A DNA stretch of 64,000 bases. It comes from Luteolibacter sp. GTDB lineage: Bacteria > Verrucomicrobiota > Verrucomicrobiia > Verrucomicrobiales > Akkermansiaceae. The notes below the pieces were generated by a model. That model had not been told where the DNA came from. It did no database searches and saw nothing but the letters and a program-made list of their open reading frames with translations. This document shows positions 1-64,000 of this stretch, piece after piece. The first letter of the stretch is position 1, and each line of letters opens with the position of its first letter. The position numbers and the translations under genes were made by a program. The stretch is from positions 18,304-82,303 of the forward strand of contig JBDWAR010000023.1 of assembly GCA_039978775.1 (NCBI GenBank). The letters run 5' to 3'.

Positions 1-1124
1 TTTTCCTGGGTGATGAGTTCGTATTCGCCCGGGTGGTTTTTGAGGAGGCGGTCGATCTGCTCTTGGTTTTCCGAAGGGAGGATGGAACAGGTGGCGTATA
101 GGAGTTTGCCGCCGGGCTTGAGCATCTGCGGGTAGGTGGCGAGGAGCTCGGCCTGGATCGAGCGGACGCGCTCGAGGGCGGCGGGCTTGAGACGCCATTT
201 GAGATCCGGCTGGCGTTTGAGAGTGCCGAGGCCGGAGCAGGGTGAGTCGATGATCAGGGAGTCGGCGACGTTTTCGAAATCGGTGGGGGTGGTGGGGGTG
301 ATCGGTTTCGGGGAGATTTCGGTGGTGCGGGCGAGTTTGGCGCGCTTTTTGAGCTGCTGGAGCCTTTTCTCGTCGACGTCCATGGCGAAGATGCGGGCTT
401 GGTTGTTGGAGAGCGCGCAGAGATGCAGGGCTTTACCGCCGGCACCGGAACAGGCGTCGATGATCCTTTCGCCCGGTTGTGGATCGAGAAGGGGGGCGAT
501 GTGCTGGGAGGAGGGATCCTGGATTTCGATGCGGCCGTCGAGGCGGAGGGCTTTGGGGAGGATTTTGCCGGGAGGGAGGGCGAGGGCGTGGGGATATCCC
601 GCTACGGGTGTCGTTTCGACGCCGTTTTCCGCGAGCCATGCGGCGGCTTCCTCGACGGTGGCGAGGAGGGTGTTAACGCGGAGGAAAACGGAAGGTTTTT
701 GGTTGAGGGCGATGAGCTGGGGTTCCCAGAGATCGCCGAGTTCGGCGTGGCCGATCTGGTCGAGCCAATCGGGGATGGATTGGCGGATGGCGCGGGGTTG
801 ATCGGGAAGGGTTTCCTGGCGGGCGAGGATTTCATCGGCGGGCAGGCCGTTGTAGGAATGCCAGTCCGGGAGGTCGTAGCCCATGAGAATCCATTGGGCG
901 GTGATCAGGGAATTGGTTTCCTCGGAATCGACAAGGTAGGAGAGGGAGCGGCGCCAGCGGGTGACTTCGAAGAGGGTTTCGGCGACGAAGTTGCGGTCGC
1001 GCTTGCCCCATTTTTTGTTGTCCTCGAAGGCGGCGGCGAGCTCGTGGTCGAGTACGCGGTGGTTGATGAGGACGGATTTGGCGAGTTCGAGTGTGGAGTC
1101 GCAGAGGTGGCGGTGGAGGCGCAT
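1..1124 (-). CDS. RsmB/NOL1/NOP2/Sun family RNA m5C methyltransferase (3' end runs off window)
   Basis: Not in the ORF track; translated by hand from ATG at 1124 (MRLHRHLCDSTLELAK...). Contains IQDPSSQ, IIDACSGAGGKALHL, DSPCSGLGTLKRQPDLKW and LLYATCSILPSENQ motifs. Confidence 0.9.
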   Translation of the reverse strand, partial: MRLHRHLCDSTLELAKSVLINHRVLDHELAAAFEDNKKWGKRDRNFVAETLFEVTRWRRSLSYLVDSEETNSLITAQWILMGYDLPDWHSYNGLPADEILARQETLPDQPRAIRQSIPDWLDQIGHAELGDLWEPQLIALNQKPSVFLRVNTLLATVEEAAAWLAENGVETTPVAGYPHALALPPGKILPKALRLDGRIEIQDPSSQHIAPLLDPQPGERIIDACSGAGGKALHLCALSNNQARIFAMDVDEKRLQQLKKRAKLARTTEISPKPITPTTPTDFENVADSLIIDSPCSGLGTLKRQPDLKWRLKPAALERVRSIQAELLATYPQMLKPGGKLLYATCSILPSENQEQIDRLLKNHPGEYELITQE

Positions 1125-1129
1125 GATGT

Positions 1130-1161
1130 TAAATTTTAAGCACTGAACTCTAAATCCTAAG
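1130..1161. repeat. Degenerate 7-mer tandem repeat
   Basis: AAATTTT AAGCACT GAACTCT AAATCCT AAG immediately upstream of the 1124 start codon. Confidence 0.7.
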
Positions 1162-1236
1162 GAAGAGGAGGGTGGTGCGGGTGTGGTAGATGGGTGTGGA
1201 GGCGGGGGATGGTGGCTGGGGCAGTCGCGCTCCGGA

Positions 1237-1698
1237 TTAGAGTTTTGTGCCGGCGAGTTTGAGGACTCGGGTGAAATGCTTTTTCTCGACGGGAGTGATG
1301 GAGAGGCGGGTGCCTTTCTGGCAGACCAGCATTTCGGAGAGGATGGTGTCGTCCTTGAGGGTTTGGAGGGGGAGGAGTTCGTCGAAGGTGGCGATGTGTT
1401 CGAAATCGACGAGGTACCAGCGGGGTTTTTCCTCGGTGGCTTTCGGGTCGTAGTATTCGCCTTTTTTATCGAATTGGGTGGGGTCGGGGTAGGAAGCCGA
1501 AGCGACCTTGGCGACGCCTGAGATTCCGGGTGGTTTGGCGTTGGAGTGGTAGAAGAGGGCGAGGTCGCCGGGTTTCATGTCGTGCCACATGAAGTTGCGC
1601 GCCTGGTAGTTGCGAACGCCCGACCATGGCTCCTGCTCGACCTTTTCGAGATCCTGGATGGAGAAGACGTCGGGTTCGGATTTAATCAACCAGTTCAT
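1237..1698 (-). CDS. EVE domain protein (PUA-like)
   Basis: WLIKSEPDVFSI, W.GVRNYQARNFM, GDLALFYHSN, YPDPTQFD..YYDPK, RLSITPV are EVE hallmarks. Confidence 0.93.
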   Translation of the reverse strand: MNWLIKSEPDVFSIQDLEKVEQEPWSGVRNYQARNFMWHDMKPGDLALFYHSNAKPPGISGVAKVASASYPDPTQFDKKGEYYDPKATEEKPRWYLVDFEHIATFDELLPLQTLKDDTILSEMLVCQKGTRLSITPVEKKHFTRVLKLAGTKL

Positions 1699-1780
1699 GG
1701 GTAAATGCTGAAACGCTGAAATACTGAGAAGCTGAAATGGGAATGACGCTGATGGATTTCAGCGTTTCAGATTTTCAGCG
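1699..1780. repeat. Inverted pair of 8-mer (NNCTGAAA) tandem arrays
   Basis: TGCTGAAA CGCTGAAA TACTGAGA AGCTGAAA (1706-1737) faces TTTCAGCG TTTCAGAT TTTCAGCG (1757-1780); 1708-1722 is the exact reverse complement of 1756-1770. Confidence 0.8.
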
Positions 1781-2774
1781 TGTCCGGTTTTACGTTCCGC
1801 AGGACAGACAGGTGTTCGGGGCCGAGTTCGAGGCCGGATTGGGCGCGGAGATCGGATTCGATGGCGTCGAGGACATCGAGTTCCGGTTTGAAATCGGCGG
1901 CGTGATAGGAAGAGCGGACGAGCGGGCCGGATGCGCAGTGGCGGAAGCCTTTGGCGAGGGCGATTTCCTTGTATTCGGCGAATTTATCCGGGTGGATGAA
2001 ATCGACGACGGGGAGGTGCTTCGGGGTCGGGCGCAGGTATTGGCCGAGGGTGAGGACGGTGACGTCGTGGGCGAGCAGGTCGTCCATGGCGGAGAGGATT
2101 TCCTCGTGGCGTTCGCCGAGGCCGAGCATGATGCCGGATTTGGTGGCGACGTGGCCGTTGACCATTTGCTTGGCCTTTTTCAAGACGGTGAGGGAGCGCT
2201 GATACTTCGCACGGGAACGGACGAGCGGGGTGAGGCGTTCGACGGTTTCGAGGTTGTGGTTAAAGATGTGCGGGCGCGCATCCATGACGAGCTGGAGCGC
2301 CCAGTCGCGGTCGTTGAAATCGGGGACGAGGACTTCGATGATGATATCCGGGTTTACCTCGCGGACGGCGCGGATGGTTTCACGGAAATGCTCGGCTCCG
2401 CCGTCCTTGAGGTCGTCGCGGGCGACGGCGGTGATGACGATGTGCTTGAGGTTCATGCGCGAGGTGGCCTCGGCAATGCGGGCCGGCTCGTCGGACTCGA
2501 GGGCATCGGGTTTGGCAGTTTTGACGGCGCAGAAACCGCAGGCGCGGGTGCACTTGTCACCGGCGATCATGAAGGTGGCGGTGCCTTGTCCCCAGCATTC
2601 CCAGCGGTTCGGGCACTGGGCTTCCTCACACACGGTGACCAGCTTGAGGTCGGTGATGAGCGACTTGGTGGACCAGAAGGCGGGGTTGTTGGGCAGGCGG
2701 ACTTTGATCCAATCGGGTTTTTTCTCCCGGTGGAGGCTCGGATCCATCTTCATTTTGGGGCCACAGGCTGACAT
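1767..2774 (-). CDS. lipA: Lipoyl synthase
   Basis: KPDWIKVRLP, CEEAQCPNRWEC, CTRACGFC, FNHNLETV, GQYLRP, GPLVRSSYHA; start placed at ATG 2774. Confidence 0.97.
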   Translation of the reverse strand: MSACGPKMKMDPSLHREKKPDWIKVRLPNNPAFWSTKSLITDLKLVTVCEEAQCPNRWECWGQGTATFMIAGDKCTRACGFCAVKTAKPDALESDEPARIAEATSRMNLKHIVITAVARDDLKDGGAEHFRETIRAVREVNPDIIIEVLVPDFNDRDWALQLVMDARPHIFNHNLETVERLTPLVRSRAKYQRSLTVLKKAKQMVNGHVATKSGIMLGLGERHEEILSAMDDLLAHDVTVLTLGQYLRPTPKHLPVVDFIHPDKFAEYKEIALAKGFRHCASGPLVRSSYHAADFKPELDVLDAIESDLRAQSGLELGPEHLSVLRNVKPDTLKI

Positions 2775-2786
2775 GCGGGCCACCAT

Positions 2787-2885
2787 AAATTTCAAATGCC
2801 AAACTTCAACCCCCAACTCAGGTGACTACTCTAGCTGTTTTGTTGGGATTGGAGGTTGTCAGGTGAAAGTGGAAAATTGAGAGTT
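2787..2885. repeat. Two 7-mer arrays in opposite orientation in the lipA/murI divergent spacer
   Basis: AAATTTC AAATGCC AAACTTC AACCCCC (2787-2814) and GAAAGTG GAAAATT GAGAGTT (2865-2885). Confidence 0.5.
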
Positions 2886-2891
2886 GCCGAC

Positions 2892-3692
2892 GTGAAGCAA
2901 GCAGCGTTGGGATTTTTCGATTCGGGAGTGGGTGGATTGACCGTGGTGCGGGCGGTGCAGGATATGCTGCCGACTGAGGATCTGGTGTATCTGGGGGATA
3001 CGGCGCGGCTGCCCTATGGTTCGAAAAGTGCGGAGACGATCCGCCAATTCGCCCAGGAAGATGTGGATTTTCTGCTTTCGAAAGGGGTAAAAGCCATCGT
3101 TGTGGCCTGCAATACCGCCACGGCGCACGCTTTGCCTGAGTTTTGGAAGGATTGTCCGGTTCCGATCATGGGCGTGATTGCCCCAGGGGTGGAGGCGGCG
3201 CTGGCGGATGCGGGGACCGAGCGGATCGGGATTATTGCGACACGCGGGACGATCGATTCCCACGCCTATCAGCATGCGCTGGCGACCAAGCGCCGGGGGC
3301 TGAGGATTTACGGAGCGGCGACTCCGCTGCTGGTACCGTTGATCGAGGAGAACTGGATTTCCGAGGATGTGACCAAGCAGGTGCTCAGGAAATACCTCGA
3401 TCCACTGCTCGAAAAGGGAATCGACACCCTGATGCTCGGCTGCACGCACTACCCGCTGCTGATCCCGGTGCTGCAGGAAATGCTACCCGATGATGTGCGC
3501 TTGATCGATTCCGCGACGACCTGTGCCGAGCACCTCAAGAAGATGCTGGGGGACAAGGATTTGCTGCGGAGCGATGGGAACGACGGCGGGCTGGAGATCC
3601 ACCTGACGGACTTGTCGGAGCAGTTCGAAGACCTGGCGAAACGTTTCCTGAGACGGCCGACGGGTCGGGTTAGGCGCGCGGTGTTGGGCTAG
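2892..3692 (+). CDS. murI: Glutamate racemase
   Basis: GFFDSGVGGLTV, YLGDTARLPYGSKS, VACNTATA, LMLGCTHYPLL; probable GTG start at 2892. Confidence 0.96.
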   Translation: MKQAALGFFDSGVGGLTVVRAVQDMLPTEDLVYLGDTARLPYGSKSAETIRQFAQEDVDFLLSKGVKAIVVACNTATAHALPEFWKDCPVPIMGVIAPGVEAALADAGTERIGIIATRGTIDSHAYQHALATKRRGLRIYGAATPLLVPLIEENWISEDVTKQVLRKYLDPLLEKGIDTLMLGCTHYPLLIPVLQEMLPDDVRLIDSATTCAEHLKKMLGDKDLLRSDGNDGGLEIHLTDLSEQFEDLAKRFLRRPTGRVRRAVLG

Positions 3693-3693
3693 T

Positions 3694-3894
3694 TCAGCCG
3701 CCGGCGGCGAGGGTGACGATCTCCAGTTGATCTCCGGATTTGACCGGAGTGGTGGAGAAATCGGCGGGGCGTATGGCCTCGCGGTTGTGCTCTACGACCA
3801 CAGGTTTCCCGCCTAAGCCCAAAGATTCGAGCAGGGCGGTGAGGGTGGTTTCGTTTTCCAAGGGATGGGCTTGGCCGTTGAGTTGGATCGTCAT
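3694..3894 (-). CDS. thiS: Sulfur carrier protein ThiS
   Basis: 66 aa MTIQLNG...GDQLEIVTLAAGG with a C-terminal GG; last part of ORF 3694..4221. Confidence 0.93.
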   Translation of the reverse strand: MTIQLNGQAHPLENETTLTALLESLGLGGKPVVVEHNREAIRPADFSTTPVKSGDQLEIVTLAAGG

Positions 3895-3910
3895 GGTCTC
3901 GGGAAATATT

Positions 3911-5284
3911 TTAACGCCACTGGGATAGCTGTTCGGGGAAGGGACAGTTTGCGCAATCGCTGGAGTCCTCAAGGCAGAAATCGTGATAGAGCTGGAGCAA
4001 GGCCTGCTGGTGGGGGAGGCGACGGAGGAAAGGTTTCGCGTTTTCTTCGGTGCCGAAAAGGCGTACGCCGCAGCGCTTGAGCTTCTGGTTAATGGCGGAG
4101 TGACGGAGCTTGTAGTAGTCCGCGAAAGTGAAGCGCCCCTCGTGTATGGCGAGCGGGATGAGGTGGTTTGCGGAGAGCTCGAGCGCGAGGTTTTTTCCGA
4201 AAACAGAAATCGCCGTGCCACTGCGCACGGAGGTCAGGGTGTGGTGGTGCGACCAGAAAGGATGCTTGAGGCCGTGGAGGAAATCGGTGAGCGGCTTCAC
4301 GGAAAACGGCGATCCGAGCACGAGGCGGCGGAAGGTCGGCCACTGGCGCACCAGTTCCGAGAGTCCCCCGACGCGGCGGTGCGGGTGGTTCGCGGGGCGC
4401 TGGCCGTAAGTCCTCCAAGACGGCCGGCGGCTCTCCGGCGGCTCGTAGGAAGGGCGGATTTTCCACCAGGTCTCCCAGAGATCGATAAGGTAGGCGCGGG
4501 TGTCTTCGGGCGCGCGCTGGTGCAGGTCTGCATCGAGGAAGCCCGCCGTGCCGAGCAGGATCGCTTCCGCGTTGTCCGGATTTTCGCGCAGCGTGGCGAT
4601 GGGTGCCCGTTGCGCCAGCAGCTTCAATGGCAGGGAATTTCCGCCGTAGCCGAGGGTCTCGGCGGTGGCTTGGAAGAGGGCGGTATCGAAATCGTGGGCC
4701 TCGATCGTCTGGAGGAAACGGGTGGCTTTTTGCGAAGCACGCTGGACGGCGGCTTCCTTGAGCAGGCGTTCGATGGCGAGCTTCGGCATCCGTTTCAGCG
4801 GAGCGATGCAACGTCCCGGGATGGCGATCGCAGTCTCTCGCGAAGGCAGGCGCAGGGCTTCCGCGAGCTGCGCTGGAGTGATGAGGAGTTCGGGCACTTG
4901 GCGGTGGTTTGCGGTGCGCACGAAGGCATCGCGCATCATCGGCTCGAAGGTGACGTGGAGGATGGTGTTGGTGAAGGCCGGGTTGGTCGAGTGGCCGTGG
5001 CCTTCCCAGTCAGAGGTGCGCGAGTCGATTTCGAGATCACCGGTGAAATGGCAGCCATCGATCTCGATCGCCGCGTGGGCGAAGTCCGGGCCGGGGCCGT
5101 GGTTCCACTCGCCGAACTGGGTAATGCGCAGCGGTCTGCCGTCTTTGAGTCGGAAATCGCGCCCGAAGGCACCGGAGAACCAGAGTGCCTGGAGCTCAAG
5201 CTCGGGCGGGAGCTTGGGCGCGGCGACTTCCTCAAAGGCAAGCGGCGGGTGCCAGACACTCTCGTGGAGGAAGCCGTAATTCAT
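3911..5284 (-). CDS. DUF2851 family protein
   Basis: ELQALW, GEWNHGPGPDF, GDLEID, WEGHGHSTNPAF..TILHV, NHPHRR, Cys-rich C-terminus. Confidence 0.8.
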   Translation of the reverse strand: MNYGFLHESVWHPPLAFEEVAAPKLPPELELQALWFSGAFGRDFRLKDGRPLRITQFGEWNHGPGPDFAHAAIEIDGCHFTGDLEIDSRTSDWEGHGHSTNPAFTNTILHVTFEPMMRDAFVRTANHRQVPELLITPAQLAEALRLPSRETAIAIPGRCIAPLKRMPKLAIERLLKEAAVQRASQKATRFLQTIEAHDFDTALFQATAETLGYGGNSLPLKLLAQRAPIATLRENPDNAEAILLGTAGFLDADLHQRAPEDTRAYLIDLWETWWKIRPSYEPPESRRPSWRTYGQRPANHPHRRVGGLSELVRQWPTFRRLVLGSPFSVKPLTDFLHGLKHPFWSHHHTLTSVRSGTAISVFGKNLALELSANHLIPLAIHEGRFTFADYYKLRHSAINQKLKRCGVRLFGTEENAKPFLRRLPHQQALLQLYHDFCLEDSSDCANCPFPEQLSQWR

Positions 5285-5287
5285 GTG

Positions 5288-5318
5288 AAATCTTAAATTC
5301 TAAGCACTAAATCCTAAA
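5288..5318. repeat. Degenerate 7-mer tandem repeat
   Basis: AAATCTT AAATTCT AAGCACT AAATCCT AAA; shares two exact units with the 1130 array. Confidence 0.75.
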
Positions 5319-5329
5319 CAAAGAATAGC

Positions 5330-6985
5330 TCACTTCGGAGCCTTGGTGGGATCGGCGATGGGTGGCGGTGGAGGGTCTAGGATGTCGAGCCAGCCGCCGA
5401 TGGCGACTGCGCCGGAGATCGTGCCGTAGGTTGCCTGTGCTTCGCGCAGTGCGGCGATCGCGGCGGGCTTGTTGCCCTCGGTGCGGAGGATGGCGATGAG
5501 TTGAAGGTCTTGGCGCAGTTTTTCTTCCTTTTCGGTGAACATTTCCTTGGCCTTGCCCAGCCAGATGCGGGCGTTGCCGGTGTCCTTGGATTCGAGGAAA
5601 TCCAACGCCAGCCCCTCGGCAAGGATACCGGAGGAAAGTTTTTCTGCGGCGGAGGAGAGCTTGCTGCGGCGCAGTTCCGTATCGTTCGGCCACTCGCGGG
5701 AGGCGGCGGCGAGGGCGCGATAGTCGCGATCTTCATCGCGTTTTTCTCCGGTGCCATCGAGGTGGAGGAAAGGGCGGTAGAGCGGATCGCCGAGGACGAT
5801 GCCCTGCCATGATGCCACCGGCATGGCTGCCCATGAGGCTTCCGCAAGCGTCCAGCCTTTCAGAAGGCGGTCTTGAAGGATCTCGAAGTGGTGGGTGAGG
5901 TGCAGATAGGGCTCGTAAACATTTCCCACCGTCGCCGCCGCGCCACGGGTGAGCAACGGGCCGGACCAGTTTTTGTGAGGATCGGTGAGTTGCTGGGCGC
6001 TGAAAGAATGCAGGTGGATCGCAATCGCTCCCGGGCGGAACATGAACGACGGATTGAGGAAGGGACCGCTGACATTCCAATCATACCAGCCGTAATAAAT
6101 CGCGGCATCCGTCATCGGGTAATTTGTCGGCAGGGTGTCGTTGAAGCGGTCGGTGATCGTCGGGATGCCCACTTTCTGGTGCTGTGCGGCGATCTCGTTC
6201 AGCCACTGATCGCCTTGTGGGAACTTGTTGGCGACATCCACGTAGGCGCGCCCCCATAGGCCGGTTTTTTCCGTTTCGATCGCGTCGGCGATCATCTTCT
6301 TGCAGGTGATGTAAGCCGGGGCGTCGATGCGTGCGACCAGCACGAAGTAGGGTGCGTTGGCGGAGGCTAGCTCGATCTTGCTCTCGAAAAACGCGTTTTT
6401 CAGCACCCCTTTGGTGGGCAGTGTCTCCACCCCGAAGAGCGCCAGTTCCGAATCCACGGATGCCTCGTCGCGCGGGGCGATCGGATCGGCGGGTGGCTTG
6501 TCGCCTTCCTTCGGTGGGTCGACCGGTTCCGGCTTGATGCGCAGCGGCATGCCTTTCATCAGGACGATCGCGCGGATGCGATTGGAGGAGGGGAGCAGCA
6601 CGCCTTGGCGGTCGTTGGTGCGCTGCCAGTAGCCTTTGTCCTCAAATTCCTCACGGAGAGGCTTGAGGATCGTGTCGTTGAATTCCGCGCGGCTGATGTC
6701 CGCCTTGGCCGGAGGGTTGAGGCCGATGACCTGCGACGGCGGGATGTTACGAACGTCGCAGTAGTAGTTCGCCAAGCGTTCGGATTCAGGGTCGGCGTTG
6801 TTGAAGACCACCAGCACTTCTCTGGAGTTGAGCGGCCGGGAAATCGCCGGGAGCAGCAAGGCCGCGAAGGCGAGGGAGAGGATTACGGCCGTTTTTTTCC
6901 CGGAGGAAAGATGGGGGCAGGCGCTGAACATGAAGGAGAGAATGAACGCACGGCAGAATCTTGCAACCCAAAGGGGCACATGCAT
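5330..6985 (-). CDS. TIGR03790 family protein with C-terminal TPR-like region
   Basis: EVLVVFN...SERLANYY..VRNIP, ASVDSEL, VARIDAP, YYGWY, GAIAIHLHSFSA, GNVYEPYL, GDPLYRPF; true start may be 6931 or later. Confidence 0.8.
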   Translation of the reverse strand: MHVPLWVARFCRAFILSFMFSACPHLSSGKKTAVILSLAFAALLLPAISRPLNSREVLVVFNNADPESERLANYYCDVRNIPPSQVIGLNPPAKADISRAEFNDTILKPLREEFEDKGYWQRTNDRQGVLLPSSNRIRAIVLMKGMPLRIKPEPVDPPKEGDKPPADPIAPRDEASVDSELALFGVETLPTKGVLKNAFFESKIELASANAPYFVLVARIDAPAYITCKKMIADAIETEKTGLWGRAYVDVANKFPQGDQWLNEIAAQHQKVGIPTITDRFNDTLPTNYPMTDAAIYYGWYDWNVSGPFLNPSFMFRPGAIAIHLHSFSAQQLTDPHKNWSGPLLTRGAAATVGNVYEPYLHLTHHFEILQDRLLKGWTLAEASWAAMPVASWQGIVLGDPLYRPFLHLDGTGEKRDEDRDYRALAAASREWPNDTELRRSKLSSAAEKLSSGILAEGLALDFLESKDTGNARIWLGKAKEMFTEKEEKLRQDLQLIAILRTEGNKPAAIAALREAQATYGTISGAVAIGGWLDILDPPPPPIADPTKAPK

Positions 6986-7783
6986 TCAGCGGATTTCCAA
7001 TGGCACGCGCAGGCCATCGTAGGCCGGGGAGACTCCGGGTGGGAGTGAGGCGGCCAGCGTGGCGTGATCCAGATCGTGGCTCATGTGGGTCAGCAGAGTT
7101 TGCCCCGGTGCCAAGCGCTTGGAAATGGCCAACGCCTCCGGCAGGGAGAGGTGGGTTGCGTGGGGGTCCTCGCGCAGTGCATCGATCACTAACAGATCCA
7201 GCCCGCCGAGCATTTCCAAGGTGCTTTCCGGGATGGATTTCACATCCGGGAGGTAGGCAAAGCGGAAGCCATCCGGCATCACGAAAAGCAGGCCAACGGT
7301 CTCCACTCCGCCATGCGTGACAGGCAGAGGGGTCACGGAAATCTCACCAATGCGTATGCCTGTGCCCAGCGGGATCGGGTCCGGCTTGACGTAACCGCGG
7401 TGAATGTTGTCCGGGTGGAAAGCCCAGCCGAACATGGTTTTGAGCACTTTCAGGCAGGATTCCGTGGAGTAGAGCGGCAGCGGCTTGTCTTTCCCCCAGC
7501 AGAAGGCGCGCAGCTCATCGAAGCCCGCCACATGATCCACATGGCCGTGGGTGTAGACGATCGCATCGATCGAGGAAATGCCCTCCCGCAGCGCCTGCTC
7601 GCGCAGATCCGGGCCGGAATCCACCAAGATGCGCACCCCGCCGGACTCCACCGTGATCGAGGAGCGCGTGCGGTTGTTGCGCGGATCGGTGGATTTGCAG
7701 ACCGGGCAGCTACACCCAATCACAGGAACACCGACAGAAGTGCCGGTGCCCAGAAAAGTCAGGAAGCTATCGTGCGCTGGCAC
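6986..7783 (-). CDS. MBL-fold metallo-hydrolase (PhnP/YycJ-like)
   Basis: FLGTGTSVGVPVIGC.C.VC, THGHVDHVAG, THLS, THMSH. Confidence 0.92.
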   Translation of the reverse strand: MPAHDSFLTFLGTGTSVGVPVIGCSCPVCKSTDPRNNRTRSSITVESGGVRILVDSGPDLREQALREGISSIDAIVYTHGHVDHVAGFDELRAFCWGKDKPLPLYSTESCLKVLKTMFGWAFHPDNIHRGYVKPDPIPLGTGIRIGEISVTPLPVTHGGVETVGLLFVMPDGFRFAYLPDVKSIPESTLEMLGGLDLLVIDALREDPHATHLSLPEALAISKRLAPGQTLLTHMSHDLDHATLAASLPPGVSPAYDGLRVPLEIR

Positions 7784-7807
7784 GGAGTTCGTATGGGGGA
7801 GAGGGGA

Positions 7808-8248
7808 TTAGCTGCAGCAACCGCCACCGCCGCCGCCACCACCGCAGCAGCCACCGCCGCTATTTTCGGCTTCGGCGATTTCCTCATCGCTAGGCACGCG
7901 GCCCAGCTCCAAGGTCATCGAGACGTATTTGCCGATCTGCTTCTGCATCGTCTCCAGTGTGCGCTGAGCGTCCATGAAATCGGATGCGGTCTTGTTTTCG
8001 AAAAGCGCATCGCGTGCGTCCTCGAAGGATTTGATCTCCGCTGCGCCCAGTTCCACACCGGCGTGCTGCTTGTGGTGAAGTTCCTCGCCTTTCTCGTGCA
8101 CCGTCTGATATTGCAGCTTCGCGACATCGTCGTTGAGGAAGCGCTCCACATCGGCTTGGAGTTTGATGAATTTTTCGTCAGTCGCGATGCTTTCGCAAAG
8201 TTCCTTGGTTTTCGAGATAATGGACGTTCTTTCGGCAAGCATGCTCAT
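7808..8248 (-). CDS. YlbF/YmcA (Com_YlbF) family regulator with Cys/Gly-rich tail
   Basis: Helical ~145 aa protein (ELHHKQHAG..., ASDFMDAQRTL) ending GGGCCGGGGGGGGCCS. Confidence 0.65.
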   Translation of the reverse strand: MSMLAERTSIISKTKELCESIATDEKFIKLQADVERFLNDDVAKLQYQTVHEKGEELHHKQHAGVELGAAEIKSFEDARDALFENKTASDFMDAQRTLETMQKQIGKYVSMTLELGRVPSDEEIAEAENSGGGCCGGGGGGGGCCS

Positions 8249-8367
8249 GACTTGAGTGGTAGGACGGGAACCGGCGCGGTGCAATGCCGATTTTTCCGAA
8301 AAATCCCGCCCTTCGTATTGTGATCGCGCCCAATCCGTGGGAGATTTATCCCACTGTGCTGCTGGGA

Positions 8368-8604
8368 ATGACCGAATCCGATGGGCTTGCGCTGGCCATG
8401 GCCTGCGTGATGGGCACCGCTTTTGTCGTCATCGCCACCCTCCTCTTCTGCATCATCCGCAATGCCTCCAAGCGCGATCCCGAAGTGGACGATCTCATCG
8501 AAGAGGTTGAACAGGAGGAAAAAGCCGGCCGCGAGAAGAAACCCGCCGGCAAGGTGAAGGAACGCGAGGACTGGGAAAAGGACGGCGATTGGTGGAAGCA
8601 GTAG
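8368..8604 (+). CDS. Small single-pass membrane protein
   Basis: MTESDG + hydrophobic ALAMACVMGTAFVVIATLLFCII, charged tail ending WEKDGDWWKQ. Confidence 0.6.
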   Translation: MTESDGLALAMACVMGTAFVVIATLLFCIIRNASKRDPEVDDLIEEVEQEEKAGREKKPAGKVKEREDWEKDGDWWKQ

Positions 8605-8640
8605 GTAAATGCTGAAAGGCTGAAAACTGAAACGCTGAAA
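8604..8640. repeat. 8-mer (NNCTGAAA) array
   Basis: GGTAAA TGCTGAAA GGCTGAAA ACTGAAA CGCTGAAA directly after the stop codon; first 14 nt are identical to 1700-1713. Confidence 0.75.
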
Positions 8641-9013
8641 GATCTCTTGGTCAGTAGGTGGGGAGAATGCGGTGCAAAGCCGTAAGCCGGCTCGGGATGG
8701 CATGTGTGCTAGTCAGTCGATGGAAGTCCCGTTTCCCACAATGTTGACGGAGCGATCCAAAACGATAGCTTCAGGAGCTGAACCAATTCCTCCGGATAGG
8801 GTGGTGCAGTTGTCTCAAAATGCACGAATCGGGGAGGAGCTTTGCACGGGATCGGGGCGGGGTGAGTCGAGATGGAGGGGGGGATAGCTGGTAGGCTAGG
8901 CAATGCTACGACTCCGGAAGATTGGTATGAGGCATGCGATGGATAAGGAAACGCAAGTTGGCTCAGCTGCACTTGTGTAAACCAGTAGTGCCGTTGTGCG
9001 GCGAAATCCTTCT

Positions 9014-10114
9014 ATGAAACTACCTGTGGACACAGACCCCATCAACCCCGCTTCGTTGCCTTCCGCCGGTATGATCGTGCGGGAGAAGGAGCCGGTGAAT
9101 CTGGAAATGCCGTTTGGTTCGCTTGATTCCTTCATCACCCCGGCAGATCAGTTTTATGTGCGCTGCCATCATCCGATCCCGGAGATAGATGCGGAGACAT
9201 GGCGTCTGGAGATCGAAGGCGATGTGGAGAATCCTTTTTCGCTGGGTTATGCGGATCTCGAAGCGATGGAGCGCCGCACGATCACCACGACCATGGAGTG
9301 TGCTGGCAACGGTCGGACGTTTCTTGAGCCGCAGCGTGCGGGTGCGCAGTGGGAAGGTGGTGCCGTGGGAACCGCAGAATGGACGGGGGTGCCGCTCGCC
9401 GATCTGTTGACGCGGGCGGGTGTGCGCGCCTCCGCACGTGAGGTGATCCTGATCGGCGCGGATTTGGGAGAGATCAAGGAGCCACCGCGGCCGGAAGGGG
9501 AAATCCACTACTCCCGCAGCCTGCCGCTAAAGAAGGCCACGGATGACGTGCTGTTGGCCATGGCAATGAACGGGCAACGCATTGCTCCTTCCCACGGTTT
9601 TCCGCTGCGGGCTGTCGTGCCCGGCTGGTATGGAATGGCAGCGGTGAAATGGCTCACGCGCATCGTGGTGAGCAGTGAGCCCTATCAAGGCTATTACCAG
9701 ACGATTGATTACTCCTACTGGGAACGCGGATCCACCGCGCCGACGCTGATCCCCATCACCGAGATGCGGGTGAAGGCACAGATCGCGAGGCCGGGCTATG
9801 CTGAGGCGGTGCCTGCCGGGCAGCCCTACCGGGTGCATGGCGCGGCGTGGACCGGGGGAGCGGAAATCACCCGGGTGGAAGTGAGCACCGACGGGGGCAA
9901 GCAATGGAACGACGCGACCCTGCTGGGCGAAGCGGTGCGGGATGCATGGCGGCTGTGGGAGTATGAATGGGCGGTGCCTGACCAGACGGGTGAGACGGTT
10001 CTGATGGCGCGGGCCACTGATTCCCTAGGGCGCACACAGCCACCGCAGCATCACGATGATCGCAGCAGTTACCTCATCCATCACTGGCTCCCGGTCAAAG
10101 TGCTGATCCGCTAA
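9014..10114 (+). CDS. Sulfite oxidase family molybdopterin oxidoreductase (no haem domain, no signal peptide)
   Basis: NLEMP, FYVRCH, ECAGNGR (Mo-ligand Cys), HGFPLRAVVPGWYGMAAVKWL, RVEVSTDGG, dimerisation domain. Confidence 0.92.
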   Translation: MKLPVDTDPINPASLPSAGMIVREKEPVNLEMPFGSLDSFITPADQFYVRCHHPIPEIDAETWRLEIEGDVENPFSLGYADLEAMERRTITTTMECAGNGRTFLEPQRAGAQWEGGAVGTAEWTGVPLADLLTRAGVRASAREVILIGADLGEIKEPPRPEGEIHYSRSLPLKKATDDVLLAMAMNGQRIAPSHGFPLRAVVPGWYGMAAVKWLTRIVVSSEPYQGYYQTIDYSYWERGSTAPTLIPITEMRVKAQIARPGYAEAVPAGQPYRVHGAAWTGGAEITRVEVSTDGGKQWNDATLLGEAVRDAWRLWEYEWAVPDQTGETVLMARATDSLGRTQPPQHHDDRSSYLIHHWLPVKVLIR

Positions 10115-10157
10115 ACTTCTGAGAAATCTTTCACTACAACCCTAACCCACCAACATC

Positions 10158-10616
10158 ATGAAACCATCAATACGAAAAATTGCCCTCGCGGCGCTCATCC
10201 TATTGCCAACCCTCAGCTTTGCCGCAGAGCACTCCGGCGATGCAGCGGAAAAGCCTCACAAGATTGTCTTCCAAGTGGTGATGGACGGGCCGGAGAAATG
10301 GGAAGGAGCTTTCCGCAACGTGGAGAATGTCATCAAGGAGCTGGGCGCGGAAACCACCGAGATCGAGGTGGTCGCCCACAGCAAGGGCCTGGGCATGCTC
10401 TTGGCGAAAACCTACGCGGAGCATCCGGAGATGAAGGAGAAGCTCGATGAACTCCATGCCAACGGCGTGGTCTTTGTCGCCTGTGAAAACACCATGAAGC
10501 GCAAAGGGGTGGAAAAGAAGGATCTGGTTGAGATCGCCACCACAGTTCCTTCCGGCGTGGCCGAAGTGGTCCTCAAGCAGGAGGCAGGATACTCCTACAT
10601 CAAGGCCGGCGACTGA
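10158..10616 (+). CDS. Exported DsrE/DsrF-like protein
   Basis: Signal peptide; HKIVFQV, IEVVAH..GL, FVACENTM, VPSGVAEVVLKQEAGYSYIK. Confidence 0.85.
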   Translation: MKPSIRKIALAALILLPTLSFAAEHSGDAAEKPHKIVFQVVMDGPEKWEGAFRNVENVIKELGAETTEIEVVAHSKGLGMLLAKTYAEHPEMKEKLDELHANGVVFVACENTMKRKGVEKKDLVEIATTVPSGVAEVVLKQEAGYSYIKAGD

Positions 10617-10669
10617 CGGGGAAACGCCTCCGCGCTGGCTGTGCGGCAGGATGAGCGGCCGCGTGCCGC

Positions 10670-11083
10670 TCAGGAACGCTTGGTGGCGAACTGGGCGAAA
10701 CTTTGCTTATCGAGTAAGCCGAGCATTTTCTTCTGGGTGCTGACGTAGAACTCGTGGAGGGGGCAGATCGGACCGGTCTCGCACCAACCGGGACCGAAGG
10801 GGCACATCAGGCGTTTGTCGGGGTCGTCGAATATTTTCACGACATCGAGCAGAGAGATTTTCGCCGGGGGGCGGGTTAGGGTGTAGCCTCCGGAGGGGCC
10901 GGGCTTGCCATTCACGAGGCCAGCGGTGGAGAGGATGGTGAGGATTTTTGCGACGAGGGCGCGCGAGAGGTTGCGTTCGGCGGCAATTTCGGCGCTTCCG
11001 ATCAGGCGGTCTTCATCGGCCACCGAGGCGAGATAACTGACGGCGGCGATTCCGCTTTGGGCGAGTTTGCTGTAACTAAGCAT
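10670..11083 (-). CDS. Rrf2 family transcriptional regulator (three-Cys, probable Fe-S type)
   Basis: IAAERNLSRALVAKIL..L, GKPGPSGGYTLTRPP.KISLLDVV, CPFGPGWCETGPICPLH. Confidence 0.92.
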   Translation of the reverse strand: MLSYSKLAQSGIAAVSYLASVADEDRLIGSAEIAAERNLSRALVAKILTILSTAGLVNGKPGPSGGYTLTRPPAKISLLDVVKIFDDPDKRLMCPFGPGWCETGPICPLHEFYVSTQKKMLGLLDKQSFAQFATKRS

Positions 11084-11169
11084 GGGTGGAATGTTTGAGT
11101 GCGGCTTGAGTGGTGGGCCAAGGGCGCTGAATGCGGCGACCATAACGTAAGATTGTAGCATGGCTCTTA

Positions 11170-11187
11170 AAAGAAGCTAAATTCTTT
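11170..11187. promoter_or_regulatory. Candidate Rrf2 operator (AAAGAA-N6-TTCTTT)
   Basis: AT-rich inverted repeat between the divergent rrf2 and globin genes; similar site at 14759-14774. Confidence 0.4.
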
Positions 11188-11290
11188 ATTTGCTTTCAAA
11201 GAGGGGCGGATGGGGGGATGATGCGGGGCGTCCGGGCGAGTCAGGATTTTCTGCGACGAGGGCGGGCACGCCAAGCGATAGAAGACACTG

Positions 11291-11776
11291 ATGATGAAAG
11301 ACAGCCACGAAGAGAAAGAAGGAAAGCCGGATCTACTGGGGCGTCCCGGGATCGAGAAATTGGTGGATGTGTTTTACCGCAAGGTTCGGGCGGACGAGGG
11401 GTTGGGTCATGTCTTCGACGGGGTGGCGAAGGTGAACTGGGAGACGCATCTGCCAAAGATCTGCGACTTTTGGGATACGGTGATCTTTCGCGCCGGGACC
11501 TTCCGGGGAAATCCGTTGGCGGTGCATGGCAAGATGCTGGCGGAGACGAAGCTGCCGTGGGCACTCTTCGAGCGGTGGTTGGAATTGTTCCGGGAGACGG
11601 TGGACGAGCTTTTCGCCGGGGAGAACGCGGGGCACATCGTGCGCAGTGCGGAGGACATGGCGGGGGTGATCTATTCGAAAATCCACGGCATCCCCAATCC
11701 ACGCCACGATCCTGCACTACTGACACCGGAGCAAAAGGCGCGTTACGCGAGCTACCGGGAGAAGGCCGGGAACTAA
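11291..11776 (+). CDS. Group III truncated haemoglobin
   Basis: IEKLVDVFYRKVRAD..LGHVF, WETHLPKICDFW, FRGNPLAVH, FERWLELFRETVDELF. Confidence 0.9.
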   Translation: MMKDSHEEKEGKPDLLGRPGIEKLVDVFYRKVRADEGLGHVFDGVAKVNWETHLPKICDFWDTVIFRAGTFRGNPLAVHGKMLAETKLPWALFERWLELFRETVDELFAGENAGHIVRSAEDMAGVIYSKIHGIPNPRHDPALLTPEQKARYASYREKAGN

Positions 11777-11805
11777 GTTTTTTAGATCGGAAGTGGTCTG
11801 AATGA

Positions 11806-11858
11806 AACGCGGACTTTAGTCCGCCGCGCCCGATTTGCTGCGGACTAAAGTCCGCGTT
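11806..11858. repeat. REP-like doublet / bidirectional terminator
   Basis: AACGCGGACTTTAGTCCGC (11806-11824) and its exact reverse complement (11840-11858); each arm is itself palindromic; lies between convergent genes. Confidence 0.85.
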
Positions 11859-11868
11859 CCGTTTTTTA

Positions 11869-12462
11869 TTACGGCTTTTCGGCTGCTTTTAGGGCTTTCA
11901 CCGAGGCCTCGGGGCCTTCCTGGGAGTCGATCCATTTGTGGACGATTCTGCCGTCTGGAGCGATGGTGGCGATGAGGTAGGAGTGGGCGAAATCGACTCC
12001 GTTGGGGAGGCGGTCGAAGCGAACTCCCAAGATGACGGCCATTTCTAGCAGTGCGTCTTCTTCGCTACGCAGGACATCCCAGCGCTCGGAGAGCTTGTGA
12101 TTGTCGGCGAGGGTTTTGAGGGCGGCTTGGTCGTCGCTTTCCGGATCCAGGGTGATGAAGGTGAAACGCGCCTTGGACTCGGGGGCGAGTTCCTTTTCAA
12201 TGCGCTGCATGTCTGCGATGATACGTGGGCAGATGCCTTTGCAGGTGGCGTAGCCGAGGGCGACGACACGCGGGGTGCCGGCAGATTCCGACCATTTGAG
12301 CGCTTTGCCATTCTGATCCTGCCAAGTGGAATCCAGCGCGTAGATCGACTCCTCCGGAAGATCCGCTTGGGCTGGGGGAACCGGATGGGGAGCTTCTTTT
12401 TCCGCGTTGAGCGCCAGTGCGGCGGAGAGGATGGCGATAGGTATGAGGAGATGGCGTTTCAT
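11869..12462 (-). CDS. SCO1/SenC copper chaperone
   Basis: Signal peptide; GYATCKGICP (CxxxC), FITLDPESD, DFAHS. Confidence 0.9.
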   Translation of the reverse strand: MKRHLLIPIAILSAALALNAEKEAPHPVPPAQADLPEESIYALDSTWQDQNGKALKWSESAGTPRVVALGYATCKGICPRIIADMQRIEKELAPESKARFTFITLDPESDDQAALKTLADNHKLSERWDVLRSEEDALLEMAVILGVRFDRLPNGVDFAHSYLIATIAPDGRIVHKWIDSQEGPEASVKALKAAEKP

Positions 12463-13256
12463 GGGTTTGGGTCGGGTGAAGGTTCGGCGTCTCGCGCTCC
12501 GCGGAAGCCGAGGCCGGGCAGGCAGAAATCGCCTTTCAGAGAAGAGCGGAAGGCCATGCGCATGAAGTTTGCGTATTCGGTGGCCTGGTTCGGGTCGGCA
12601 CCGCCACCGCCGCAGAATTGCTGGGCGTTGAGTGTGCCATCGGAGCGTGCTTCGCCACTGGTCATGGCGGAGACAAAGTTCGCGGTCCATTCCCAGACGA
12701 TGCCGTGCATGCCAGTGGCACCGTAGATGTTAGATTCACCTTTGGTGACATCGGGAAGCACGTCGGGGGTGGGGCGGGAGTACCAATCGAGGATCTTGGT
12801 TTTGAAAGTGGGATCATCGTTGGCGTCGATGGAGTGGAGATTGGCGCGTGCGACAAATTCCCATTCATCGACGGAGGGTAGGCGTTTGTCGACGGATTTC
12901 AAGAAGGCGCGGGCGGCGAACCATGAGATGCAGACGACGGGAGCGTCCGGCGGGGCGTTGGGGCCCAGTTCGGTATCGCCCGCCCATTTCGAGAGGTAGC
13001 CTTGATCGGCGAAAAGACGCTTCACCCGCGAGCGTTGCCACTCCGGGTGTTGCGTAACGAACGCGAGAAACTCGGCGTTCGTGGTTTGACGCACATCGAT
13101 GAGAAAGTCTTCGACAGTTCTGGTTTTTCCGTCCTTTTCAAGCGGCCTCTCGTAGGTGCCGCCTGTGACGGGCACCATGAGTGAGGTGGGGATCTCTACG
13201 GCCACCGCGGTAAGGCAGAGGCCGATCGAGATGAGGAACTGTCGGAGGGGACTCAT
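12459..13256 (-). CDS. nirV: Formylglycine-generating-enzyme-fold protein, NirV-like
   Basis: PVVCISWFAARAF, RLPSVDEWEFVA, GMHGIVWEWT, GFRGA; translationally coupled to nirK. Confidence 0.75.
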   Translation of the reverse strand: MSPLRQFLISIGLCLTAVAVEIPTSLMVPVTGGTYERPLEKDGKTRTVEDFLIDVRQTTNAEFLAFVTQHPEWQRSRVKRLFADQGYLSKWAGDTELGPNAPPDAPVVCISWFAARAFLKSVDKRLPSVDEWEFVARANLHSIDANDDPTFKTKILDWYSRPTPDVLPDVTKGESNIYGATGMHGIVWEWTANFVSAMTSGEARSDGTLNAQQFCGGGGADPNQATEYANFMRMAFRSSLKGDFCLPGLGFRGARDAEPSPDPNP

Positions 13257-14704
13257 TATTTTGCGCGTGCTTTGGCGACTTCGTCAGGGGTGACTTCCCA
13301 GCCTGCGTTTTCCCATGAGTTGGAGACGTAGGTGAGCACGTTGGCAACGTCCTCGTCGTTGAGGGTGAGGGCAGGCATGACGCTGTTGTATTTGTTGCCG
13401 TTGACAGTAACCTCACCGCTGAGGCCGTGGATCACGGTGTTGATCGCCCTATCCTTGTCGGCATTCAGGTAATCCGAGCCGGCGAGGGGAGGGAATGCGG
13501 CAGGGATGCCCTGGCCTTCCGCCTGGTGGCAAGCGATGCAGTTGGTAGCGTAAACGTTCTTGCCGCGATCGATGCGCTCTTGCTTGGTATTCGCTGCTGC
13601 AAGAGGAGTTCCTTGATCCGGCATGGTCTGTGGGGTGCCGCCTTCGGGAAGGTAGATGTTGTCGCTGCGCTTGCCGGAATAGACGAGCGGATCCGGCTCA
13701 CCCTCGACATTGATCATGGCGATGGCTCCTTTGTTGAATGCACGGGTCAGCGCGTGATCGACGAGGATCACTTTTCCGGGAACGTCCACTTTGAACTCAA
13801 CCATTGCCGCGCCGCCTGGGGGGACCAGGGTTGTCTGAACGTTGGAATTGATCAAACTAAGGCCGCCTTCGACATAGACCTTGTCGAAGATTTCACCGAT
13901 GGCATGGAAAGATGAACTCAGGTTGGGGCCGCCGTTTCCAAAGAAGATGCGGACGGTTTCGCCCTTGGTTACGTTGGGGGTGTTTTCGCCGAGCATGCTG
14001 CCGACACTGCCGTTGAAGACCACGTAATCGGGTCTTTCGTCGATGGCTTTCTCCATGGAGAAGGGTTGCAGACCTTGCTCGCCGTTGCGGCCTTTGGTGT
14101 AGAAGTCGCCCTGCATGACGTAGAACTCATGATCCACCTTTGGCAGGCCTTCTTTGGGCTCCACATAGATGAGGCCATACATGCCGTTGGCCACGTGCAT
14201 GCCGACCGGTGCGACCGCGCAGTGGTAAACGTAGAGGCCGGGATTGAGCACGCGGAACGAGAATGTCGTGCTGTGGCCGGGTGCCGTGAAGGATGCTGCA
14301 GCGCCACCCCCGGGACCGTTGACTGCATGAAGGTCGATGTTGTGGGGCATCTTGTTGCCGGGACGGTTCATCAGTTCGAACTCAACGACATCACCCTCGC
14401 GGACGCGGATGAAAGAGCCGGGGACGGTGCCACCGAATGTCCAGAACGTGTAGTCCACGCCATCGGTCATTTTCATGACTTTTTCGACCACTTCGAGCTT
14501 CACGTGGACTTTGGTCGCATGGTCGCGCTCGATGGCTGGCGGGACGTGGGGTGGGCTGGTGAGTTGGGCGGTTTCTTCGCCCGTCACGTCGGCTGGCATC
14601 GTGATGTCGCCGGTGGCGAGGTGTTCTTCCTCGGCAGTGGAGATTCCGGCAGCCATTGCGGATGCGAAGCTCAATACTCTGATGGCATTTTTTATGTTTT
14701 TCAT
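13256..14704 (-). CDS. nirK: Copper-containing nitrite reductase with C-terminal cytochrome c
   Basis: [55 protein letters not shown]; C-terminal CIACH ... MPAL haem c domain; Sec signal. Confidence 0.96.
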
Positions 14705-14833
14705 AAAGAGGTACTCTGGGTTACCTCATCATGATGAATCAAAGTGGCGAACCTAATCAAGAATAATCATTCGTTAATATGAGGTCAGGTGCAACGGGGT
14801 GGCTGAAGTGGGCGGCATAGATCGTAAGCCCGC

Positions 14834-15493
14834 TTAATCACCTGCGCCCAGTATGCCGATGCGGTAGGCTTTGCTGATGGCCGCCGGGGCGTTCTGCACA
14901 TCGAATTTTTCGTAGATGTGGCGGACGTGGGTGGCCACGGTGAAGGCGCTGATATCGAGTTCCGTGGAGATTTCCTTTTTCACTTTTCCTTCGCTGAGCA
15001 GCTTGAGGATTTCGATCTCGCGCTCTGAGAGCGGGCACTTCTCCTGAGGTTTAGGCAGCTTGGGCTGCAAGGTTTCCATCATCAAGCGGGCGACCAAGGG
15101 ATCGAGCGATGCGCCGCCATTCATGACGGTCTGGATGCCTTCTCGGATCTGGGTGGTGCTGGCGGATTTCATCAGGTAGCCGTCGGCTCCCATCGAGATG
15201 CAGCTCAGGATGTCGTTTTTCCGGTCGGACTGGGTGAGGATGATGATCTTGATGTCCGGGTGGTATTCGCGGAACAAGGGGAGAGCTTCCATCCCTGTCA
15301 TGCCGGGCAGATTGAGGTCGAGTAAAACGAGGTCGGGTCGGCCGCTGCGGCTCTGGAGCTCGCGCAGAGCGACTTCCGCCGTGCCGAACTGGCTGCTGAG
15401 TTCCATGTCCTGCTGGTCTTCCAGGGCGCAGGCGATGCCCATTCGGTAAGCGCGGTTGTCTTCCACCAGCATGATTTTTGTTTTTCGGTTCAT
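14834..15493 (-). CDS. NarL/LuxR family response regulator
   Basis: IMLVED, VLLDLNLPGM, GYLMK, LSEREIEIL.LLSEG..KKEI..EL.IS.FTVATH. Confidence 0.95.
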   Translation of the reverse strand: MNRKTKIMLVEDNRAYRMGIACALEDQQDMELSSQFGTAEVALRELQSRSGRPDLVLLDLNLPGMTGMEALPLFREYHPDIKIIILTQSDRKNDILSCISMGADGYLMKSASTTQIREGIQTVMNGGASLDPLVARLMMETLQPKLPKPQEKCPLSEREIEILKLLSEGKVKKEISTELDISAFTVATHVRHIYEKFDVQNAPAAISKAYRIGILGAGD

Positions 15494-15576
15494 GGGATTG
15501 TTTTGGGACGATGGGACAATATAGGTGCTTCGCGGTTTTTTTGGAACAGAATCCATCAGTCGTAGGAATATGCGAG

Positions 15577-17571
15577 TCAGAGCCATGAGCCGAAGTTAAG
15601 GAGTTTCTTCGGTTGGACTTTCAGGGTGATGCGTGTGCCGCCCTCTTCCGGGCTTTCGACGTTCACCTTGCCGCCGAGAAGCCGGGCGCGGCGTTTGAGC
15701 GAAGGAGGGGTATGGAGCCCCGCGATGCCGGATCCGTTGTCGGTGACGCGGAGGCGGATGTTCCTGGAGTCGGCGGACAGAATGGTCTGCACGCGGGTGG
15801 CGCCGGAGTGGCGGAGGATGTTGGTGAGGCATTCCTTATAGAAGCGGAACAGGCCGTTGCGGCGGCGAGGAGAGAGGGAGCGAATGATCTCGTCGTCGGT
15901 GATAGTGAGGGTGTGCTGCATATCGGCGAGGAGGCGGTCGGCCATCCGCTTCATTTCACCTGAGAGATCGGCGTAGAGGTCTTTTGCAGCAAGCAGGTTG
16001 GTGCAGTAGCGCGCGGTGGCACCGGTCTCTGTGGTGAGGGCACAGACGGCGTCGGTGTATTCCATGAGCTTGCTCCATTTGCCGTTATCGTTTTTCTCCT
16101 CCACCTCCTGCTTGGCGAGGTTCCCGAACAGCCCGATGGCATAGAGGTTGGCGCCGAGTTCATCATGCAGGTTCGCGGCGATGCGTTCGCGTGTCTCGAA
16201 GATGGCGCGTTGGCGGGCGGCCTTCTGGATGAGAACGAGGATGATGCCCCCGGCCAGCATGAAGGCGATCAGCCATCCCGCATATTTCAGGGTGGCCCTT
16301 TGTTTGGCGTAGCGCGCGGAGAGTTCGGCGATCACACGCGGGCGTTCCACTTCCAGATCGTGGCGGAGCGCCAGTTGGTTCATCCATGTCCGCACAGGCA
16401 GGATCTCTCCATACAAATTGAAGCCATCCGTCAGCACTCCGAAAGAGCGGGTGGCTGGGTGGAGTGTTCCGGTGCCGCTGATGGGTTTGCCCAATGCGAC
16501 GTTGCGCCCCGCAGCGAGCACCTCGATCTCGGCGAAGCCGATCTGGAAAAGTTCCTGCTCCGGATTGGCATCGGTGATGCGGACGTAACGGCAGCGGGTT
16601 TCTGGGAAGCTCCACATCATGATCGAGCCGATGTCGTCGAAGCTATCGAACTGGAAATCCAGTAGTTCCGTGGCATCCAAAAAACCGGGATCATTGGCAC
16701 CTTCGACTTTCAGGTGCAAAGGGATGCCGAAATTGCCGGGGTGTGCCTGCGGGACCGTATCGCTTTGCTCGACCGCATGCAGATGGATGCCGGAAATCAA
16801 AATGGATTCTCCGAGATCGACGGTTAAGGAAGGGTTTTGGGCGGGCTGGCTGACGTAGGCCACGCTCTTTTTCCCCAGCGCTCCGTCCATCAGGTAGGGC
16901 AGGTTGCCATCCGTCAGGAAACGCGATCCCCATGTCCTTTGCAGTCGCTCGATGTGGTTCGATGAAGCCGTCACCGGCTGGCGCAACGCGACATTTTCAT
17001 CCCCGCTGAAAACCAGAACCTCGGAGAGTTGGAATACGTGGCGGCCATCGAATGATCGGGCGGCGAGTTGGGTTGCCTCGATTCTCACCCAGGACGCGGT
17101 GGTTCCTTTTTTCACGGGCACGACCAGCGGTGCGATGCGCGGCAGCAGGTGTGCGGTGGATGGGTAGTTTGCGATGACGGTACCGTTGCTGTCCCCGTCG
17201 GTTCCGGCGAGGATACGGAATGAGATGGGAAAAGCGTCGGCTTCGAATCCCTGTTTGGAATCGCGCCAAAGGAGCGGAGCCAGCACCACTTGGTCGATAG
17301 TATATTCCCTGCCGAGATCGATTTTGATCCATTCGGTGTGATCCCCGCTTTTGTGGCTACTCGAGCGGAATCCGATGGCACCGATGCCGCCCCGCAGGCT
17401 GGGCTGCGCCAATTCATCAAGCTGCTCGTCGATTTCGGCCAACCGTTGTTCGAGCGACGGTAGGGTGGCGGAGCCGAGTGCATCAATTGCACCCTCTTCG
17501 GCGAACAGGGCGAGGCCTCCCATGAGGGCGGTTCCTATAGCGATGGTGACTCTCAACACAGCAACCCTCAT
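15577..17571 (-). CDS. Sensor histidine kinase (HisKA_3) with periplasmic F5/8C galactose-binding-like domains
   Basis: Signal peptide; WIKIDLG..Y.ID.VVL, YVRIT, NVALGKP; TM YAGWLIAFMLAGGIILVLI; RIAANLHDELG; VTDNGSG. Confidence 0.88.
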   Translation of the reverse strand: MRVAVLRVTIAIGTALMGGLALFAEEGAIDALGSATLPSLEQRLAEIDEQLDELAQPSLRGGIGAIGFRSSSHKSGDHTEWIKIDLGREYTIDQVVLAPLLWRDSKQGFEADAFPISFRILAGTDGDSNGTVIANYPSTAHLLPRIAPLVVPVKKGTTASWVRIEATQLAARSFDGRHVFQLSEVLVFSGDENVALRQPVTASSNHIERLQRTWGSRFLTDGNLPYLMDGALGKKSVAYVSQPAQNPSLTVDLGESILISGIHLHAVEQSDTVPQAHPGNFGIPLHLKVEGANDPGFLDATELLDFQFDSFDDIGSIMMWSFPETRCRYVRITDANPEQELFQIGFAEIEVLAAGRNVALGKPISGTGTLHPATRSFGVLTDGFNLYGEILPVRTWMNQLALRHDLEVERPRVIAELSARYAKQRATLKYAGWLIAFMLAGGIILVLIQKAARQRAIFETRERIAANLHDELGANLYAIGLFGNLAKQEVEEKNDNGKWSKLMEYTDAVCALTTETGATARYCTNLLAAKDLYADLSGEMKRMADRLLADMQHTLTITDDEIIRSLSPRRRNGLFRFYKECLTNILRHSGATRVQTILSADSRNIRLRVTDNGSGIAGLHTPPSLKRRARLLGGKVNVESPEEGGTRITLKVQPKKLLNFGSWL

Positions 17572-17657
17572 ATCATGAATGGCAAAGGTGGAGAACTAGT
17601 GAGTTAGAATCGGTTTTCAAATGGTGGGTACTCTGGAGGAGATGTGCGCTTCGGACC

Positions 17658-17676
17658 ATCGCTTAAACGTGCGATA
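17658..17676. promoter_or_regulatory. 19-bp palindromic operator, copy 1
   Basis: ATCGCTTAAACGTGCGATA in the divergent kinase/PEP-CTERM spacer; recurs at 18800 and 20431. Confidence 0.75.
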
Positions 17677-17759
17677 GGCCGGTCGTGGAGCGGGACTAGG
17701 ATGTCAAATCTCTGGAAGCCAAAAAGCTCCATGTTACCCAATTCAACTCAACCAGAAAA

Positions 17760-18539
17760 ATGAACAAACCACTCACAACACTCGGAGCATGCCTGCTGAT
17801 GGCAGGTGCCGGACAGGCGGCGACTCTACTGAACTTCACCCAGTTTAACAATGATGCCACGGCGTTGGTAGATGGCTCCGCCACGGGTCTCAGCATTGTG
17901 AAGAATGATGTGGACGTGTCAGGAAACAATCAAATCCTCTTTAACGTCACCTATACCGGCGCGGATTTCAATGGTGACACGATCAACGACACCTTGACCT
18001 TTAAGCTGCGGGTTCAGGGTTACTCGGGTGGCACTGCGACTACGTCACTGCCGAATGGTGCCGATCAGTCTGGCACCGGTGGATCCGTTACCCTTGGAAC
18101 TGCGGCGGCGGTCGGGACACGCCAAACCACCTTTTTCGGGCAGACCACCACCATGCCATTCGGTAGCACCGTGCAGTTCAGCATCGAAAGCATTGCAGTG
18201 AATATCGCGGGTTATGGCGGAGCCTCCTTGGGTTTTGATGCCCTGCGAGTGGAGGAAGGCACATCTTCCGGGCATAGTAAACTCGCGATCATTGGTGTTG
18301 GAACAAACCTTACCGAACGTGAGTTCAATGACGGTTTTACCTTTAATCTGAGTTCCAATCGTCAAAGCGTCCTCTTTGTTAGCTCCGCACAAGCAGTCGG
18401 CACGACGGTTAGTCCGACAGCGTGGGGCATCGATCGACTTGGATTCGACATCAGTGTGGACGTGATTCCCGAGCCAAGCACCTCCGCGATGCTGCTCGGC
18501 GCTCTCGGCCTGCTGACGCTGCGCCGCCGCCGCAAGTAA
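17760..18539 (+). CDS. PEP-CTERM sorting domain protein
   Basis: Signal peptide; ends IPEPSTSAMLLGALGLLTLRRRRK. Confidence 0.93.
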   Translation: MNKPLTTLGACLLMAGAGQAATLLNFTQFNNDATALVDGSATGLSIVKNDVDVSGNNQILFNVTYTGADFNGDTINDTLTFKLRVQGYSGGTATTSLPNGADQSGTGGSVTLGTAAAVGTRQTTFFGQTTTMPFGSTVQFSIESIAVNIAGYGGASLGFDALRVEEGTSSGHSKLAIIGVGTNLTEREFNDGFTFNLSSNRQSVLFVSSAQAVGTTVSPTAWGIDRLGFDISVDVIPEPSTSAMLLGALGLLTLRRRRK

Positions 18540-18563
18540 GCGGGATTTATTTTCATTTCAAAT

Positions 18564-18605
18564 GCGTGGGATGCCGTCTTCGGACTAGCGTCCCACGCTT
18601 TTTTT
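18564..18605 (+). terminator. Rho-independent terminator
   Basis: GCGTGGGATGC...GCGTCCCACGC followed by a T run. Confidence 0.8.
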
Positions 18606-18799
18606 GTGCTCCAGCGCCGCGATCAAATACATTTTGGGTGGGTGCCGTGATAGGAGGAGCAGCACTCCGGTCGTAGGTAAGATTTTCTGACTTAGAAATG
18701 GTTCGTCGGGAGAAAGCAGAGGCGATGGAGTACAAACGCGCTGCGGTTTTTCCTCGACTCTATTCGAGCCAAATTCTCCGGACTGAGGCACTTCGCCCT

Positions 18800-18818
18800 A
18801 TCGCTTAAACGTGCGATA
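18800..18818. promoter_or_regulatory. 19-bp palindromic operator, copy 2
   Basis: Identical ATCGCTTAAACGTGCGATA, 90 nt before the ATG at 18909. Confidence 0.75.
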
Positions 18819-18908
18819 TACGGAGCTTGGGTAAGTGCCTAAGTTTCAAGCGGATCAGGTGGTGGAAATGCGCCGCCTCGTTCAAAAGGAAACCCAGAAA
18901 CGAACAAA

Positions 18909-19628
18909 ATGAAAAAAACACTAACAACTCTAAGCGCAGGCCTGCTGATGGCAGGCGCAGCACACGCGGCGACAACCGCTTTGAACTTGGCAGCCGCTGG
19001 TAACTACTCTGCTTCTGGGACAACCACCACGACTGAAACGATAAGTACGGCTGTCACGGTCTCGACCTCAGTGACTATCGGCACGACCGGTTCATTCGAT
19101 ATCGTGTATACCCTTGGTTCTACTGGGGGCGCGAATTCGTTCGTTAATTCGACTGGATCCCAATATGGAGTTGGGTCTGATACTGATATTTCCGCTCACT
19201 ATAGCACTCTCGAGGGTAGCGATGCTGAAGGCATTTCATTCACCGGTCTCACAGTCACCAATTTCGTGGCGGGCGACAGCGGACTCACAGTCGGCGACAT
19301 CACCGATTTGACATTCACGACCGTATCGTTCAATAATGTAAACAATGCTCAAGATGGTGTGAATATATCTTTCACCAGCTTTGGTGACGCCGGAGCATTC
19401 AATCAGAATCTAAGTGCAACTGGGACTCCCTACACGCATGATCTGACAGCTCAAGGTAATTACAGCGCACCAGCTACCAGCTTGTTTCTTGAGAATGACA
19501 ATGCTTTCGGCTCTAACCGCTGGGCTATCGAAGGACTTGAAGTCTTTTACAACATTCCCGAGCCATCCTCGACTGCTCTTGTCGGACTTGGCTTTGCTGG
19601 TCTTCTGCTTCGCAGAAAGCGTAACTAA
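18909..19628 (+). CDS. PEP-CTERM sorting domain protein
   Basis: Signal peptide; Thr/Ser-rich; ends IPEPSSTALVGLGFAGLLLRRKRN. Confidence 0.93.
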   Translation: MKKTLTTLSAGLLMAGAAHAATTALNLAAAGNYSASGTTTTTETISTAVTVSTSVTIGTTGSFDIVYTLGSTGGANSFVNSTGSQYGVGSDTDISAHYSTLEGSDAEGISFTGLTVTNFVAGDSGLTVGDITDLTFTTVSFNNVNNAQDGVNISFTSFGDAGAFNQNLSATGTPYTHDLTAQGNYSAPATSLFLENDNAFGSNRWAIEGLEVFYNIPEPSSTALVGLGFAGLLLRRKRN

Positions 19629-19651
19629 GCGATAAGCTTGAGATTTCTCTA

Positions 19652-19685
19652 AATACCTCCAGGTGAATGCCTGGGGGTGTTTTTG
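19652..19685 (+). terminator. Rho-independent terminator
   Basis: ATACCTCCAGG-TGAATG-CCTGGGGGTGT followed by a T run. Confidence 0.65.
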
Positions 19686-19869
19686 TGTCATGATGGGCGG
19701 TGGGAGAATTGATTCGGAGTGGCGCGCAGCACTTTTGTACCAATGGCATTTCAAGTGTGGTGAGCATCGCCGCTTTTGCTTCTTCTGATGCGTCTCGAAA
19801 TCGTTCCAGTCGGATGGATTCATTGAGGCTGGCACGAGATTAGGCCGATTATCGTAGAACGGGCAAAGA

Positions 19870-20150
19870 TGGCCGCTCAGCGCCGTCGTTTCTGTGGAAT
19901 CGCTACGGCACCCGTCTGCATCCGATCCCGATGCTTGTATGTAGCCAGCGTCAGAGGTGAGAGGCTTCCACGTTCATTCTGAATCGTGCCGCGCCCTTTC
20001 CTGGACGGCTTGGAGAGACCGTCCCTGCGCCGGCCAGCTCCTTCTCTATCGCAGCAAAGCGCACATCCGCATAGCGCAGGAAGATCCGCCCGAGCACGGT
20101 GGGCGAGTCATCGGAGGGTTTAAGATCCGCTCCTGCCCAGAGCATGTTCG
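19870..20150 (-). pseudogene. Type I restriction-modification HsdM N-terminal remnant
   Basis: LWAGAD-LKPSDDSPTVLGRIFLRYADVRFAAIEKEL resembles the HsdM_N LW.AAD...LK.SEYS.PVLGLIFLRYAD.RF motif, then decays. Confidence 0.6.
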
Positions 20151-20240
20151 GAGCCGAATGCCGCGTAATCCAGCCCTCGGCAACTACTGCGCCACTGCCA
20201 CTTCATTGTTTCTAGATGGTTTGTGAACGGGACTACGCTG

Positions 20241-20313
20241 GATGTCGTCCCCGAGCCCCGCCATGCTCCTCGGCGGTCTCGGCGTGTTGGCACTCCTTCG
20301 TCGCGGCAAGTAA
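20241..20313 (+). pseudogene. Orphan, frameshifted PEP-CTERM tail
   Basis: DVVPEP, then in a shifted frame AMLLGGLGVLALLRRGK*; followed by gcaggact (cf. gcgggatt after 18539). Confidence 0.7.
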
Positions 20314-20430
20314 GCAGGACTCGCTTCTAAAGCTCCTCGCGAGGGACGCACGGTTTTCGAACCGGCGTCCCTTATTTTTTGGTCAACTAACCCCGGTCAC
20401 GGCTCCGAGTGCTCGATATATTACCGCCTC

Positions 20431-20449
20431 ATCGCTCAAACGAGCGATA
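20431..20449. promoter_or_regulatory. 19-bp palindromic operator, copy 3
   Basis: ATCGCTCAAACGAGCGATA (17/19 identical to copies 1-2; perfect 7-4-7 inverted repeat), upstream of the sulfatase operon. Confidence 0.72.
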
Positions 20450-20590
20450 CACAAAGGGAGGGATCCAGCTAGTTTTCTGAGGAAGGGTGGCTGTCCGATC
20501 CTCGTTTGCTCCATTCTCACTGTATCCGTTGCAAAATATTTGTCTCAATAGGGCGAAAGAACTCAACTTTAATTTAGAAACAACCATCCC

Positions 20591-22000
20591 ATGCACCACC
20601 TGCTTTTGAAATTATACACTGCCATTGTATTGCCGCTCCTTTGTGCAGGCAACGTCTCCGCGGAGACACCGGAAGACAGCCGCCCCAACATCATTTTCAT
20701 CTTTGCGGATGACTGGGGTTACGGCGATATCGGTATCCACGGCAGCACTTTTTGCGATACGCCGAACCTCGACAAGATGGCGAAGGAGGGGATCGACTTC
20801 GCGAACTTCACGGTGAACAGCCCGGTCTGCTCACCCAGCCGGGTGGCGGTGATGACGGGTCAGTTTCCTGCACGCCATAGCATCCATCAGCACTTCCAGA
20901 GTGTGAAGGCGCACATCAAGAGGGGCATGTCCGATTGGCTCGATGTGCAGGCACCGATGCTGCCGCGTTTCCTCAAAGAGGCGGGATATAAGACTGGACA
21001 CTTCGGCAAATGGCACCTCGGCAGCTCCGGCGACTCACCGACAGAGGATAAATACGGCTACGACAGCTTCGCGACCTTCAACGGCTCCGGGGTGAATGAG
21101 ATCAAGAAGGAAGGGCTGGCCTCCGTGGATCACGCGGAGAAGTTCATCCGCGAAAACAAGGATCAGCCGTTTTTCGTGAATCTCTGGCTGCACGAGGTTC
21201 ACACCGCACATTTCCCGCAGGAGCGTTATCTGGAAAAATTCAAGGATCTCAACGAGGCGGAGCGCGTCTATGCGTCGGTCATTGCCGAGGGAGATGAGGC
21301 GGTCGGTCGCATCATGAAAGTGCTCGACGAGCTCGGTATCGATGACAACACCCTGGTTGTTTTCTCCACCGACAACGGCCCGGAATCCTCCGATGACGAG
21401 AAAGAGCACAAGGACACCGGCGGGCTCGGTAAGTTCTATTCGGTCGGTGAAACGGCCGGCTTGAAAGGGGAGAAGCGTTCCCTGTTCTCCGGTGGCATCC
21501 GCGTGCCGTTCATCGTTCGCTGGCCGGGCGTGGCTCCGGCGGGGACGGTTGATAAAACCTCCTTCGTGACTGCCGTGGACTTGCTTCCGACCTTTCTCGC
21601 TGCGGCGAAGGTGCCTCTCCAGAAGGATTACGCGCCGGACGGGGAAAATATTTTACCTGCCTTCAAAGGGGAAGGATTCACGAGAACCAAACCCATTTTC
21701 TGGGAATGGCGCGGTGGCACCAGTAAGGACTACACCTGGCCTTCGCTCGCCATCCAGGAAGGCAAGTGGAAGCTCCTCGTGAACAAGGAAGAGAATAAGC
21801 TGGAGCTCTACGACTTGGAGAACGACTGGGCGGAGAAGAATGATCTCGCCGCCGATTTCCCGGAAGTCGTCAAGGAATTGGGCAAAAAACTCGATGCCTG
21901 GAAAGAGTCCCTACCCACGGAGCCTCCCGCAAACGCGCTTTCCCAAGCACGCGGCAAGGTGAAGAAGGATAAGAAAGAGAAAGAGGAGAAGGTGAAATAG
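20591..22000 (+). CDS. Formylglycine-dependent (S1) sulfatase
   Basis: PNIIFIFADDWG, CSPSRVAVMTG, GKWHLG, FSTDNGP, GIRVPFIVRWPG. Confidence 0.95.
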   Translation: MHHLLLKLYTAIVLPLLCAGNVSAETPEDSRPNIIFIFADDWGYGDIGIHGSTFCDTPNLDKMAKEGIDFANFTVNSPVCSPSRVAVMTGQFPARHSIHQHFQSVKAHIKRGMSDWLDVQAPMLPRFLKEAGYKTGHFGKWHLGSSGDSPTEDKYGYDSFATFNGSGVNEIKKEGLASVDHAEKFIRENKDQPFFVNLWLHEVHTAHFPQERYLEKFKDLNEAERVYASVIAEGDEAVGRIMKVLDELGIDDNTLVVFSTDNGPESSDDEKEHKDTGGLGKFYSVGETAGLKGEKRSLFSGGIRVPFIVRWPGVAPAGTVDKTSFVTAVDLLPTFLAAAKVPLQKDYAPDGENILPAFKGEGFTRTKPIFWEWRGGTSKDYTWPSLAIQEGKWKLLVNKEENKLELYDLENDWAEKNDLAADFPEVVKELGKKLDAWKESLPTEPPANALSQARGKVKKDKKEKEEKVK

Positions 22001-22027
22001 ACCGCTCCGGCAAACCCAATTCAACTC

Positions 22028-23473
22028 ATGGAAAAAATGAAAATTCTACTATTCCCGCTGACCATACTGGTCTCTGGCATTCTGCCACTTCAGGCGCAAA
22101 AAGAATCCGAAAAGCAGAATCCCGACATCAGCTTTGAGCACCGCTTCGCCGGTGACCTTCAGCAGACACCGGACTCGATCGCCAGACAAGAGCTCTGGTT
22201 CCGCGATGCGAAGTTTGGCGCGTTCATCCACTTTGGAGTCTATTCCGCATTGGAAGGAGAGTATGAGGGGCGTGGCGCGCAGCACCGGTATTCCGAGTGG
22301 GTTCAGATTTCCGCGAAAATGTCGGCTGATGAGTATCGGAAGGTGGCGGCAAATTTCAATCCGGCCGAGTTCAATGCCGACGAGTGGGCGAAAGTTTTCA
22401 AGGATTCCGGCATCCGCTATGTGGTCATCACCTCGAAGCATCACGACGGCTTCGCCTTGTTTGATTCGATGGTCAGCGACTACAACATCGTCGATTTCAC
22501 CCCGTTCAAGCGTGACATCATCAAGGAACTCAGCGAGGCGTGCCATGCTCAGGGATTGAAGTTCGGTGTCTATTATTCGCAGGCGCAGGATTGGGATGAA
22601 CCGGATGCTCCATTCATTAAACCACGATTCAACGGGCACCGGGCGATCATCCACCCTGATCTGCCAGAGGACTTCAAGCCGGACATGGATCGCTACATTG
22701 CCAAAAAGAGCCTGCCGCAGGTGGAAGAGTTGGTGAAAAATTATGAGCTCGATCTGATCTGGTTCGACACCCCATCCGACATGACCTTCGAGCGTGCCAA
22801 GCAGTTCAGTGATGTGGTCCGTAAATACCGTCCCAACTGCCTGATCAATTCCCGGATCATTCATGGGGGCAAGGATCAGATCAAAGCCGAGAATCTTCCG
22901 CTCTTCGATTATGTTTCAATCGGCGACAAGGAAGTGCCGGATCGGAAGCTTCCGCTCTATTTCGAGTCTCCCGACAGCGTCAGCTCCTCCTTCGGCTACA
23001 AGACCAAAGGCGACCACTACTACCACACGGAACAAGAGATGATTCATCGCTTTGTTCATACGGTCTGTGCCGGCGGGAACGCTCTGATCAACAACGGCCC
23101 GATGGGCAACGGTAAGCTGGATCCCGAAGCGATCCGCATCTACGGCGCTATGGGCGTCTGGCTCAAGGACAACGGGGAGTCGATTTATGAAACACGTCGC
23201 AACCCGCTGCCCAACCGCCCGGAATGGGGCGACTGCTCTGTCAGCAAAGACGGCAAGACGCTTTATCTCCATGTCCTCGAATGGCCGGAGTCCGGCAGCC
23301 TCACGGTGAATGACCTTTCCGCCGAAGCGACATCCGCGGTGTATCTGCAAAACGGCGAAAAAGCTGAATTTGTGCAGGATGGCTCCTCCATGAAAATCAC
23401 GCTGCCTGCCGAGCCGCTGAATGAATACGATACCGTGGTGAAAATCACCTTCGGAACCAGCGTCGGGGAGTAG
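22028..23473 (+). CDS. Alpha-L-fucosidase, GH29
   Basis: WFRDAKFGAFIHFG, FNP.EFNADEW, TSKHHDGF.LFDS, LIWFD, LINNGP.GNG. Confidence 0.92.
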   Translation: MEKMKILLFPLTILVSGILPLQAQKESEKQNPDISFEHRFAGDLQQTPDSIARQELWFRDAKFGAFIHFGVYSALEGEYEGRGAQHRYSEWVQISAKMSADEYRKVAANFNPAEFNADEWAKVFKDSGIRYVVITSKHHDGFALFDSMVSDYNIVDFTPFKRDIIKELSEACHAQGLKFGVYYSQAQDWDEPDAPFIKPRFNGHRAIIHPDLPEDFKPDMDRYIAKKSLPQVEELVKNYELDLIWFDTPSDMTFERAKQFSDVVRKYRPNCLINSRIIHGGKDQIKAENLPLFDYVSIGDKEVPDRKLPLYFESPDSVSSSFGYKTKGDHYYHTEQEMIHRFVHTVCAGGNALINNGPMGNGKLDPEAIRIYGAMGVWLKDNGESIYETRRNPLPNRPEWGDCSVSKDGKTLYLHVLEWPESGSLTVNDLSAEATSAVYLQNGEKAEFVQDGSSMKITLPAEPLNEYDTVVKITFGTSVGE

Positions 23474-23501
23474 CCCGGGTAACTTTTGTTCTTTAAAAGC
23501 T

Positions 23502-24296
23502 ATGAAGACTTCATTGAGAAAATGTAGGGGGACACTTCTGGCCGTCGTATCTTCCTGTCTCTGCATTGGATCGGTTTACGCCGGGTCGGCGGAGGATGCG
23601 TGGGTGAAATTGGTCGGCGAGAAGTTTTCGGAGCGTCCGGAATTTGCCTTTGTGGAAAATGATCCGGCGTTGCCCAATGTGCTGATCTATGGCGATTCCA
23701 TCTCCATCCATTATACGGAGCGCTTGCGTGAAAAAATGGCGGGCAAGGCGAATGTCTACCGGCTCTATTGCAACGGTGGTGACTCCGGCACGTTCATCAA
23801 AAAAATGACTTACATGCACAAAGTCATGGGCAGCAAGCGACTTGATACGCCTTGGGACTTTCAGTGGGATGTCATCCAGTTCAACGTCGGCCTGCATGAT
23901 CTGAAATACCTTTCAGGACGGAAACTCGACAAGGTGAACGGCGAACAGGTCTCTTCTATCGAGACCTACAAGGAAAACCTTGGCAACATCGTCTCCTACC
24001 TGAAGGAACTGGCTCCACAGGCATCGCTCATCTTCGCAACGACGACTCCCGTCGCGCCGGACGAGGCTGGGCGGAAGGAAGGCGATTCGGAAAAATACAA
24101 TGCCGCCGCCCGCGAAGTGCTTGAGAAGCATCCAGAAATTGTGATCAACGATTTGTTTGCATTCACCAAGCCACACCATTCCGAATGGTGGATTGCTCCG
24201 GACAACGTCCACTACAATGAAGCGGGCTACCAGGCACAGGGGGACGAAGTGGCGCGTGTGATTCGCGGCGTGCTCGCCGCGAACGGGAAAAAATAG
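23502..24296 (+). CDS. SGNH/GDSL hydrolase
   Basis: VLIYGDSIS, FNVGLHD, ATTTPV, DNVHY. Confidence 0.88.
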   Translation: MKTSLRKCRGTLLAVVSSCLCIGSVYAGSAEDAWVKLVGEKFSERPEFAFVENDPALPNVLIYGDSISIHYTERLREKMAGKANVYRLYCNGGDSGTFIKKMTYMHKVMGSKRLDTPWDFQWDVIQFNVGLHDLKYLSGRKLDKVNGEQVSSIETYKENLGNIVSYLKELAPQASLIFATTTPVAPDEAGRKEGDSEKYNAAAREVLEKHPEIVINDLFAFTKPHHSEWWIAPDNVHYNEAGYQAQGDEVARVIRGVLAANGKK

Positions 24297-24313
24297 CCTG
24301 TGAAATCTACGAA

Positions 24314-25288
24314 ATGATCCGAGGAAAATGTATGTTGTTTGTAGTCGTGGCGACGGGCGCGCTGGCGTTGTGTTTTAGCAGCATCGCGTCAGCCCGGCAG
24401 CCTGTTTCGGAAGTCCCCTGGGAAGGGGAGTCCTTTCTGAATGTGATCTACAAGCAGGTCGATGGGCGGCAGATCAGGATGGATATCTATTTGCCGCCGG
24501 GTGAGAAATCCGAGGCGGCGGCTCCTGTCATCTATTACGTGCATGGCGGAGGATGGGCTGCCGGAAGCAAGGCAAAGGGCGGCCTTCCGCTGATGCTGCC
24601 GGTGTTCCGGCAATTGGCTGAAAAGGGTTTCGTCTGCGTGTCCATCGACTACCGGCTCTACAAACCTGGAAATGGTGTGCTGATGCGGGATTGCGTTACG
24701 GATGCAGTGGACGGTCTTCGGTTTCTCAAGAAAGAGGCGAAGCAGTATGGAATTGATCCGGACAAGATCGTGGTGTGGGGCGATTCGGCTGGCGGCCAAC
24801 TTGCCCAGATGTTGGCGCTAGCCGACCCTAAAACATTCCCGGGCGATGAATCGCTTGCAGAGTTCGATGTCCAGCCGATCGCCGGAATTTCCTGGTATGG
24901 CCCCACTGACTTCACCGATACCAAGCTCTTCAAGGTCGACTCATCCGATAAGGAGCCTGATCGTTTCGGCTCGCGAATCACCGGGACGGAAGGCGGGTAT
25001 GCGGAAAATCCGAAAGCCTACGAGGAGATGAGTCCGTATTTTTGGATTTCGAAACAGAGTCCACCGATGCTGCTGATCCAAGGTGACAAAGACACCACGA
25101 TCCCGCTCGCCCATGCACCCCATCTCAAGGAGAAGGCCGACAAGATTGGGGCGGATGTCACGATGATGATTGTGAAGAACGCCGGGCACAACTGGAGGAA
25201 GGTCGGCGGGGAGATCGAACCCAGCCTGGAAGAAATACAACGCATCACGGCGGACTTCGCCTCGCGCCATATCGAGCGCAGTAAGTAG
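24314..25288 (+). CDS. Alpha/beta-hydrolase esterase (BD-FAE/HSL-like)
   Basis: YVHGGGW, SIDYRL, WGDSAGG, IQGDKD.TIP, NAGH. Confidence 0.9.
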   Translation: MIRGKCMLFVVVATGALALCFSSIASARQPVSEVPWEGESFLNVIYKQVDGRQIRMDIYLPPGEKSEAAAPVIYYVHGGGWAAGSKAKGGLPLMLPVFRQLAEKGFVCVSIDYRLYKPGNGVLMRDCVTDAVDGLRFLKKEAKQYGIDPDKIVVWGDSAGGQLAQMLALADPKTFPGDESLAEFDVQPIAGISWYGPTDFTDTKLFKVDSSDKEPDRFGSRITGTEGGYAENPKAYEEMSPYFWISKQSPPMLLIQGDKDTTIPLAHAPHLKEKADKIGADVTMMIVKNAGHNWRKVGGEIEPSLEEIQRITADFASRHIERSK

Positions 25289-25308
25289 GCTGGAAATTTT
25301 AGGATAAC

Positions 25309-27483
25309 ATGAAGGAATTATTGATTTTGATTTTTGCGGCGTTGGTCGCAAGTGGTTGCAGCAACGAGCAAGCTAAGGCGAATGCGGACTTCTATCTGTC
25401 ACCCGAAGGCTCGGACGAGTGGTCAGGAACACTGGCGGAGCCGAATGCGGACAAAACCGACGGGCCGTTTGCGACCTTGGAACGGGTGCGGGATGCAGTT
25501 CGTAAGCTGAGGGAGAACAAGTCGAAGGGGATCTTGGTTCAGGTTCGTGGCGGCACCTACCCGCTTGATGAAACGGTGGTCTTTGGCTTGGAAGACTCGG
25601 GCGCGGGGGAACTGACAATCACCTACGCGGCATATCCGGAGGAAAAACCCGTGTTCAGTTCGGGAAAAGCGGTTGATGGCTGGAAGAAGGTCGATGCTGG
25701 TATCGCCGGATTATCAGAAGCTGCCAATGGGAAATTATGGGTCGCCGATGTCTCGGAGCAGTTTTTCACGCTGTATGATTCCGAAGGACGGTTGCCACGG
25801 GCGCAGTCCGAAAAGTTCATTCCGCTCGAAGGTGGAGGAAAGAACCGGCTGCATTTCCCTGAGGGAAAACTGAAGAACGGGCCGAATGTGGAAGATCTCG
25901 AAATCTTCGTGCGCCCGCATCATGCGTGGATTTTGAACATCCTGCCTGTGGTCTCTGTGGATGAGAAAAAGCAGATTGCCATGACCTCCATCGACGCGAC
26001 GTATTCGATGAATCCGCTCCATTTCCTCAAGACGACGGAATCTTGCTGGGTGGAGAATGCCTTGGACTACTTGGATGAACCGGGTGAATGGGTTCTCAAC
26101 ACCAAGGAAAAGAAGCTCTACCTATGGCCAAGGAAAGAAGGCCAGCCGGAGGGCATTCTGGCACCTTGCCTGGAGGAATTGATCCGGGTGGAGGGCAAGA
26201 TCGACAAGCCGGGGCCGACGGATGTTCCGGTGACGAATCTTCATTTCCGCGGCCTGACCTTCACGCATGGCGACCGCTATCTGGTTAAAGAAGACGATGC
26301 CGGGTTGCAGCACGACTGGGATTTCCTTGATAAGGGCAACGCACTGCTACGCCTGCGCGGGACGGAGAACTGTGTGATCGAACAATGCCACTTTCTCCAG
26401 AGCGGCAGTGGCGCGATCCGGGTGGATCTGCATGGCCAGAAAAACCGGATTTCCGGCAACGTGATCGAGCACATGGGCGGAGCCGGAATCCTGCTCTGTG
26501 GATACGGGCCGGGAACGAAGGATGTGAACAAAGACAATCTCGTCTCGAACAATCACATCCATCACGTTGGGGAAATCTACACCCACTCGCCGGGCATCAT
26601 GGTCTGGCAGAGCGGCGAGAACCGCGTGGCAAACAACCTGATCCACCACACCCCTTATACGGGTCTGATCATTTCCGGCTGCATGACCGATTTCTTCTCG
26701 AAAAACGGTGGGCGGGAACTTGCGAGGACTCTCCGGAAGGATGAGATGCCAGGGCTTCCGAAGAAACCGAAACTGGAAGATGTCCGCCCCTACCTCCACA
26801 CTCATGACAATACTTTCGAATACAACGAGATTCATCACGCGATGGAAATGATGGGGGACGGCAATGCGATCTACATTCGAGGCGCGGGCGCGGGGAACAT
26901 CATCCGGAGAAACTACGTTCACCACTTGGTTGCCCCGATGATCATGCAGGCGGCGATACGGACGGATGGCGGGCAGATGGATACGCTTATCGCCGAGAAT
27001 GTAGTCTATAAATGCACGTCGCAGGGGATCCTGATGAAGCTCAACAACCGTTGTGAAAACAACATCGTCGTGGACATCATCGCTCCGCCGCGCGGTTATT
27101 ACCTATCCCTGCGCGAGGGGCCGCTCACCGGTGCCACCATCCAGCGCAACATCTTCTACTCCACCTATCCGGACACCACGTTCATCGACGAGCTGGAGGC
27201 CAAGAACACCGGTGCAATCGAAGATGCCCGCGGCCGGGAAATCGCCTTCGCCAAAGACGCCGATGCCGATCACAACATCTACTTCAGCACCGTCGATCTG
27301 GCGATGGCGGAGAATTTCCTAGAGAAACAGCAGAAGGACGGGGTGGATCAGCACAGCCTCGCCACGGATCCGCTCTTCGTGGATCCGGAAAACGGCGACT
27401 TCTCCTTCCAGCCCGACTCACCTGCTCACAAGCTCGGCATCGTGCCGATCGATCTGAGCAAGATTGGTCTGATCAAAGACTAG
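25309..27483 (+). CDS. Right-handed beta-helix lipoprotein, GH141-like
   Basis: Lipobox LVASGC; FYLSPEGSD..., DGPFATL, RGGTY.L, ITYAAYP.EKPV.SSG, DGNAIY, PLFVD...GDF. Confidence 0.7.
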   Translation: MKELLILIFAALVASGCSNEQAKANADFYLSPEGSDEWSGTLAEPNADKTDGPFATLERVRDAVRKLRENKSKGILVQVRGGTYPLDETVVFGLEDSGAGELTITYAAYPEEKPVFSSGKAVDGWKKVDAGIAGLSEAANGKLWVADVSEQFFTLYDSEGRLPRAQSEKFIPLEGGGKNRLHFPEGKLKNGPNVEDLEIFVRPHHAWILNILPVVSVDEKKQIAMTSIDATYSMNPLHFLKTTESCWVENALDYLDEPGEWVLNTKEKKLYLWPRKEGQPEGILAPCLEELIRVEGKIDKPGPTDVPVTNLHFRGLTFTHGDRYLVKEDDAGLQHDWDFLDKGNALLRLRGTENCVIEQCHFLQSGSGAIRVDLHGQKNRISGNVIEHMGGAGILLCGYGPGTKDVNKDNLVSNNHIHHVGEIYTHSPGIMVWQSGENRVANNLIHHTPYTGLIISGCMTDFFSKNGGRELARTLRKDEMPGLPKKPKLEDVRPYLHTHDNTFEYNEIHHAMEMMGDGNAIYIRGAGAGNIIRRNYVHHLVAPMIMQAAIRTDGGQMDTLIAENVVYKCTSQGILMKLNNRCENNIVVDIIAPPRGYYLSLREGPLTGATIQRNIFYSTYPDTTFIDELEAKNTGAIEDARGREIAFAKDADADHNIYFSTVDLAMAENFLEKQQKDGVDQHSLATDPLFVDPENGDFSFQPDSPAHKLGIVPIDLSKIGLIKD

Positions 27484-27532
27484 CCAGAGCCGCGCTCTCC
27501 AGAGCTCGGGTGGAAGGTGATAGGCAAAAGAA

Positions 27533-27558
27533 GACTCGCGTTCTTGTGAACGCGAGTC
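27533..27558 (-). terminator. Terminator for gltB
   Basis: GACTCGCGTTC-TTGT-GAACGCGAGTC hairpin with an A-rich left flank. Confidence 0.7.
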
Positions 27559-27571
27559 CGGCTGCCACTCC

Positions 27572-30500
27572 TTACTTCGGAGTCGAAGCGGCTTCGTGTC
27601 GCTCTTCTGCTGCCTCGAGTTCGGCGCGTTCTTTGGCGATGACGCGGACGAGCTTGCGGGCGGTGTTTTCCCAGTCGGCGAGGAGCTCGGCGGCTTGCTT
27701 TGAGCCGGTTTTTTCGAGGTGGAGTTCGATGAGCGCTTTGACCTCGGCGAAGTCCTGCGGACGGCGGATCGGCATGGCGACGACCATCTCGGTATTGACG
27801 CGGGAGTAGAATTTCCCATCGACGTCATAGACGTAGGCGGTGCCGCCGGACATGCCAGCGCCGAAGTTTTTGCCGGTGCGGCCGAGGATGGCGACGGTGC
27901 CGTTGGTCATGTATTCGCAGCCGTGGTCGCCCACGCCTTCGACGATGGCAGTGGATCCGGAGTTGCGGACGGCGAAGCGCTCTCCGGCGCGGCCGTTGGC
28001 GAAGAGGTATCCGCCGGTGGCTCCGTAGAGGCAGGTGTTTCCGGCGATGGAGTTCTTGGCAGCTTCGAACTTCGCATCGGGAGAGACGCGCAGGATGATT
28101 TCGCCGGAGGCCATGCCTTTGCCGACGTAGTCGTTCGCTTCCCCGATGAGCTCGAGGGTGACGCCGTTGACTAGGAAGGTGCCGAAGGATTGGCCGGCGG
28201 TGCCTTTGCAGGTGATGTGGATCGTGCCTGCTGGCAGGTCTTTGTTGCCAAAGATCTGGGCGATGCGTCCGGAGAGGCGGGTGCCGATGTTGCGGTCGGT
28301 GTTGAAGACATCGTAGGCGAGTTTCAGCGGGGCGCGGTCCGGTAGGAGGGTGATGGCCTCGAGGACTTCATCGCGGATGGAGCCTTCGCCATATTCCGGC
28401 ACTTCGGTCGGGGTGAGTCCGGCTGCTTTTGCAAGATCGCTGAGGATCGTGATATCGAGGGCGGTCTTAGCGATGCCGTCGTTGCGATCCATGCTGCGGA
28501 TGCGGGCGACTTCCGATTCCTTTTTATCGAAGGATTTCGCGACGGTAGGCACGACGTCCTTGAGGAGCTTGGAGAAGTCCAGGGTGTTCGCCTTCGGGTG
28601 TCCGGGGACCTCGCGCTGGACGAGCATGTCCGGATGGCCGATGAGATCATCGAGTTTGCGGATTCCGAGCTTGGCCATGATTTCGCGGGCTTCGTTGGCG
28701 ACTGCGTTGAAATAGTTGATGACCATTTCGGGCGTGCCCTTGAACTTAGCGCGGAACTTGGGATCGGTGGTGGCCACGCCGACTGGGCAGGTGTTGAGGT
28801 GGCACTTGCGCACGTAAACACAACCCATGGCGATCATGGCGGTGGTGCCGAAGTTGAATTGCTCGGCGCCGAGCATGGCGGCGATGACCACGTCGCGGCC
28901 GTTCTTGATGCCACCGTCGGTGCGGAGGATCACGCGGTCGCGCAGGTTGTTGATGATGAGGGTCTGCTGGGCTTCGGAGAGGCCGAGTTCCCACGGGGAT
29001 CCTGCATGCTTGGTGGAGGACAGCGGAGATGCGCCGGTGCCACCATCGTGTCCGGAGATCAGGATGTTATCGGCGGATGCCTTTGCGACACCTGCTGCGA
29101 CGGTGCCGACACCAGCTTCTGCTACTAGCTTCACCGTAATGCGCGCCGTCGGGTTCACTTCCTTGAGGTCGTGAATGAGCTGGGCGAGATCCTCGATGGA
29201 GTAGATGTCGTGGTGGGGAGGCGGAGAGATGAGCTGGACGCCTGGCTGGGTGTTGCGCAGGCGGGCGATGAGTGCGTTGACCTTGTGTCCGGGCAGCTGG
29301 CCGCCTTCGCCAGGCTTCGCACCCTGGGCCATCTTGATCTCAAGCTCGTCGGCATTGACGAGGTAGTGCGCGGAGACGCCGAAGCGGCCGGATGCGATCT
29401 GCTTGATGTAGGAGCGGGCAGAATCGCCGTTCGGGTAGGGCTTGAAGCGGATCGGGTCTTCGCCGCCTTCTCCTGAGTCGGATTTGCCGCCGATGCGGTT
29501 CATGGCGATCGCCAATGTTTCGTGGGCCTCAGGGGAGAGGGCACCGAGGGACATGGCTGCGGTGGTGAAACGGCGGCGGATGTCTTCGACGGGCTCGACT
29601 TCATCGAGTGGGATCGGGCCGGATGCTGCGGGGACGAAATTGAGCAGATCCTTGATGGCAACTGGATTGGTCTCTAGGGAAACGCGCACATATTCCTCGT
29701 AGTCCTCGGGTTTGCCGGATTTCACGTATTGGTGGAAGTTTTTGATGACTTCGGTGGTGAAGGCGTGGCGCTCACCGGTTTTGCGGTAGCGGTTGTAGCC
29801 GGGATCGCCGAGGTCGAGGGTTTCGCCCTCGGGAACTTCGGTTTCGTAAGCAGCCTTGTGGCGGATGATGGATTCCTCGGCGATTTCCTTGAAGGCGATG
29901 CCGCCGATCTGGGATGGCACGCCGGTGAAGGAGAAATCGACGACTTCTGAACCGATGCCGATGGCCTCGTAGGTTTGCGCGCCCTGATAGGAGTTGAGCA
30001 CGGAGATGCCCATTTTGGACATGATCTTGAGCAGGCCTTTTTCGAGGGCCTTGCGGTAGTTGGTCATCGCCTTCTGAGGCGTCATGCCCTCGCCGAGCTT
30101 GTTCTTGCCTTCATCAGAAGCCACGAGCTGGCGCACGGTGGCGTAGCCGAGATAAGGGACGACGGCGGTCGCGCCGAAGCCGAAGAGGCAGGCGATCTGG
30201 TGGACGTCGCGGGCTTCGCCGGTCTCGATGACCAGGGAGGCGCGCATGCGCTTACGGATGCGGTTGAGGTGGTGGTGGATGGTGCCGGTGCAGAGCAGTG
30301 CGGGGATGGGCACACGCTCGGGGGAGGTGGCACGATCCGAGAGGATGATGATCGAAATTTTCTGATTCACCGCTTCCTCGACTTCTGAGCAGATTTCATC
30401 GAGGCGGGCTTTCATGCCATCGGCGCCAGTTGAGGCGTCCCAGGTGCAGTCTGCGACGTAGGATGGGAAGCCGTGCTCGCCCATGTGGGTGATTTTTTCG

Positions 30501-32239
30501 AGCTCGTGCTCGAAGAGGATCGCGGAGTCCAAGGAGATGGATTTGCAGTGAGTCGGGCCTTCCTCAAGGAGGTTGCGCTCAGGGCCGAGGCCGGCAGCGA
30601 GGGACATGACCGCCCATTCGCGGATCGGATCGATCGGTGGGTTGGTGACCTGTGCGAAGCGCTGCTTGAAGTAAGTCGGCAGCAGGCGCGGGTAGGAGGA
30701 AAGAACGGCGAGGGGGATGTCATCGCCCATCGAGAAGACCGCTTCCTGCGCACCCTTGATCATCGGTGGGAAAACCATGTCGAGCTCCTCGATGGAGATC
30801 GCGTTGGCGACTTGGCGGCGCGAGAGATCGAGCGCTTCGATTTCGATTTCCGGAACGTGGGCGGAAGGAGAGATGAATTTGCGGAGTTCGAGGCGGTTTT
30901 CATCGATCCAGCGGCGGTAAGGCTTCTGGCGAGCGAGCTCTTCCTTGATCTCATGGTCGGTTTTGAAAGTGCCGGTGGAGGTATCTGCGGAGAGCATTTG
31001 GCCGGGGCCGAGACGGCCTTTGCGGATGACCTTTGCATCATCGAAGACGACGGCGCCAGTTTCCGAACCGATGTATAGGAAACCATCCGAGGTGATCTTG
31101 AAGCGGGAAGGGCGCAGGCCGTTGCGGTCGAGGGATGCGCAGAGCTTGGTGCCATCTGTGAAGACGAGGCCGGCTGGGCCGTCCCATGGCTCGGAGAAGG
31201 AGCGGATGTATTGGTAGAAGGCGCGGAGCTCGTCGGAGATTTCCTCGTCGTTGCGGTAGGCGGGCGGGACGAGCATGCACATGGAGTGCTCGAGGGAGCG
31301 CCCGGAAAGGACGAGGAGTTCGAGGCAGTGATCGAGGGAAGCGGAATCGGACTCACCGTGGCGGATGAGGTTTTTCACGATATCGATTTCATCGCCCCAG
31401 ACAGGGGACTCGAAGAATTCCTCACGTGAGGTCATCCAGTTGCGGTTGCCCTCGACGGTGTTGATCTCGCCGTTATGGCACATCATGCGGAACGGTTGTC
31501 CGAGAGGCCATGCGGGGAAGGTGTTGGTGGAGAAGCGCTGGTGATAGAGGCAGATCGCGGTTTGGAAATCGGGATCGGTGAGATCCGCGTAGAAGGCGCG
31601 GAGTGCCTGCGGCATGGCGAGCGCCTTGTAAGAGATGAGGCGGCTGGAGAAAGACGGCATGTAGAAGCCGTGGACTTCCTTGGTCGCGTGTTCGATTTCG
31701 CGGCGGCAGAGGTAGAGTTTGCGTTCGAATTCGAGCGGCTCCATGCCCTCGGGCTTAAGCATCAGGAGGTGCTCGATATGTGGGCGGGATTTTTGAGCGA
31801 TCTTTCCGAGGGCGTCGATATCGACCGGGACCTCGCGCCAGCCGATGGCCGTGATGTTGCGCTTGGCAAGGGTGGCGGCGGTGATTTTCTTGATCGAAGC
31901 GGCCTGTGGTTCGTCACCTTGTGGGAAAAAGTAAACCGCGACCGCGAGATCGGCGGGGTCTGCGACTTTGGTGCCGAGTTTTTCAGCGGCCTTCGCGAAG
32001 AGCGGGAAAGGGATTTGGGAGAGGATGCCGGATCCGTCGCCGGTTTTCATGTCAGCATCGACCGCGCCGCGGTGCATCATGCAGGAGACCGAGGTGAGTG
32101 CGTGGTCGAGGACTTCAAAGGAACGTTTGCCTTCCAGGTGCGCGATGGCGCCCATGCCGCAGTTGTCGTGTTCTTGAGAAAGGCTGTGAAGGGAGCCTGG
32201 GACGAGCGGGGTGCTGGAATGGTAGAAAGGATTAGTCAT
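27572..32239 (-). CDS. gltB: Glutamate synthase large subunit
   Basis: EHDNCGMG (N-terminal nucleophile Cys), HQRFSTNT, HNGEINT, EPWDGPA, SGEGGED, IKMAQGAKPGEGGQLPG, CHLNTCPVG, GXGXG repeats. Confidence 0.98.
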   Translation of the reverse strand: MTNPFYHSSTPLVPGSLHSLSQEHDNCGMGAIAHLEGKRSFEVLDHALTSVSCMMHRGAVDADMKTGDGSGILSQIPFPLFAKAAEKLGTKVADPADLAVAVYFFPQGDEPQAASIKKITAATLAKRNITAIGWREVPVDIDALGKIAQKSRPHIEHLLMLKPEGMEPLEFERKLYLCRREIEHATKEVHGFYMPSFSSRLISYKALAMPQALRAFYADLTDPDFQTAICLYHQRFSTNTFPAWPLGQPFRMMCHNGEINTVEGNRNWMTSREEFFESPVWGDEIDIVKNLIRHGESDSASLDHCLELLVLSGRSLEHSMCMLVPPAYRNDEEISDELRAFYQYIRSFSEPWDGPAGLVFTDGTKLCASLDRNGLRPSRFKITSDGFLYIGSETGAVVFDDAKVIRKGRLGPGQMLSADTSTGTFKTDHEIKEELARQKPYRRWIDENRLELRKFISPSAHVPEIEIEALDLSRRQVANAISIEELDMVFPPMIKGAQEAVFSMGDDIPLAVLSSYPRLLPTYFKQRFAQVTNPPIDPIREWAVMSLAAGLGPERNLLEEGPTHCKSISLDSAILFEHELEKITHMGEHGFPSYVADCTWDASTGADGMKARLDEICSEVEEAVNQKISIIILSDRATSPERVPIPALLCTGTIHHHLNRIRKRMRASLVIETGEARDVHQIACLFGFGATAVVPYLGYATVRQLVASDEGKNKLGEGMTPQKAMTNYRKALEKGLLKIMSKMGISVLNSYQGAQTYEAIGIGSEVVDFSFTGVPSQIGGIAFKEIAEESIIRHKAAYETEVPEGETLDLGDPGYNRYRKTGERHAFTTEVIKNFHQYVKSGKPEDYEEYVRVSLETNPVAIKDLLNFVPAASGPIPLDEVEPVEDIRRRFTTAAMSLGALSPEAHETLAIAMNRIGGKSDSGEGGEDPIRFKPYPNGDSARSYIKQIASGRFGVSAHYLVNADELEIKMAQGAKPGEGGQLPGHKVNALIARLRNTQPGVQLISPPPHHDIYSIEDLAQLIHDLKEVNPTARITVKLVAEAGVGTVAAGVAKASADNILISGHDGGTGASPLSSTKHAGSPWELGLSEAQQTLIINNLRDRVILRTDGGIKNGRDVVIAAMLGAEQFNFGTTAMIAMGCVYVRKCHLNTCPVGVATTDPKFRAKFKGTPEMVINYFNAVANEAREIMAKLGIRKLDDLIGHPDMLVQREVPGHPKANTLDFSKLLKDVVPTVAKSFDKKESEVARIRSMDRNDGIAKTALDITILSDLAKAAGLTPTEVPEYGEGSIRDEVLEAITLLPDRAPLKLAYDVFNTDRNIGTRLSGRIAQIFGNKDLPAGTIHITCKGTAGQSFGTFLVNGVTLELIGEANDYVGKGMASGEIILRVSPDAKFEAAKNSIAGNTCLYGATGGYLFANGRAGERFAVRNSGSTAIVEGVGDHGCEYMTNGTVAILGRTGKNFGAGMSGGTAYVYDVDGKFYSRVNTEMVVAMPIRRPQDFAEVKALIELHLEKTGSKQAAELLADWENTARKLVRVIAKERAELEAAEERHEAASTPK

Positions 32240-32310
32240 GAGAGGCGCGGGGAATTAAGAACAGGAGGGCGTGACGGACAAGCAGGAATTGTTCCCGCAA
32301 CTGAGCCGAG

Positions 32311-32342
32311 AAAATTTAAGCTCGAAGTTCTAAACCTCAAGT
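32311..32342. repeat. Degenerate 7-mer tandem repeat
   Basis: AAAATTT AAGCTCG AAGTTCT AAACCTC AAG about 70 nt upstream of gltB. Confidence 0.6.
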
Positions 32343-32435
32343 CGGAGTGTGCTGGCACACCCCGAGACGGGGATTGCACGGCCCCTACGACAATCTCATA
32401 GCAGGCTGCCCCGAGATGGTGCAGCTACGCAGGAC

Positions 32436-33155
32436 TTACCTGAGGCCTTTGAGGGCTTTGGCGCTGGGCTTTTTGAAGACCAGATCGGTGATGGATTGGC
32501 GGCGGCCGTTGTTGGGGTCGTGGGTGGCGACCTGCATTTTCTCGAGCACCCATACGCCATCGCCGACTTTCATGACGTCTTCGACCTGGAATTCCTTCAC
32601 GAGCGTACCGTTTTTGTCGTGGCCACGGATGCGCATGAAGGCGCCGTATTTCGTGTGGATCCAGACATAAACGCCTTCGTAGCGGCCGGGAGCACCGCCG
32701 GGTTTGTTGAGGCGCAGACGGTAGCATTCCTCGGTTCCGACCCTTTCGGTGCCTTCGAGTTTGGGATTCGGCCAGTAGAAGAAACGCAGGGCGAGATCTT
32801 CGTAGGTCATATCGGTGCCGGCGACGGATTCGGTCATTTTGTTTCTCGGGAAGTCCCGGGTTTTTCCATCGATGATCTCGAAGAGGTCGTATTTGTCATC
32901 GGCGAGGCGCATGTGGAAGACTCGCCATTTCTTGTTCTCATAATACTGGAACTGAATGTTTTTGCCCTTGAGGAAGATTGTGATGGGGATTTTCCGCCCG
33001 TTGTGGGAGAGGTAGCCCTCCAGGCCTTCGTCGAGCTCGGTGAGGGTGGCAGAGAGGCGGGCACCTTCGAGGATGCGATTGGCATCCTGAGCGTGAGCGA
33101 CGAAAGGAGCGGCGGTAGCGAGAATGGCCGTGGCGAGAACGATAAGTTTTTTCAT
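32436..33155 (-). CDS. Outer-membrane lipoprotein-sorting (LolA-like) protein
   Basis: Signal peptide; SVAGTDMTYEDL, EECYRLRL, YEGVYVWI. Confidence 0.7.
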   Translation of the reverse strand: MKKLIVLATAILATAAPFVAHAQDANRILEGARLSATLTELDEGLEGYLSHNGRKIPITIFLKGKNIQFQYYENKKWRVFHMRLADDKYDLFEIIDGKTRDFPRNKMTESVAGTDMTYEDLALRFFYWPNPKLEGTERVGTEECYRLRLNKPGGAPGRYEGVYVWIHTKYGAFMRIRGHDKNGTLVKEFQVEDVMKVGDGVWVLEKMQVATHDPNNGRRQSITDLVFKKPSAKALKGLR

Positions 33156-33318
33156 GGGATGAAGTTAGATGATATGCGCACTTGGACAACCCCGGGAGCG
33201 AAAAGATTCAATTGGGTTTGCCGAGGCGTTTTTTTATTTTCGATGCGTCGGCACGAAAAAGCCCGCGATGACAGGCATGCGCGGGCATGGAGAAATTTTT
33301 TCTACTGAGGAAAAGTGC

Positions 33319-34245
33319 TCAGTAGGAGTGGGATCCACGGGTGTGTGGATCCGGGTCTGTCACCGGAGGATGCGGTGGCGGTGGCGGGAAGCTGATGAAA
33401 GGCTTGTCGAGCGGGTTAGGCAGTCTTTCGGGAGGAGTGACCGAAGCCACTGCATCTTTCGCGTCCTTGCCGCTTTTGGAGTCCTTTGCGCTGTAGCTGC
33501 TGTCGCCGCGGTTCGGATCGAGCTTTGCGAGAACCGCTTGCACGTTGGGAAGTGCTTCGGGAAGTGCGGCGATCGCGCACTGAGAGATCATGCGCATAGC
33601 ATCGGGATTGGCCGTGATGGCTACCTCGGCGATGTTACCGACCAGTTCCGGATCTGCACCGGAGGTGATGATCGCGGCTTTCACGATTTCACAGGAGCAG
33701 TTTGGATTGGCAGTTATCTCTGCCTCGACGATTTCGAGAACTTTCGAAAGGTCGACTTCGATGCGGTGACCGACCGAGAGAGAGAGAGCGTCGCAGTCGA
33801 CGGAGTCTTCGGAAGGTTTTTGGTAAGCTGCGGAGAGCTCTGCAAGGCCTGCTTGGATTCCGGATGCCTGCTCGGCAGAGACTTGCACCTTGATGCGAGT
33901 GGCATTGCGATAGGCTGAGGTTTCCTCAAGCACGGAGAGATCCAACACGTTTTTAGTGCTCTTCGCGGAAGCGGTGCGGGTGCTGAGAGTCAGGGCGTCC
34001 TGATTCACGAAAACCGGTTTGCTTTCGGAAAGATCGCCCTTGGATTTCCGGACGGTAGGCAGTTGGAGCACACCACTGAGAGCTTTGTCTGCTGCAAACG
34101 ATGGCTTTTCTGGTGAGTAAACGCCTTCGGTTTTCTCACTAGCTGCGGTTTTATCGAGTGGGACTTCGATCAATTGCGCACTTGCCGGAAGGGCGCAGCA
34201 CAGGCTGATCAGGAAGGCCACGTTGGGGGAGACGTGAATTTTCAT
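33319..34245 (-). CDS. Exported hypothetical protein with helical repeats and Pro-rich tail
   Basis: Signal peptide; VLEIVEAEITANPNCSCEIVKAAI...; tail FPPPPPHPP. Confidence 0.7.
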   Translation of the reverse strand: MKIHVSPNVAFLISLCCALPASAQLIEVPLDKTAASEKTEGVYSPEKPSFAADKALSGVLQLPTVRKSKGDLSESKPVFVNQDALTLSTRTASAKSTKNVLDLSVLEETSAYRNATRIKVQVSAEQASGIQAGLAELSAAYQKPSEDSVDCDALSLSVGHRIEVDLSKVLEIVEAEITANPNCSCEIVKAAIITSGADPELVGNIAEVAITANPDAMRMISQCAIAALPEALPNVQAVLAKLDPNRGDSSYSAKDSKSGKDAKDAVASVTPPERLPNPLDKPFISFPPPPPHPPVTDPDPHTRGSHSY

Positions 34246-34412
34246 AGGGTATATGGGTGAACACGTTGTTTATCCCCCAAAAATACGCTTCGTTCAAGGG
34301 AAATTTTAAAGATCTCGGTAAAAGTTTAATTTAAATTTATCCAGATGGTCGGGATTTACTGATATTTGAGATCTCCGTAATAAATGGTCGTGCGTTTTCT
34401 GTGATGCAGTGA

Positions 34413-36599
34413 TCAGCGTGCGGAAATGGAAACCGCGCAGGCCTTGTAGTTGGGCTGTCGAGAATGTGGATCGAAGGAGCTGTGGGTGAGTCGGTTAACC
34501 TCCGGATAATGCATGGGGATGAAAATCTGCCCTTGCTGGACGGTGGGAGCGATGTAAGCCGAGGCCTCCAAGTTCCCCCTGCGAGAAGCGATGTGGAGTA
34601 TCTGGCGGTCTGAAACGCCGAGTTTTCCGGCGTCGAGCGGGTGGATTTCCACGTAAATATTCTCGGGGTAGAGTTTTTTGAGGAGCGAGGATTTCGAGGT
34701 GCGGGATTGGGTGTGCCACTGGCTGCTGGTGCCCCGGCCGGTGAGGAGCAGGAACGGGTATAGCTCATCGGGAGGCTCCGGCATCTCGGCGGGAGGGGAG
34801 AAGTGGATTTTGGCCTTTCCGGACGCGGTGTAGAATTTGCCATCGGCAAAGAGTCGGCGTTCTGGGGTTTCATCAGGAGATTTCTCCGGAAACGGCCACT
34901 GGATGCCGCCCATCTCGTCGATGTGATCGTAGTCCCTGACGCCGGTGATGTCGCATGGCTGGTCGGCGGAAATTTCCCGCAGGAGTCCGAAGGCCGCTTC
35001 TGGGTGGGTCCATTTCTTGAAATGTTCGCCGCAGCCCCATGCATCGGCGATGAGGCGGAAGATGCGGAAATCGGTGAGTGCTTGGCCGGGAGCCTTACGC
35101 ACTGGCTTGATGTTGCCGATGCGGCGCTCCGAGTTGATGAAGCAGCCATCCTTTTCGCCCCATGCGGCGGCGGGGAGGACAAGATCGGCGAGGCGTGCCG
35201 ATTCCGTGGTGTGGTACATGTCCTGGACGACGAGGAAATCGAGGTTGGCGCGGAGCTTGGCGATTTTTTCGGAGTCGACCCAGGAGTGGAAAGGATTGGT
35301 GGCGATGATCCAGAGGCCTTTGATTTTTCCCTCGGTGACGGCATCGAGGATTTCGTCGTAGGCGAGGGATGTCTGGGAGGTGATGTTTTCGTAGGGGATT
35401 TCGAGGATGTCCGAGATCTTGCGGCGGTGAGTCTCGTTGGCGAAGTCGTGGCCACCGACTAGACTTGTAGTATTTGAGAAAAGACGCGAGCCCATGGCAT
35501 TGCATTGGCCGGTGACAGAGTTCGGGCCAGTGCCGGGTTTGCCGATGTTGCCGGTGATGAGGCAGAGGTTGATGATGGCCTGGGCGGTGCGGGTGCCTTC
35601 GTAGGATTGGTTTACACCCATGGTCCACCACCAGGAAACGCGCTTTTCCGGATCGGAAACGGTGAGAGCGAGCGCTTCGATGGCTGCGGTGCTGAGGCCG
35701 GTTTTTTCCGAGACTGAGGCAGGGGAGTAATCTTTTACGAACTCTGAGAATGCCTCGATGCCTTCGGTGTTGGCGATGGATGTGGCGTCGATGCGACCGT
35801 CGCGCAGGATGCAATGGGTGATAGCGTAGAGCAGGGCGAGATCGCCTTTGGGCTTGAGCGCGACGTGTCGGGTGGCGGCTTGGGCGGTTTCGGTCGCGCG
35901 GGGATCGATAACAATGATTTCTGGTGAACGCTTATTTCGCATCACCCGCTGCCAGAGGATGGGGTGGGCGATGCAGAGATTTGCGCCGACGAGGACGATG
36001 ACATCACTTTCCTCGAAATCCGCGTAGGCACCCGGAGGGGCGTCGAATCCGAAAGACTGCTTGTAGGCGGTCGCGGCGGTGGCCATGCACTGGCGGGTGT
36101 TGGCATCGGCATTGATGAAGCCCATGCCGAATTTGAACAGGCAGCCGAGAAAGGCCATTTCCTCGAAAGGGATCTGGCCGGTGGAGAGGAAGGCGACCGA
36201 CTCCGGGCCGTGCTTCTCTTTGATGGATTTGAAATGGCTGGTGAAGGCATTGAGCGCGGTTTGCCAATCGGTCTCGACAAGTTTCCCCGACTCATCCCGC
36301 AGCAGGGGGGCGGTGGCGCGGTCGGGGGAGTCGAGCGGATCGAGTGCCTGCCAGCCTTTAGGGCAGGCCATGCCGAGGTTGACCGGATAACTCGCCTGCG
36401 GGGAGAGATTGATGGCCCGCCCATTTTCATCGAGATGGAGCTTCAGCTGGCAGCCGGTGGCGCAGTAGCCGCAGATCGAAGTGGTGGTGGAGACGGGTGC
36501 GAGCCGGGCAGGGATTTTCCCGAGGCCGAAGCGGCCGGGCTCCTGGACGAGATCTTCGGTAAGCGGCCCGGTGTGGGATTTCAGAGAGAAAAGGGACAT
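34413..36599 (-). CDS. nasA: Assimilatory nitrate reductase catalytic subunit (NasA/NarB type, Mo-bisMGD)
   Basis: CGYCATGC...CPKG 4Fe-4S motif, [55 protein letters not shown]. Confidence 0.92.
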
Positions 36600-36741
36600 G
36601 CGTTCCCATGAGAAATAGCAGTTGACGTGCGCGAAGACAGCGGAAAGCGGCAGGACGGTAGGTAATTACCTCACCGGAGAGATGAGGGGGATTCATCCGT
36701 TGGGAAAGTGGCGTCCGTGGGAAAAGTTTCCACGGGAAAAA

Positions 36742-36817
36742 TGGTGGAGCGTAGCGGATTCGAACCGCTGACCCCTTGCATGCCATGCAAGTGCTCTACC
36801 AACTGAGCTAACGCCCC
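36742..36817 (-). tRNA. tRNA-Ala(GGC)
   Basis: Reverse complement GGGGCGTTAGCTCAGTTGGTAGAGCACTTGCATGGCATGCAAGGGGTCAGCGGTTCGAATCCGCTACGCTCCACCA, 76 nt with CCA. Confidence 0.97.
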
Positions 36818-36973
36818 GTTACCGGGTGGCTCCTTATCGGAGCGGGGCGAATGTTTAGGTGAGGGGATGCCGGGATGGCAAGAGTAATTTAGGAGAAATC
36901 ATCGCCGCGGCCCCGGCGCGTCCTTTCTTCTAGCCAAGTGCGGCATTTCAAAGGAAAGTCATGGAAGTAATTT

Positions 36974-38452
36974 ATGAGTGCAAAAACGAAGAAGCCGGTC
37001 GCTAGAGAGTTGTTGTTCGGAGATCTATGGGAGTTTGATCCTGCTCCTGAATCGGCGCCTGCGGAGATCGCGGAACGTTACGGTCTCTTTATCGGCGGTG
37101 AGTTCGTAGCTCCGAAGTCCAAGAAATATTTTGATTCGATCAGCCCCCGCAATGAGGAGAAGCTTTCCGAGATTGCGATGGCCAACAAAGCGGACGTGGA
37201 TGCGGCATACGCAGCGGCGGCGAAGGCTGCACCGGGATGGGCCAAGCTTTCCGGCGCGGAGCGTGGCAAATATCTCTATCGTCTTGCACGCTTGTTGCAG
37301 GACAGGGCTCGGGAATTTGCGGTGGCGGAAACCCTGGATGGCGGGAAGCCGATTCGTGAGGCGCGCGACTTCGACGTGCCGATGGCCGCTGCACATTTCT
37401 TCTATCATGCGGGTTGGGCGGATAAGCTCGACTACGCGGCGCCCGGCCGGAACCTCGCGCCGCTCGGCGTGGTGGGTCAGGTGATCCCGTGGAATTTCCC
37501 GCTGCTGATGCTCGCGTGGAAATTGGCTCCAGCACTGGCTCTTGGGAATACTGTGGTGCTCAAACCTGCGGAAACGACTTCCATCACTGCCCTCAAATTT
37601 GCGGAGCTGATCCGCGATGCGGGGCTGCCTCCCGGCGTGGTCAACATCGTGACCGGCGCGGGTGAGACCGGTGGTGCGATCGTGACTCATCCGACCGCCG
37701 CGAAGATCGCTTTCACGGGATCGACCGGAGTTGGGAAATGGATCCAGCGCGAGCTTGCGGGCACTGGGAAACGGCTGACGCTGGAGCTCGGCGGCAAGGG
37801 CGCGAATATTGTTTTCGAAGATGCAGCCATCGATCAGGCGGTTGAAGGCATCATCAACGGGATTTTCTTCAACCAAGGCCACGTGTGCTGCGCGGGCTCG
37901 CGTCTGCTGGTGCAGGAGAGCATCGAAGGCGAGGTGATGCGCAAGCTGAAGCTGCGTATGAAATCCCTACGAGTCGGCGATCCGCTCGACAAGAATACCG
38001 ACATCGGCGCGATCAACTCGAAGCGCCAGTGGGAACGCATCACCGAGCTGGTGGGCGATGGGGTCAAGGAAGGTGCGGAGATTTTCCAACCCGAGTGCAA
38101 GCTGCCGAAGAAAGGTTTCTACTACGCCCCGACCCTTCTCAGTGGGGTGACCCAGAGCCACAAAGTCGTCAAAGAAGAGATCTTCGGGCCGGTGCTTTCC
38201 ATCCTCACTTTCCGGACGCCAGAGGAGGCGGTGGAAAAGGCGAACAACACCGCTTACGGCCTGAGCGCCGGGGTGTGGACCGACAAGGGATCGAAGTATC
38301 TCCAGATCGCGACGCAGCTGAAATCCGGCGTGGTGTGGGGCAACTCGTTCAACAAGTTTGATCCGACTTCACCGTTCGGTGGTTTCAAGGAATCCGGGTT
38401 CGGACGCGAGGGCGGACGGCAGGGGCTGCTGGAATACGGGGAGCTCGTTTAG
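36974..38452 (+). CDS. NAD-dependent aldehyde dehydrogenase
   Basis: IPWNFPLLM, LKPAETT, FTGST, LELGGK, FFNQGHVCCAGSR, EEIFGPV, PFGGFKESG.GRE. Confidence 0.95.
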   Translation: MSAKTKKPVARELLFGDLWEFDPAPESAPAEIAERYGLFIGGEFVAPKSKKYFDSISPRNEEKLSEIAMANKADVDAAYAAAAKAAPGWAKLSGAERGKYLYRLARLLQDRAREFAVAETLDGGKPIREARDFDVPMAAAHFFYHAGWADKLDYAAPGRNLAPLGVVGQVIPWNFPLLMLAWKLAPALALGNTVVLKPAETTSITALKFAELIRDAGLPPGVVNIVTGAGETGGAIVTHPTAAKIAFTGSTGVGKWIQRELAGTGKRLTLELGGKGANIVFEDAAIDQAVEGIINGIFFNQGHVCCAGSRLLVQESIEGEVMRKLKLRMKSLRVGDPLDKNTDIGAINSKRQWERITELVGDGVKEGAEIFQPECKLPKKGFYYAPTLLSGVTQSHKVVKEEIFGPVLSILTFRTPEEAVEKANNTAYGLSAGVWTDKGSKYLQIATQLKSGVVWGNSFNKFDPTSPFGGFKESGFGREGGRQGLLEYGELV

Positions 38453-38472
38453 AAAGCCAGCACACAAACATG

Positions 38473-38507
38473 AAAAAGCCCTGCCGGGTTGATCCGGCAG
38501 GGCGTTT
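38473..38507. terminator. Bidirectional terminator
   Basis: AAAAA-GCCCTGCCGG-GTTGAT-CCGGCAGGGC-GTTT between convergent genes. Confidence 0.8.
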
Positions 38508-38525
38508 CGAAATTGGCGAATCTGC

Positions 38526-39149
38526 TTACTTCCTGCGGCGGCGCAGGAGGAAGATTGATGAGAGTGCGCAGAGCGCGGCGGAAGTCGGCTCAGGCACGAC
38601 CTGCCATGTGACCATGTCCTGGGACTTGCTGTTGGTGAGGTAGGTCAGCTGCACGCCGGTGAAGCTGGCTTGGTTGGCGAGGTAGGTGTTGGCCAGGTCA
38701 CGTGTTGCAGAGTTTACGCTGTCGATTTTCACGTCACCACTGGAGAGAGTGAAACTGCTAGATGTTTCCGCCAAGACTTCCCAGATCGCCCACTGGACGG
38801 CTGCGGCCTCAGAAGCGGACTGGGTGGATGCCAAGAAGCCCCCGACCAGGCGGGAGATGATGGCGGCGTTTTTCAAAGTAGAGATATCCTGGATCTGATA
38901 AGTCAGCGCCTGATTGGAACTGATGGTCTGCCAAGGATCGACACAGAACGCATCGAATGTGACATCTTTGAAGTTCATGACTCCAGAGTTGTAGCTTTTG
39001 TAGGTGGCACCGCTGACAAAACGTCCTTTGATGATCAATGAAGGCGCAACGTTGTTGAACGTAGTGTCGATGGTCTGGCCGCCGGCGAGGCCGGGGCATA
39101 ATGAGGTGGCCGCGAGAGCAGCGCACCATATAATGGTGTTCGTTTTCAT
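38526..39149 (-). CDS. PEP-CTERM protein with putative Cys-Gln thioester domain
   Basis: Signal peptide; AFCVD (C69), AVQWAIWE, SQDMV (Q177), then VVPEPTSAAL...LLRRRRK. Confidence 0.85.
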   Translation of the reverse strand: MKTNTIIWCAALAATSLCPGLAGGQTIDTTFNNVAPSLIIKGRFVSGATYKSYNSGVMNFKDVTFDAFCVDPWQTISSNQALTYQIQDISTLKNAAIISRLVGGFLASTQSASEAAAVQWAIWEVLAETSSSFTLSSGDVKIDSVNSATRDLANTYLANQASFTGVQLTYLTNSKSQDMVTWQVVPEPTSAALCALSSIFLLRRRRK

Positions 39150-39532
39150 GGGGGGAGGCCATGGGTTTGAGACTTCCCCTCAATAATATCAAGAATGACG
39201 ATATTTCGTCACTTTAGGTGGCTTGTTGTTTTTATAACTCGCTTGGAATGAGTGAGTTATATCAAGTTTACTTGTTGGTTCTGTTTGCGTCTGACAAATC
39301 CAGATGATCGGGAAATATCAACCATTTTGCAGATGGTTCGGGCTTTCGATCAGCGGCTGGCAGTCAGAAGAATTGCATCGGATCAATTCCGATGCACCGC
39401 GTGGAAGTGTATCCGGGAGGCTCGTAGCTGGTGGTGCGGCTGTGCACAGCATCGCTTCTTTCAAAACGTCGACACCGCTAGGGCAACGGATTATCCGTGG
39501 CTTAAGCTCGGTTTTTCTTGGTCAGAAACGTT

Positions 39533-42217
39533 TCAGAAAGCTTCGTCCATGAGCTTCTCCCTGCGCTCGCGGACGAGGCGCACGACGAGGGCGGTCCAGC
39601 CGGTCTGATGGGATGCACCGAGGCCTTCGCCGGATTCCCCGTGGAAATACTCGTGGAAAAGGATCAGGTCTTTCCAATGCGGATCGTCGGAGTAGCGCTT
39701 GGATGCTTCGGATTCGCCAAAGCACGGGCGGTAGCCGTCCTCGGCTTTCTTGAAGAGCGAGATGAGGCGGTCGCAGATGTCGATGGCGATTTCCCGCAGG
39801 GTGAATTCCTTACCGGAGCCGGTGGGGTATTCGACCTTGAAGCTGTCTCCGTAGAAATAGTGGTAGCGCTCGAGCGCCTCAATGAGGATGAAATTAGTCG
39901 GGAACCAGATCGGACCGCGCCAGTTTGAGTTTCCGCCGAACATGTCGGTCGTCGCCTCGCCGGGGGTATAATTGACCTGATGGGTGTCGCCGGCGTATTG
40001 GAAGACGAAAGGCTTGTCTTCGTGAGCTTTGGAAAGCGAACGGATGCCAAAGTTTGAGAGGAACTCCTTCGGGTCGAGCATGTAGTGGAGGCTCTGGCGC
40101 AGGCGTTTCTCGGAAGGGATCGCAAGCAGCACGCGGCCCGAGGATTTCTTGCCGGGGATACGGTTGGCGGTGACGTATTTGAGCAACTCGGGTTTGTTCA
40201 CCAGGAACCAGTCCATGCGCTTGCGGAAGCCGGGGAGCGCATCGATGGTTTTCTGCTTGAGTACGGTGACGGCCGAGAGGGGCAGAAGGCCCACGAGCGA
40301 GCGAATGCGCAGCGGGATGGGTGTCTGGTCTCCGACGATGAGCTGATCGTAGTAAAACTGATCCTGCACGTCCCACAGGCCGTTTCCGCCGAGCGAGTTG
40401 ATCGCATCGCAGATGCTGACGAAGTGCTCGAAGAACTTCGAGGCGATGTCTTCGTAGGCGGGTTTGGTGAGGGCGAGTTCGAGCGCCATGGAGAGCATGG
40501 TGAGGCAGTAGAAACCCATCCATGCGGTGCCGTCCGCCTGCTGGAGGTAGCCACCATCGGGGAGGGCGTGGGAGCGGTCGAAGACCCCGATGTTATCGAG
40601 CCCGAGGAAGCCGCCGCCGAAGACGTGGCGGCCGTCCTTGTCCTTGCGGTTGATCCACCAGGTGAAGTTGAGGAGCAGTTTCTGGAAGGCCTTTTCGAGG
40701 AACAGGAGGTCGCGCTCGCCCTTCTGGTCTGCGATCTTGTAGACACGCCAGACAGCCCATGCGTGCACGGGCGGATTGACGTCGGAGAAATTCCATTCGT
40801 AGGCGGGGAGCTGGCCGTTGGGGTGCATGTACCACTCCCGTAGTAGCAGGAGGAGCTGATGCTTTGTGAAAGCGGAGTCCACCGCGCAGAAGGGAAGCAT
40901 GTGGAAGGCGGTGTCCCATGCGGCGAACCATGGGTATTCCCACTTGTCGGGCATCGAGAGGATGTTTTTGGCATGGAAGTGCTGCCAGTCGTGGTTGCGT
41001 CCGATGGCGCGGTTGGCGGGGGGATGCGGCATTTCCTTGTCGCCCTTGAGCCATGTCTCGACCACGAAGTAGAAGAACTGCTTGGTCCACAGGAGTCCGG
41101 CGTATCCTTGGCGGCAGATCATTTCCTCTTCCGCGGAAATGCCTTTCGGGATGACGTCGCCATAGAATTCATCCGCTTCGGCGATACGTTGCGAGAAGGT
41201 TTCGTCGAACTGGTCGAGGCCTTGCAAGCCGTTGTCTTCTTCAACAAGGTGCAGGCGGCAGCGGATGGTGACGGTTTCCCCGGCCGGGATGCGGAATACG
41301 TAATGCGCGGCGGCTTTTGTGCCGGTGAGATCGGGGGAAACCGCTTTCTTCTGTTTTCCGATGACGTGCCTGTGGAAGGCATCCTTGACGTAAGGATTGA
41401 TGTTTTTATCGCCGCCCTGAATCTCGTGGTTGGTATCGTTATCGGTGAACAGCCATTTGGGGGGAGTTTTCGACGCATCTTTGTCGATGTGGAAACGGAA
41501 ATCCCCGAGGATGCCGTGGGTGAGGAAGAGCGAGTCTCCATCGAGGCGGATGTTGGGTTTTTCGATGGGGGCCTCTTCGTCGGTGTCCCAGCTCCAGGTG
41601 TTCCGGAACCATACGGTGGGGAGGATGTGGAGCGGTGCTGCGACGGGGCCGCGGTTGCTGACGGTGATCTTCCAGAGGATGTCATCGGGGCTGCGCTTGG
41701 CGCATTCCTGAACGATGTCGAAGTAACGGCTCTCGTCGAAAATGCCGGTGTCCGCGAGTTCCAGCTCGGGGCCGAGGCGACCGAGTTTTTCGTTTTGAAC
41801 GCGGATATCGGTGTAAGGGTATTTCGCGTGGGGGTATTTGTAGAGCGCCTTGGTGTAGGAATGGGTGGGTGTGGAATCGAGGTAGTAGTAGCACTCCTTC
41901 ACATCCTCACCGTGGTTGCCTTCGTTTCCGGCGAGGCCGAAGAGGCGCTCCTTGAGGATGGAGTCTTTGCCATTCCAAAATGCGGGTGAGAAGCAGAGTC
42001 GGCATTTGCGGTCGCACCAGCCCTGCAGGCCGTCTTCGCCCCAGCGGTAGGCGCGGCTGCGTGCTTGATCGTGCGGAAAGGCTGCCCATGAATTTCCATG
42101 ATCTGAGTAGTCCTCACGGACGGTGCCCCACTGGCGCTCGCTGAGATAGGGGCCCCAGCGTTTCCAGTTTTTGGAGCGATCTCCGTCCTCGGAAAGTCTG
42201 ATGTTTTCTTGGTTCAT
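39533..42217 (-). CDS. MGH1-like glycoside hydrolase (GH63-related glucosidase)
   Basis: WKRWGPYLSERQWGTVREDYS, HGEDVKE.YYY, SMPDKWEYPWFAAWD, GFLGLDNIG, FHEYFHG..G.GLGASHQTGWT. Confidence 0.88.
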   Translation of the reverse strand: MNQENIRLSEDGDRSKNWKRWGPYLSERQWGTVREDYSDHGNSWAAFPHDQARSRAYRWGEDGLQGWCDRKCRLCFSPAFWNGKDSILKERLFGLAGNEGNHGEDVKECYYYLDSTPTHSYTKALYKYPHAKYPYTDIRVQNEKLGRLGPELELADTGIFDESRYFDIVQECAKRSPDDILWKITVSNRGPVAAPLHILPTVWFRNTWSWDTDEEAPIEKPNIRLDGDSLFLTHGILGDFRFHIDKDASKTPPKWLFTDNDTNHEIQGGDKNINPYVKDAFHRHVIGKQKKAVSPDLTGTKAAAHYVFRIPAGETVTIRCRLHLVEEDNGLQGLDQFDETFSQRIAEADEFYGDVIPKGISAEEEMICRQGYAGLLWTKQFFYFVVETWLKGDKEMPHPPANRAIGRNHDWQHFHAKNILSMPDKWEYPWFAAWDTAFHMLPFCAVDSAFTKHQLLLLLREWYMHPNGQLPAYEWNFSDVNPPVHAWAVWRVYKIADQKGERDLLFLEKAFQKLLLNFTWWINRKDKDGRHVFGGGFLGLDNIGVFDRSHALPDGGYLQQADGTAWMGFYCLTMLSMALELALTKPAYEDIASKFFEHFVSICDAINSLGGNGLWDVQDQFYYDQLIVGDQTPIPLRIRSLVGLLPLSAVTVLKQKTIDALPGFRKRMDWFLVNKPELLKYVTANRIPGKKSSGRVLLAIPSEKRLRQSLHYMLDPKEFLSNFGIRSLSKAHEDKPFVFQYAGDTHQVNYTPGEATTDMFGGNSNWRGPIWFPTNFILIEALERYHYFYGDSFKVEYPTGSGKEFTLREIAIDICDRLISLFKKAEDGYRPCFGESEASKRYSDDPHWKDLILFHEYFHGESGEGLGASHQTGWTALVVRLVRERREKLMDEAF

Positions 42218-42350
42218 GTGAAGCTTTCGCAGGGGGGGTAGCATATTCTGTGCGAAACACTAGAGCTTTCATGTGGGGGCCTGCCGCATGCGCCACCGGC
42301 GTAGGTGCTTTCGGATTGATCCCTCCCACAAATATCGTGCAAAGTGCAGC

Positions 42351-43535
42351 ATGGCTCAGGATTCATTTACCGAAACGACAACGACTGGCTGGTTCTCAAG
42401 GATCGCCGGAGCCTTCAAAGGGATCATCTTTGGACTGATTGCGATTCTCGTTTCGGTGGTTTTGCTCTGGGTGAATGAAGGGCGCGCGGTCAAGACGAAG
42501 AAAACCCTCGAAGAGGGGGCCAAAGATTTCGTGACAGTTTCTTCCGAAAAGGTGGATGCCGCCAATGAGGGGAAACTCGTTTATACGACCGGCCCGGCAG
42601 TCACCACCGCTACCTTGCGCGACGATGAACTGAATGTGAGCGCTGAGGCGCTGAGGCTGAAACGTGTAGTGGAGCACTATCAGTGGAAGGAAGAAAAGGA
42701 TTCGGAGACTAAGAAGAAGCTCGGCGGCAGTGAGGAGACGGTCACGACCTACAATTACGTGAGGAAATGGGTGGATGATCCCATCGATTCCTCGAGTTTC
42801 AAAAAGCCATCCGGGCATGAGAATCCGAAGGCTGCACTCGACGACATCACCATAACCGCGAGCCCGATTACCGTGGGTGCCTTCACACTTTCCAGCGGTC
42901 TGGCGGGAAGGATCGGGAATTTCACCCCGCTCGTTGTCGCCGAAGCTGCAGAAGTCGCCGAAACTGCAGTGGAGACTGAAACGATCGGAGGCAGGAAAGT
43001 ACGTGCCGAAGGCACTGGATACTACATTGGAAAAGATCCAAAAAAACCGGAGGTCGGGGACATGCGGGTCAGCCATGAAGTCGCCCTGCCGGGAGAGGTG
43101 AGTATTATTTCAAGGCAGTTCGGTTCGAGCTTCGAGCCATATTCTGCCGAGGCCGGAGGGAAAATTGAAATGCTATCGAGCGGCAAAGTAAGTGCGGAAT
43201 CCATGTTCGAGAGCGCCCAGAAATCGAACAAGATCCTCACCTGGATTTTGCGCGGAGCGGGTGCGCTGATCATGTTCATCGGCTTCTCCTCGTTGTTCCG
43301 TCCGCTCTCGGTCATCGCGGATGTCGTGCCGTTTATCGGCAATATCGTTGAGGTGGGAACGGGCTTCGTGGCCCTGCTGCTGACCATCCCGGTCTCGCTG
43401 ACGGTCATCGCCTTTGCATGGGTGTTCTACCGGCCACTCATCGGCATTCCGTTGCTCGTGGTGGCGGTGGCTGGATTTGTTTTCCTCATCCGCAAGATCA
43501 TGCAGGCGAGAAAGGGTCAGCTGACTACGGCCTAG
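42351..43535 (+). CDS. TMEM43 (DUF1625) family membrane protein
   Basis: FTETTTTGWFSRI, LWVNEGRAV, L.RVVEHYQWKE, W.DDPIDSSSF...GHENP, GDMRVS, C-terminal TM helices. Confidence 0.82.
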   Translation: MAQDSFTETTTTGWFSRIAGAFKGIIFGLIAILVSVVLLWVNEGRAVKTKKTLEEGAKDFVTVSSEKVDAANEGKLVYTTGPAVTTATLRDDELNVSAEALRLKRVVEHYQWKEEKDSETKKKLGGSEETVTTYNYVRKWVDDPIDSSSFKKPSGHENPKAALDDITITASPITVGAFTLSSGLAGRIGNFTPLVVAEAAEVAETAVETETIGGRKVRAEGTGYYIGKDPKKPEVGDMRVSHEVALPGEVSIISRQFGSSFEPYSAEAGGKIEMLSSGKVSAESMFESAQKSNKILTWILRGAGALIMFIGFSSLFRPLSVIADVVPFIGNIVEVGTGFVALLLTIPVSLTVIAFAWVFYRPLIGIPLLVVAVAGFVFLIRKIMQARKGQLTTA

Positions 43536-43574
43536 ATTTCCAGGAATATTTCGTTGGGTGGAATTGTTGAAGAA

Positions 43575-43842
43575 GTCAGCCTCATTCCTGTTAGTGAAAC
43601 CCAACTTTTCGCGTCTTCTTGTCGCAGCACTGTTGGTGACGTGTGCGGTTTCCGCCTCCCACGTCGCCTATGGCTCAATCCGTATGGAACCGGTTTTCAT
43701 GATCCTCGGTCAGAGCTCCGCCACCGCCGGAGTGATTGCCATCGATAAAGGGGTCGCCGTGCAGGATGTGGCTTATGCCGATTTGAAGAAGAAGCATATC
43801 GAAGACGGGCAGGTGCTGAACTACGAGGGGCGGATCAAGTAA
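43575..43842 (+). pseudogene. C-terminal remnant of an FAD-dependent oxidoreductase
   Basis: SASHVAYGSIRMEPVFMILGQS...VAVQDVAY.DL...DGQVL is the typical end of this family; the N-terminal part is absent. Confidence 0.7.
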
Positions 43843-43940
43843 GTTAGTTTTATCTTGTTCTCTCTTTTTTAATTCGTTATACGCGGATGCTATCGATATT
43901 TTTTTAGAGTGTCGGATGTGGCGAAAATACCTAACAAAAA

Positions 43941-44615
43941 GTGGGGGTGAATGATGTGAAAATACTATGGAAATGTGCGGTGCCGGTAATCGGTGGATTG
44001 ATGGGGGCAACGTATTTGGATGCTGGAGTGACACTTCAACCGGTTTCGGTAATCGCGTATGCGCCGATGGGGCAATTCGACAATGCGAGCTTTTCAGCGA
44101 CAAATCTGATCAATCAGAGCGGTTTGGTGGTCGGTTACACCAGCGGAATCACGGATTTTGCGAGCTACATCGCGAGCAATCCGATCGATAATAAGTCTCC
44201 AGGCTATTGGGCGAGCACCGCCGGGAATACGACGGGGATACTCGAGTTCGACCTTGGATCGCTCGCGATGATTCAATCGTTCGCCCTTTGGAATAACGGG
44301 GGCGGATCGAATCACAATATCATTGGATTTGATCTAGTGGGTGATGCTGACGGGGATTTTAATACGGGATCGGTTTCGCTTCTTATCGGTCAAAATGCAA
44401 ATCCCAATACCGGTGCGTTCCTTGAGACCTTGCCCGAAGTTTTCACTTTCGCGCCTACGGAAGTCAGATATGTGCGGATGATCATCAGCAGCAACAATGG
44501 AAACACCACTTTCACCCAAGCAGCAGAGGTGATGTTCGAGCAGGTTCCAGAGCCAACTGTCGCCAGTCTTACTCTTGCCAGTATGGTTTTTCTTCTAAGG
44601 CGGTGCAGGCGATAA
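43941..44615 (+). CDS. PEP-CTERM protein with F5/8C-like domain
   Basis: LEFDLG...IQSFALWN, VRYVRM.I.SN.G; ends VPEPTVASLTLASMVFLLRRCRR; start uncertain. Confidence 0.85.
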   Translation: MGVNDVKILWKCAVPVIGGLMGATYLDAGVTLQPVSVIAYAPMGQFDNASFSATNLINQSGLVVGYTSGITDFASYIASNPIDNKSPGYWASTAGNTTGILEFDLGSLAMIQSFALWNNGGGSNHNIIGFDLVGDADGDFNTGSVSLLIGQNANPNTGAFLETLPEVFTFAPTEVRYVRMIISSNNGNTTFTQAAEVMFEQVPEPTVASLTLASMVFLLRRCRR

Positions 44616-44687
44616 CGGTCCTGCCTAGTGAAGGCATGCGCATGCGCGTAGTGTCGTTCAGACAAAACGCGTGAATGGAATGTTCCT

Positions 44688-45698
44688 CTAGTTTTTCAGG
44701 ATGATGCGATGACGTGCCTTGCCCGCGCGGAGGTGATCCAAGGCATCATTCACCTCCGCCATCGCGAAGGTTTCTGTGACCGGCGCGATCTTGTGGCGCG
44801 CGCAGAAATCTAACATCGTGGCGACGGTGGACGGCGATGCGAGAGGCGATCCGGAAATGGATTTCCTACCCATGATAAGTGAGAAAGCCTGCACGGGAAC
44901 CGGCTCCAGCACCGCGCCGACGAAGTGCAGTCTCCCATCGGGGCCGAGCGCGTTGATGTAGGCATCCCACTCGAGCGGGACGTTGGTGGTGTTGAGGATG
45001 AAATCGAAGGAACCTTGGAGTTTCTCCAACTCCGAGGGCTTGGTGCTGTTGATGACGTGATGCGCGCCGAGTTTCTTCGCTTCATCGGTTTTCGATTCGC
45101 TGGAGGTGAAGGCCGTGACCTCGCAGCCCCATGCATTGAGGAACTGCAGCGCGAGGTGGCCAAGGCCGCCGATCCCGATGACTCCGACACGATCCGTCGG
45201 CTTGATGCCGAAGTCCGCGATGGGCGAGAATACCGTGGCTCCTCCACAGAAGAGCGGGCCGGCGCTGGCGGGATCGAGCCCAGCGGGGAGCTTGAAAACC
45301 CATTCCCAATTCGCGCGGACACGGTCGGCGAATCCTCCGTGGCGTCCCACGATGGTGGACTCGCTATTGGCGCAAAGTTGTTGGCGGCCGGAAATGCATG
45401 GTTGGCAGGACAGGCAGCTGCCTGAGAACCATCCAAGCCCGACCCGGTCCCCGACCTTGAGTCCTTTTGCCTGATCACCGATCTTTTCGATGGTGCCGAT
45501 CACCTCGTGTCCCGGGACGAGCGGGTATTGCGCGTTGCCCCATTCGTTATCGATCAGGGAAAGGTCCGAGTGGCAGATGCCGCAGGATTCGATCTTGATC
45601 TGCACCTGATCGGGTTTCATTGCGCCGGGATCGAATTCGAATTCCGAAAGTTTCCCGCCTTTTTCCTTGGTCGCCCATCCGTTGAATTTTTCGCTCAT
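44688..45698 (-). CDS. ahr: Zn-dependent NADPH aldehyde reductase (Ahr/YjgB-like)
   Basis: CGICHSD, LVPGHEVIG, CLSCQPC, GPLFCGGATVFSP, GIGGLGHLA. Confidence 0.9.
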   Translation of the reverse strand: MSEKFNGWATKEKGGKLSEFEFDPGAMKPDQVQIKIESCGICHSDLSLIDNEWGNAQYPLVPGHEVIGTIEKIGDQAKGLKVGDRVGLGWFSGSCLSCQPCISGRQQLCANSESTIVGRHGGFADRVRANWEWVFKLPAGLDPASAGPLFCGGATVFSPIADFGIKPTDRVGVIGIGGLGHLALQFLNAWGCEVTAFTSSESKTDEAKKLGAHHVINSTKPSELEKLQGSFDFILNTTNVPLEWDAYINALGPDGRLHFVGAVLEPVPVQAFSLIMGRKSISGSPLASPSTVATMLDFCARHKIAPVTETFAMAEVNDALDHLRAGKARHRIILKN

Positions 45699-45783
45699 GC
45701 AAACAACCTGCCGGGGAAGTGGCGCAAGGCAAACGAAGAATGTCCGCAACCACGATGCTCCCTGAGGGGTTACTACCTACCTG

Positions 45784-46743
45784 ATGAAAACTCCAACGCT
45801 CCTTGCCCTCCTTGTCTCGTGCGCGGTGTCTAATGCCGAGACCCGTAGCTACGATCCTCTCAACATCGAAAAAGGAGAGGTTGCTTCCGAAACCTTCGAG
45901 GTCAAAGACGCCTCCCGCGACCGGGTGATTCCATTGCGGGTGTATCTTCCTGAAAGCGAAGAACCCGCTCCCGTGGTCATTTTCTCACACGGTCTTGGTG
46001 GCTCGCGGGATAACAATCCCTACCTCGGCAACCATTGGGCGAAACGCGGCTACGCGGTGGTCTTCGTCCAGCATCCCGGCAGCGACGAAAGTGTGTGGAA
46101 GGATGTGCCGGCGAGAGACCGCATGGCGGCCATGAAAGCTGCGGCTTCTGCCGAGGCTTTCGCTGACAGGGTGAAAGATGTGCCCGCGACGATTGATGCG
46201 ATCACCGCCTGGAACAAAGAGAAAGATCACGCACTTTTCGGAAGGCTGGATATCGAGCACATCGGCATGTCAGGTCATTCCTTCGGTGCTCGCACCACCC
46301 AAATGATGGCGGGGGAGAAGCTGGGCGGGAAACTTTCTTCTGCTGAGAAACGCATCGATGCGACGGTGATGATGAGTCCCAGCGGCACGAAGTTCGGCGA
46401 CCCCAAAGCGGTGTTCTCGGACATTACCATCCCATGCCTGTTGATGACCGGCACCGAGGACACTAGCCCGATCGGCGGGACATCCAAGGAGGACAGGCTA
46501 AAAGTTTTCCCCTACGTCGGCGGCCCTGCCTGGCAGGTGAACTTCGATGGCGCGCAGCACTCAGCCTTCGGCCAGCGCGCAGGGCGGGGGGAAGGGGAAT
46601 ACCATCAGCGCATCCTTGCCCTGACGACCGCCTTCTGGGACGCGCACTTGAAAGGCGATGCCGCCGCAAAAGCATGGCTCAACGGTGAAGGCGCAAAGAA
46701 GATCCTCTCGGAGAAGGACTCTTGGGAAATGAACGGCAAGTAG
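45784..46743 (+). CDS. Exported alpha/beta hydrolase (dienelactone hydrolase/PAF-AH-like)
   Basis: FSHGLGGSR, VQHPGSD, GMSGHSFG, MTGTED, AQHSAF. Confidence 0.85.
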   Translation: MKTPTLLALLVSCAVSNAETRSYDPLNIEKGEVASETFEVKDASRDRVIPLRVYLPESEEPAPVVIFSHGLGGSRDNNPYLGNHWAKRGYAVVFVQHPGSDESVWKDVPARDRMAAMKAAASAEAFADRVKDVPATIDAITAWNKEKDHALFGRLDIEHIGMSGHSFGARTTQMMAGEKLGGKLSSAEKRIDATVMMSPSGTKFGDPKAVFSDITIPCLLMTGTEDTSPIGGTSKEDRLKVFPYVGGPAWQVNFDGAQHSAFGQRAGRGEGEYHQRILALTTAFWDAHLKGDAAAKAWLNGEGAKKILSEKDSWEMNGK

Positions 46744-46801
46744 CCCTCCGCATGATCTTCCTGCTTCACGGCATCGCCACGACATCCTATATCATCCGGG
46801 G

Positions 46802-47167
46802 ATGTCAGCATGTGAGATGAAACCCGAGGACAAGAAGGTGCTGGTCGGCAAGGTCGGCCAGAGGCTTGTCGAAAGGCACGGAAAGAAGAAATACTACCGG
46901 CCGGAGGAGGTGAGGAGGGCGACCCTCGACAGCGGATACGGCATCGATGTCGTCTGCTGGGCGCATTGCATCTATCTCTCCCCCGATGTCTTCACCGCCG
47001 TGCACGAGGCCGCCGGCGAGGCCTGTGATCAGGCGGCCATGAAAGCCGAGGTGCTCGAAGATCTGTCAGGGCCGGGTGGTTTTGAATTACCGGACATTGA
47101 CCTCTCATGGCTGGAATGGCCGGATATCGATTTAGCGGATATTTTTGATTGGTTCGATTTTTCCTGA
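46802..47167 (+). CDS. Hypothetical protein
   Basis: Compact ORF with typical codon usage and acidic/aromatic C-terminus; start may be 46817. Confidence 0.6.
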   Translation: MSACEMKPEDKKVLVGKVGQRLVERHGKKKYYRPEEVRRATLDSGYGIDVVCWAHCIYLSPDVFTAVHEAAGEACDQAAMKAEVLEDLSGPGGFELPDIDLSWLEWPDIDLADIFDWFDFS

Positions 47168-47170
47168 GAT

Positions 47171-48013
47171 TCAGTCCGCCACGGGTTGCAGACCGAGTTC
47201 CTTGCGTTTCTCGGCATCTTCCGGATTGTGCATGCCCCAGTAGGCGACGTTCATCAGGCGTTTTTTTAAAGTCGCGGTAGTGGTTCCGGTGGGGGTGGTT
47301 TCCGTCCATTTCCTGATGATGTGGGGGAAGGCGGTGTCGAAGCTGATCGCAAGCGTGCGCTTCAGCGAGGGGTAGCTCAGGGAGTAGGTGGAGGTTTCTT
47401 CGGATTGCTTGAGCTCCGCTTGGGCGGTGGATGCTTCAATCTCTTTGTGGGCGAAGCGCGTGAAGATCGCCCCGGGGATGATTTGCGTTTCACCCGTCGG
47501 GAGCTTTTTCGGATCGAGTCGCAGGGTGATCCAGAGCTCGTCTTCGAGGTAGGTGCAGGGCAGGGTGAAGTCCTTGTCCGCTTCCTGCTCGAAGTAGGAG
47601 CGCAGCTGCACGCTCCAGCCGTCTCCTCGGAGGTTGTACTGCTGGAAGGCCTGGCCACACCAGTCTTGCACGGAGGTATTGGACTTCAGGGCATGGGGAA
47701 ATTTTTCGAGGTCGATGGGTCGGAAGGTGCTCGTCATCGTGCGGTAGGAGTAGATCCCGGTGTTAAAAGTGGTCAGGGCGTTGAGCTTGAGCACATCGGT
47801 GGAGCCCGGCTTGCCGCTCTCGTTTTTCACCTGCTCTGCGATGAGGAATGGCTCGGTCACGAAAATGAGTTCCGCATGCCCCGGATGGTTTTTACCGTAG
47901 CGCGATTGCGAAAGCTCGAAGGAGCTGATCTCCGCCCCATTGAACCAAAAATCGCGGATTGGATCGGCCTGCAAAGGCAGCGTGAAAAAGAAGGGCAGGA
48001 GGAAACGTTTCAT
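47171..48013 (-). CDS. Exported conserved hypothetical protein
   Basis: Signal peptide; FWFNGAEISSF.LSQSRYG, IFVTEPF, VLKLN..FNTGIY.Y..MTS.F, SVQDWCGQ, EDELW..LR. Confidence 0.75.
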   Translation of the reverse strand: MKRFLLPFFFTLPLQADPIRDFWFNGAEISSFELSQSRYGKNHPGHAELIFVTEPFLIAEQVKNESGKPGSTDVLKLNALTTFNTGIYSYRTMTSTFRPIDLEKFPHALKSNTSVQDWCGQAFQQYNLRGDGWSVQLRSYFEQEADKDFTLPCTYLEDELWITLRLDPKKLPTGETQIIPGAIFTRFAHKEIEASTAQAELKQSEETSTYSLSYPSLKRTLAISFDTAFPHIIRKWTETTPTGTTTATLKKRLMNVAYWGMHNPEDAEKRKELGLQPVAD

Positions 48014-48097
48014 GCCGGGAAGGTAGCAGGGATCAACGAAGTTGCCAGTGGTGGAGATTATCCCTTGCGGAAATGGGTATCCGCGCAAGCTTCGCGC

Positions 48098-48871
48098 ATG
48101 TCATACGGAAAAATTGCGGCGGTCGCCGCCACGGGTTTGTTCAGCTTCGGAGCAGTTCACGCAGAGGAAACGAAAGATGGACGCGCCCTTGTGATGGAAT
48201 CCATCGAGGCTCATGGCGGCACGGAGAAATGGTACAACAGCGGCCAACTCCAGTTCCGCTGGACCTATCACATGACCGACAAAGGAGCGAATGCAGTGGT
48301 CGATACCGTGCAGACTGTCGATCCGAAGAGCCTTGCCGTGAAGCACGAGGTGGTCGGCAAGGACATCACCTTCGGCATGAATGGCGGGATCGATTGGATC
48401 CGCCCGAAAGATGCGGAGTTCATGCCGCCCCCGCGCTTCTGGGCACTGACCCCGACCTACTTCCTCGGCATTCCTTTCGTCTTCAATGACGAGAACGCGA
48501 ACTTCGCAATCCTGCCGGACACCCTGGCCTTCGAGGGCAAGGATTACACCCAGGTGAAGGTCACCTACAACCCGGAAGCCGGCGACACTCCGGATGACTA
48601 CTACGTCCTCCTCATCGATCCTGAAACGAAAGTCACACGCGGCGCCTACTACACCGTCACCAGCGACCTGCTCGGCAATGACAAGGTCGGCCCGCCGAAA
48701 TTCATCACCCTCGACGACCTGCAAGACATCGGCGGCGTGAAACTCTCCGGTGCCCATCGGACGTTCGCGATCACAGATGATGGCAAGATCGGCGAGCAAA
48801 TGCGCTTCACCGAAGTCAGCGGAGTGAAATGGCTGCCAGCAGGCACCGTCGATCTCGCCGTGCCTGAGTGA
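48098..48871 (+). CDS. Exported protein, DUF6503-like
   Basis: True start at ATG 48098 inside ORF 47321..48871; signal peptide, SIEAHGG, FLGIPF, GDTPDDYY.L.ID. Confidence 0.7.
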   Translation: MSYGKIAAVAATGLFSFGAVHAEETKDGRALVMESIEAHGGTEKWYNSGQLQFRWTYHMTDKGANAVVDTVQTVDPKSLAVKHEVVGKDITFGMNGGIDWIRPKDAEFMPPPRFWALTPTYFLGIPFVFNDENANFAILPDTLAFEGKDYTQVKVTYNPEAGDTPDDYYVLLIDPETKVTRGAYYTVTSDLLGNDKVGPPKFITLDDLQDIGGVKLSGAHRTFAITDDGKIGEQMRFTEVSGVKWLPAGTVDLAVPE

Positions 48872-48897
48872 GGTAACCTCCTCGGAGGGAGAGTTGG

Positions 48898-49126
48898 ATC
48901 CGCGTCCATCCGTGGTTCAGAAAATTTCAACCGCAGCAGATGGACGCAGAATGAAGAGATGGTATCCGAATGAGATTAAATCAAAAATTGCCCTGAAATT
49001 CGGGGGAGAAAAATCAAACTCCATCCTCTTTATCTTCGTTAATCCCGTCCATCTGCGGTTAAAATATCTTCTCTTTATTCCGTCCACCTGGGCCCCGTAG
49101 CCTCGGCGTAGGGGGCATCTGCGGTT
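48898..49126. repeat. Nested inverted-repeat element (CGTCCATCTGCGGTT family) with inserted palindrome
   Basis: Four related copies at 48898-48917 (+), 48929-48950 (-), 49042-49060 (+) and 49078-49126 (+, interrupted by CCCCGTAGCCTCGGCGTAGGGG). Confidence 0.75.
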
Positions 49127-49188
49127 CCTCACACCCCCCTGACACCAATAATCTTGCGGAATGTTTCTATATATAGGAGAAACTACGT

Positions 49189-51075
49189 GTGAATTCACGT
49201 CCCACCATTTTCGTATCGACGGTTAGCAAGGAACTCCGGAGTGCCAGGCAGCTTGTCGCCAACACCCTCACCTTCCTCGGTTACGAGCCTGTGTGGCAGG
49301 ATATTTTCGGCACCGAAAGCGGCGATCTTCGGGAGATGCTGCGCACACGCGTCGATGGCTGCAAGGGCGTGGTGCAACTCGTTGGCTATGCCTATGGCGC
49401 GGAGCCGCCGGATATGGATACGGAGTTCGGCCGGGTGAGTTACACCCAATATGAGGCTCTCTACGCGCGCCAACAGGGGATCAAGGTCTGGTACCTTTTC
49501 ATCGATGAGAAATTCCCCGCCGATGAGTTCGAGCCCGAGCCCGAGGAGCACCGCCAGCTTCAGGAAACCTACCGCAACAGCCTGAAGGCGGACACCCACC
49601 TCTTCCACGAGCTCACCACCAATGCTGCCCTCGAAGCTGGGGTGCTAAAACTCCGCGACGACCTTACCGTCCTGCGCCGCAATGCCAAACGCTGGGCGAT
49701 CGCCATTGTCGGCATCTTGCTCATCATCACCGGCCTGTCCGTTTGGCTCATCAAGGGTCAGGATGAAACGAAGAAATCCGTGGGCGATACCAAGAAAGCC
49801 GTCGATCAAACCAAACAGTCTGTCGATGACACCAAACGCTCCGTCGATGACGTCGCCGCAGAGGTGAAGAAGAGCAATGAGACCCTCGAGAAGATCGCCG
49901 ACCGCTTCGAATCGCTCGCCTCAAATGGCAGGCTCATCCCGGATCCCAAGACCCCCGAGGAGCACTACCACAATGCCCGCATGCACGAGCTCGGTGGCAA
50001 TTTCTCCGCCGCCCGCAAGGAATACTCTGAGTATCTCTCCGCTAATCTCGAAGCGCTCGATCCATGGTTGAGCTACTCGGAAATGCTCAAAGCCTCCGAA
50101 GGCCGCGCCGGTGCCATCGACACCCTACGTTACTTTGGCAACAAGCTCGAACCTCAGACAGTTTCCTACCGCACCGCTCTCGCCCTACTGGAGGACGATG
50201 TCGCCCGCCTCCAGAGCCTTGAGAAACTCGCTGCGGAAAATCCCGATTACGGCCCGCTCGCCTACCTCATCAGCCGGGAGTATTCCGATGCCCGCCGTGG
50301 CGAGCAGTCACTTGCCGAAAAACGCTCGGAAAAGGAATGGCTGGAGAAATTCCGCGAGGCGGAAAAGGCCGGCAATTTCCTGCGCTATTTCATCGATAAA
50401 AAAGAAGCGCAGAAATGGGCGGAGACTGCCGAGGCCGCATGGGCGCAGATGGATTCCACCCTCGATAGGGTGTTGGAAAATCCCGTCACCGTCACTGCCC
50501 AGCAGAGCAATGCCGGATGGGCTGCGGTATTCAGTATCACCGATCGCCGGGCGAAGGAACTCTTCTACCGGCTCGATGGCAAAGGCGAGTTTATATCCAC
50601 AGGCCACCTGCCTGCAAAGAGTCCAGATACCGGTCTACCCCTGATCAATCCCCACGTCCCGTTGCCGAACCTTGCGGCGGGCACCCATTGGATCGAGGTG
50701 AAATACACCGACGACAACGACACCATGAATGGTCCCTATACGCTCCAGTTCTCCACCTCCAGTGAGCAGCTCGCCCAAGGGAAAATGATGCTCAATGCCA
50801 TTGCCGGATCATGGCTCTCCTTTGGCGATGCGAACAACCAGACCCTGCTCTACTTCACCATGCTGATGTCCTACCGCCCGGTCATCGCGGAGATCCACTA
50901 CTCCCTGGATAACGATGCCCTCGACAAGAGGTTTAAGTTCAAGCCCAGCGACACCATGTTCGAAGTCGGCGACGACCTCTACCTCTCCGTCCCCGGCAAC
51001 ACCCGCTTCGCCATGGTCCAAGTGATTTTTAAAGATGGCACCAAATCTGCCGTGCAGAAGGTGGTGAGGAACTAG
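49189..51075 (+). CDS. DUF4062 (TIR/NDT-like) domain - TM - coiled coil - TPR-like - beta-rich C-terminal protein
   Basis: IFVSTVSKELRSAR, LVGYAYG, SYTQYEALYA; TM WAIAIVGILLIITGLSVWLI; heptads VGDTKKA VDQTKQS VDDTKRS; EEHYHNARMHELGGNFSAARKEY. Confidence 0.78.
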   Translation: MNSRPTIFVSTVSKELRSARQLVANTLTFLGYEPVWQDIFGTESGDLREMLRTRVDGCKGVVQLVGYAYGAEPPDMDTEFGRVSYTQYEALYARQQGIKVWYLFIDEKFPADEFEPEPEEHRQLQETYRNSLKADTHLFHELTTNAALEAGVLKLRDDLTVLRRNAKRWAIAIVGILLIITGLSVWLIKGQDETKKSVGDTKKAVDQTKQSVDDTKRSVDDVAAEVKKSNETLEKIADRFESLASNGRLIPDPKTPEEHYHNARMHELGGNFSAARKEYSEYLSANLEALDPWLSYSEMLKASEGRAGAIDTLRYFGNKLEPQTVSYRTALALLEDDVARLQSLEKLAAENPDYGPLAYLISREYSDARRGEQSLAEKRSEKEWLEKFREAEKAGNFLRYFIDKKEAQKWAETAEAAWAQMDSTLDRVLENPVTVTAQQSNAGWAAVFSITDRRAKELFYRLDGKGEFISTGHLPAKSPDTGLPLINPHVPLPNLAAGTHWIEVKYTDDNDTMNGPYTLQFSTSSEQLAQGKMMLNAIAGSWLSFGDANNQTLLYFTMLMSYRPVIAEIHYSLDNDALDKRFKFKPSDTMFEVGDDLYLSVPGNTRFAMVQVIFKDGTKSAVQKVVRN

Positions 51076-51247
51076 GGCGGAGCGCCTGCCTTGGCAGGCT
51101 CGCTCTGCTCAGGGAAATCAATAGCAACCCCATCCTACCTCTCTCGACGGAATGTTCCAAAAGGGTATCTACTGTGGAGGACAGAATGCTCTGTCCTGTA
51201 AGAAAAAGACCGCTCGCTTTGTGTTTCAGGTGTGATACATTATTCGC

Positions 51248-51505
51248 ATGTCTCAGACCGCAGTGATCCATGCTCGAATCGATCCAGCCACCAAAGCAGC
51301 AACGGAGCGCATACTGGAAGCCATCGGATTGACACCAACTGAGGCGATCCGGTTACTTTATCGCCAGATCGCCATGCGCGGCGAGTTTCCAGTTGAGCTA
51401 AGAACACCGAATGCCGAAACGGCTAGAGCGCTCTCCATGGCAGACAATGGTGAAGATGTTGAGACGTTTGAGAGCACTGAAGAACTCTACGCATCTTGGG
51501 AGTAA
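51248..51505 (+). CDS. dinJ: RelB/DinJ family antitoxin
   Basis: VIHARIDPATK, GLTPTEAIRLLY.QI...FP.EL..PNAET..A. Confidence 0.9.
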   Translation: MSQTAVIHARIDPATKAATERILEAIGLTPTEAIRLLYRQIAMRGEFPVELRTPNAETARALSMADNGEDVETFESTEELYASWE

Positions 51506-51768
51506 TGAGAGTCGTTCAGCCCGGCTCCTTCAAGAGAGATATTAAGAAGCTGAAGAAACGCGGCAGAGACTTGAACAAGCTAAAAGTCGTTGTGGATCTG
51601 CTCGTAGCTGGTGAGGTTTTACCAGATCGCTGTGTCGATCATGCGCTTTCAGGGAATTGGACGGGATGGCGCGATTGCCATATAGAACCCGACTGGATAC
51701 TGATCTACAAGATGGCGCCGGACATCTTGACGCTCGGGCGGACTGGCACCCATTCAGACCTATTCTGA
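51505..51768 (+). CDS. yafQ: YafQ family toxin (RelE/ParE superfamily)
   Basis: FKRDIKK, DHALSGNW.G.RDCHIEPDWILIY, RTGTHSDLF; TAATG overlap with the antitoxin. Confidence 0.93.
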   Translation: MRVVQPGSFKRDIKKLKKRGRDLNKLKVVVDLLVAGEVLPDRCVDHALSGNWTGWRDCHIEPDWILIYKMAPDILTLGRTGTHSDLF

Positions 51769-51948
51769 TAAACGAAGAGGAAGCAGAAAAGATGCTGCCT
51801 TGAAAACGCGGGAATAAATAGATGACCGACTTAGATTCTGAGCTTTCCCCTGCATCGCCATTGCCCGAGGATTCCGGATGGGTGGCGATGCAGGATGTCT
51901 GTGTGTCAGCCATCTTGAGTTTCAGCAAAACCTGCAATGGGATCCCAC

Positions 51949-52650
51949 ATGACAGAGAAGGAAGTGATGGCGCTCTTGGAGGCGAATCGGAATGAGAGGG
52001 GGGTGGCGAACTGGGAACGGTTGGGTGAGGAGACCGAGGGGCTTGGGAGTTTTGGCATCGGACTGACGCAGTTGCGCAAATTGGCCAAACAGGTGGGGCG
52101 CGACCATGGGCTGGCCCTGAAGCTATGGGAGATTGAAAATTACGATGCGAAGGTTCTCGGATTGCTCATTGATGATCCGAAAGAGCTGACGCGGGAACAG
52201 GTGGAGCGGCAGGTGGAGGGAGTGGGGGCCGGGATGTTGGCCCATGTGTTCAGTTCCTGCGATGCGACCTTGGCGAAGGCGCCGTTTGTGTTCGGTCTGG
52301 CCTGTGAATGGGTGGAGTCGCAAGATGTGATTCGGAAGCAGTGCGGGTATGGGCTGATTTATGAGCTTTCCAAAAAGGGGCGGAAGAAGGAGCTCAGTGA
52401 CGAGTTTTTCCTCGGATGTATCAAGCGCATCCGTGAGCGGTTTTGGGATGAGGATATTGCGGTGCGCTTGGGCATGGGTTGTGCGCTGATGGGGATCGGC
52501 AAGCGTAACGTGAAGCTGAACCAGGCGGCGCTTGAGCTGGCGATCGAGCTGGGGCCGATCGATTTTAATGAAGGGAAGAAGGGATGTGAGCCGTTCGATG
52601 TGGTGAAGCATTTGACCAGCGATTATCTCAGGGGGAAGCTGGGGCTCTGA
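51949..52650 (+). CDS. DNA alkylation repair (AlkD-like HEAT repeat) protein
   Basis: GIGLTQLRKLAKQVG.DH.LA..LW, W.ES, ALMGIGKRN. Confidence 0.82.
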   Translation: MTEKEVMALLEANRNERGVANWERLGEETEGLGSFGIGLTQLRKLAKQVGRDHGLALKLWEIENYDAKVLGLLIDDPKELTREQVERQVEGVGAGMLAHVFSSCDATLAKAPFVFGLACEWVESQDVIRKQCGYGLIYELSKKGRKKELSDEFFLGCIKRIRERFWDEDIAVRLGMGCALMGIGKRNVKLNQAALELAIELGPIDFNEGKKGCEPFDVVKHLTSDYLRGKLGL

Positions 52651-52718
52651 GAGTCGGCGAGACGCCGATATCACGGCCTGCCCCGAGACGGGGCAGCTAC
52701 GGACGGGGCGGAAACGGA

Positions 52719-52928
52719 TTATCCGGTGAAGGGGGTGGCATCCTTCTTTCTGGCCCAGCGTTCCTCGGCGCTGGGTGGGTTTTTCATGAGGGGGGCGAAG
52801 TGTGCCTCGACGATGCGTGGATCGATGAATTGAGGACGGTGGGGTGCCGGGCCTTCGGGGCAGGCGGGCAAGTCAAAGTCGGCCGGATATGACGGCTGTG
52901 ATGCGTTCGGCGGCGTTTTCTCCTCCAT
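52719..52928 (-). CDS. Small hypothetical partner of the nucleotidyltransferase
   Basis: 69 aa Pro-rich ORF overlapping the NTase 3' end and ending EERWARKKDATPFTG. Confidence 0.5.
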   Translation of the reverse strand: MEEKTPPNASQPSYPADFDLPACPEGPAPHRPQFIDPRIVEAHFAPLMKNPPSAEERWARKKDATPFTG

Positions 52929-53325
52929 GCTTCATGACGATAGCGGAAAAATCGGGATCGTCGAGGGAGAGCTTGTGATGCTTCACGAGGGCGAAAACAT
53001 CCGACCAGTCCTGGGCGGAGTTTTGGCGGGAGGGTTGGTTGATGGCGTGGAGCTTGAGCGCGATCATCGAGAGGGCGTCAGGAGTTGCGATGGGGTTGGA
53101 GTCAATTTTGTGACTCTCGAGATTCCGGAAAACCTCGTCGTCCACGATCATCAGGTCGATGGGAGGCAGGGGGAAGGTCGGATGGGCTTCAAACTGGAGA
53201 AAGTTTCCGGTTTCCGCGTAGGGGCTGTAGCGGAGCTGGGAGAGTTCGCGTTTCCAATCCTCCGTGGCGGATCGAGGGATGAGGAGGTCGAGATCGTAGG
53301 TGGCGCGCGGGTGTCCGAGGGCGCT
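52873..53325 (-). pseudogene. 5'-truncated nucleotidyltransferase (AbiEii/DUF6036-like)
   Basis: ALGHPRATYDLDLLI, PIDLM, LSMIALKLHA...R...QDWSD; no plausible start codon before the motif, which abuts the KamA stop. Confidence 0.65.
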
Positions 53326-53329
53326 GCAA

Positions 53330-54523
53330 CTACTGGCCGCAGAGGGCTTTTTCTTGGAGGACTTGCATTTCCTCTGTGGAGATCGGGGTCGGGTTTGGGT
53401 AGTCGAAGATTTCCCCATCGTAGTTGCGGAGGGTGATTTTTGTTGGGTCAGAATCGACGACGTAGTTGGGATTGACCGGGATTTTTCCGCCGCCGCCGGG
53501 GCCATCGATGACGAACTGGGGGATGGCGTAGCCGGTGGTGTGGCCGCGGAGTTGCTCAATGATATTGACACCTTCCGAGACGGCGGTGCGGAGGTGGGAG
53601 GAGCCGGTGATGAGGTCGCACTGATAGAGGTAATACGGGCGCACGCGGCACATGAGGAGCTTGTGAACCAGGGCTTTCTGGACTTCCGGGGAGTCGTTGA
53701 CGCCGCGCAGAAGGACGGATTGGTTGCCGAGCGGGATGCCGGCCTCGGCGAGGCGGACGAGGCCATCTCGCACTTCGCTGGTGAGTTCCTTGGGATGGTT
53801 GCTGTGGATGGAGATGAAAAGCGGGTGGTGCTTTTTCAGCATGGCGCAGAGCTCCGGAGTGATGCGCTGGGGCAGGAAAATCGGGATGCGCGATCCGATG
53901 CGCACGAACTGGATGTGCGGGATCGAGCGGAGGCGGGTGAGGATTCTATCCAGCTTCGCGTCGGAGAACAGGAGGGGATCGCCGCCGGAGAGGAGGACGT
54001 CGCGCACTTCCGTGTGTTCTTCGAGGTATTTGAAAGCGGCTTCCCATTGGGTCTCGAGCTGTTGCTCGCCCACACCGGAGACCACGCGCGAGCGGGTGCA
54101 GTAGCGGCAGTAGGAAGCGCAGCGGTCGGTGACGAGGAAAAGGACACGGTCCGGGTAGCGGTGGACGAGGCCGGGGACTGGCATGTGGGAGTCTTCTCCA
54201 CAGGGATCGGAGAGCTCTTCGGGGGCGGTCCAACCTTCCTCGATGCGAGGAATGACCTGGCGGCGGATCGGGCAGTTCGGGTCGTCCTTGTCGATGAGGT
54301 TGAAGAAATGCGGGGTGATCGCCATCGCCAGCTTGGTGCCGGCGAGGAGGACGCCGGCGCGTTCTTCATCAGAGAGGTTGATGCGGGCTTCGAGGTCGGC
54401 GAGCGAGTCGATGCGGTTGCGCAGCTGCCAGGTGTGGCTGTCCCATTTTTCCATGGCGGAGTCCGGCCAGTAACCGGGGGCGTGGGAGCGGAAAGTGGTG
54501 TCGAGGTCGATTGATGAGGTCAT
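53330..54523 (-). CDS. KamA family radical SAM protein (lysine 2,3-aminomutase-like)
   Basis: DPCGED, HRYPDRVL, CASYCRYCTR, LSGGDPL, RIGSRIP, NQSVLLRGVND, PYYLYQCD, DGPGGGGKIP. Confidence 0.93.
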   Translation of the reverse strand: MTSSIDLDTTFRSHAPGYWPDSAMEKWDSHTWQLRNRIDSLADLEARINLSDEERAGVLLAGTKLAMAITPHFFNLIDKDDPNCPIRRQVIPRIEEGWTAPEELSDPCGEDSHMPVPGLVHRYPDRVLFLVTDRCASYCRYCTRSRVVSGVGEQQLETQWEAAFKYLEEHTEVRDVLLSGGDPLLFSDAKLDRILTRLRSIPHIQFVRIGSRIPIFLPQRITPELCAMLKKHHPLFISIHSNHPKELTSEVRDGLVRLAEAGIPLGNQSVLLRGVNDSPEVQKALVHKLLMCRVRPYYLYQCDLITGSSHLRTAVSEGVNIIEQLRGHTTGYAIPQFVIDGPGGGGKIPVNPNYVVDSDPTKITLRNYDGEIFDYPNPTPISTEEMQVLQEKALCGQ

Positions 54524-54585
54524 TCGCTTCTTGTTAGGTGAAATCGGTCGGGCAGGAAAGGGAAGGGGTCAAGGGAGGATTTTTT

Positions 54586-54622
54586 GGGTAAAATCTGAAA
54601 CGCTGACATGGGAAAAGCTAAA
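54586..54622. repeat. 8-mer family element
   Basis: GGGTAAAATCTGAAACGCTGACATGGGAAAAGCTAAA, related to 1699-1745 and 8604-8640. Confidence 0.6.
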
Positions 54623-54634
54623 CGGCTCTTTGAG

Positions 54635-55531
54635 TTATTTTGCAAGGCGCTGGATGAGTTCGATGAGGCGGCCGGTAGAGGCGGCGAGGGTGGGGGCGAA
54701 GGGGAGTTTGTCGTCGATTTCGTCCGGCAGGAGGGTCGGGCGGGTGGCGACGCGGATGGCGGGGAGGCCCATCTCGAAGAGGGTGGAGGCGAGGTCGAAA
54801 TCATCGCCTAGGCAGATGACTTCAGCACCGAGGATTTTGCCGAGTCCGTCGAGTTCGGAGGAGGGGGGGGCTTGGGTATCGCGTGAGGAGAGGATCAGGG
54901 CTTCGGCATCGCCCATGGCCTCGATGCAGAAGATGGCTTTTGGCGCGGGGGCTGCCTTGATGAGATTGGCGGCGATGGCGGCGGTTTCCAAGACGGGGGA
55001 TTCCGGGTCGTTGGCGTGGGGCAGGAAGAGGAAATGAATGGGGCGTGCCGGGGAGGCGTTGGCGAGGGATTGGGCGGCGGCGAGGGTGGCGGTGAGGCCG
55101 GTGGCGTTTTTTTCCGCTCCGGGTGAGCCGAGGGGAGAGTCGTAGGAGGTGAGGATCCAGATGGGGGCGGCGGCAGATTTTTCCGAAGCCACGCTGACGG
55201 AGATCAGGGGGAAATCGGCGGGGCCATTGGTGGTGGTGACCTGGTAGCCGGTATTGGCGGGGCCGAGCGTGCCCTGGATCATCGAGGAAGTAGCGGAGAG
55301 CTTGTCCGGAGTGGCGGTGTTACGCTCGCCGATGAGGGTGATGATTTTCCGCAAATCGTCCTCCACCGAGGGAGTGGAGACGGCGCGGGTGAAGCGCTGG
55401 GTCTCGGCGGTGGCGGCTTTTTTCTCGTCTTTGAAATATTTCACCAACGCGTATCCGGCCGAGACGATGAGCCAGACGGGAAGGACGACGAGGAGGATGG
55501 GGACGAGCGGCGATTTTTTCCGGTCGGACAT
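54635..55531 (-). CDS. Membrane-anchored M28 peptidase-fold protein lacking metal ligands
   Basis: N-terminal TM; LTSYDS..GSPGAEKNATG aligns with GAHYDS..GSPGADDNASG. Confidence 0.6.
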   Translation of the reverse strand: MSDRKKSPLVPILLVVLPVWLIVSAGYALVKYFKDEKKAATAETQRFTRAVSTPSVEDDLRKIITLIGERNTATPDKLSATSSMIQGTLGPANTGYQVTTTNGPADFPLISVSVASEKSAAAPIWILTSYDSPLGSPGAEKNATGLTATLAAAQSLANASPARPIHFLFLPHANDPESPVLETAAIAANLIKAAPAPKAIFCIEAMGDAEALILSSRDTQAPPSSELDGLGKILGAEVICLGDDFDLASTLFEMGLPAIRVATRPTLLPDEIDDKLPFAPTLAASTGRLIELIQRLAK

Positions 55532-55541
55532 GGGTGGAGTT

Positions 55542-56429
55542 TCAGGGAGATTCGGCATCATTTTCGATTTCGTCATCGGACGGGGAGTCGCCGTTTTCCG
55601 AGAAATCTTCGATGCCTTTGCGCCAGCGCAATGAGATCAAGGGGCGGACGAAGCCATAGATGAGGTAGGCGCTGAATAGCACGACCGGCATGACGTAGCG
55701 GAACTGAATGGTCGCGATGATGAGAACCACGGCGATGATAATCATGGGCAGCGAGCCGCGGGTTTTCCAATCTACCGTCTTGAAGGAGGGGTAACGCACG
55801 CTGCTGATCATGAGCCAGGAAAGGAACAGCATGACGGCGGCGAGCACGTATTTCCAGACGCCGACTTCGTGGTCGTTCTTGTAGAGGTCGATGATGAGGA
55901 AGGTGATTGATGCGATGAAACCCGCGGCCATGGGGATGGGGATGCCGCGGAAGTCGCTGCCGGCTCCGGGTCTTTTCGGGGCCATGGCGAGGCAGTTGAA
56001 GCGGGCGAGGCGCATGGCTCCGCAGACGAGGTAGATCAGGGCGATGCCCCAGCCGATGTTACCGAGTGGGAAGAGGACGGCGCGGGACATGAGCATGGCG
56101 GGCGCCATGCCGAAGGAGATGATATCGGCGAGGGAGTCGAACTCTTGGCCGAAGGGCGAGTCTTGTCCACCGAGGCGGGCGAGGCGGCCATCTAGCAGGT
56201 CGAAGAGACAGGATCCGAAGATCAGGAGGATGGCGTATTGGTAGTATTCGCGCGAGATCTCGTAATACTGTTTTGCCGCGAGGATCCCGTCTCCGGAAAC
56301 TTTCTGCACCTCGATCTGGCCTTTGAAGATCATGAGCACGGCAAAGAATCCGCAAGCGAGATTGCAGGCGGTCATGAGGTTCGGGAGGAAGAAGATCTTC
56401 GGCTCATCCGGGTCGGCGGTGCGTGACAT
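55542..56429 (-). CDS. pssA: CDP-diacylglycerol--serine O-phosphatidyltransferase
   Basis: LPNLMT.CNL, DLLDGRLAR, FGQEFDSLADIISFG.AP, RLARFN, FRGIPIP.A. Confidence 0.9.
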   Translation of the reverse strand: MSRTADPDEPKIFFLPNLMTACNLACGFFAVLMIFKGQIEVQKVSGDGILAAKQYYEISREYYQYAILLIFGSCLFDLLDGRLARLGGQDSPFGQEFDSLADIISFGMAPAMLMSRAVLFPLGNIGWGIALIYLVCGAMRLARFNCLAMAPKRPGAGSDFRGIPIPMAAGFIASITFLIIDLYKNDHEVGVWKYVLAAVMLFLSWLMISSVRYPSFKTVDWKTRGSLPMIIIAVVLIIATIQFRYVMPVVLFSAYLIYGFVRPLISLRWRKGIEDFSENGDSPSDDEIENDAESP

Positions 56430-56558
56430 GGGGGGGAACATGTACCGGATTGGCACGACGCTCAACCTTGAAGAAATGTGCGCTGGAGCGAAAATTGGAA
56501 CCGGGGCTTGGACAAGTGCCGGATGGCGTGCCAACATCAGCCTGTTAGCTTAGGCGTT

Positions 56559-57533
56559 ATGGCGGTGCAATTCAGGGATTATTATGAGGTTCTGGGCGTG
56601 GGGCGCGATGCCTCACAGGCGGATGTGAAGAAGGCATTCCGCAAACTGGCGCGCAAGTACCATCCGGATGTGGCGGAGGACAAGACCACGGCGGAGGCGA
56701 AGTTCAAAGAGATCAACGAGGCCTACGAGGTGCTCAGTGATCCGGAGAAACGCAAGAAATACGATACGCTGGGAGCGAATTGGAATGGACAGTCACCACC
56801 GCCGCCGGGTGGAGGTGGGTATTCGTCGCGGGGTGGCGGTCAGATGCCGGAGGGTTTTGAGTTCGAGTTCGGCGGCACGGGTTTCAGTGATTTCTTCGAG
56901 CAGTATTTCTCCGGAGGAGGGGCACGGCGCGCGGCGGGGTATGGTGGCGGGGGTGGATTCCCGGGAGCGGGCGGGAAAATGCGAGGGCAGGATATTGAGG
57001 GGGATTTGATGGTAACCTTGGAGGAGGCTTTTTCCGGATCGATGAGGACTATCTCGCTGCGCAAGGCGGATCCGCGAACCGGGCAGGTAGTGACCGATGA
57101 GGTGCAGGTCAGGATCCCGGCCGGGATCGGCGAGGGTCAGCGGCTGAGGGTGCCGGGGCATGGCGGGAGCGGGACGGGTGGTGGCGAGGACGGGGATCTT
57201 TTCCTGCGGGTGAGGATGGCGGCGCATCCGGATTACCGGGTCAGCGGGCACGATATTTTCCGCGAACTCGAGCTGGCTCCGTGGGAGGCGGTGCTGGGGA
57301 CGACGATTTCGCTCAGCGTGCCGGGTGGCAAAACTGTGCAGGTAAAAATCCCTGCCGGGACTGGCTCGGGAGATCAGCTCAGGCTCAAGGGCTACGGTCT
57401 GCCGAAAAAGGCAGCGCCGGGGGATCTGTATGTGGAGGTCTCGATCGCCACTCCTCCGGCTATCGGCGAAGAGGAACGCAAGCTGTGGGAAAAGCTGCGC
57501 GATGTTTCGAAATTTAACCCGAGGGAAAACTGA
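56559..57533 (+). CDS. cbpA: DnaJ-class co-chaperone without zinc finger (CbpA-like)
   Basis: [18 protein letters not shown]-rich linker, DnaJ C-terminal domain. Confidence 0.9.
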
Positions 57534-57534
57534 T

Positions 57535-57819
57535 ATGAAAACTGTGGAACCTGATCCGCACGCAATGCACTCACTGGAAGTTGTCATCCGCAGGACGGGA
57601 ACTTCGCGCAGGAAGATCATTTTTTATTGCCGGCAGGGGGTGCTGAGCGCCGCCCGGCAAGGAGATGACTGGCATTTTGATGAGGAATCGGTGATGCGGC
57701 TGCGACACATCGAAGCGCTGCGCCAGCAACACCGGATGAACTGGGCGGCGATACGCACGATCATGGGGCTGCTCGATGAAGTGGAGGTGCTGCGCGAGGA
57801 ACTGAGATTCAGGAGGTGA
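57535..57819 (+). CDS. cbpM: Chaperone modulator CbpM (MerR-like)
   Basis: Coupled to cbpA; WHFDEE.V.RLR.IEALR....N..AI..I..LLDEV..LR.EL. Confidence 0.75.
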   Translation: MKTVEPDPHAMHSLEVVIRRTGTSRRKIIFYCRQGVLSAARQGDDWHFDEESVMRLRHIEALRQQHRMNWAAIRTIMGLLDEVEVLREELRFRR

Positions 57820-57823
57820 CGCG

Positions 57824-57844
57824 TTCAAACTTTCAACCTCAAGG
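57824..57844. repeat. Short 7-mer array
   Basis: TTCAAAC TTTCAAC CTCAAGG directly after the cbpM stop. Confidence 0.4.
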
Positions 57845-57959
57845 AAGCCTGGGTCAGGGGGGCATAGGTTGGTTGTCGGAAACCCAATATCCAAAATTGA
57901 TGATCCTACCCCGCTGCTGCATGAAAGATTGATCACCGATGGGGTGTAGTTTTTTCCGC

Positions 57960-59342
57960 ATGACCCCGAGAAAATTTATCGCCCTGTTGCTGTTGATCGG
58001 CGGGTTCGCCACCGCAGATACGCCGCCGAATGTGATCTTCATCCTCGCGGATGATCTGGGGATGGGAGATCTCGGTTGTTATGGGCAGGAGAAACTCAAG
58101 ACTCCGAACATCGACCGCCTGGCAAAAGAGGGCATGCTCTTCAGTGACCATTACTCGGGCAATACGGTTTGTTCGCCGTCGCGTGCCGTGATCATGACCG
58201 GGCAGCATCCGGGGCATGTGCACTGCCGTGGCAATGGCGATGAAGATGGCTTTGCGCTCGATCCGGAAATGGTGACCCTGCCGCGTTTGTTCAAGAACGC
58301 GGGTTATGCCACCGGTGCCTTCGGGAAATGGGGCTTGGGGCAGACGCATCTCAAAGGCGCGTCCAATCCTCTGACGCATGGCTTTGACCATTTCAGCGGG
58401 TGGAAGAGCCAGCGGATCGCGCATACCTACTACCCAAGTAGTATCGTGCGTGATGGGGTGGAAGTGCCGCTAGATAAGGGGACTTTCGTGCACGATATGA
58501 TCATGGCGGATGCCTTTGGTTTTGTGAAAAACAGCGTGGAATCCAAGAAGCCGTTTTTCTGTTATATTCCGACCGCAGTCCCGCATGCGGCGATGCACGC
58601 ACCACAGGAGATGCATGAGAAGTGGCGCAAGGTGTATCCCGAGTTTGATAAAAAAACCGGAAAATACAGCGCGGGGCCGGGGGAGGTTTGTCCGCCGGTG
58701 CAGAATCCGATCGCGGGCTTTGCGGCGATGATGGAAAACCTCGATAATCAGATCGGCGAGTTGCTCGACATGTTGGTGGAGCTTGGGGTCGATGATAACA
58801 CGATCGTGATTTTCTCGAGCGACAATGGCACACATATTGAAGGTGGGCACAATCCGAAGTTCTGGGACTCGAATGGCCCGCTGCGCGGTCATAAACGCGA
58901 CCTTTACGAAGGAGGCATTCGGACTCCGTTCCTAGTGCGCTGGCCCGGCAAAATCGAAGCAGGAAGTAAGAGCGGCCATCTCAGTGCATTCTGGGATATT
59001 GTGCCCACAATGGCCGAGCTGGCGGGTCAACCGATTCCGGAACAAAGCGATGGAATCTCCATCGTGCCGACTTTGTTGGCGCAAGGCGAGCAGCCGAAGC
59101 ATACCTATCTCTATCACGAATTCGTTAACGGAGACTCCAAGCCCTACGCTGCCCGTTCCCTGCGTTCGGGTGACTGGAAGGTCGTGCAGAATGCGAAGAA
59201 GAAAGGCGGTGGTTTCGAGCCGATCGAGCTTTACAACCTGAAGGATGATCTTGAGGAGACCAAGAACCTCGCCAAGCAATACCCGGAGGTGGTTGCAACG
59301 ATGGAACGCTACATGGACGAGGCACATACCCCTTTGAAATAA
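57960..59342 (+). CDS. Arylsulfatase (S1 sulfatase)
   Basis: PNVIFILADDLG, CSPSRAVIMTG, GKWGLG, SSDNG, KRDLYEGGIRTP. Confidence 0.95.
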   Translation: MTPRKFIALLLLIGGFATADTPPNVIFILADDLGMGDLGCYGQEKLKTPNIDRLAKEGMLFSDHYSGNTVCSPSRAVIMTGQHPGHVHCRGNGDEDGFALDPEMVTLPRLFKNAGYATGAFGKWGLGQTHLKGASNPLTHGFDHFSGWKSQRIAHTYYPSSIVRDGVEVPLDKGTFVHDMIMADAFGFVKNSVESKKPFFCYIPTAVPHAAMHAPQEMHEKWRKVYPEFDKKTGKYSAGPGEVCPPVQNPIAGFAAMMENLDNQIGELLDMLVELGVDDNTIVIFSSDNGTHIEGGHNPKFWDSNGPLRGHKRDLYEGGIRTPFLVRWPGKIEAGSKSGHLSAFWDIVPTMAELAGQPIPEQSDGISIVPTLLAQGEQPKHTYLYHEFVNGDSKPYAARSLRSGDWKVVQNAKKKGGGFEPIELYNLKDDLEETKNLAKQYPEVVATMERYMDEAHTPLK

Positions 59343-59420
59343 GGAATTTTCCGTGGGGCTGAGTGGCTGGCTCGTAAAATTTGTGTTACTCTCCGCCTTT
59401 GCCTACCTTTACCCGTAGCG

Positions 59421-59981
59421 ATGGGGAGTTCTCAACAGGATCTGGATTTTATCAAGCTGAGCCAAGCGGGTGACCAGAAGGCTTTTGGCATGCTGGTGCG
59501 CGCTCACGAGGGTTGGCTCCGGGCGTGGCTGAGATCGCAGCTCCAGGATTGGACCGCAGCGGATGATCTCGCGCAGGATGCCTTCGTGACGGCGTTCTTG
59601 AAAATACGTGAGTTCCGGGGCGAGGGCAGTTTCGAAGCGTGGCTGCGGACCATCGCCCACAACCATTTCCGGAATCACATCAGGAAAAAACGCGAGGAAT
59701 ACGTCGGCGGACATCTTGAGCTGCAGGCGCTTCTAACAGCGGACGATGGCGATGATGTCGTGCACAACAGCGAGCCCCTCGATGCCCTGCGGGAGTGCAT
59801 GAAACTGGTCAAGGAGCCGGCGGGCAATCTGCTTAAGGAACGTTACACCATGGGCAAAACCTTACGTGAAATTGCCCAGGAAACAGGTGCCGGATACTCC
59901 TCTTTGACAATGACCTTTCATCGCGTCCGGCAGTCGCTGGCGGAGTGCATCGAGCTGAGAATGAACCGGGAAACGTCATGA
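59421..59981 (+). CDS. ECF sigma-70 factor
   Basis: AFGMLVRAH, ADDLAQDAFV.AF, FEAWLRTIA.N, region 4 HTH. Confidence 0.92.
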   Translation: MGSSQQDLDFIKLSQAGDQKAFGMLVRAHEGWLRAWLRSQLQDWTAADDLAQDAFVTAFLKIREFRGEGSFEAWLRTIAHNHFRNHIRKKREEYVGGHLELQALLTADDGDDVVHNSEPLDALRECMKLVKEPAGNLLKERYTMGKTLREIAQETGAGYSSLTMTFHRVRQSLAECIELRMNRETS

Positions 59982-61582
59982 GTATGGAAAAACATAGCAT
60001 GGAGTTATTGGCTCTTGTCCGCGATGGTGAGGCGACCCCCAAGCAGATTTCTGAGTTGAATACACTGCTTCGTGGGGATGCGTCGCTGCTGAAAATGGCC
60101 AGAGAGCAGAACAAGATGCACTCCCTGCTCAGTGTGGTTCTTGAAGACGAGCTTTCCAGCGAACGAAGGATTCATGGCATCATGGCGGAGGTGAAGGATG
60201 CCGATGCGGATCGCTTCGTGGAGGGCGTGGAGCATCGTCTGATGTGGCGACGCTGGAGAATGCGGGCGATGGCTGTCGCGGCCGTGCTGATGATCGCCTT
60301 GATCCCGGCGATTTATCTTTCACAGAAAGTGGCGAAGCCATCCACGATGGCGACTCTGCTTCGTGCGGATGGGGTGACGTGGACGGAATCGGTAATTGGA
60401 ATCGGCACGGCATTGGAAGCTGGCGCATCAGTAAAGATCGACCAAGGCATGTTGGAAATCGATCTGGATGGGCGGGGTCGCTTGATCCTAGAGGGGCCAG
60501 CTCATCTGGATTTTCCGGAAGAAGGGCGCGCGACTTTGACTCAAGGGCGAGTCGTCATGCGCGCCACTGAGAAAGGGCACGGCTACATGATCGAAACTCC
60601 CCAGGGCAACATCATCGATATTGGCACCGAGTTCGGCGTGACGGTGGGCAGCGATGGTCTGGTGGAAACCCATGTCATCGACGGCAGCATTGAAGCAATT
60701 CCGAAGGGTGGGAAATCGGTGACTCTGGTGCGCAACGATGCAATGAAGATGGGGCCGGGTGGTGGTGAATCGATCACTGCGGATCCGGGTCAGTTCTACA
60801 CCGAGATGCCGCCGCAGCATGGTAAGGCACCGCGCTATATCCGTTGGTCATTTGACGAGGGCGAAGGGAAAATTGTAGGCAGTGAGGGTGAGTTGGCGTC
60901 CTCGATATCGAATAAGGCGGATATGGTGCTGCAGTCCATGGGCAAAGGCGCGCTGCCATCGTGGATACCCGGGCCAAGCCCTGCGGCGGGCACTGCTTTG
61001 AGCTTTGATGGGGAAGGCAGTTATGCGGAAAGTGCTTACCGTGGCATCGGTGGCGGAAAGCCCCGTACAGTGTGCTTCTGGGTCAAGGTGCCGGATGACT
61101 TTTCCGCAACTCAGGGATACGGAATTGTATCGTGGGGAAAACATGATCCTCACCGCCCGGGTGAGGTCTGGCAGCTTTCGGCGAATCCGGAGGAGAAAGA
61201 CGGCCCGATTGGCCGGCTGAGGCTGGGGCTTATGGGCGGCCAGATCATCGGCTCCACCGATTTGCGCGATGGGAAATGGCATCACATCGGTGTGGTGATG
61301 TATGGCGGATCCCAGCCGAATGTCGGCACGCATGTGATTCTTTACGTCGACGGGGAGCTGGAAAAAATTCCCCGCCGTGCATTGCAGGAGGTGCGAACAG
61401 AAATCGATGAGGCTGAGCACGGGGTCTGGCTAGGCCGTAACTCTTCTTTCAGGGAAACAGGACAGAAACACCCGCTTGGTAAATTTTTCCGTGGTGGACT
61501 CGATGAACTCTACATTTTCGATGCAGCTCTAAGTCAAAGCGAGGTGCAGAGTCTGATGCGGAAACATCAAGCTGCTCGCTGA
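59978..61582 (+). CDS. FecR-domain anti-sigma factor with C-terminal LamG domain
   Basis: ATGA overlap with the sigma gene; TM helix; IETPQG.IIDIGTEFGV; WSFDEG, LRDGKWHHI, F.GGLDEL.IFD.ALS..EV. Confidence 0.88.
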   Translation: MSMEKHSMELLALVRDGEATPKQISELNTLLRGDASLLKMAREQNKMHSLLSVVLEDELSSERRIHGIMAEVKDADADRFVEGVEHRLMWRRWRMRAMAVAAVLMIALIPAIYLSQKVAKPSTMATLLRADGVTWTESVIGIGTALEAGASVKIDQGMLEIDLDGRGRLILEGPAHLDFPEEGRATLTQGRVVMRATEKGHGYMIETPQGNIIDIGTEFGVTVGSDGLVETHVIDGSIEAIPKGGKSVTLVRNDAMKMGPGGGESITADPGQFYTEMPPQHGKAPRYIRWSFDEGEGKIVGSEGELASSISNKADMVLQSMGKGALPSWIPGPSPAAGTALSFDGEGSYAESAYRGIGGGKPRTVCFWVKVPDDFSATQGYGIVSWGKHDPHRPGEVWQLSANPEEKDGPIGRLRLGLMGGQIIGSTDLRDGKWHHIGVVMYGGSQPNVGTHVILYVDGELEKIPRRALQEVRTEIDEAEHGVWLGRNSSFRETGQKHPLGKFFRGGLDELYIFDAALSQSEVQSLMRKHQAAR

Positions 61583-61792
61583 TTCGATACTCTCCCTATG
61601 GGGTTCCAGAAAATTTCGACCGCTTGGTAGAAAAAAATCAGTTTAATGAGTTATTTCAATGTGTTATTTGAGCGATGTGGCTACATTTCTCAGCTAACGA
61701 GCTGTTATCCTCTCTCAGTCCCCGTCTGAAAATAAATGATCCGCTCGGCAACCAAGCTCCAAGAAACCAAGAAACCCAGACAAATAAACCCC

Positions 61793-62416
61793 ATGAAAAT
61801 CAAAAACATCCTCACAGCGACAGTCATCGTCGGCGTGCTGGCAGCCGGTTCCGCGCAGGCGGCTGTAGTATTCAGCAGCATCGATAATACGGGTGGCACT
61901 CAAAGCAACCTCACCTCTCTCTCCGGCAAGGCCATCAATTTTGTGATCGGATCCGGGACTGACTACACACTGGACAACGTGGTTCTCAACATCGGAACCA
62001 TCAACGGCGCCGCCGCTCCAGTGGTGTCGATCTGGGCCAATGAAACTGGCGGCACGCCGATCGCCGGACCGAACCCATTGGAGACGCTTACTCTTTCCGG
62101 AACGTTCACTGCCAATAGCTTGAACACCTTCACTTCCACGGGTCTGTCACTGCAAGCTGACACGACGTATTGGCTCGTAGTCAGAGGTGAGAATACCAGT
62201 TCGTTTGCTTGGCTTGGCGATACTGATGCCGCTACTGTCGGAACGAATAACAATCGCCTATTCGGTAATGGGGGTAGCACTCCAGATACCTGGAACAGTG
62301 CTTCCGGTATTCTGAATGCTGCAACCATCAACGCCACCGCCGTTCCCGAGCCTTCTTCCGTAGGCCTTCTCGGACTCGGTGGCCTCGCGCTCATCCTGCG
62401 CCGTCGGCGCAACTAG
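61793..62416 (+). CDS. PEP-CTERM sorting domain protein
   Basis: Signal peptide; LQADTTYWLVV; ends VPEPSSVGLLGLGGLALILRRRRN. Confidence 0.92.
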   Translation: MKIKNILTATVIVGVLAAGSAQAAVVFSSIDNTGGTQSNLTSLSGKAINFVIGSGTDYTLDNVVLNIGTINGAAAPVVSIWANETGGTPIAGPNPLETLTLSGTFTANSLNTFTSTGLSLQADTTYWLVVRGENTSSFAWLGDTDAATVGTNNNRLFGNGGSTPDTWNSASGILNAATINATAVPEPSSVGLLGLGGLALILRRRRN

Positions 62417-62436
62417 GCGAGTCTCGCTGCAATTTC

Positions 62437-62479
62437 CCACAAAAGCCTCCAGCGTGATACAACGGAGGTGTTTTGTGGA
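62437..62479 (+). terminator. Probable terminator
   Basis: CCACAAAAGCCTCC ... GGAGGTGTTTTGTGG imperfect hairpin. Confidence 0.55.
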
Positions 62480-62572
62480 TTTGTGTCCTTCTCTCAAGAC
62501 CTGGCCAGCAGAAAACGGTAAGAACTCGCCGTCTGTTGATTGCCGGAAAATTTATCCCTACATTTAATTTAG

Positions 62573-64000
62573 ATGAAAAAATCCCTACTGGCCTTTGGCT
62601 TTATGATCGCTGCCCTGTCGCCGCTTGATGCAGGCGAGCAATACAGTGGAATTTACCCGCACCTGACGATGTATAATGACGAGAACGAGTGCGGCACTGG
62701 TGCTTTGGTTCCGTGGGCGGGGCGTTTGTGGGCGATCACGTATGCCCCTCACGAGCCGCAGGGCTCCTCCGACAAGCTTTACGAAATCACCCCCGATCTG
62801 AAGCGGATCATTCGCCCGGAAAGCATCGGCGGCACACCGGCGAACCGGATGATTCATCGCGAGTCCGACCAGCTCTTCATCGGGCCGTATGCGATCAGCG
62901 GGGAAGGTGATGTTCGCACCATTTCCGAGAAGGACATGCCCGGGCGGCTGACCGGCAACGCCCGCCACCTCACGGATCCCGCTGGGAAAATCTATTTCGC
63001 CACCATGGAGGAGGGGCTCTATTCCGTGGACGTAGATACCCTGGGCGTGGCGGAGCTGATCAAGGATGGGAACGGACAAAAGCCGGTCGGCGACGGGGTG
63101 AAATCCTCCCTGCATGGCTATCATGGAAAAGGTCTCTATTCCGGGCAGGATCGTGTCATCTATTCGAACAACGGGATGAAAAGCCCTGCCGCGAGGGAGA
63201 ATCCCACGGTGGCCTCCGGCGCGCTTGCCCAATGGTTTGGCGAAGGCGATTGGCAGCTTGTCCGCAAAAATCAGTTCACCGAGATCACAGGTCCGGGTGG
63301 AATTTACGGCAGTGAAAATCCCGCCACCGATCCTGTCTGGGCGATGGGCTGGGACGTGCGCTCCGTGCTTCTCGGCCTGCTTGAGGGCGGTGAGTGGACT
63401 TACTACCGCCTGCCAAAGGGCAGCCACTCCTATGATGGCGCCCACGGCTGGAATACGGAATGGCCGCGCATCCGCGAGATCGGCGAAACTGATTTCCTCG
63501 CCACCATGCACGGCACCTTCTGGCGCTTCCCGCCTACCTTCTCGAAGGCGAACACCGCAGGCATCGCCCCGCGCTCGAACTACCTGAAAGTCATCGGCGA
63601 CTTCTGCAAATGGAACGACAAGGTGGTCTTCGGTGGTGACGATTCCGCGAAAGCGGAGTTCCTCAACACCCGCCCCTTCAAGGCGGAGCACGCCGCTCCC
63701 GGGCAATCCAACTCCAACCTTTGGTTTGTCGATCCGGCACAGATCGACGAATTCGGCCCCGTCATCGGGCGTGGTTCCGTCTGGCTGCGCGATGCGGTGA
63801 AGGCCGGCGCCGCCAGCGATCCCTACCTTTTCTCCGGCTACGATCACCGCCAGCTCGTCCTCACCCATTCCACCGCCTCACCCGTCACCTTCACCCTAGA
63901 GGTGGATGAAAAGGGCAACGGCACATGGACGGAGCTGCGCACGATCACGGTCGGGGAAAAAGGCACCGCCACCCATTTTTTCACGGAAGGGGAGAGGGGA
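62573..64000 (+). CDS. Large exported conserved hypothetical protein (beta-propeller-like; runs off window)
   Basis: Not in the ORF track; MKKSLLAFGFMIAALSPLDA-GEQYSGIYPHLTMYNDENECGTGALVPWAGRLWAITY...; open to the window end. Confidence 0.8.
   Translation, partial: MKKSLLAFGFMIAALSPLDAGEQYSGIYPHLTMYNDENECGTGALVPWAGRLWAITYAPHEPQGSSDKLYEITPDLKRIIRPESIGGTPANRMIHRESDQLFIGPYAISGEGDVRTISEKDMPGRLTGNARHLTDPAGKIYFATMEEGLYSVDVDTLGVAELIKDGNGQKPVGDGVKSSLHGYHGKGLYSGQDRVIYSNNGMKSPAARENPTVASGALAQWFGEGDWQLVRKNQFTEITGPGGIYGSENPATDPVWAMGWDVRSVLLGLLEGGEWTYYRLPKGSHSYDGAHGWNTEWPRIREIGETDFLATMHGTFWRFPPTFSKANTAGIAPRSNYLKVIGDFCKWNDKVVFGGDDSAKAEFLNTRPFKAEHAAPGQSNSNLWFVDPAQIDEFGPVIGRGSVWLRDAVKAGAASDPYLFSGYDHRQLVLTHSTASPVTFTLEVDEKGNGTWTELRTITVGEKGTATHFFTEGERG

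Follow-up and report, generated by a model that had tools for sequence, protein, structure and literature searches.

The 64,000-nt window, that is, the whole stretch of the Luteolibacter sp. contig JBDWAR010000023.1 that was analysed, contains a gene for a 628-aa protein in which a DUF4062/NIR domain, a hydrophobic segment, a heptad-repeat stalk, a TPR-like array and two beta-sandwiches follow one another (Table 1). The open reading frame coincides with the one given in a preliminary description of the locus, and its GTG start is supported by the N-terminus VNSRPTIF, which is common to the orthologues. More than 1297 homologues were found in the homologue search, the full-length relatives being 63–86% identical to the protein. 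Comparison of the orthologues gave pN values of 0.02–0.16 against a saturated pS of around 0.7, so that the pN/pS ratios are rough because of this saturation; purifying selection on the gene is strong. The sensor module was also checked for diversifying selection, and none was seen, pN being low across all domains (with pS saturated). As had been maintained before, the protein carries neither an NTPase domain (Pfam and NCBIfam) nor an N-terminal signal peptide (hydropathy). A named family for the whole protein was also sought, and both PADLOC and NCBIfam models produced weak coiled-coil matches at most. A sequence search of the PDB returned no match, and a PDB profile search with the alignment of the N-terminal module as query recovered the TPR tails of relatives alone.

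Table 1. Features of the gene and its surroundings, in positions of the window; cytoplasmic and periplasmic locations are predicted.
Feature	Position	Strand	Basis
Secreted DUF6503-like protein, left border of the variable slot, not part of the system	48098..48871	+	Pfam, synteny in relatives
Copies of the short dispersed repeat CGTCCATCYGYGGTT, upstream intergenic region	48898..49126	.	Repeat search
Shine-Dalgarno-like AGGAG	49175..49179	+	9 nt 5' of the GTG start
Whole gene, 628 aa, NIR(DUF4062)-TM-stalk-TPR-2x beta-sandwich	49189..51075	+	ORF call
Cytoplasmic DUF4062/NIR TIR-like domain, aa 1-110 (Pfam match aa 7-93)	49189..49518	+	Pfam, AF2, Foldseek
Glu89 codon GAG, catalytic-type glutamate of the SYTQYE motif	49453..49455	+	Codon read, invariant in alignments
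Cytoplasmic helical linker, aa 111-168	49519..49692	+	AF2, conserved residues
Single transmembrane helix, aa 169-188	49693..49752	+	Hydropathy, same place in relatives
Periplasmic heptad-repeat stalk, including four 21-nt/7-aa repeats	49753..49884 (repeats 49768-49851)	+	TRF, sequence
Periplasmic TPR-like helical array, aa 233-430	49885..50478	+	AF2, Foldseek, invariant columns
First beta-sandwich (FN3/Ig-like), aa 433-522	50485..50754	+	AF2, Foldseek
Second beta-sandwich, aa 544-626	50818..51066	+	AF2, Foldseek
RelB/YafQ type II toxin-antitoxin pair, variable neighbour	51248..51768	+	Pfam, E=2.9e-14 and 1.3e-32
kamA, lysine 2,3-aminomutase-like radical SAM, right border of the variable slot	53330..54523	-	Pfam

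The first 110 of the 628 residues are predicted to form a TIR-like domain of the NAD-cleaving type. PF13271 (DUF4062) matches this part with E=1.3e-10 and 41.8 bits against a cut-off of 24.7, and the DUF4062/TIR-like nature proposed earlier for the N-terminus, together with its catalytic-type glutamate, is upheld by the Pfam match, by the invariance of the motif and by a TIR-like structural model. S84, Y85, T86, Q87 and E89 are invariant among 42 relatives of the N-terminal module, and S84, T86, Q87 and E89 are invariant again in an alignment of 55 sequences, which confirms the SYTQYE motif with its Glu. In the same two alignments W36 is invariant, and F8 and Q37 are nearly so. These residues (F8, W36/Q37 and S84-Y85-T86-Q87-x-E89) correspond to the aromatic, Q/W/E and acidic-SYT motifs of Evangelion. 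The AF2 model of the domain (pLDDT 83.8) consists of alternating strands and helices in a beta-alpha, flavodoxin-like arrangement; its best PDB matches in Foldseek are the TIR domains of SARM1, SPARTA TIR-APAZ and AbTir, with E-values down to 8e-6 and TM-scores of up to 0.62 against NADase TIR domains. Three preprints of 2026 (10.64898/2026.05.01.722283, 10.64898/2026.06.25.731849, 10.64898/2026.09.04.749371) identified DUF4062 domains as NADases in phage defence: those of PsAvs2, Vulcan, Vesta, KpSwz, Eva01 and TEP1 deplete NAD+ via the equivalent glutamate, which in PsAvs2, Vulcan, Vesta and TEP1 is needed for both NADase activity and defence.

The linker that follows the domain is modelled as a helix (aa 119–135) and then a juxtamembrane helix that begins at aa 145 and runs on into the hydrophobic segment, and its residues E117, Q125, Y128 and L162 are invariant across the N-module family (alignment of 42 relatives). 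The hydrophobic stretch had been interpreted as membrane-spanning, in agreement with a Kyte-Doolittle mean of 2.68 computed over 19 aa and with the flanking sequences, the basic RRNAKRW before it and WLIKGQ after it; it is found at the same position in the 42 relatives, though its sequence drifts. The 7-aa repeats with 21-nt periodicity that had been noticed behind it, three or four in the earlier count, are four (TKKSVGD, TKKAVDQ, TKQSVDD and TKRSVDD), and TRF detects the period of 21 at 49799–49851. In 110 of 121 orthologues the stalk is 35, 42, 49, 56, 63 or 70 aa long, and the one described here is the longest of all 121. As these lengths step in whole heptads, the helical register is kept. 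One continuous helix spanning aa 145–204, across the membrane segment, is present in the AF2 model. A type II (N-in) single-pass topology, with the NIR domain in the cytoplasm and the C-terminal module (C-module) in the periplasm, is predicted from sequence and model and is well supported.

The C-module (aa 232–628) is modelled with a pLDDT of 93.2 as a helical-repeat array followed by two beta-sandwich domains, which are connected by a helix (aa 523–537). The TPR-like helices and the beta-rich C-terminus of the preliminary description are thus recovered by AF2, while no TPR family of Pfam matches them. The TPR-like array contains the conserved motifs P-x-x-P-E-E-x-Y-H-N-A-R and L-K-x-Q-E-G-R-A-G-A and resembles weakly, in Foldseek, MamA, PilF and CTPR; for the beta-sandwiches Foldseek gives tandem FN3/Ig matches to the IFN-gamma receptor, SiiE and phage tail-tip proteins. 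No Pfam family covers aa 232–628 in this protein or its relatives, and no close PDB relative of the module was found. A named family was sought for the module as well, and its fold matches, in Foldseek against the PDB and BFVD, are generic TPR and tandem FN3 ones. Neither Pfam nor the PDB fold search linked the module to CHASE2 or to any other named sensor.

The assignment of the C-module to the outside of the cytoplasm was reached independently of this protein, from the other architectures in which the module occurs. It stands behind signal peptides or lipoboxes in six caspase fusions, in CsgG/LpoB/FlgO-like fusions and in DUF1353 lipoproteins, and exactly one transmembrane segment precedes it in the sampled kinase, HEPN, TIR and cyclase proteins. 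Because cleavable signal peptides and lipoboxes, or a single transmembrane segment behind cytoplasmic domains, precede it elsewhere, the module is by computation located outside the cytoplasm, most probably in the periplasm, as had been supposed for the C-terminal part of this protein. All six caspase fusions have a signal peptide and no internal transmembrane segment, so that the caspase itself would be periplasmic; as a swapped cytoplasmic effector, the caspase was ruled out for this reason.

The search for swapped N-terminal effectors, suggested in the preliminary description, was successful. Among 42 sampled proteins the N-terminal partners of the C-module are Pkinase (13), HEPN_STY4199 (9), caspase (6), TIR_2 (3) and a cyclase (1); kinase, HEPN, TIR and cyclase domains are placed behind one transmembrane segment, and caspases on the periplasmic side. 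A tree of the C-module with 95 representatives shows at least 24 switches of the N-terminal partner and at least three fusions with NIR; closest to the clade of this protein stand proteins that have either a canonical TIR_2 domain or a multi-TM head. The N-terminal half, in turn, is followed by TPR_12/TPR_10 in 25 of the 42 relatives; tails of the pentapeptide, Sel1 and DUF4384 kinds also occur. This NIR-TM module is present in five to seven paralogues per genome in some Chthoniobacterales, and the genome studied here encodes a second copy of it, arranged as NIR-TM-TPR_12. Both halves of the protein therefore swap modularly, a pattern typical of receptor or conflict proteins. The C-module, about 395 aa long and found in Verrucomicrobiota as well as Alpha- and Gammaproteobacteria, can be regarded as a newly defined sensor module with at least eight kinds of N-terminal partner, and with neither a Pfam family nor a close solved structure; since it is wired to so many partners, the identification of its ligand would explain many proteins at once.

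The full-length form is patchily distributed, being present in about 7 of 151 sampled Chthoniobacterales genomes (around 5%), in 2 of about 17 sampled congeners and in 1 of 201 genomes of the phylum sample. A vertically inherited core gene had been suspected, since the full-length relatives are 63–86% identical across orders; this reading was rejected because of the patchiness, the mixed N-terminal partners on the C-module tree and an empty slot in the congener G312, where 209 bp separate kamA and the DUF6503 gene. In this genus the slot between these two genes is variable, and two modules of toxin-antitoxin type lie in it here as well. RelB/YafQ (RelB at 51248–51505 and YafQ at 51496–51768) and an AbiEii-like fragment are both located in this slot; RelB/YafQ is absent from the syntenic locus L001. 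The preliminary description took the flanking repeat and the toxin-antitoxin pair as marks of a defence islet. Both elements are real, but the argument built on them is weak because the upstream repeat CGTCCATCYGYGGTT is dispersed genome-wide (27 matches versus 1 for the reversed control), and its role as the border of a mobile element was ruled out, as it is scattered over the whole genome. The Chthoniobacterales orthologues recur in two or three conserved settings, surrounded by ordinary genes (for a PKD protein, glyoxalase, DPP-IV, CobW, a sigma factor and Pup ligase), and PADLOC returned around eight matches, mostly generic, for 132 distinct neighbour proteins from 44 orthologous loci. A conjugative plasmid of Thauera encodes one relative of the N-terminal module, in the company of RM, TA and IS genes. 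On the whole, neighbourhood support for defence is weak. A conserved partner gene was looked for, and no gene is present at all loci: one of the type TPR-S/MAP3K_TRAF_bd/guanylate-cyclase stands next to or close by in only about 6 of the 77 loci, and homologues of it are encoded in this genome away from the gene described here. No phage-borne homologue was found in the phage collection.

Taken together, these data lead us to favour, with slightly better than even confidence, the view that the product of the gene is a receptor of the inner membrane, crossing it once in type II (N-in) orientation, with a NIR TIR-like NADase head and a periplasmic sensor. That the protein is a receptor is well supported; its role in defence and its trigger are what we infer, and NADase activity as well as defence are ascribed to it by analogy with the literature on other DUF4062 proteins. 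In the proposed mechanism the stalk would hold a rigid sensor, made of the TPR-like array and two FN3/Ig-like domains, some 5–10 nm off the membrane, where the periplasmic module might bind, or lose, a conserved ligand on the envelope side. Candidate triggers are phage adsorption or penetration, cell-wall damage and attack by competitors. The change in the sensor could be relayed down the register-sensitive helical stalk, and the NIR domains would then be rearranged or clustered, converting an auto-inhibited pair into an active assembly. The whole-heptad variation of the stalk makes the signalling mechanism readily accessible to genetics.

The patchy, accessory distribution with the empty slot in G312 speaks for such a receptor. 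Several observations point the other way, namely that the commonest enzymatic partner of the sensor is a Ser/Thr kinase, an output of signalling and not of suicide, that the sensor is conserved across phyla instead of evolving fast, that the neighbours in Chthoniobacterales are ordinary with few PADLOC matches, and that the phage collection contains no homologue. They would be accommodated by an ordinary, non-immune transmembrane signal transducer responding to an endogenous envelope or nutrient cue, in which the NIR domain, as a regulated enzyme, adjusts NAD+ or produces signals of the ADP-ribose type that serve stress adaptation or dormancy, alongside the kinase and cyclase receptors with the same sensor. 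The single cyclase fusion, the strong purifying selection and the conserved synteny of the Chthoniobacterales orthologues agree with this alternative, and the C-module, with pN of 0.09–0.16 against a saturated pS and with motifs kept across phyla, evolves slowly enough that a conserved, possibly endogenous ligand fits better than a variable phage protein. We nevertheless hold such a transducer to be unlikely, since the gene is present in about a twentieth of the sampled Chthoniobacterales genomes and missing from its slot in a congener, HEPN and TIR, which also serve as cytoplasmic partners, are effectors well known from conflict systems (the caspases standing on the periplasmic side), some genomes have lineage-specific paralogue expansions with varied sensors, and every DUF4062 protein so far tested depletes NAD+ in defence.

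The cue could also be a breach of the envelope caused by competitors or predators and not by phages, with damage to the peptidoglycan or the outer membrane (by T6SS effectors, lysozymes or bacteriocins) leading to NAD+ depletion, by which the cell would die altruistically or stop growing. A periplasmic and conserved sensor, a ruler-like stalk varying in whole heptads, as befits a target that lies at a set distance, for instance the cell wall, and the fusion of the C-module to LpoB/CsgG-like envelope lipoprotein domains and periplasmic caspases are all consistent with this possibility. We consider it improbable, given that T6SS, immunity or bacteriocin genes were not seen as recurrent neighbours of the orthologues and that Foldseek of the C-module brings generic TPR/FN3 matches alone. 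Least of all do we expect that the hydrophobic segment fails to span the membrane or that the NIR domain is a non-catalytic scaffold, in which case there would be no transmembrane enzyme-linked receptor: topology and activity are predictions, and TIR domains can serve as scaffolds, as they do in animal Toll-like receptors, but the hydropathy of the segment with its aromatic and basic flanks, its retention in 42 relatives, the secretion of the C-module in other architectures and the invariance of the catalytic-type Glu with its surrounding motif make this very improbable.

A broader proposal, tentative and in our estimation rather doubtful, starts from the same receptor. The protein may represent a widespread and so far undescribed class of bacterial ‘outside-in’ innate immune receptors, whose conserved periplasmic module, TPR/FN3-like in build, would sense a sign of attack on the envelope side, either ahead of or in the course of phage genome entry, and signal via the register-sensitive coiled-coil stalk and one transmembrane segment to interchangeable cytoplasmic death effectors (NIR, TIR, HEPN and multi-TM heads). 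If true, such receptors would be a prokaryotic counterpart of the Toll-like receptor topology with an enzymatic TIR-like output. The NIR NADase systems of the 2026 preprints all answer cytoplasmic events; a membrane-spanning NIR protein, if confirmed, would open NAD+-depletion immunity, or signalling based on NAD, to triggers outside the cytoplasm, and such a trigger could act at the stage of adsorption or penetration or upon damage to the cell envelope.

Among the known systems, Swarozyc (KpSwz), Evangelion (Eva01) and Vulcan share with this protein an N-terminal DUF4062/NIR domain that has the catalytic Glu together with the F, W/Q and SYT motifs, and a C-terminal sensor or auxiliary region within one polypeptide. 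In KpSwz helical ‘stems’ below the TIR-like domains control an auto-inhibited dimer, and the triggers of the three systems are intracellular phage proteins or processes, that is, the portal, replication-associated processes and lambdap79 (10.64898/2026.05.01.722283, 10.64898/2026.06.25.731849, 10.64898/2026.09.04.749371). Like these stems, helices follow the enzyme domain directly in the protein described here. It differs from all three systems in its predicted transmembrane helix, periplasmic stalk and periplasmic module of TPR-like repeats and two beta-sandwiches. These preprints make no mention of a membrane form of a DUF4062 NADase; in their texts ‘transmembrane’ occurs nowhere, and ‘membrane’ once in one text, in another sense. 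The described NIR systems have partners of their own, such as the portal-sensing C-terminus of KpSwz, the AUX region of Eva, HEAT repeats, the VstB phosphatase and the STAND NTPase, and of these the HEAT, STAND NTPase and phosphatase regions are absent from this protein according to Pfam, NCBIfam and PADLOC. STAND/Avs proteins with DUF4062 heads (PsAvs2 and those of the TEP1/NWD1 type) share the effector domain family with it, but it lacks their P-loop NTPase domain, so that oligomerisation would need the stalk and sensor as its driver.

The logic of one extracytoplasmic sensor recombined with many outputs across a membrane segment is familiar from CHASE2-type and similar sensors, which kinases, cyclases, caspases and TIR domains have in common (Zhulin et al. 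2003), yet the sensor here is not CHASE2 and belongs to no Pfam family. Rows for TIR+TM+CHASE2 and CASPASE+TM+TPR are found in the supplements of Kaur et al. 2021 (PMC8195603), from which ‘DRHyd+TM’ (DRHyd being the name of that group for DUF4062) is absent. With animal Toll-like receptors the likeness is topological alone, consisting of a repeat-containing ectodomain, one transmembrane segment and a cytoplasmic TIR-fold domain. Toll-like receptors are type I proteins with an N-terminal ectodomain, whereas the N-terminus of the protein described here would be cytoplasmic, in the opposite orientation; their TIR domains are scaffolds, while NIR domains are NADases, and the ectodomains (LRR in the former, TPR/FN3-like in the latter) are not homologous. 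The resemblance is therefore an analogy and not membership. Closest in layout and size are the uncharacterised TIR_2-TM-sensor proteins P0127, P0211 and P0251 and the HEPN_STY4199-, Pkinase- and cyclase-TM-sensor proteins, for which no description was found in the searchable literature. These proteins share with the present one an enzyme head of about 130 aa, a transmembrane segment near aa 165–185, a stalk and a homologous C-module, 30–48% identical in sequence. P0127, with its TIR head, is the sister of the clade of this protein on the C-module tree, and it is in the cytoplasmic output domain that all these relatives differ from the NIR protein.

The predicted architecture and topology of the protein, which comprises an NIR (DUF4062, TIR-like NADase) head, one transmembrane (TM) segment, a heptad stalk and a C-terminal sensor module (C-module, aa ~232-628), are computationally well supported. 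The ORF, DUF4062, the TM segment and the repeats were all located, and therefore every element listed in the preliminary description is present at the position given there. The N-terminal residues are those found at the start of close orthologues. Pfam found no curated domain in the protein besides DUF4062, NCBIfam and PADLOC returned weak coiled-coil matches alone (aa ~190-290), and a PDB sequence search gave no match. The TM segment is flanked by RRNAKRW on its N side and WLIKGQ on its C side, and four 7-aa units (TKKSVGD, TKKAVDQ, TKQSVDD and TKRSVDD) follow it immediately.

Coordinates of the gene, the parts of its product and associated loci (window positions unless a contig or locus is named)
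Feature	Position	Strand	Basis or detail
ORF, 628 aa, GTG start	49189-51075	+	ORF reading
AGGAG	9 nt upstream of GTG start	+	sequence reading
21-nt repeats coding for the four 7-aa units	49768-49851	+	sequence reading
DUF4062 (PF13271)	aa 7-93		Pfam, 41.8 bits vs cut-off 24.7
TM segment	aa 170-188 (19-aa window)		mean hydropathy 2.68
Helical-repeat array	aa 233-430		predicted structure
First beta-sandwich	aa 433-522		predicted structure
Connecting helix	aa 523-537		predicted structure
Second beta-sandwich	aa 544-626		predicted structure
Upstream repeat CGTCCATCYGYGGTT	48898-49126		
AbiEii-like stretch, 148 aa	52873-53319	-	mid-profile match only, positions 95-190 of 238, E=4.6e-5
69-aa ORF beside AbiEii-like stretch	52719-52928	-	
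Second NIR-TM-TPR_12 gene, same genome (locus L007)	contig C10, ~67827-71171		
TPR-S/MAP3K_TRAF_bd gene, locus L002	5952-7904	-	
TPR-S/MAP3K_TRAF_bd gene, locus L010	3383-4747	+	
TPR-S/MAP3K_TRAF_bd homologues, same genome	C18:440269-441555; C15:63231-64814		
LanC-like gene, locus L010	1-1194		judged by eye
Paralogue pair, genome G448	contig C1, 10175-13383		

Residues S84, Y85, T86, Q87, E89 and W36 of the head are invariant, and F8 and Q37 nearly so, in an alignment of 42 proteins with a common N-terminal module; a second, 55-sequence set again showed no variation at S84, T86, Q87 and E89. In the AF2 model of the head and TM region (aa 1-205, pLDDT 83.8), strands and helices alternate, followed by a helix at aa 119-135 and a single unbroken helix that spans aa 145-204 and includes the TM segment. 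Its top PDB matches are the NAD+-cleaving TIR domains of SARM1, SPARTA TIR-APAZ, AbTir and RPP1 (E-values down to 8e-6, TIR-normalised TM-scores up to 0.62). NIR domains have been shown to be NADases; they serve phage defence in the systems Avs2, Vulcan, Vesta, Swarozyc and Evangelion, and human TEP1 shares the NADase activity (10.64898/2026.05.01.722283, 10.64898/2026.06.25.731849, 10.64898/2026.09.04.749371). The residues conserved here are counterparts of motifs reported in Evangelion proteins, namely the aromatic, Q/W/E and acidic-SYT/Glu motifs. Given the invariant catalytic motif and this homology, NADase activity of the protein is likely.

The C-module was aligned in 72 sequences, and its AF2 structure (aa 232-628, pLDDT 93.2, pTM 0.78) comprises a TPR-like array and two beta-sandwiches. 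Foldseek matches are generic, namely the TPR proteins MamA, PilF and consensus TPR, and tandem FN3/Ig pairs of the interferon-gamma receptor, SiiE and phage tail-tip proteins, with a best E-value of ~1e-4 and query-normalised TM-scores of <=0.3. No Pfam family covers the module, either in this protein or among the relatives listed; the motifs P-x-x-P-E-E-x-Y-H-N-A-R and L-K-x-Q-E-G-R-A-G-A are kept across phyla.

Stalk length, taken from the TM segment to the YHNAR motif in 121 full-length orthologues, is 35 aa in 23, 42 aa in 26, 49 aa in 40, 56 aa in 8, 63 aa in 5, 70 aa in 8 and of other values in 11; the protein studied here has the longest stalk, owing to additional TK-x-SVDD units. Whole-heptad variation preserves the helical register, and such steps are expected of a coiled coil kept in phase with the parts it joins. 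In KpSwz, helical 'stems' lock the TIR-like domains in an auto-inhibited dimer (2026 NIR preprints). These stems and the continuity of the AF2 helix across the membrane suggest that the sensor and NIR domains may be mechanically linked through the stalk.

A phmmer search with the protein as query, run exhaustively over 1.84 billion representatives, gave 2246 matches in three groups: relatives along the full length; proteins with aa 2 to ~220 alone in common (50-62% identity), the TM always at the same position; and proteins with aa ~195-627 alone in common (30-48% identity), always at the C-terminal end. Pfam partners were tallied for 42 NIR+TM and 42 C-module relatives. The former carry TPR_12/TPR_10 tails in 25 cases, further tails being pentapeptide repeats, Sel1, DUF4384 and DUF7017. 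Ahead of the C-module stand Ser/Thr kinases (13/42), HEPN_STY4199 (9), caspases (6), TIR_2 (3) and a guanylate-cyclase-type domain (1), as well as LRR and the CsgG/LpoB/FlgO-like and DUF1353 lipoprotein domains; the commonest partner is a head of 110-150 aa that bears two or three TM helices and lacks an enzyme. The sampled kinase, HEPN, TIR and cyclase forms have exactly one TM ahead of the C-module, and the CsgG-like and DUF1353 forms start with signal peptides or lipoboxes; together with the caspase forms, these architectures provide independent sequence evidence that the module would work in the periplasm. The caspase, anticipated as a swapped effector across the membrane, has to be reassigned, as all six caspase/C-module proteins are same-side fusions that lack an internal TM and start with a signal peptide where the N-terminus is complete.

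A maximum-likelihood tree of 95 C-module representatives has 24 or more switches of the N-terminal partner, with NIR and the module joined on at least three occasions. A multi-TM form, P0124, branches from inside the clade of the protein, and P0127, a canonical TIR_2-TM protein, is the sister of that clade. In Halieaceae/Congregibacter and in a Verrucomicrobiia MAG, the multi-TM sensor form is directly adjoined, on one side or the other, by a ~250-260-aa protein (cluster c23; loci L085, L086, L088 and L090); judged by its N-terminal sequence, this neighbour resembles an ion-transport membrane protein.

The full-length form occurs in this genome only among 201 phylum-sample genomes, in 2 of ~17 sampled congeners (the second copy being 43% identical) and in ~7 of 151 sampled Chthoniobacterales, 20 of which have some NIR+TM family member and a few 5-7 paralogues. 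A second gene on another contig of the same genome encodes P0386 (697 aa; NIR, one TM, coiled coil, TPR_12/TPR_10/NPHP3-type repeats), with 46% identity between the NIR domains. In G448, a member of the Chthoniobacterales with seven NIR+TM copies, two paralogues lie ~2 kb apart, which suggests tandem duplication followed by tail diversification. One NIR+TM relative resides on a conjugative Thauera plasmid, flanked by a restriction endonuclease, IS elements and a HigA/RelE pair; no copies were found in the phage collection searched.

In close relatives the gene sits between a DUF6503 gene and kamA. This slot is variable, as the preliminary description had sensed, since in the congener G312 the two genes are 209 bp apart with nothing in between, and the window additionally holds RelB/YafQ, a DNA_alkylation-family gene, the 69-aa ORF and the AbiEii-like fragment, the last two being, by sequence, probably the decayed remains of a type IV toxin-antitoxin module. 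The upstream repeat, also taken as a sign of a defence islet, turned out to be a genome-dispersed short element: it has 27 copies in the 4.0-Mb genome at <=1 mismatch (reversed control, 1), is frequently paired and resembles REP/MITE-type intergenic elements. Chthoniobacterales orthologues have ordinary genes as neighbours, in two or three conserved arrangements, and PADLOC gave ~8 mostly generic matches for 132 distinct neighbour proteins of 44 loci, a rough, uncontrolled negative. A TPR-S/MAP3K_TRAF_bd protein adjoins or lies near the NIR-TM-sensor gene in ~6 of 77 loci (among them L002, L010, L025, L030 and L034) in varying arrangement; full-length copies also bear a guanylate-cyclase-type domain, and the L010 copy (455 aa) has no Pfam match. 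Upstream of the 43%-identical copy, the congener G326 has a gene that resembles LanC (lanthionine synthetase C-type).

The protein is most likely an outside-in receptor, in which a periplasmic event would activate NAD+ hydrolysis and so cause growth arrest or death, because NIR effectors are linked to defence, HEPN and TIR domains are coupled to the same sensor across the membrane, the gene is accessory, and receptor-like paralogue families exist. Non-synonymous divergence is low throughout (NIR 0.02-0.05, sensor 0.09-0.16), synonymous sites being saturated. This slow sensor evolution, the frequent kinase outputs and the ordinary neighbourhoods count against a strictly anti-phage role, and they leave a sizeable probability to non-immune signalling at the envelope and a lesser one to the sensing of bacterial attack.

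None of the three NIR preprints (10.64898/2026.05.01.722283, 10.64898/2026.06.25.731849, 10.64898/2026.09.04.749371) contains the word 'transmembrane', and 'membrane' is absent from two and used once, in another sense, in the third. No description of a membrane-spanning NIR form, of the periplasmic TPR-like and beta-sandwich C-module or of the heptad-stepped stalk was found in the searchable literature. The general logic of an extracytoplasmic sensor with exchangeable outputs is familiar from CHASE2-type receptors. DUF4062 is listed as a conflict effector, under the name DRHyd, by Kaur et al. 2021 (PMC8195603); 'DRHyd+TM' does not occur in their supplements, and the comparative-genomic tables there already contain rows like TIR+TM+CHASE2 and CASPASE+TM+TPR.
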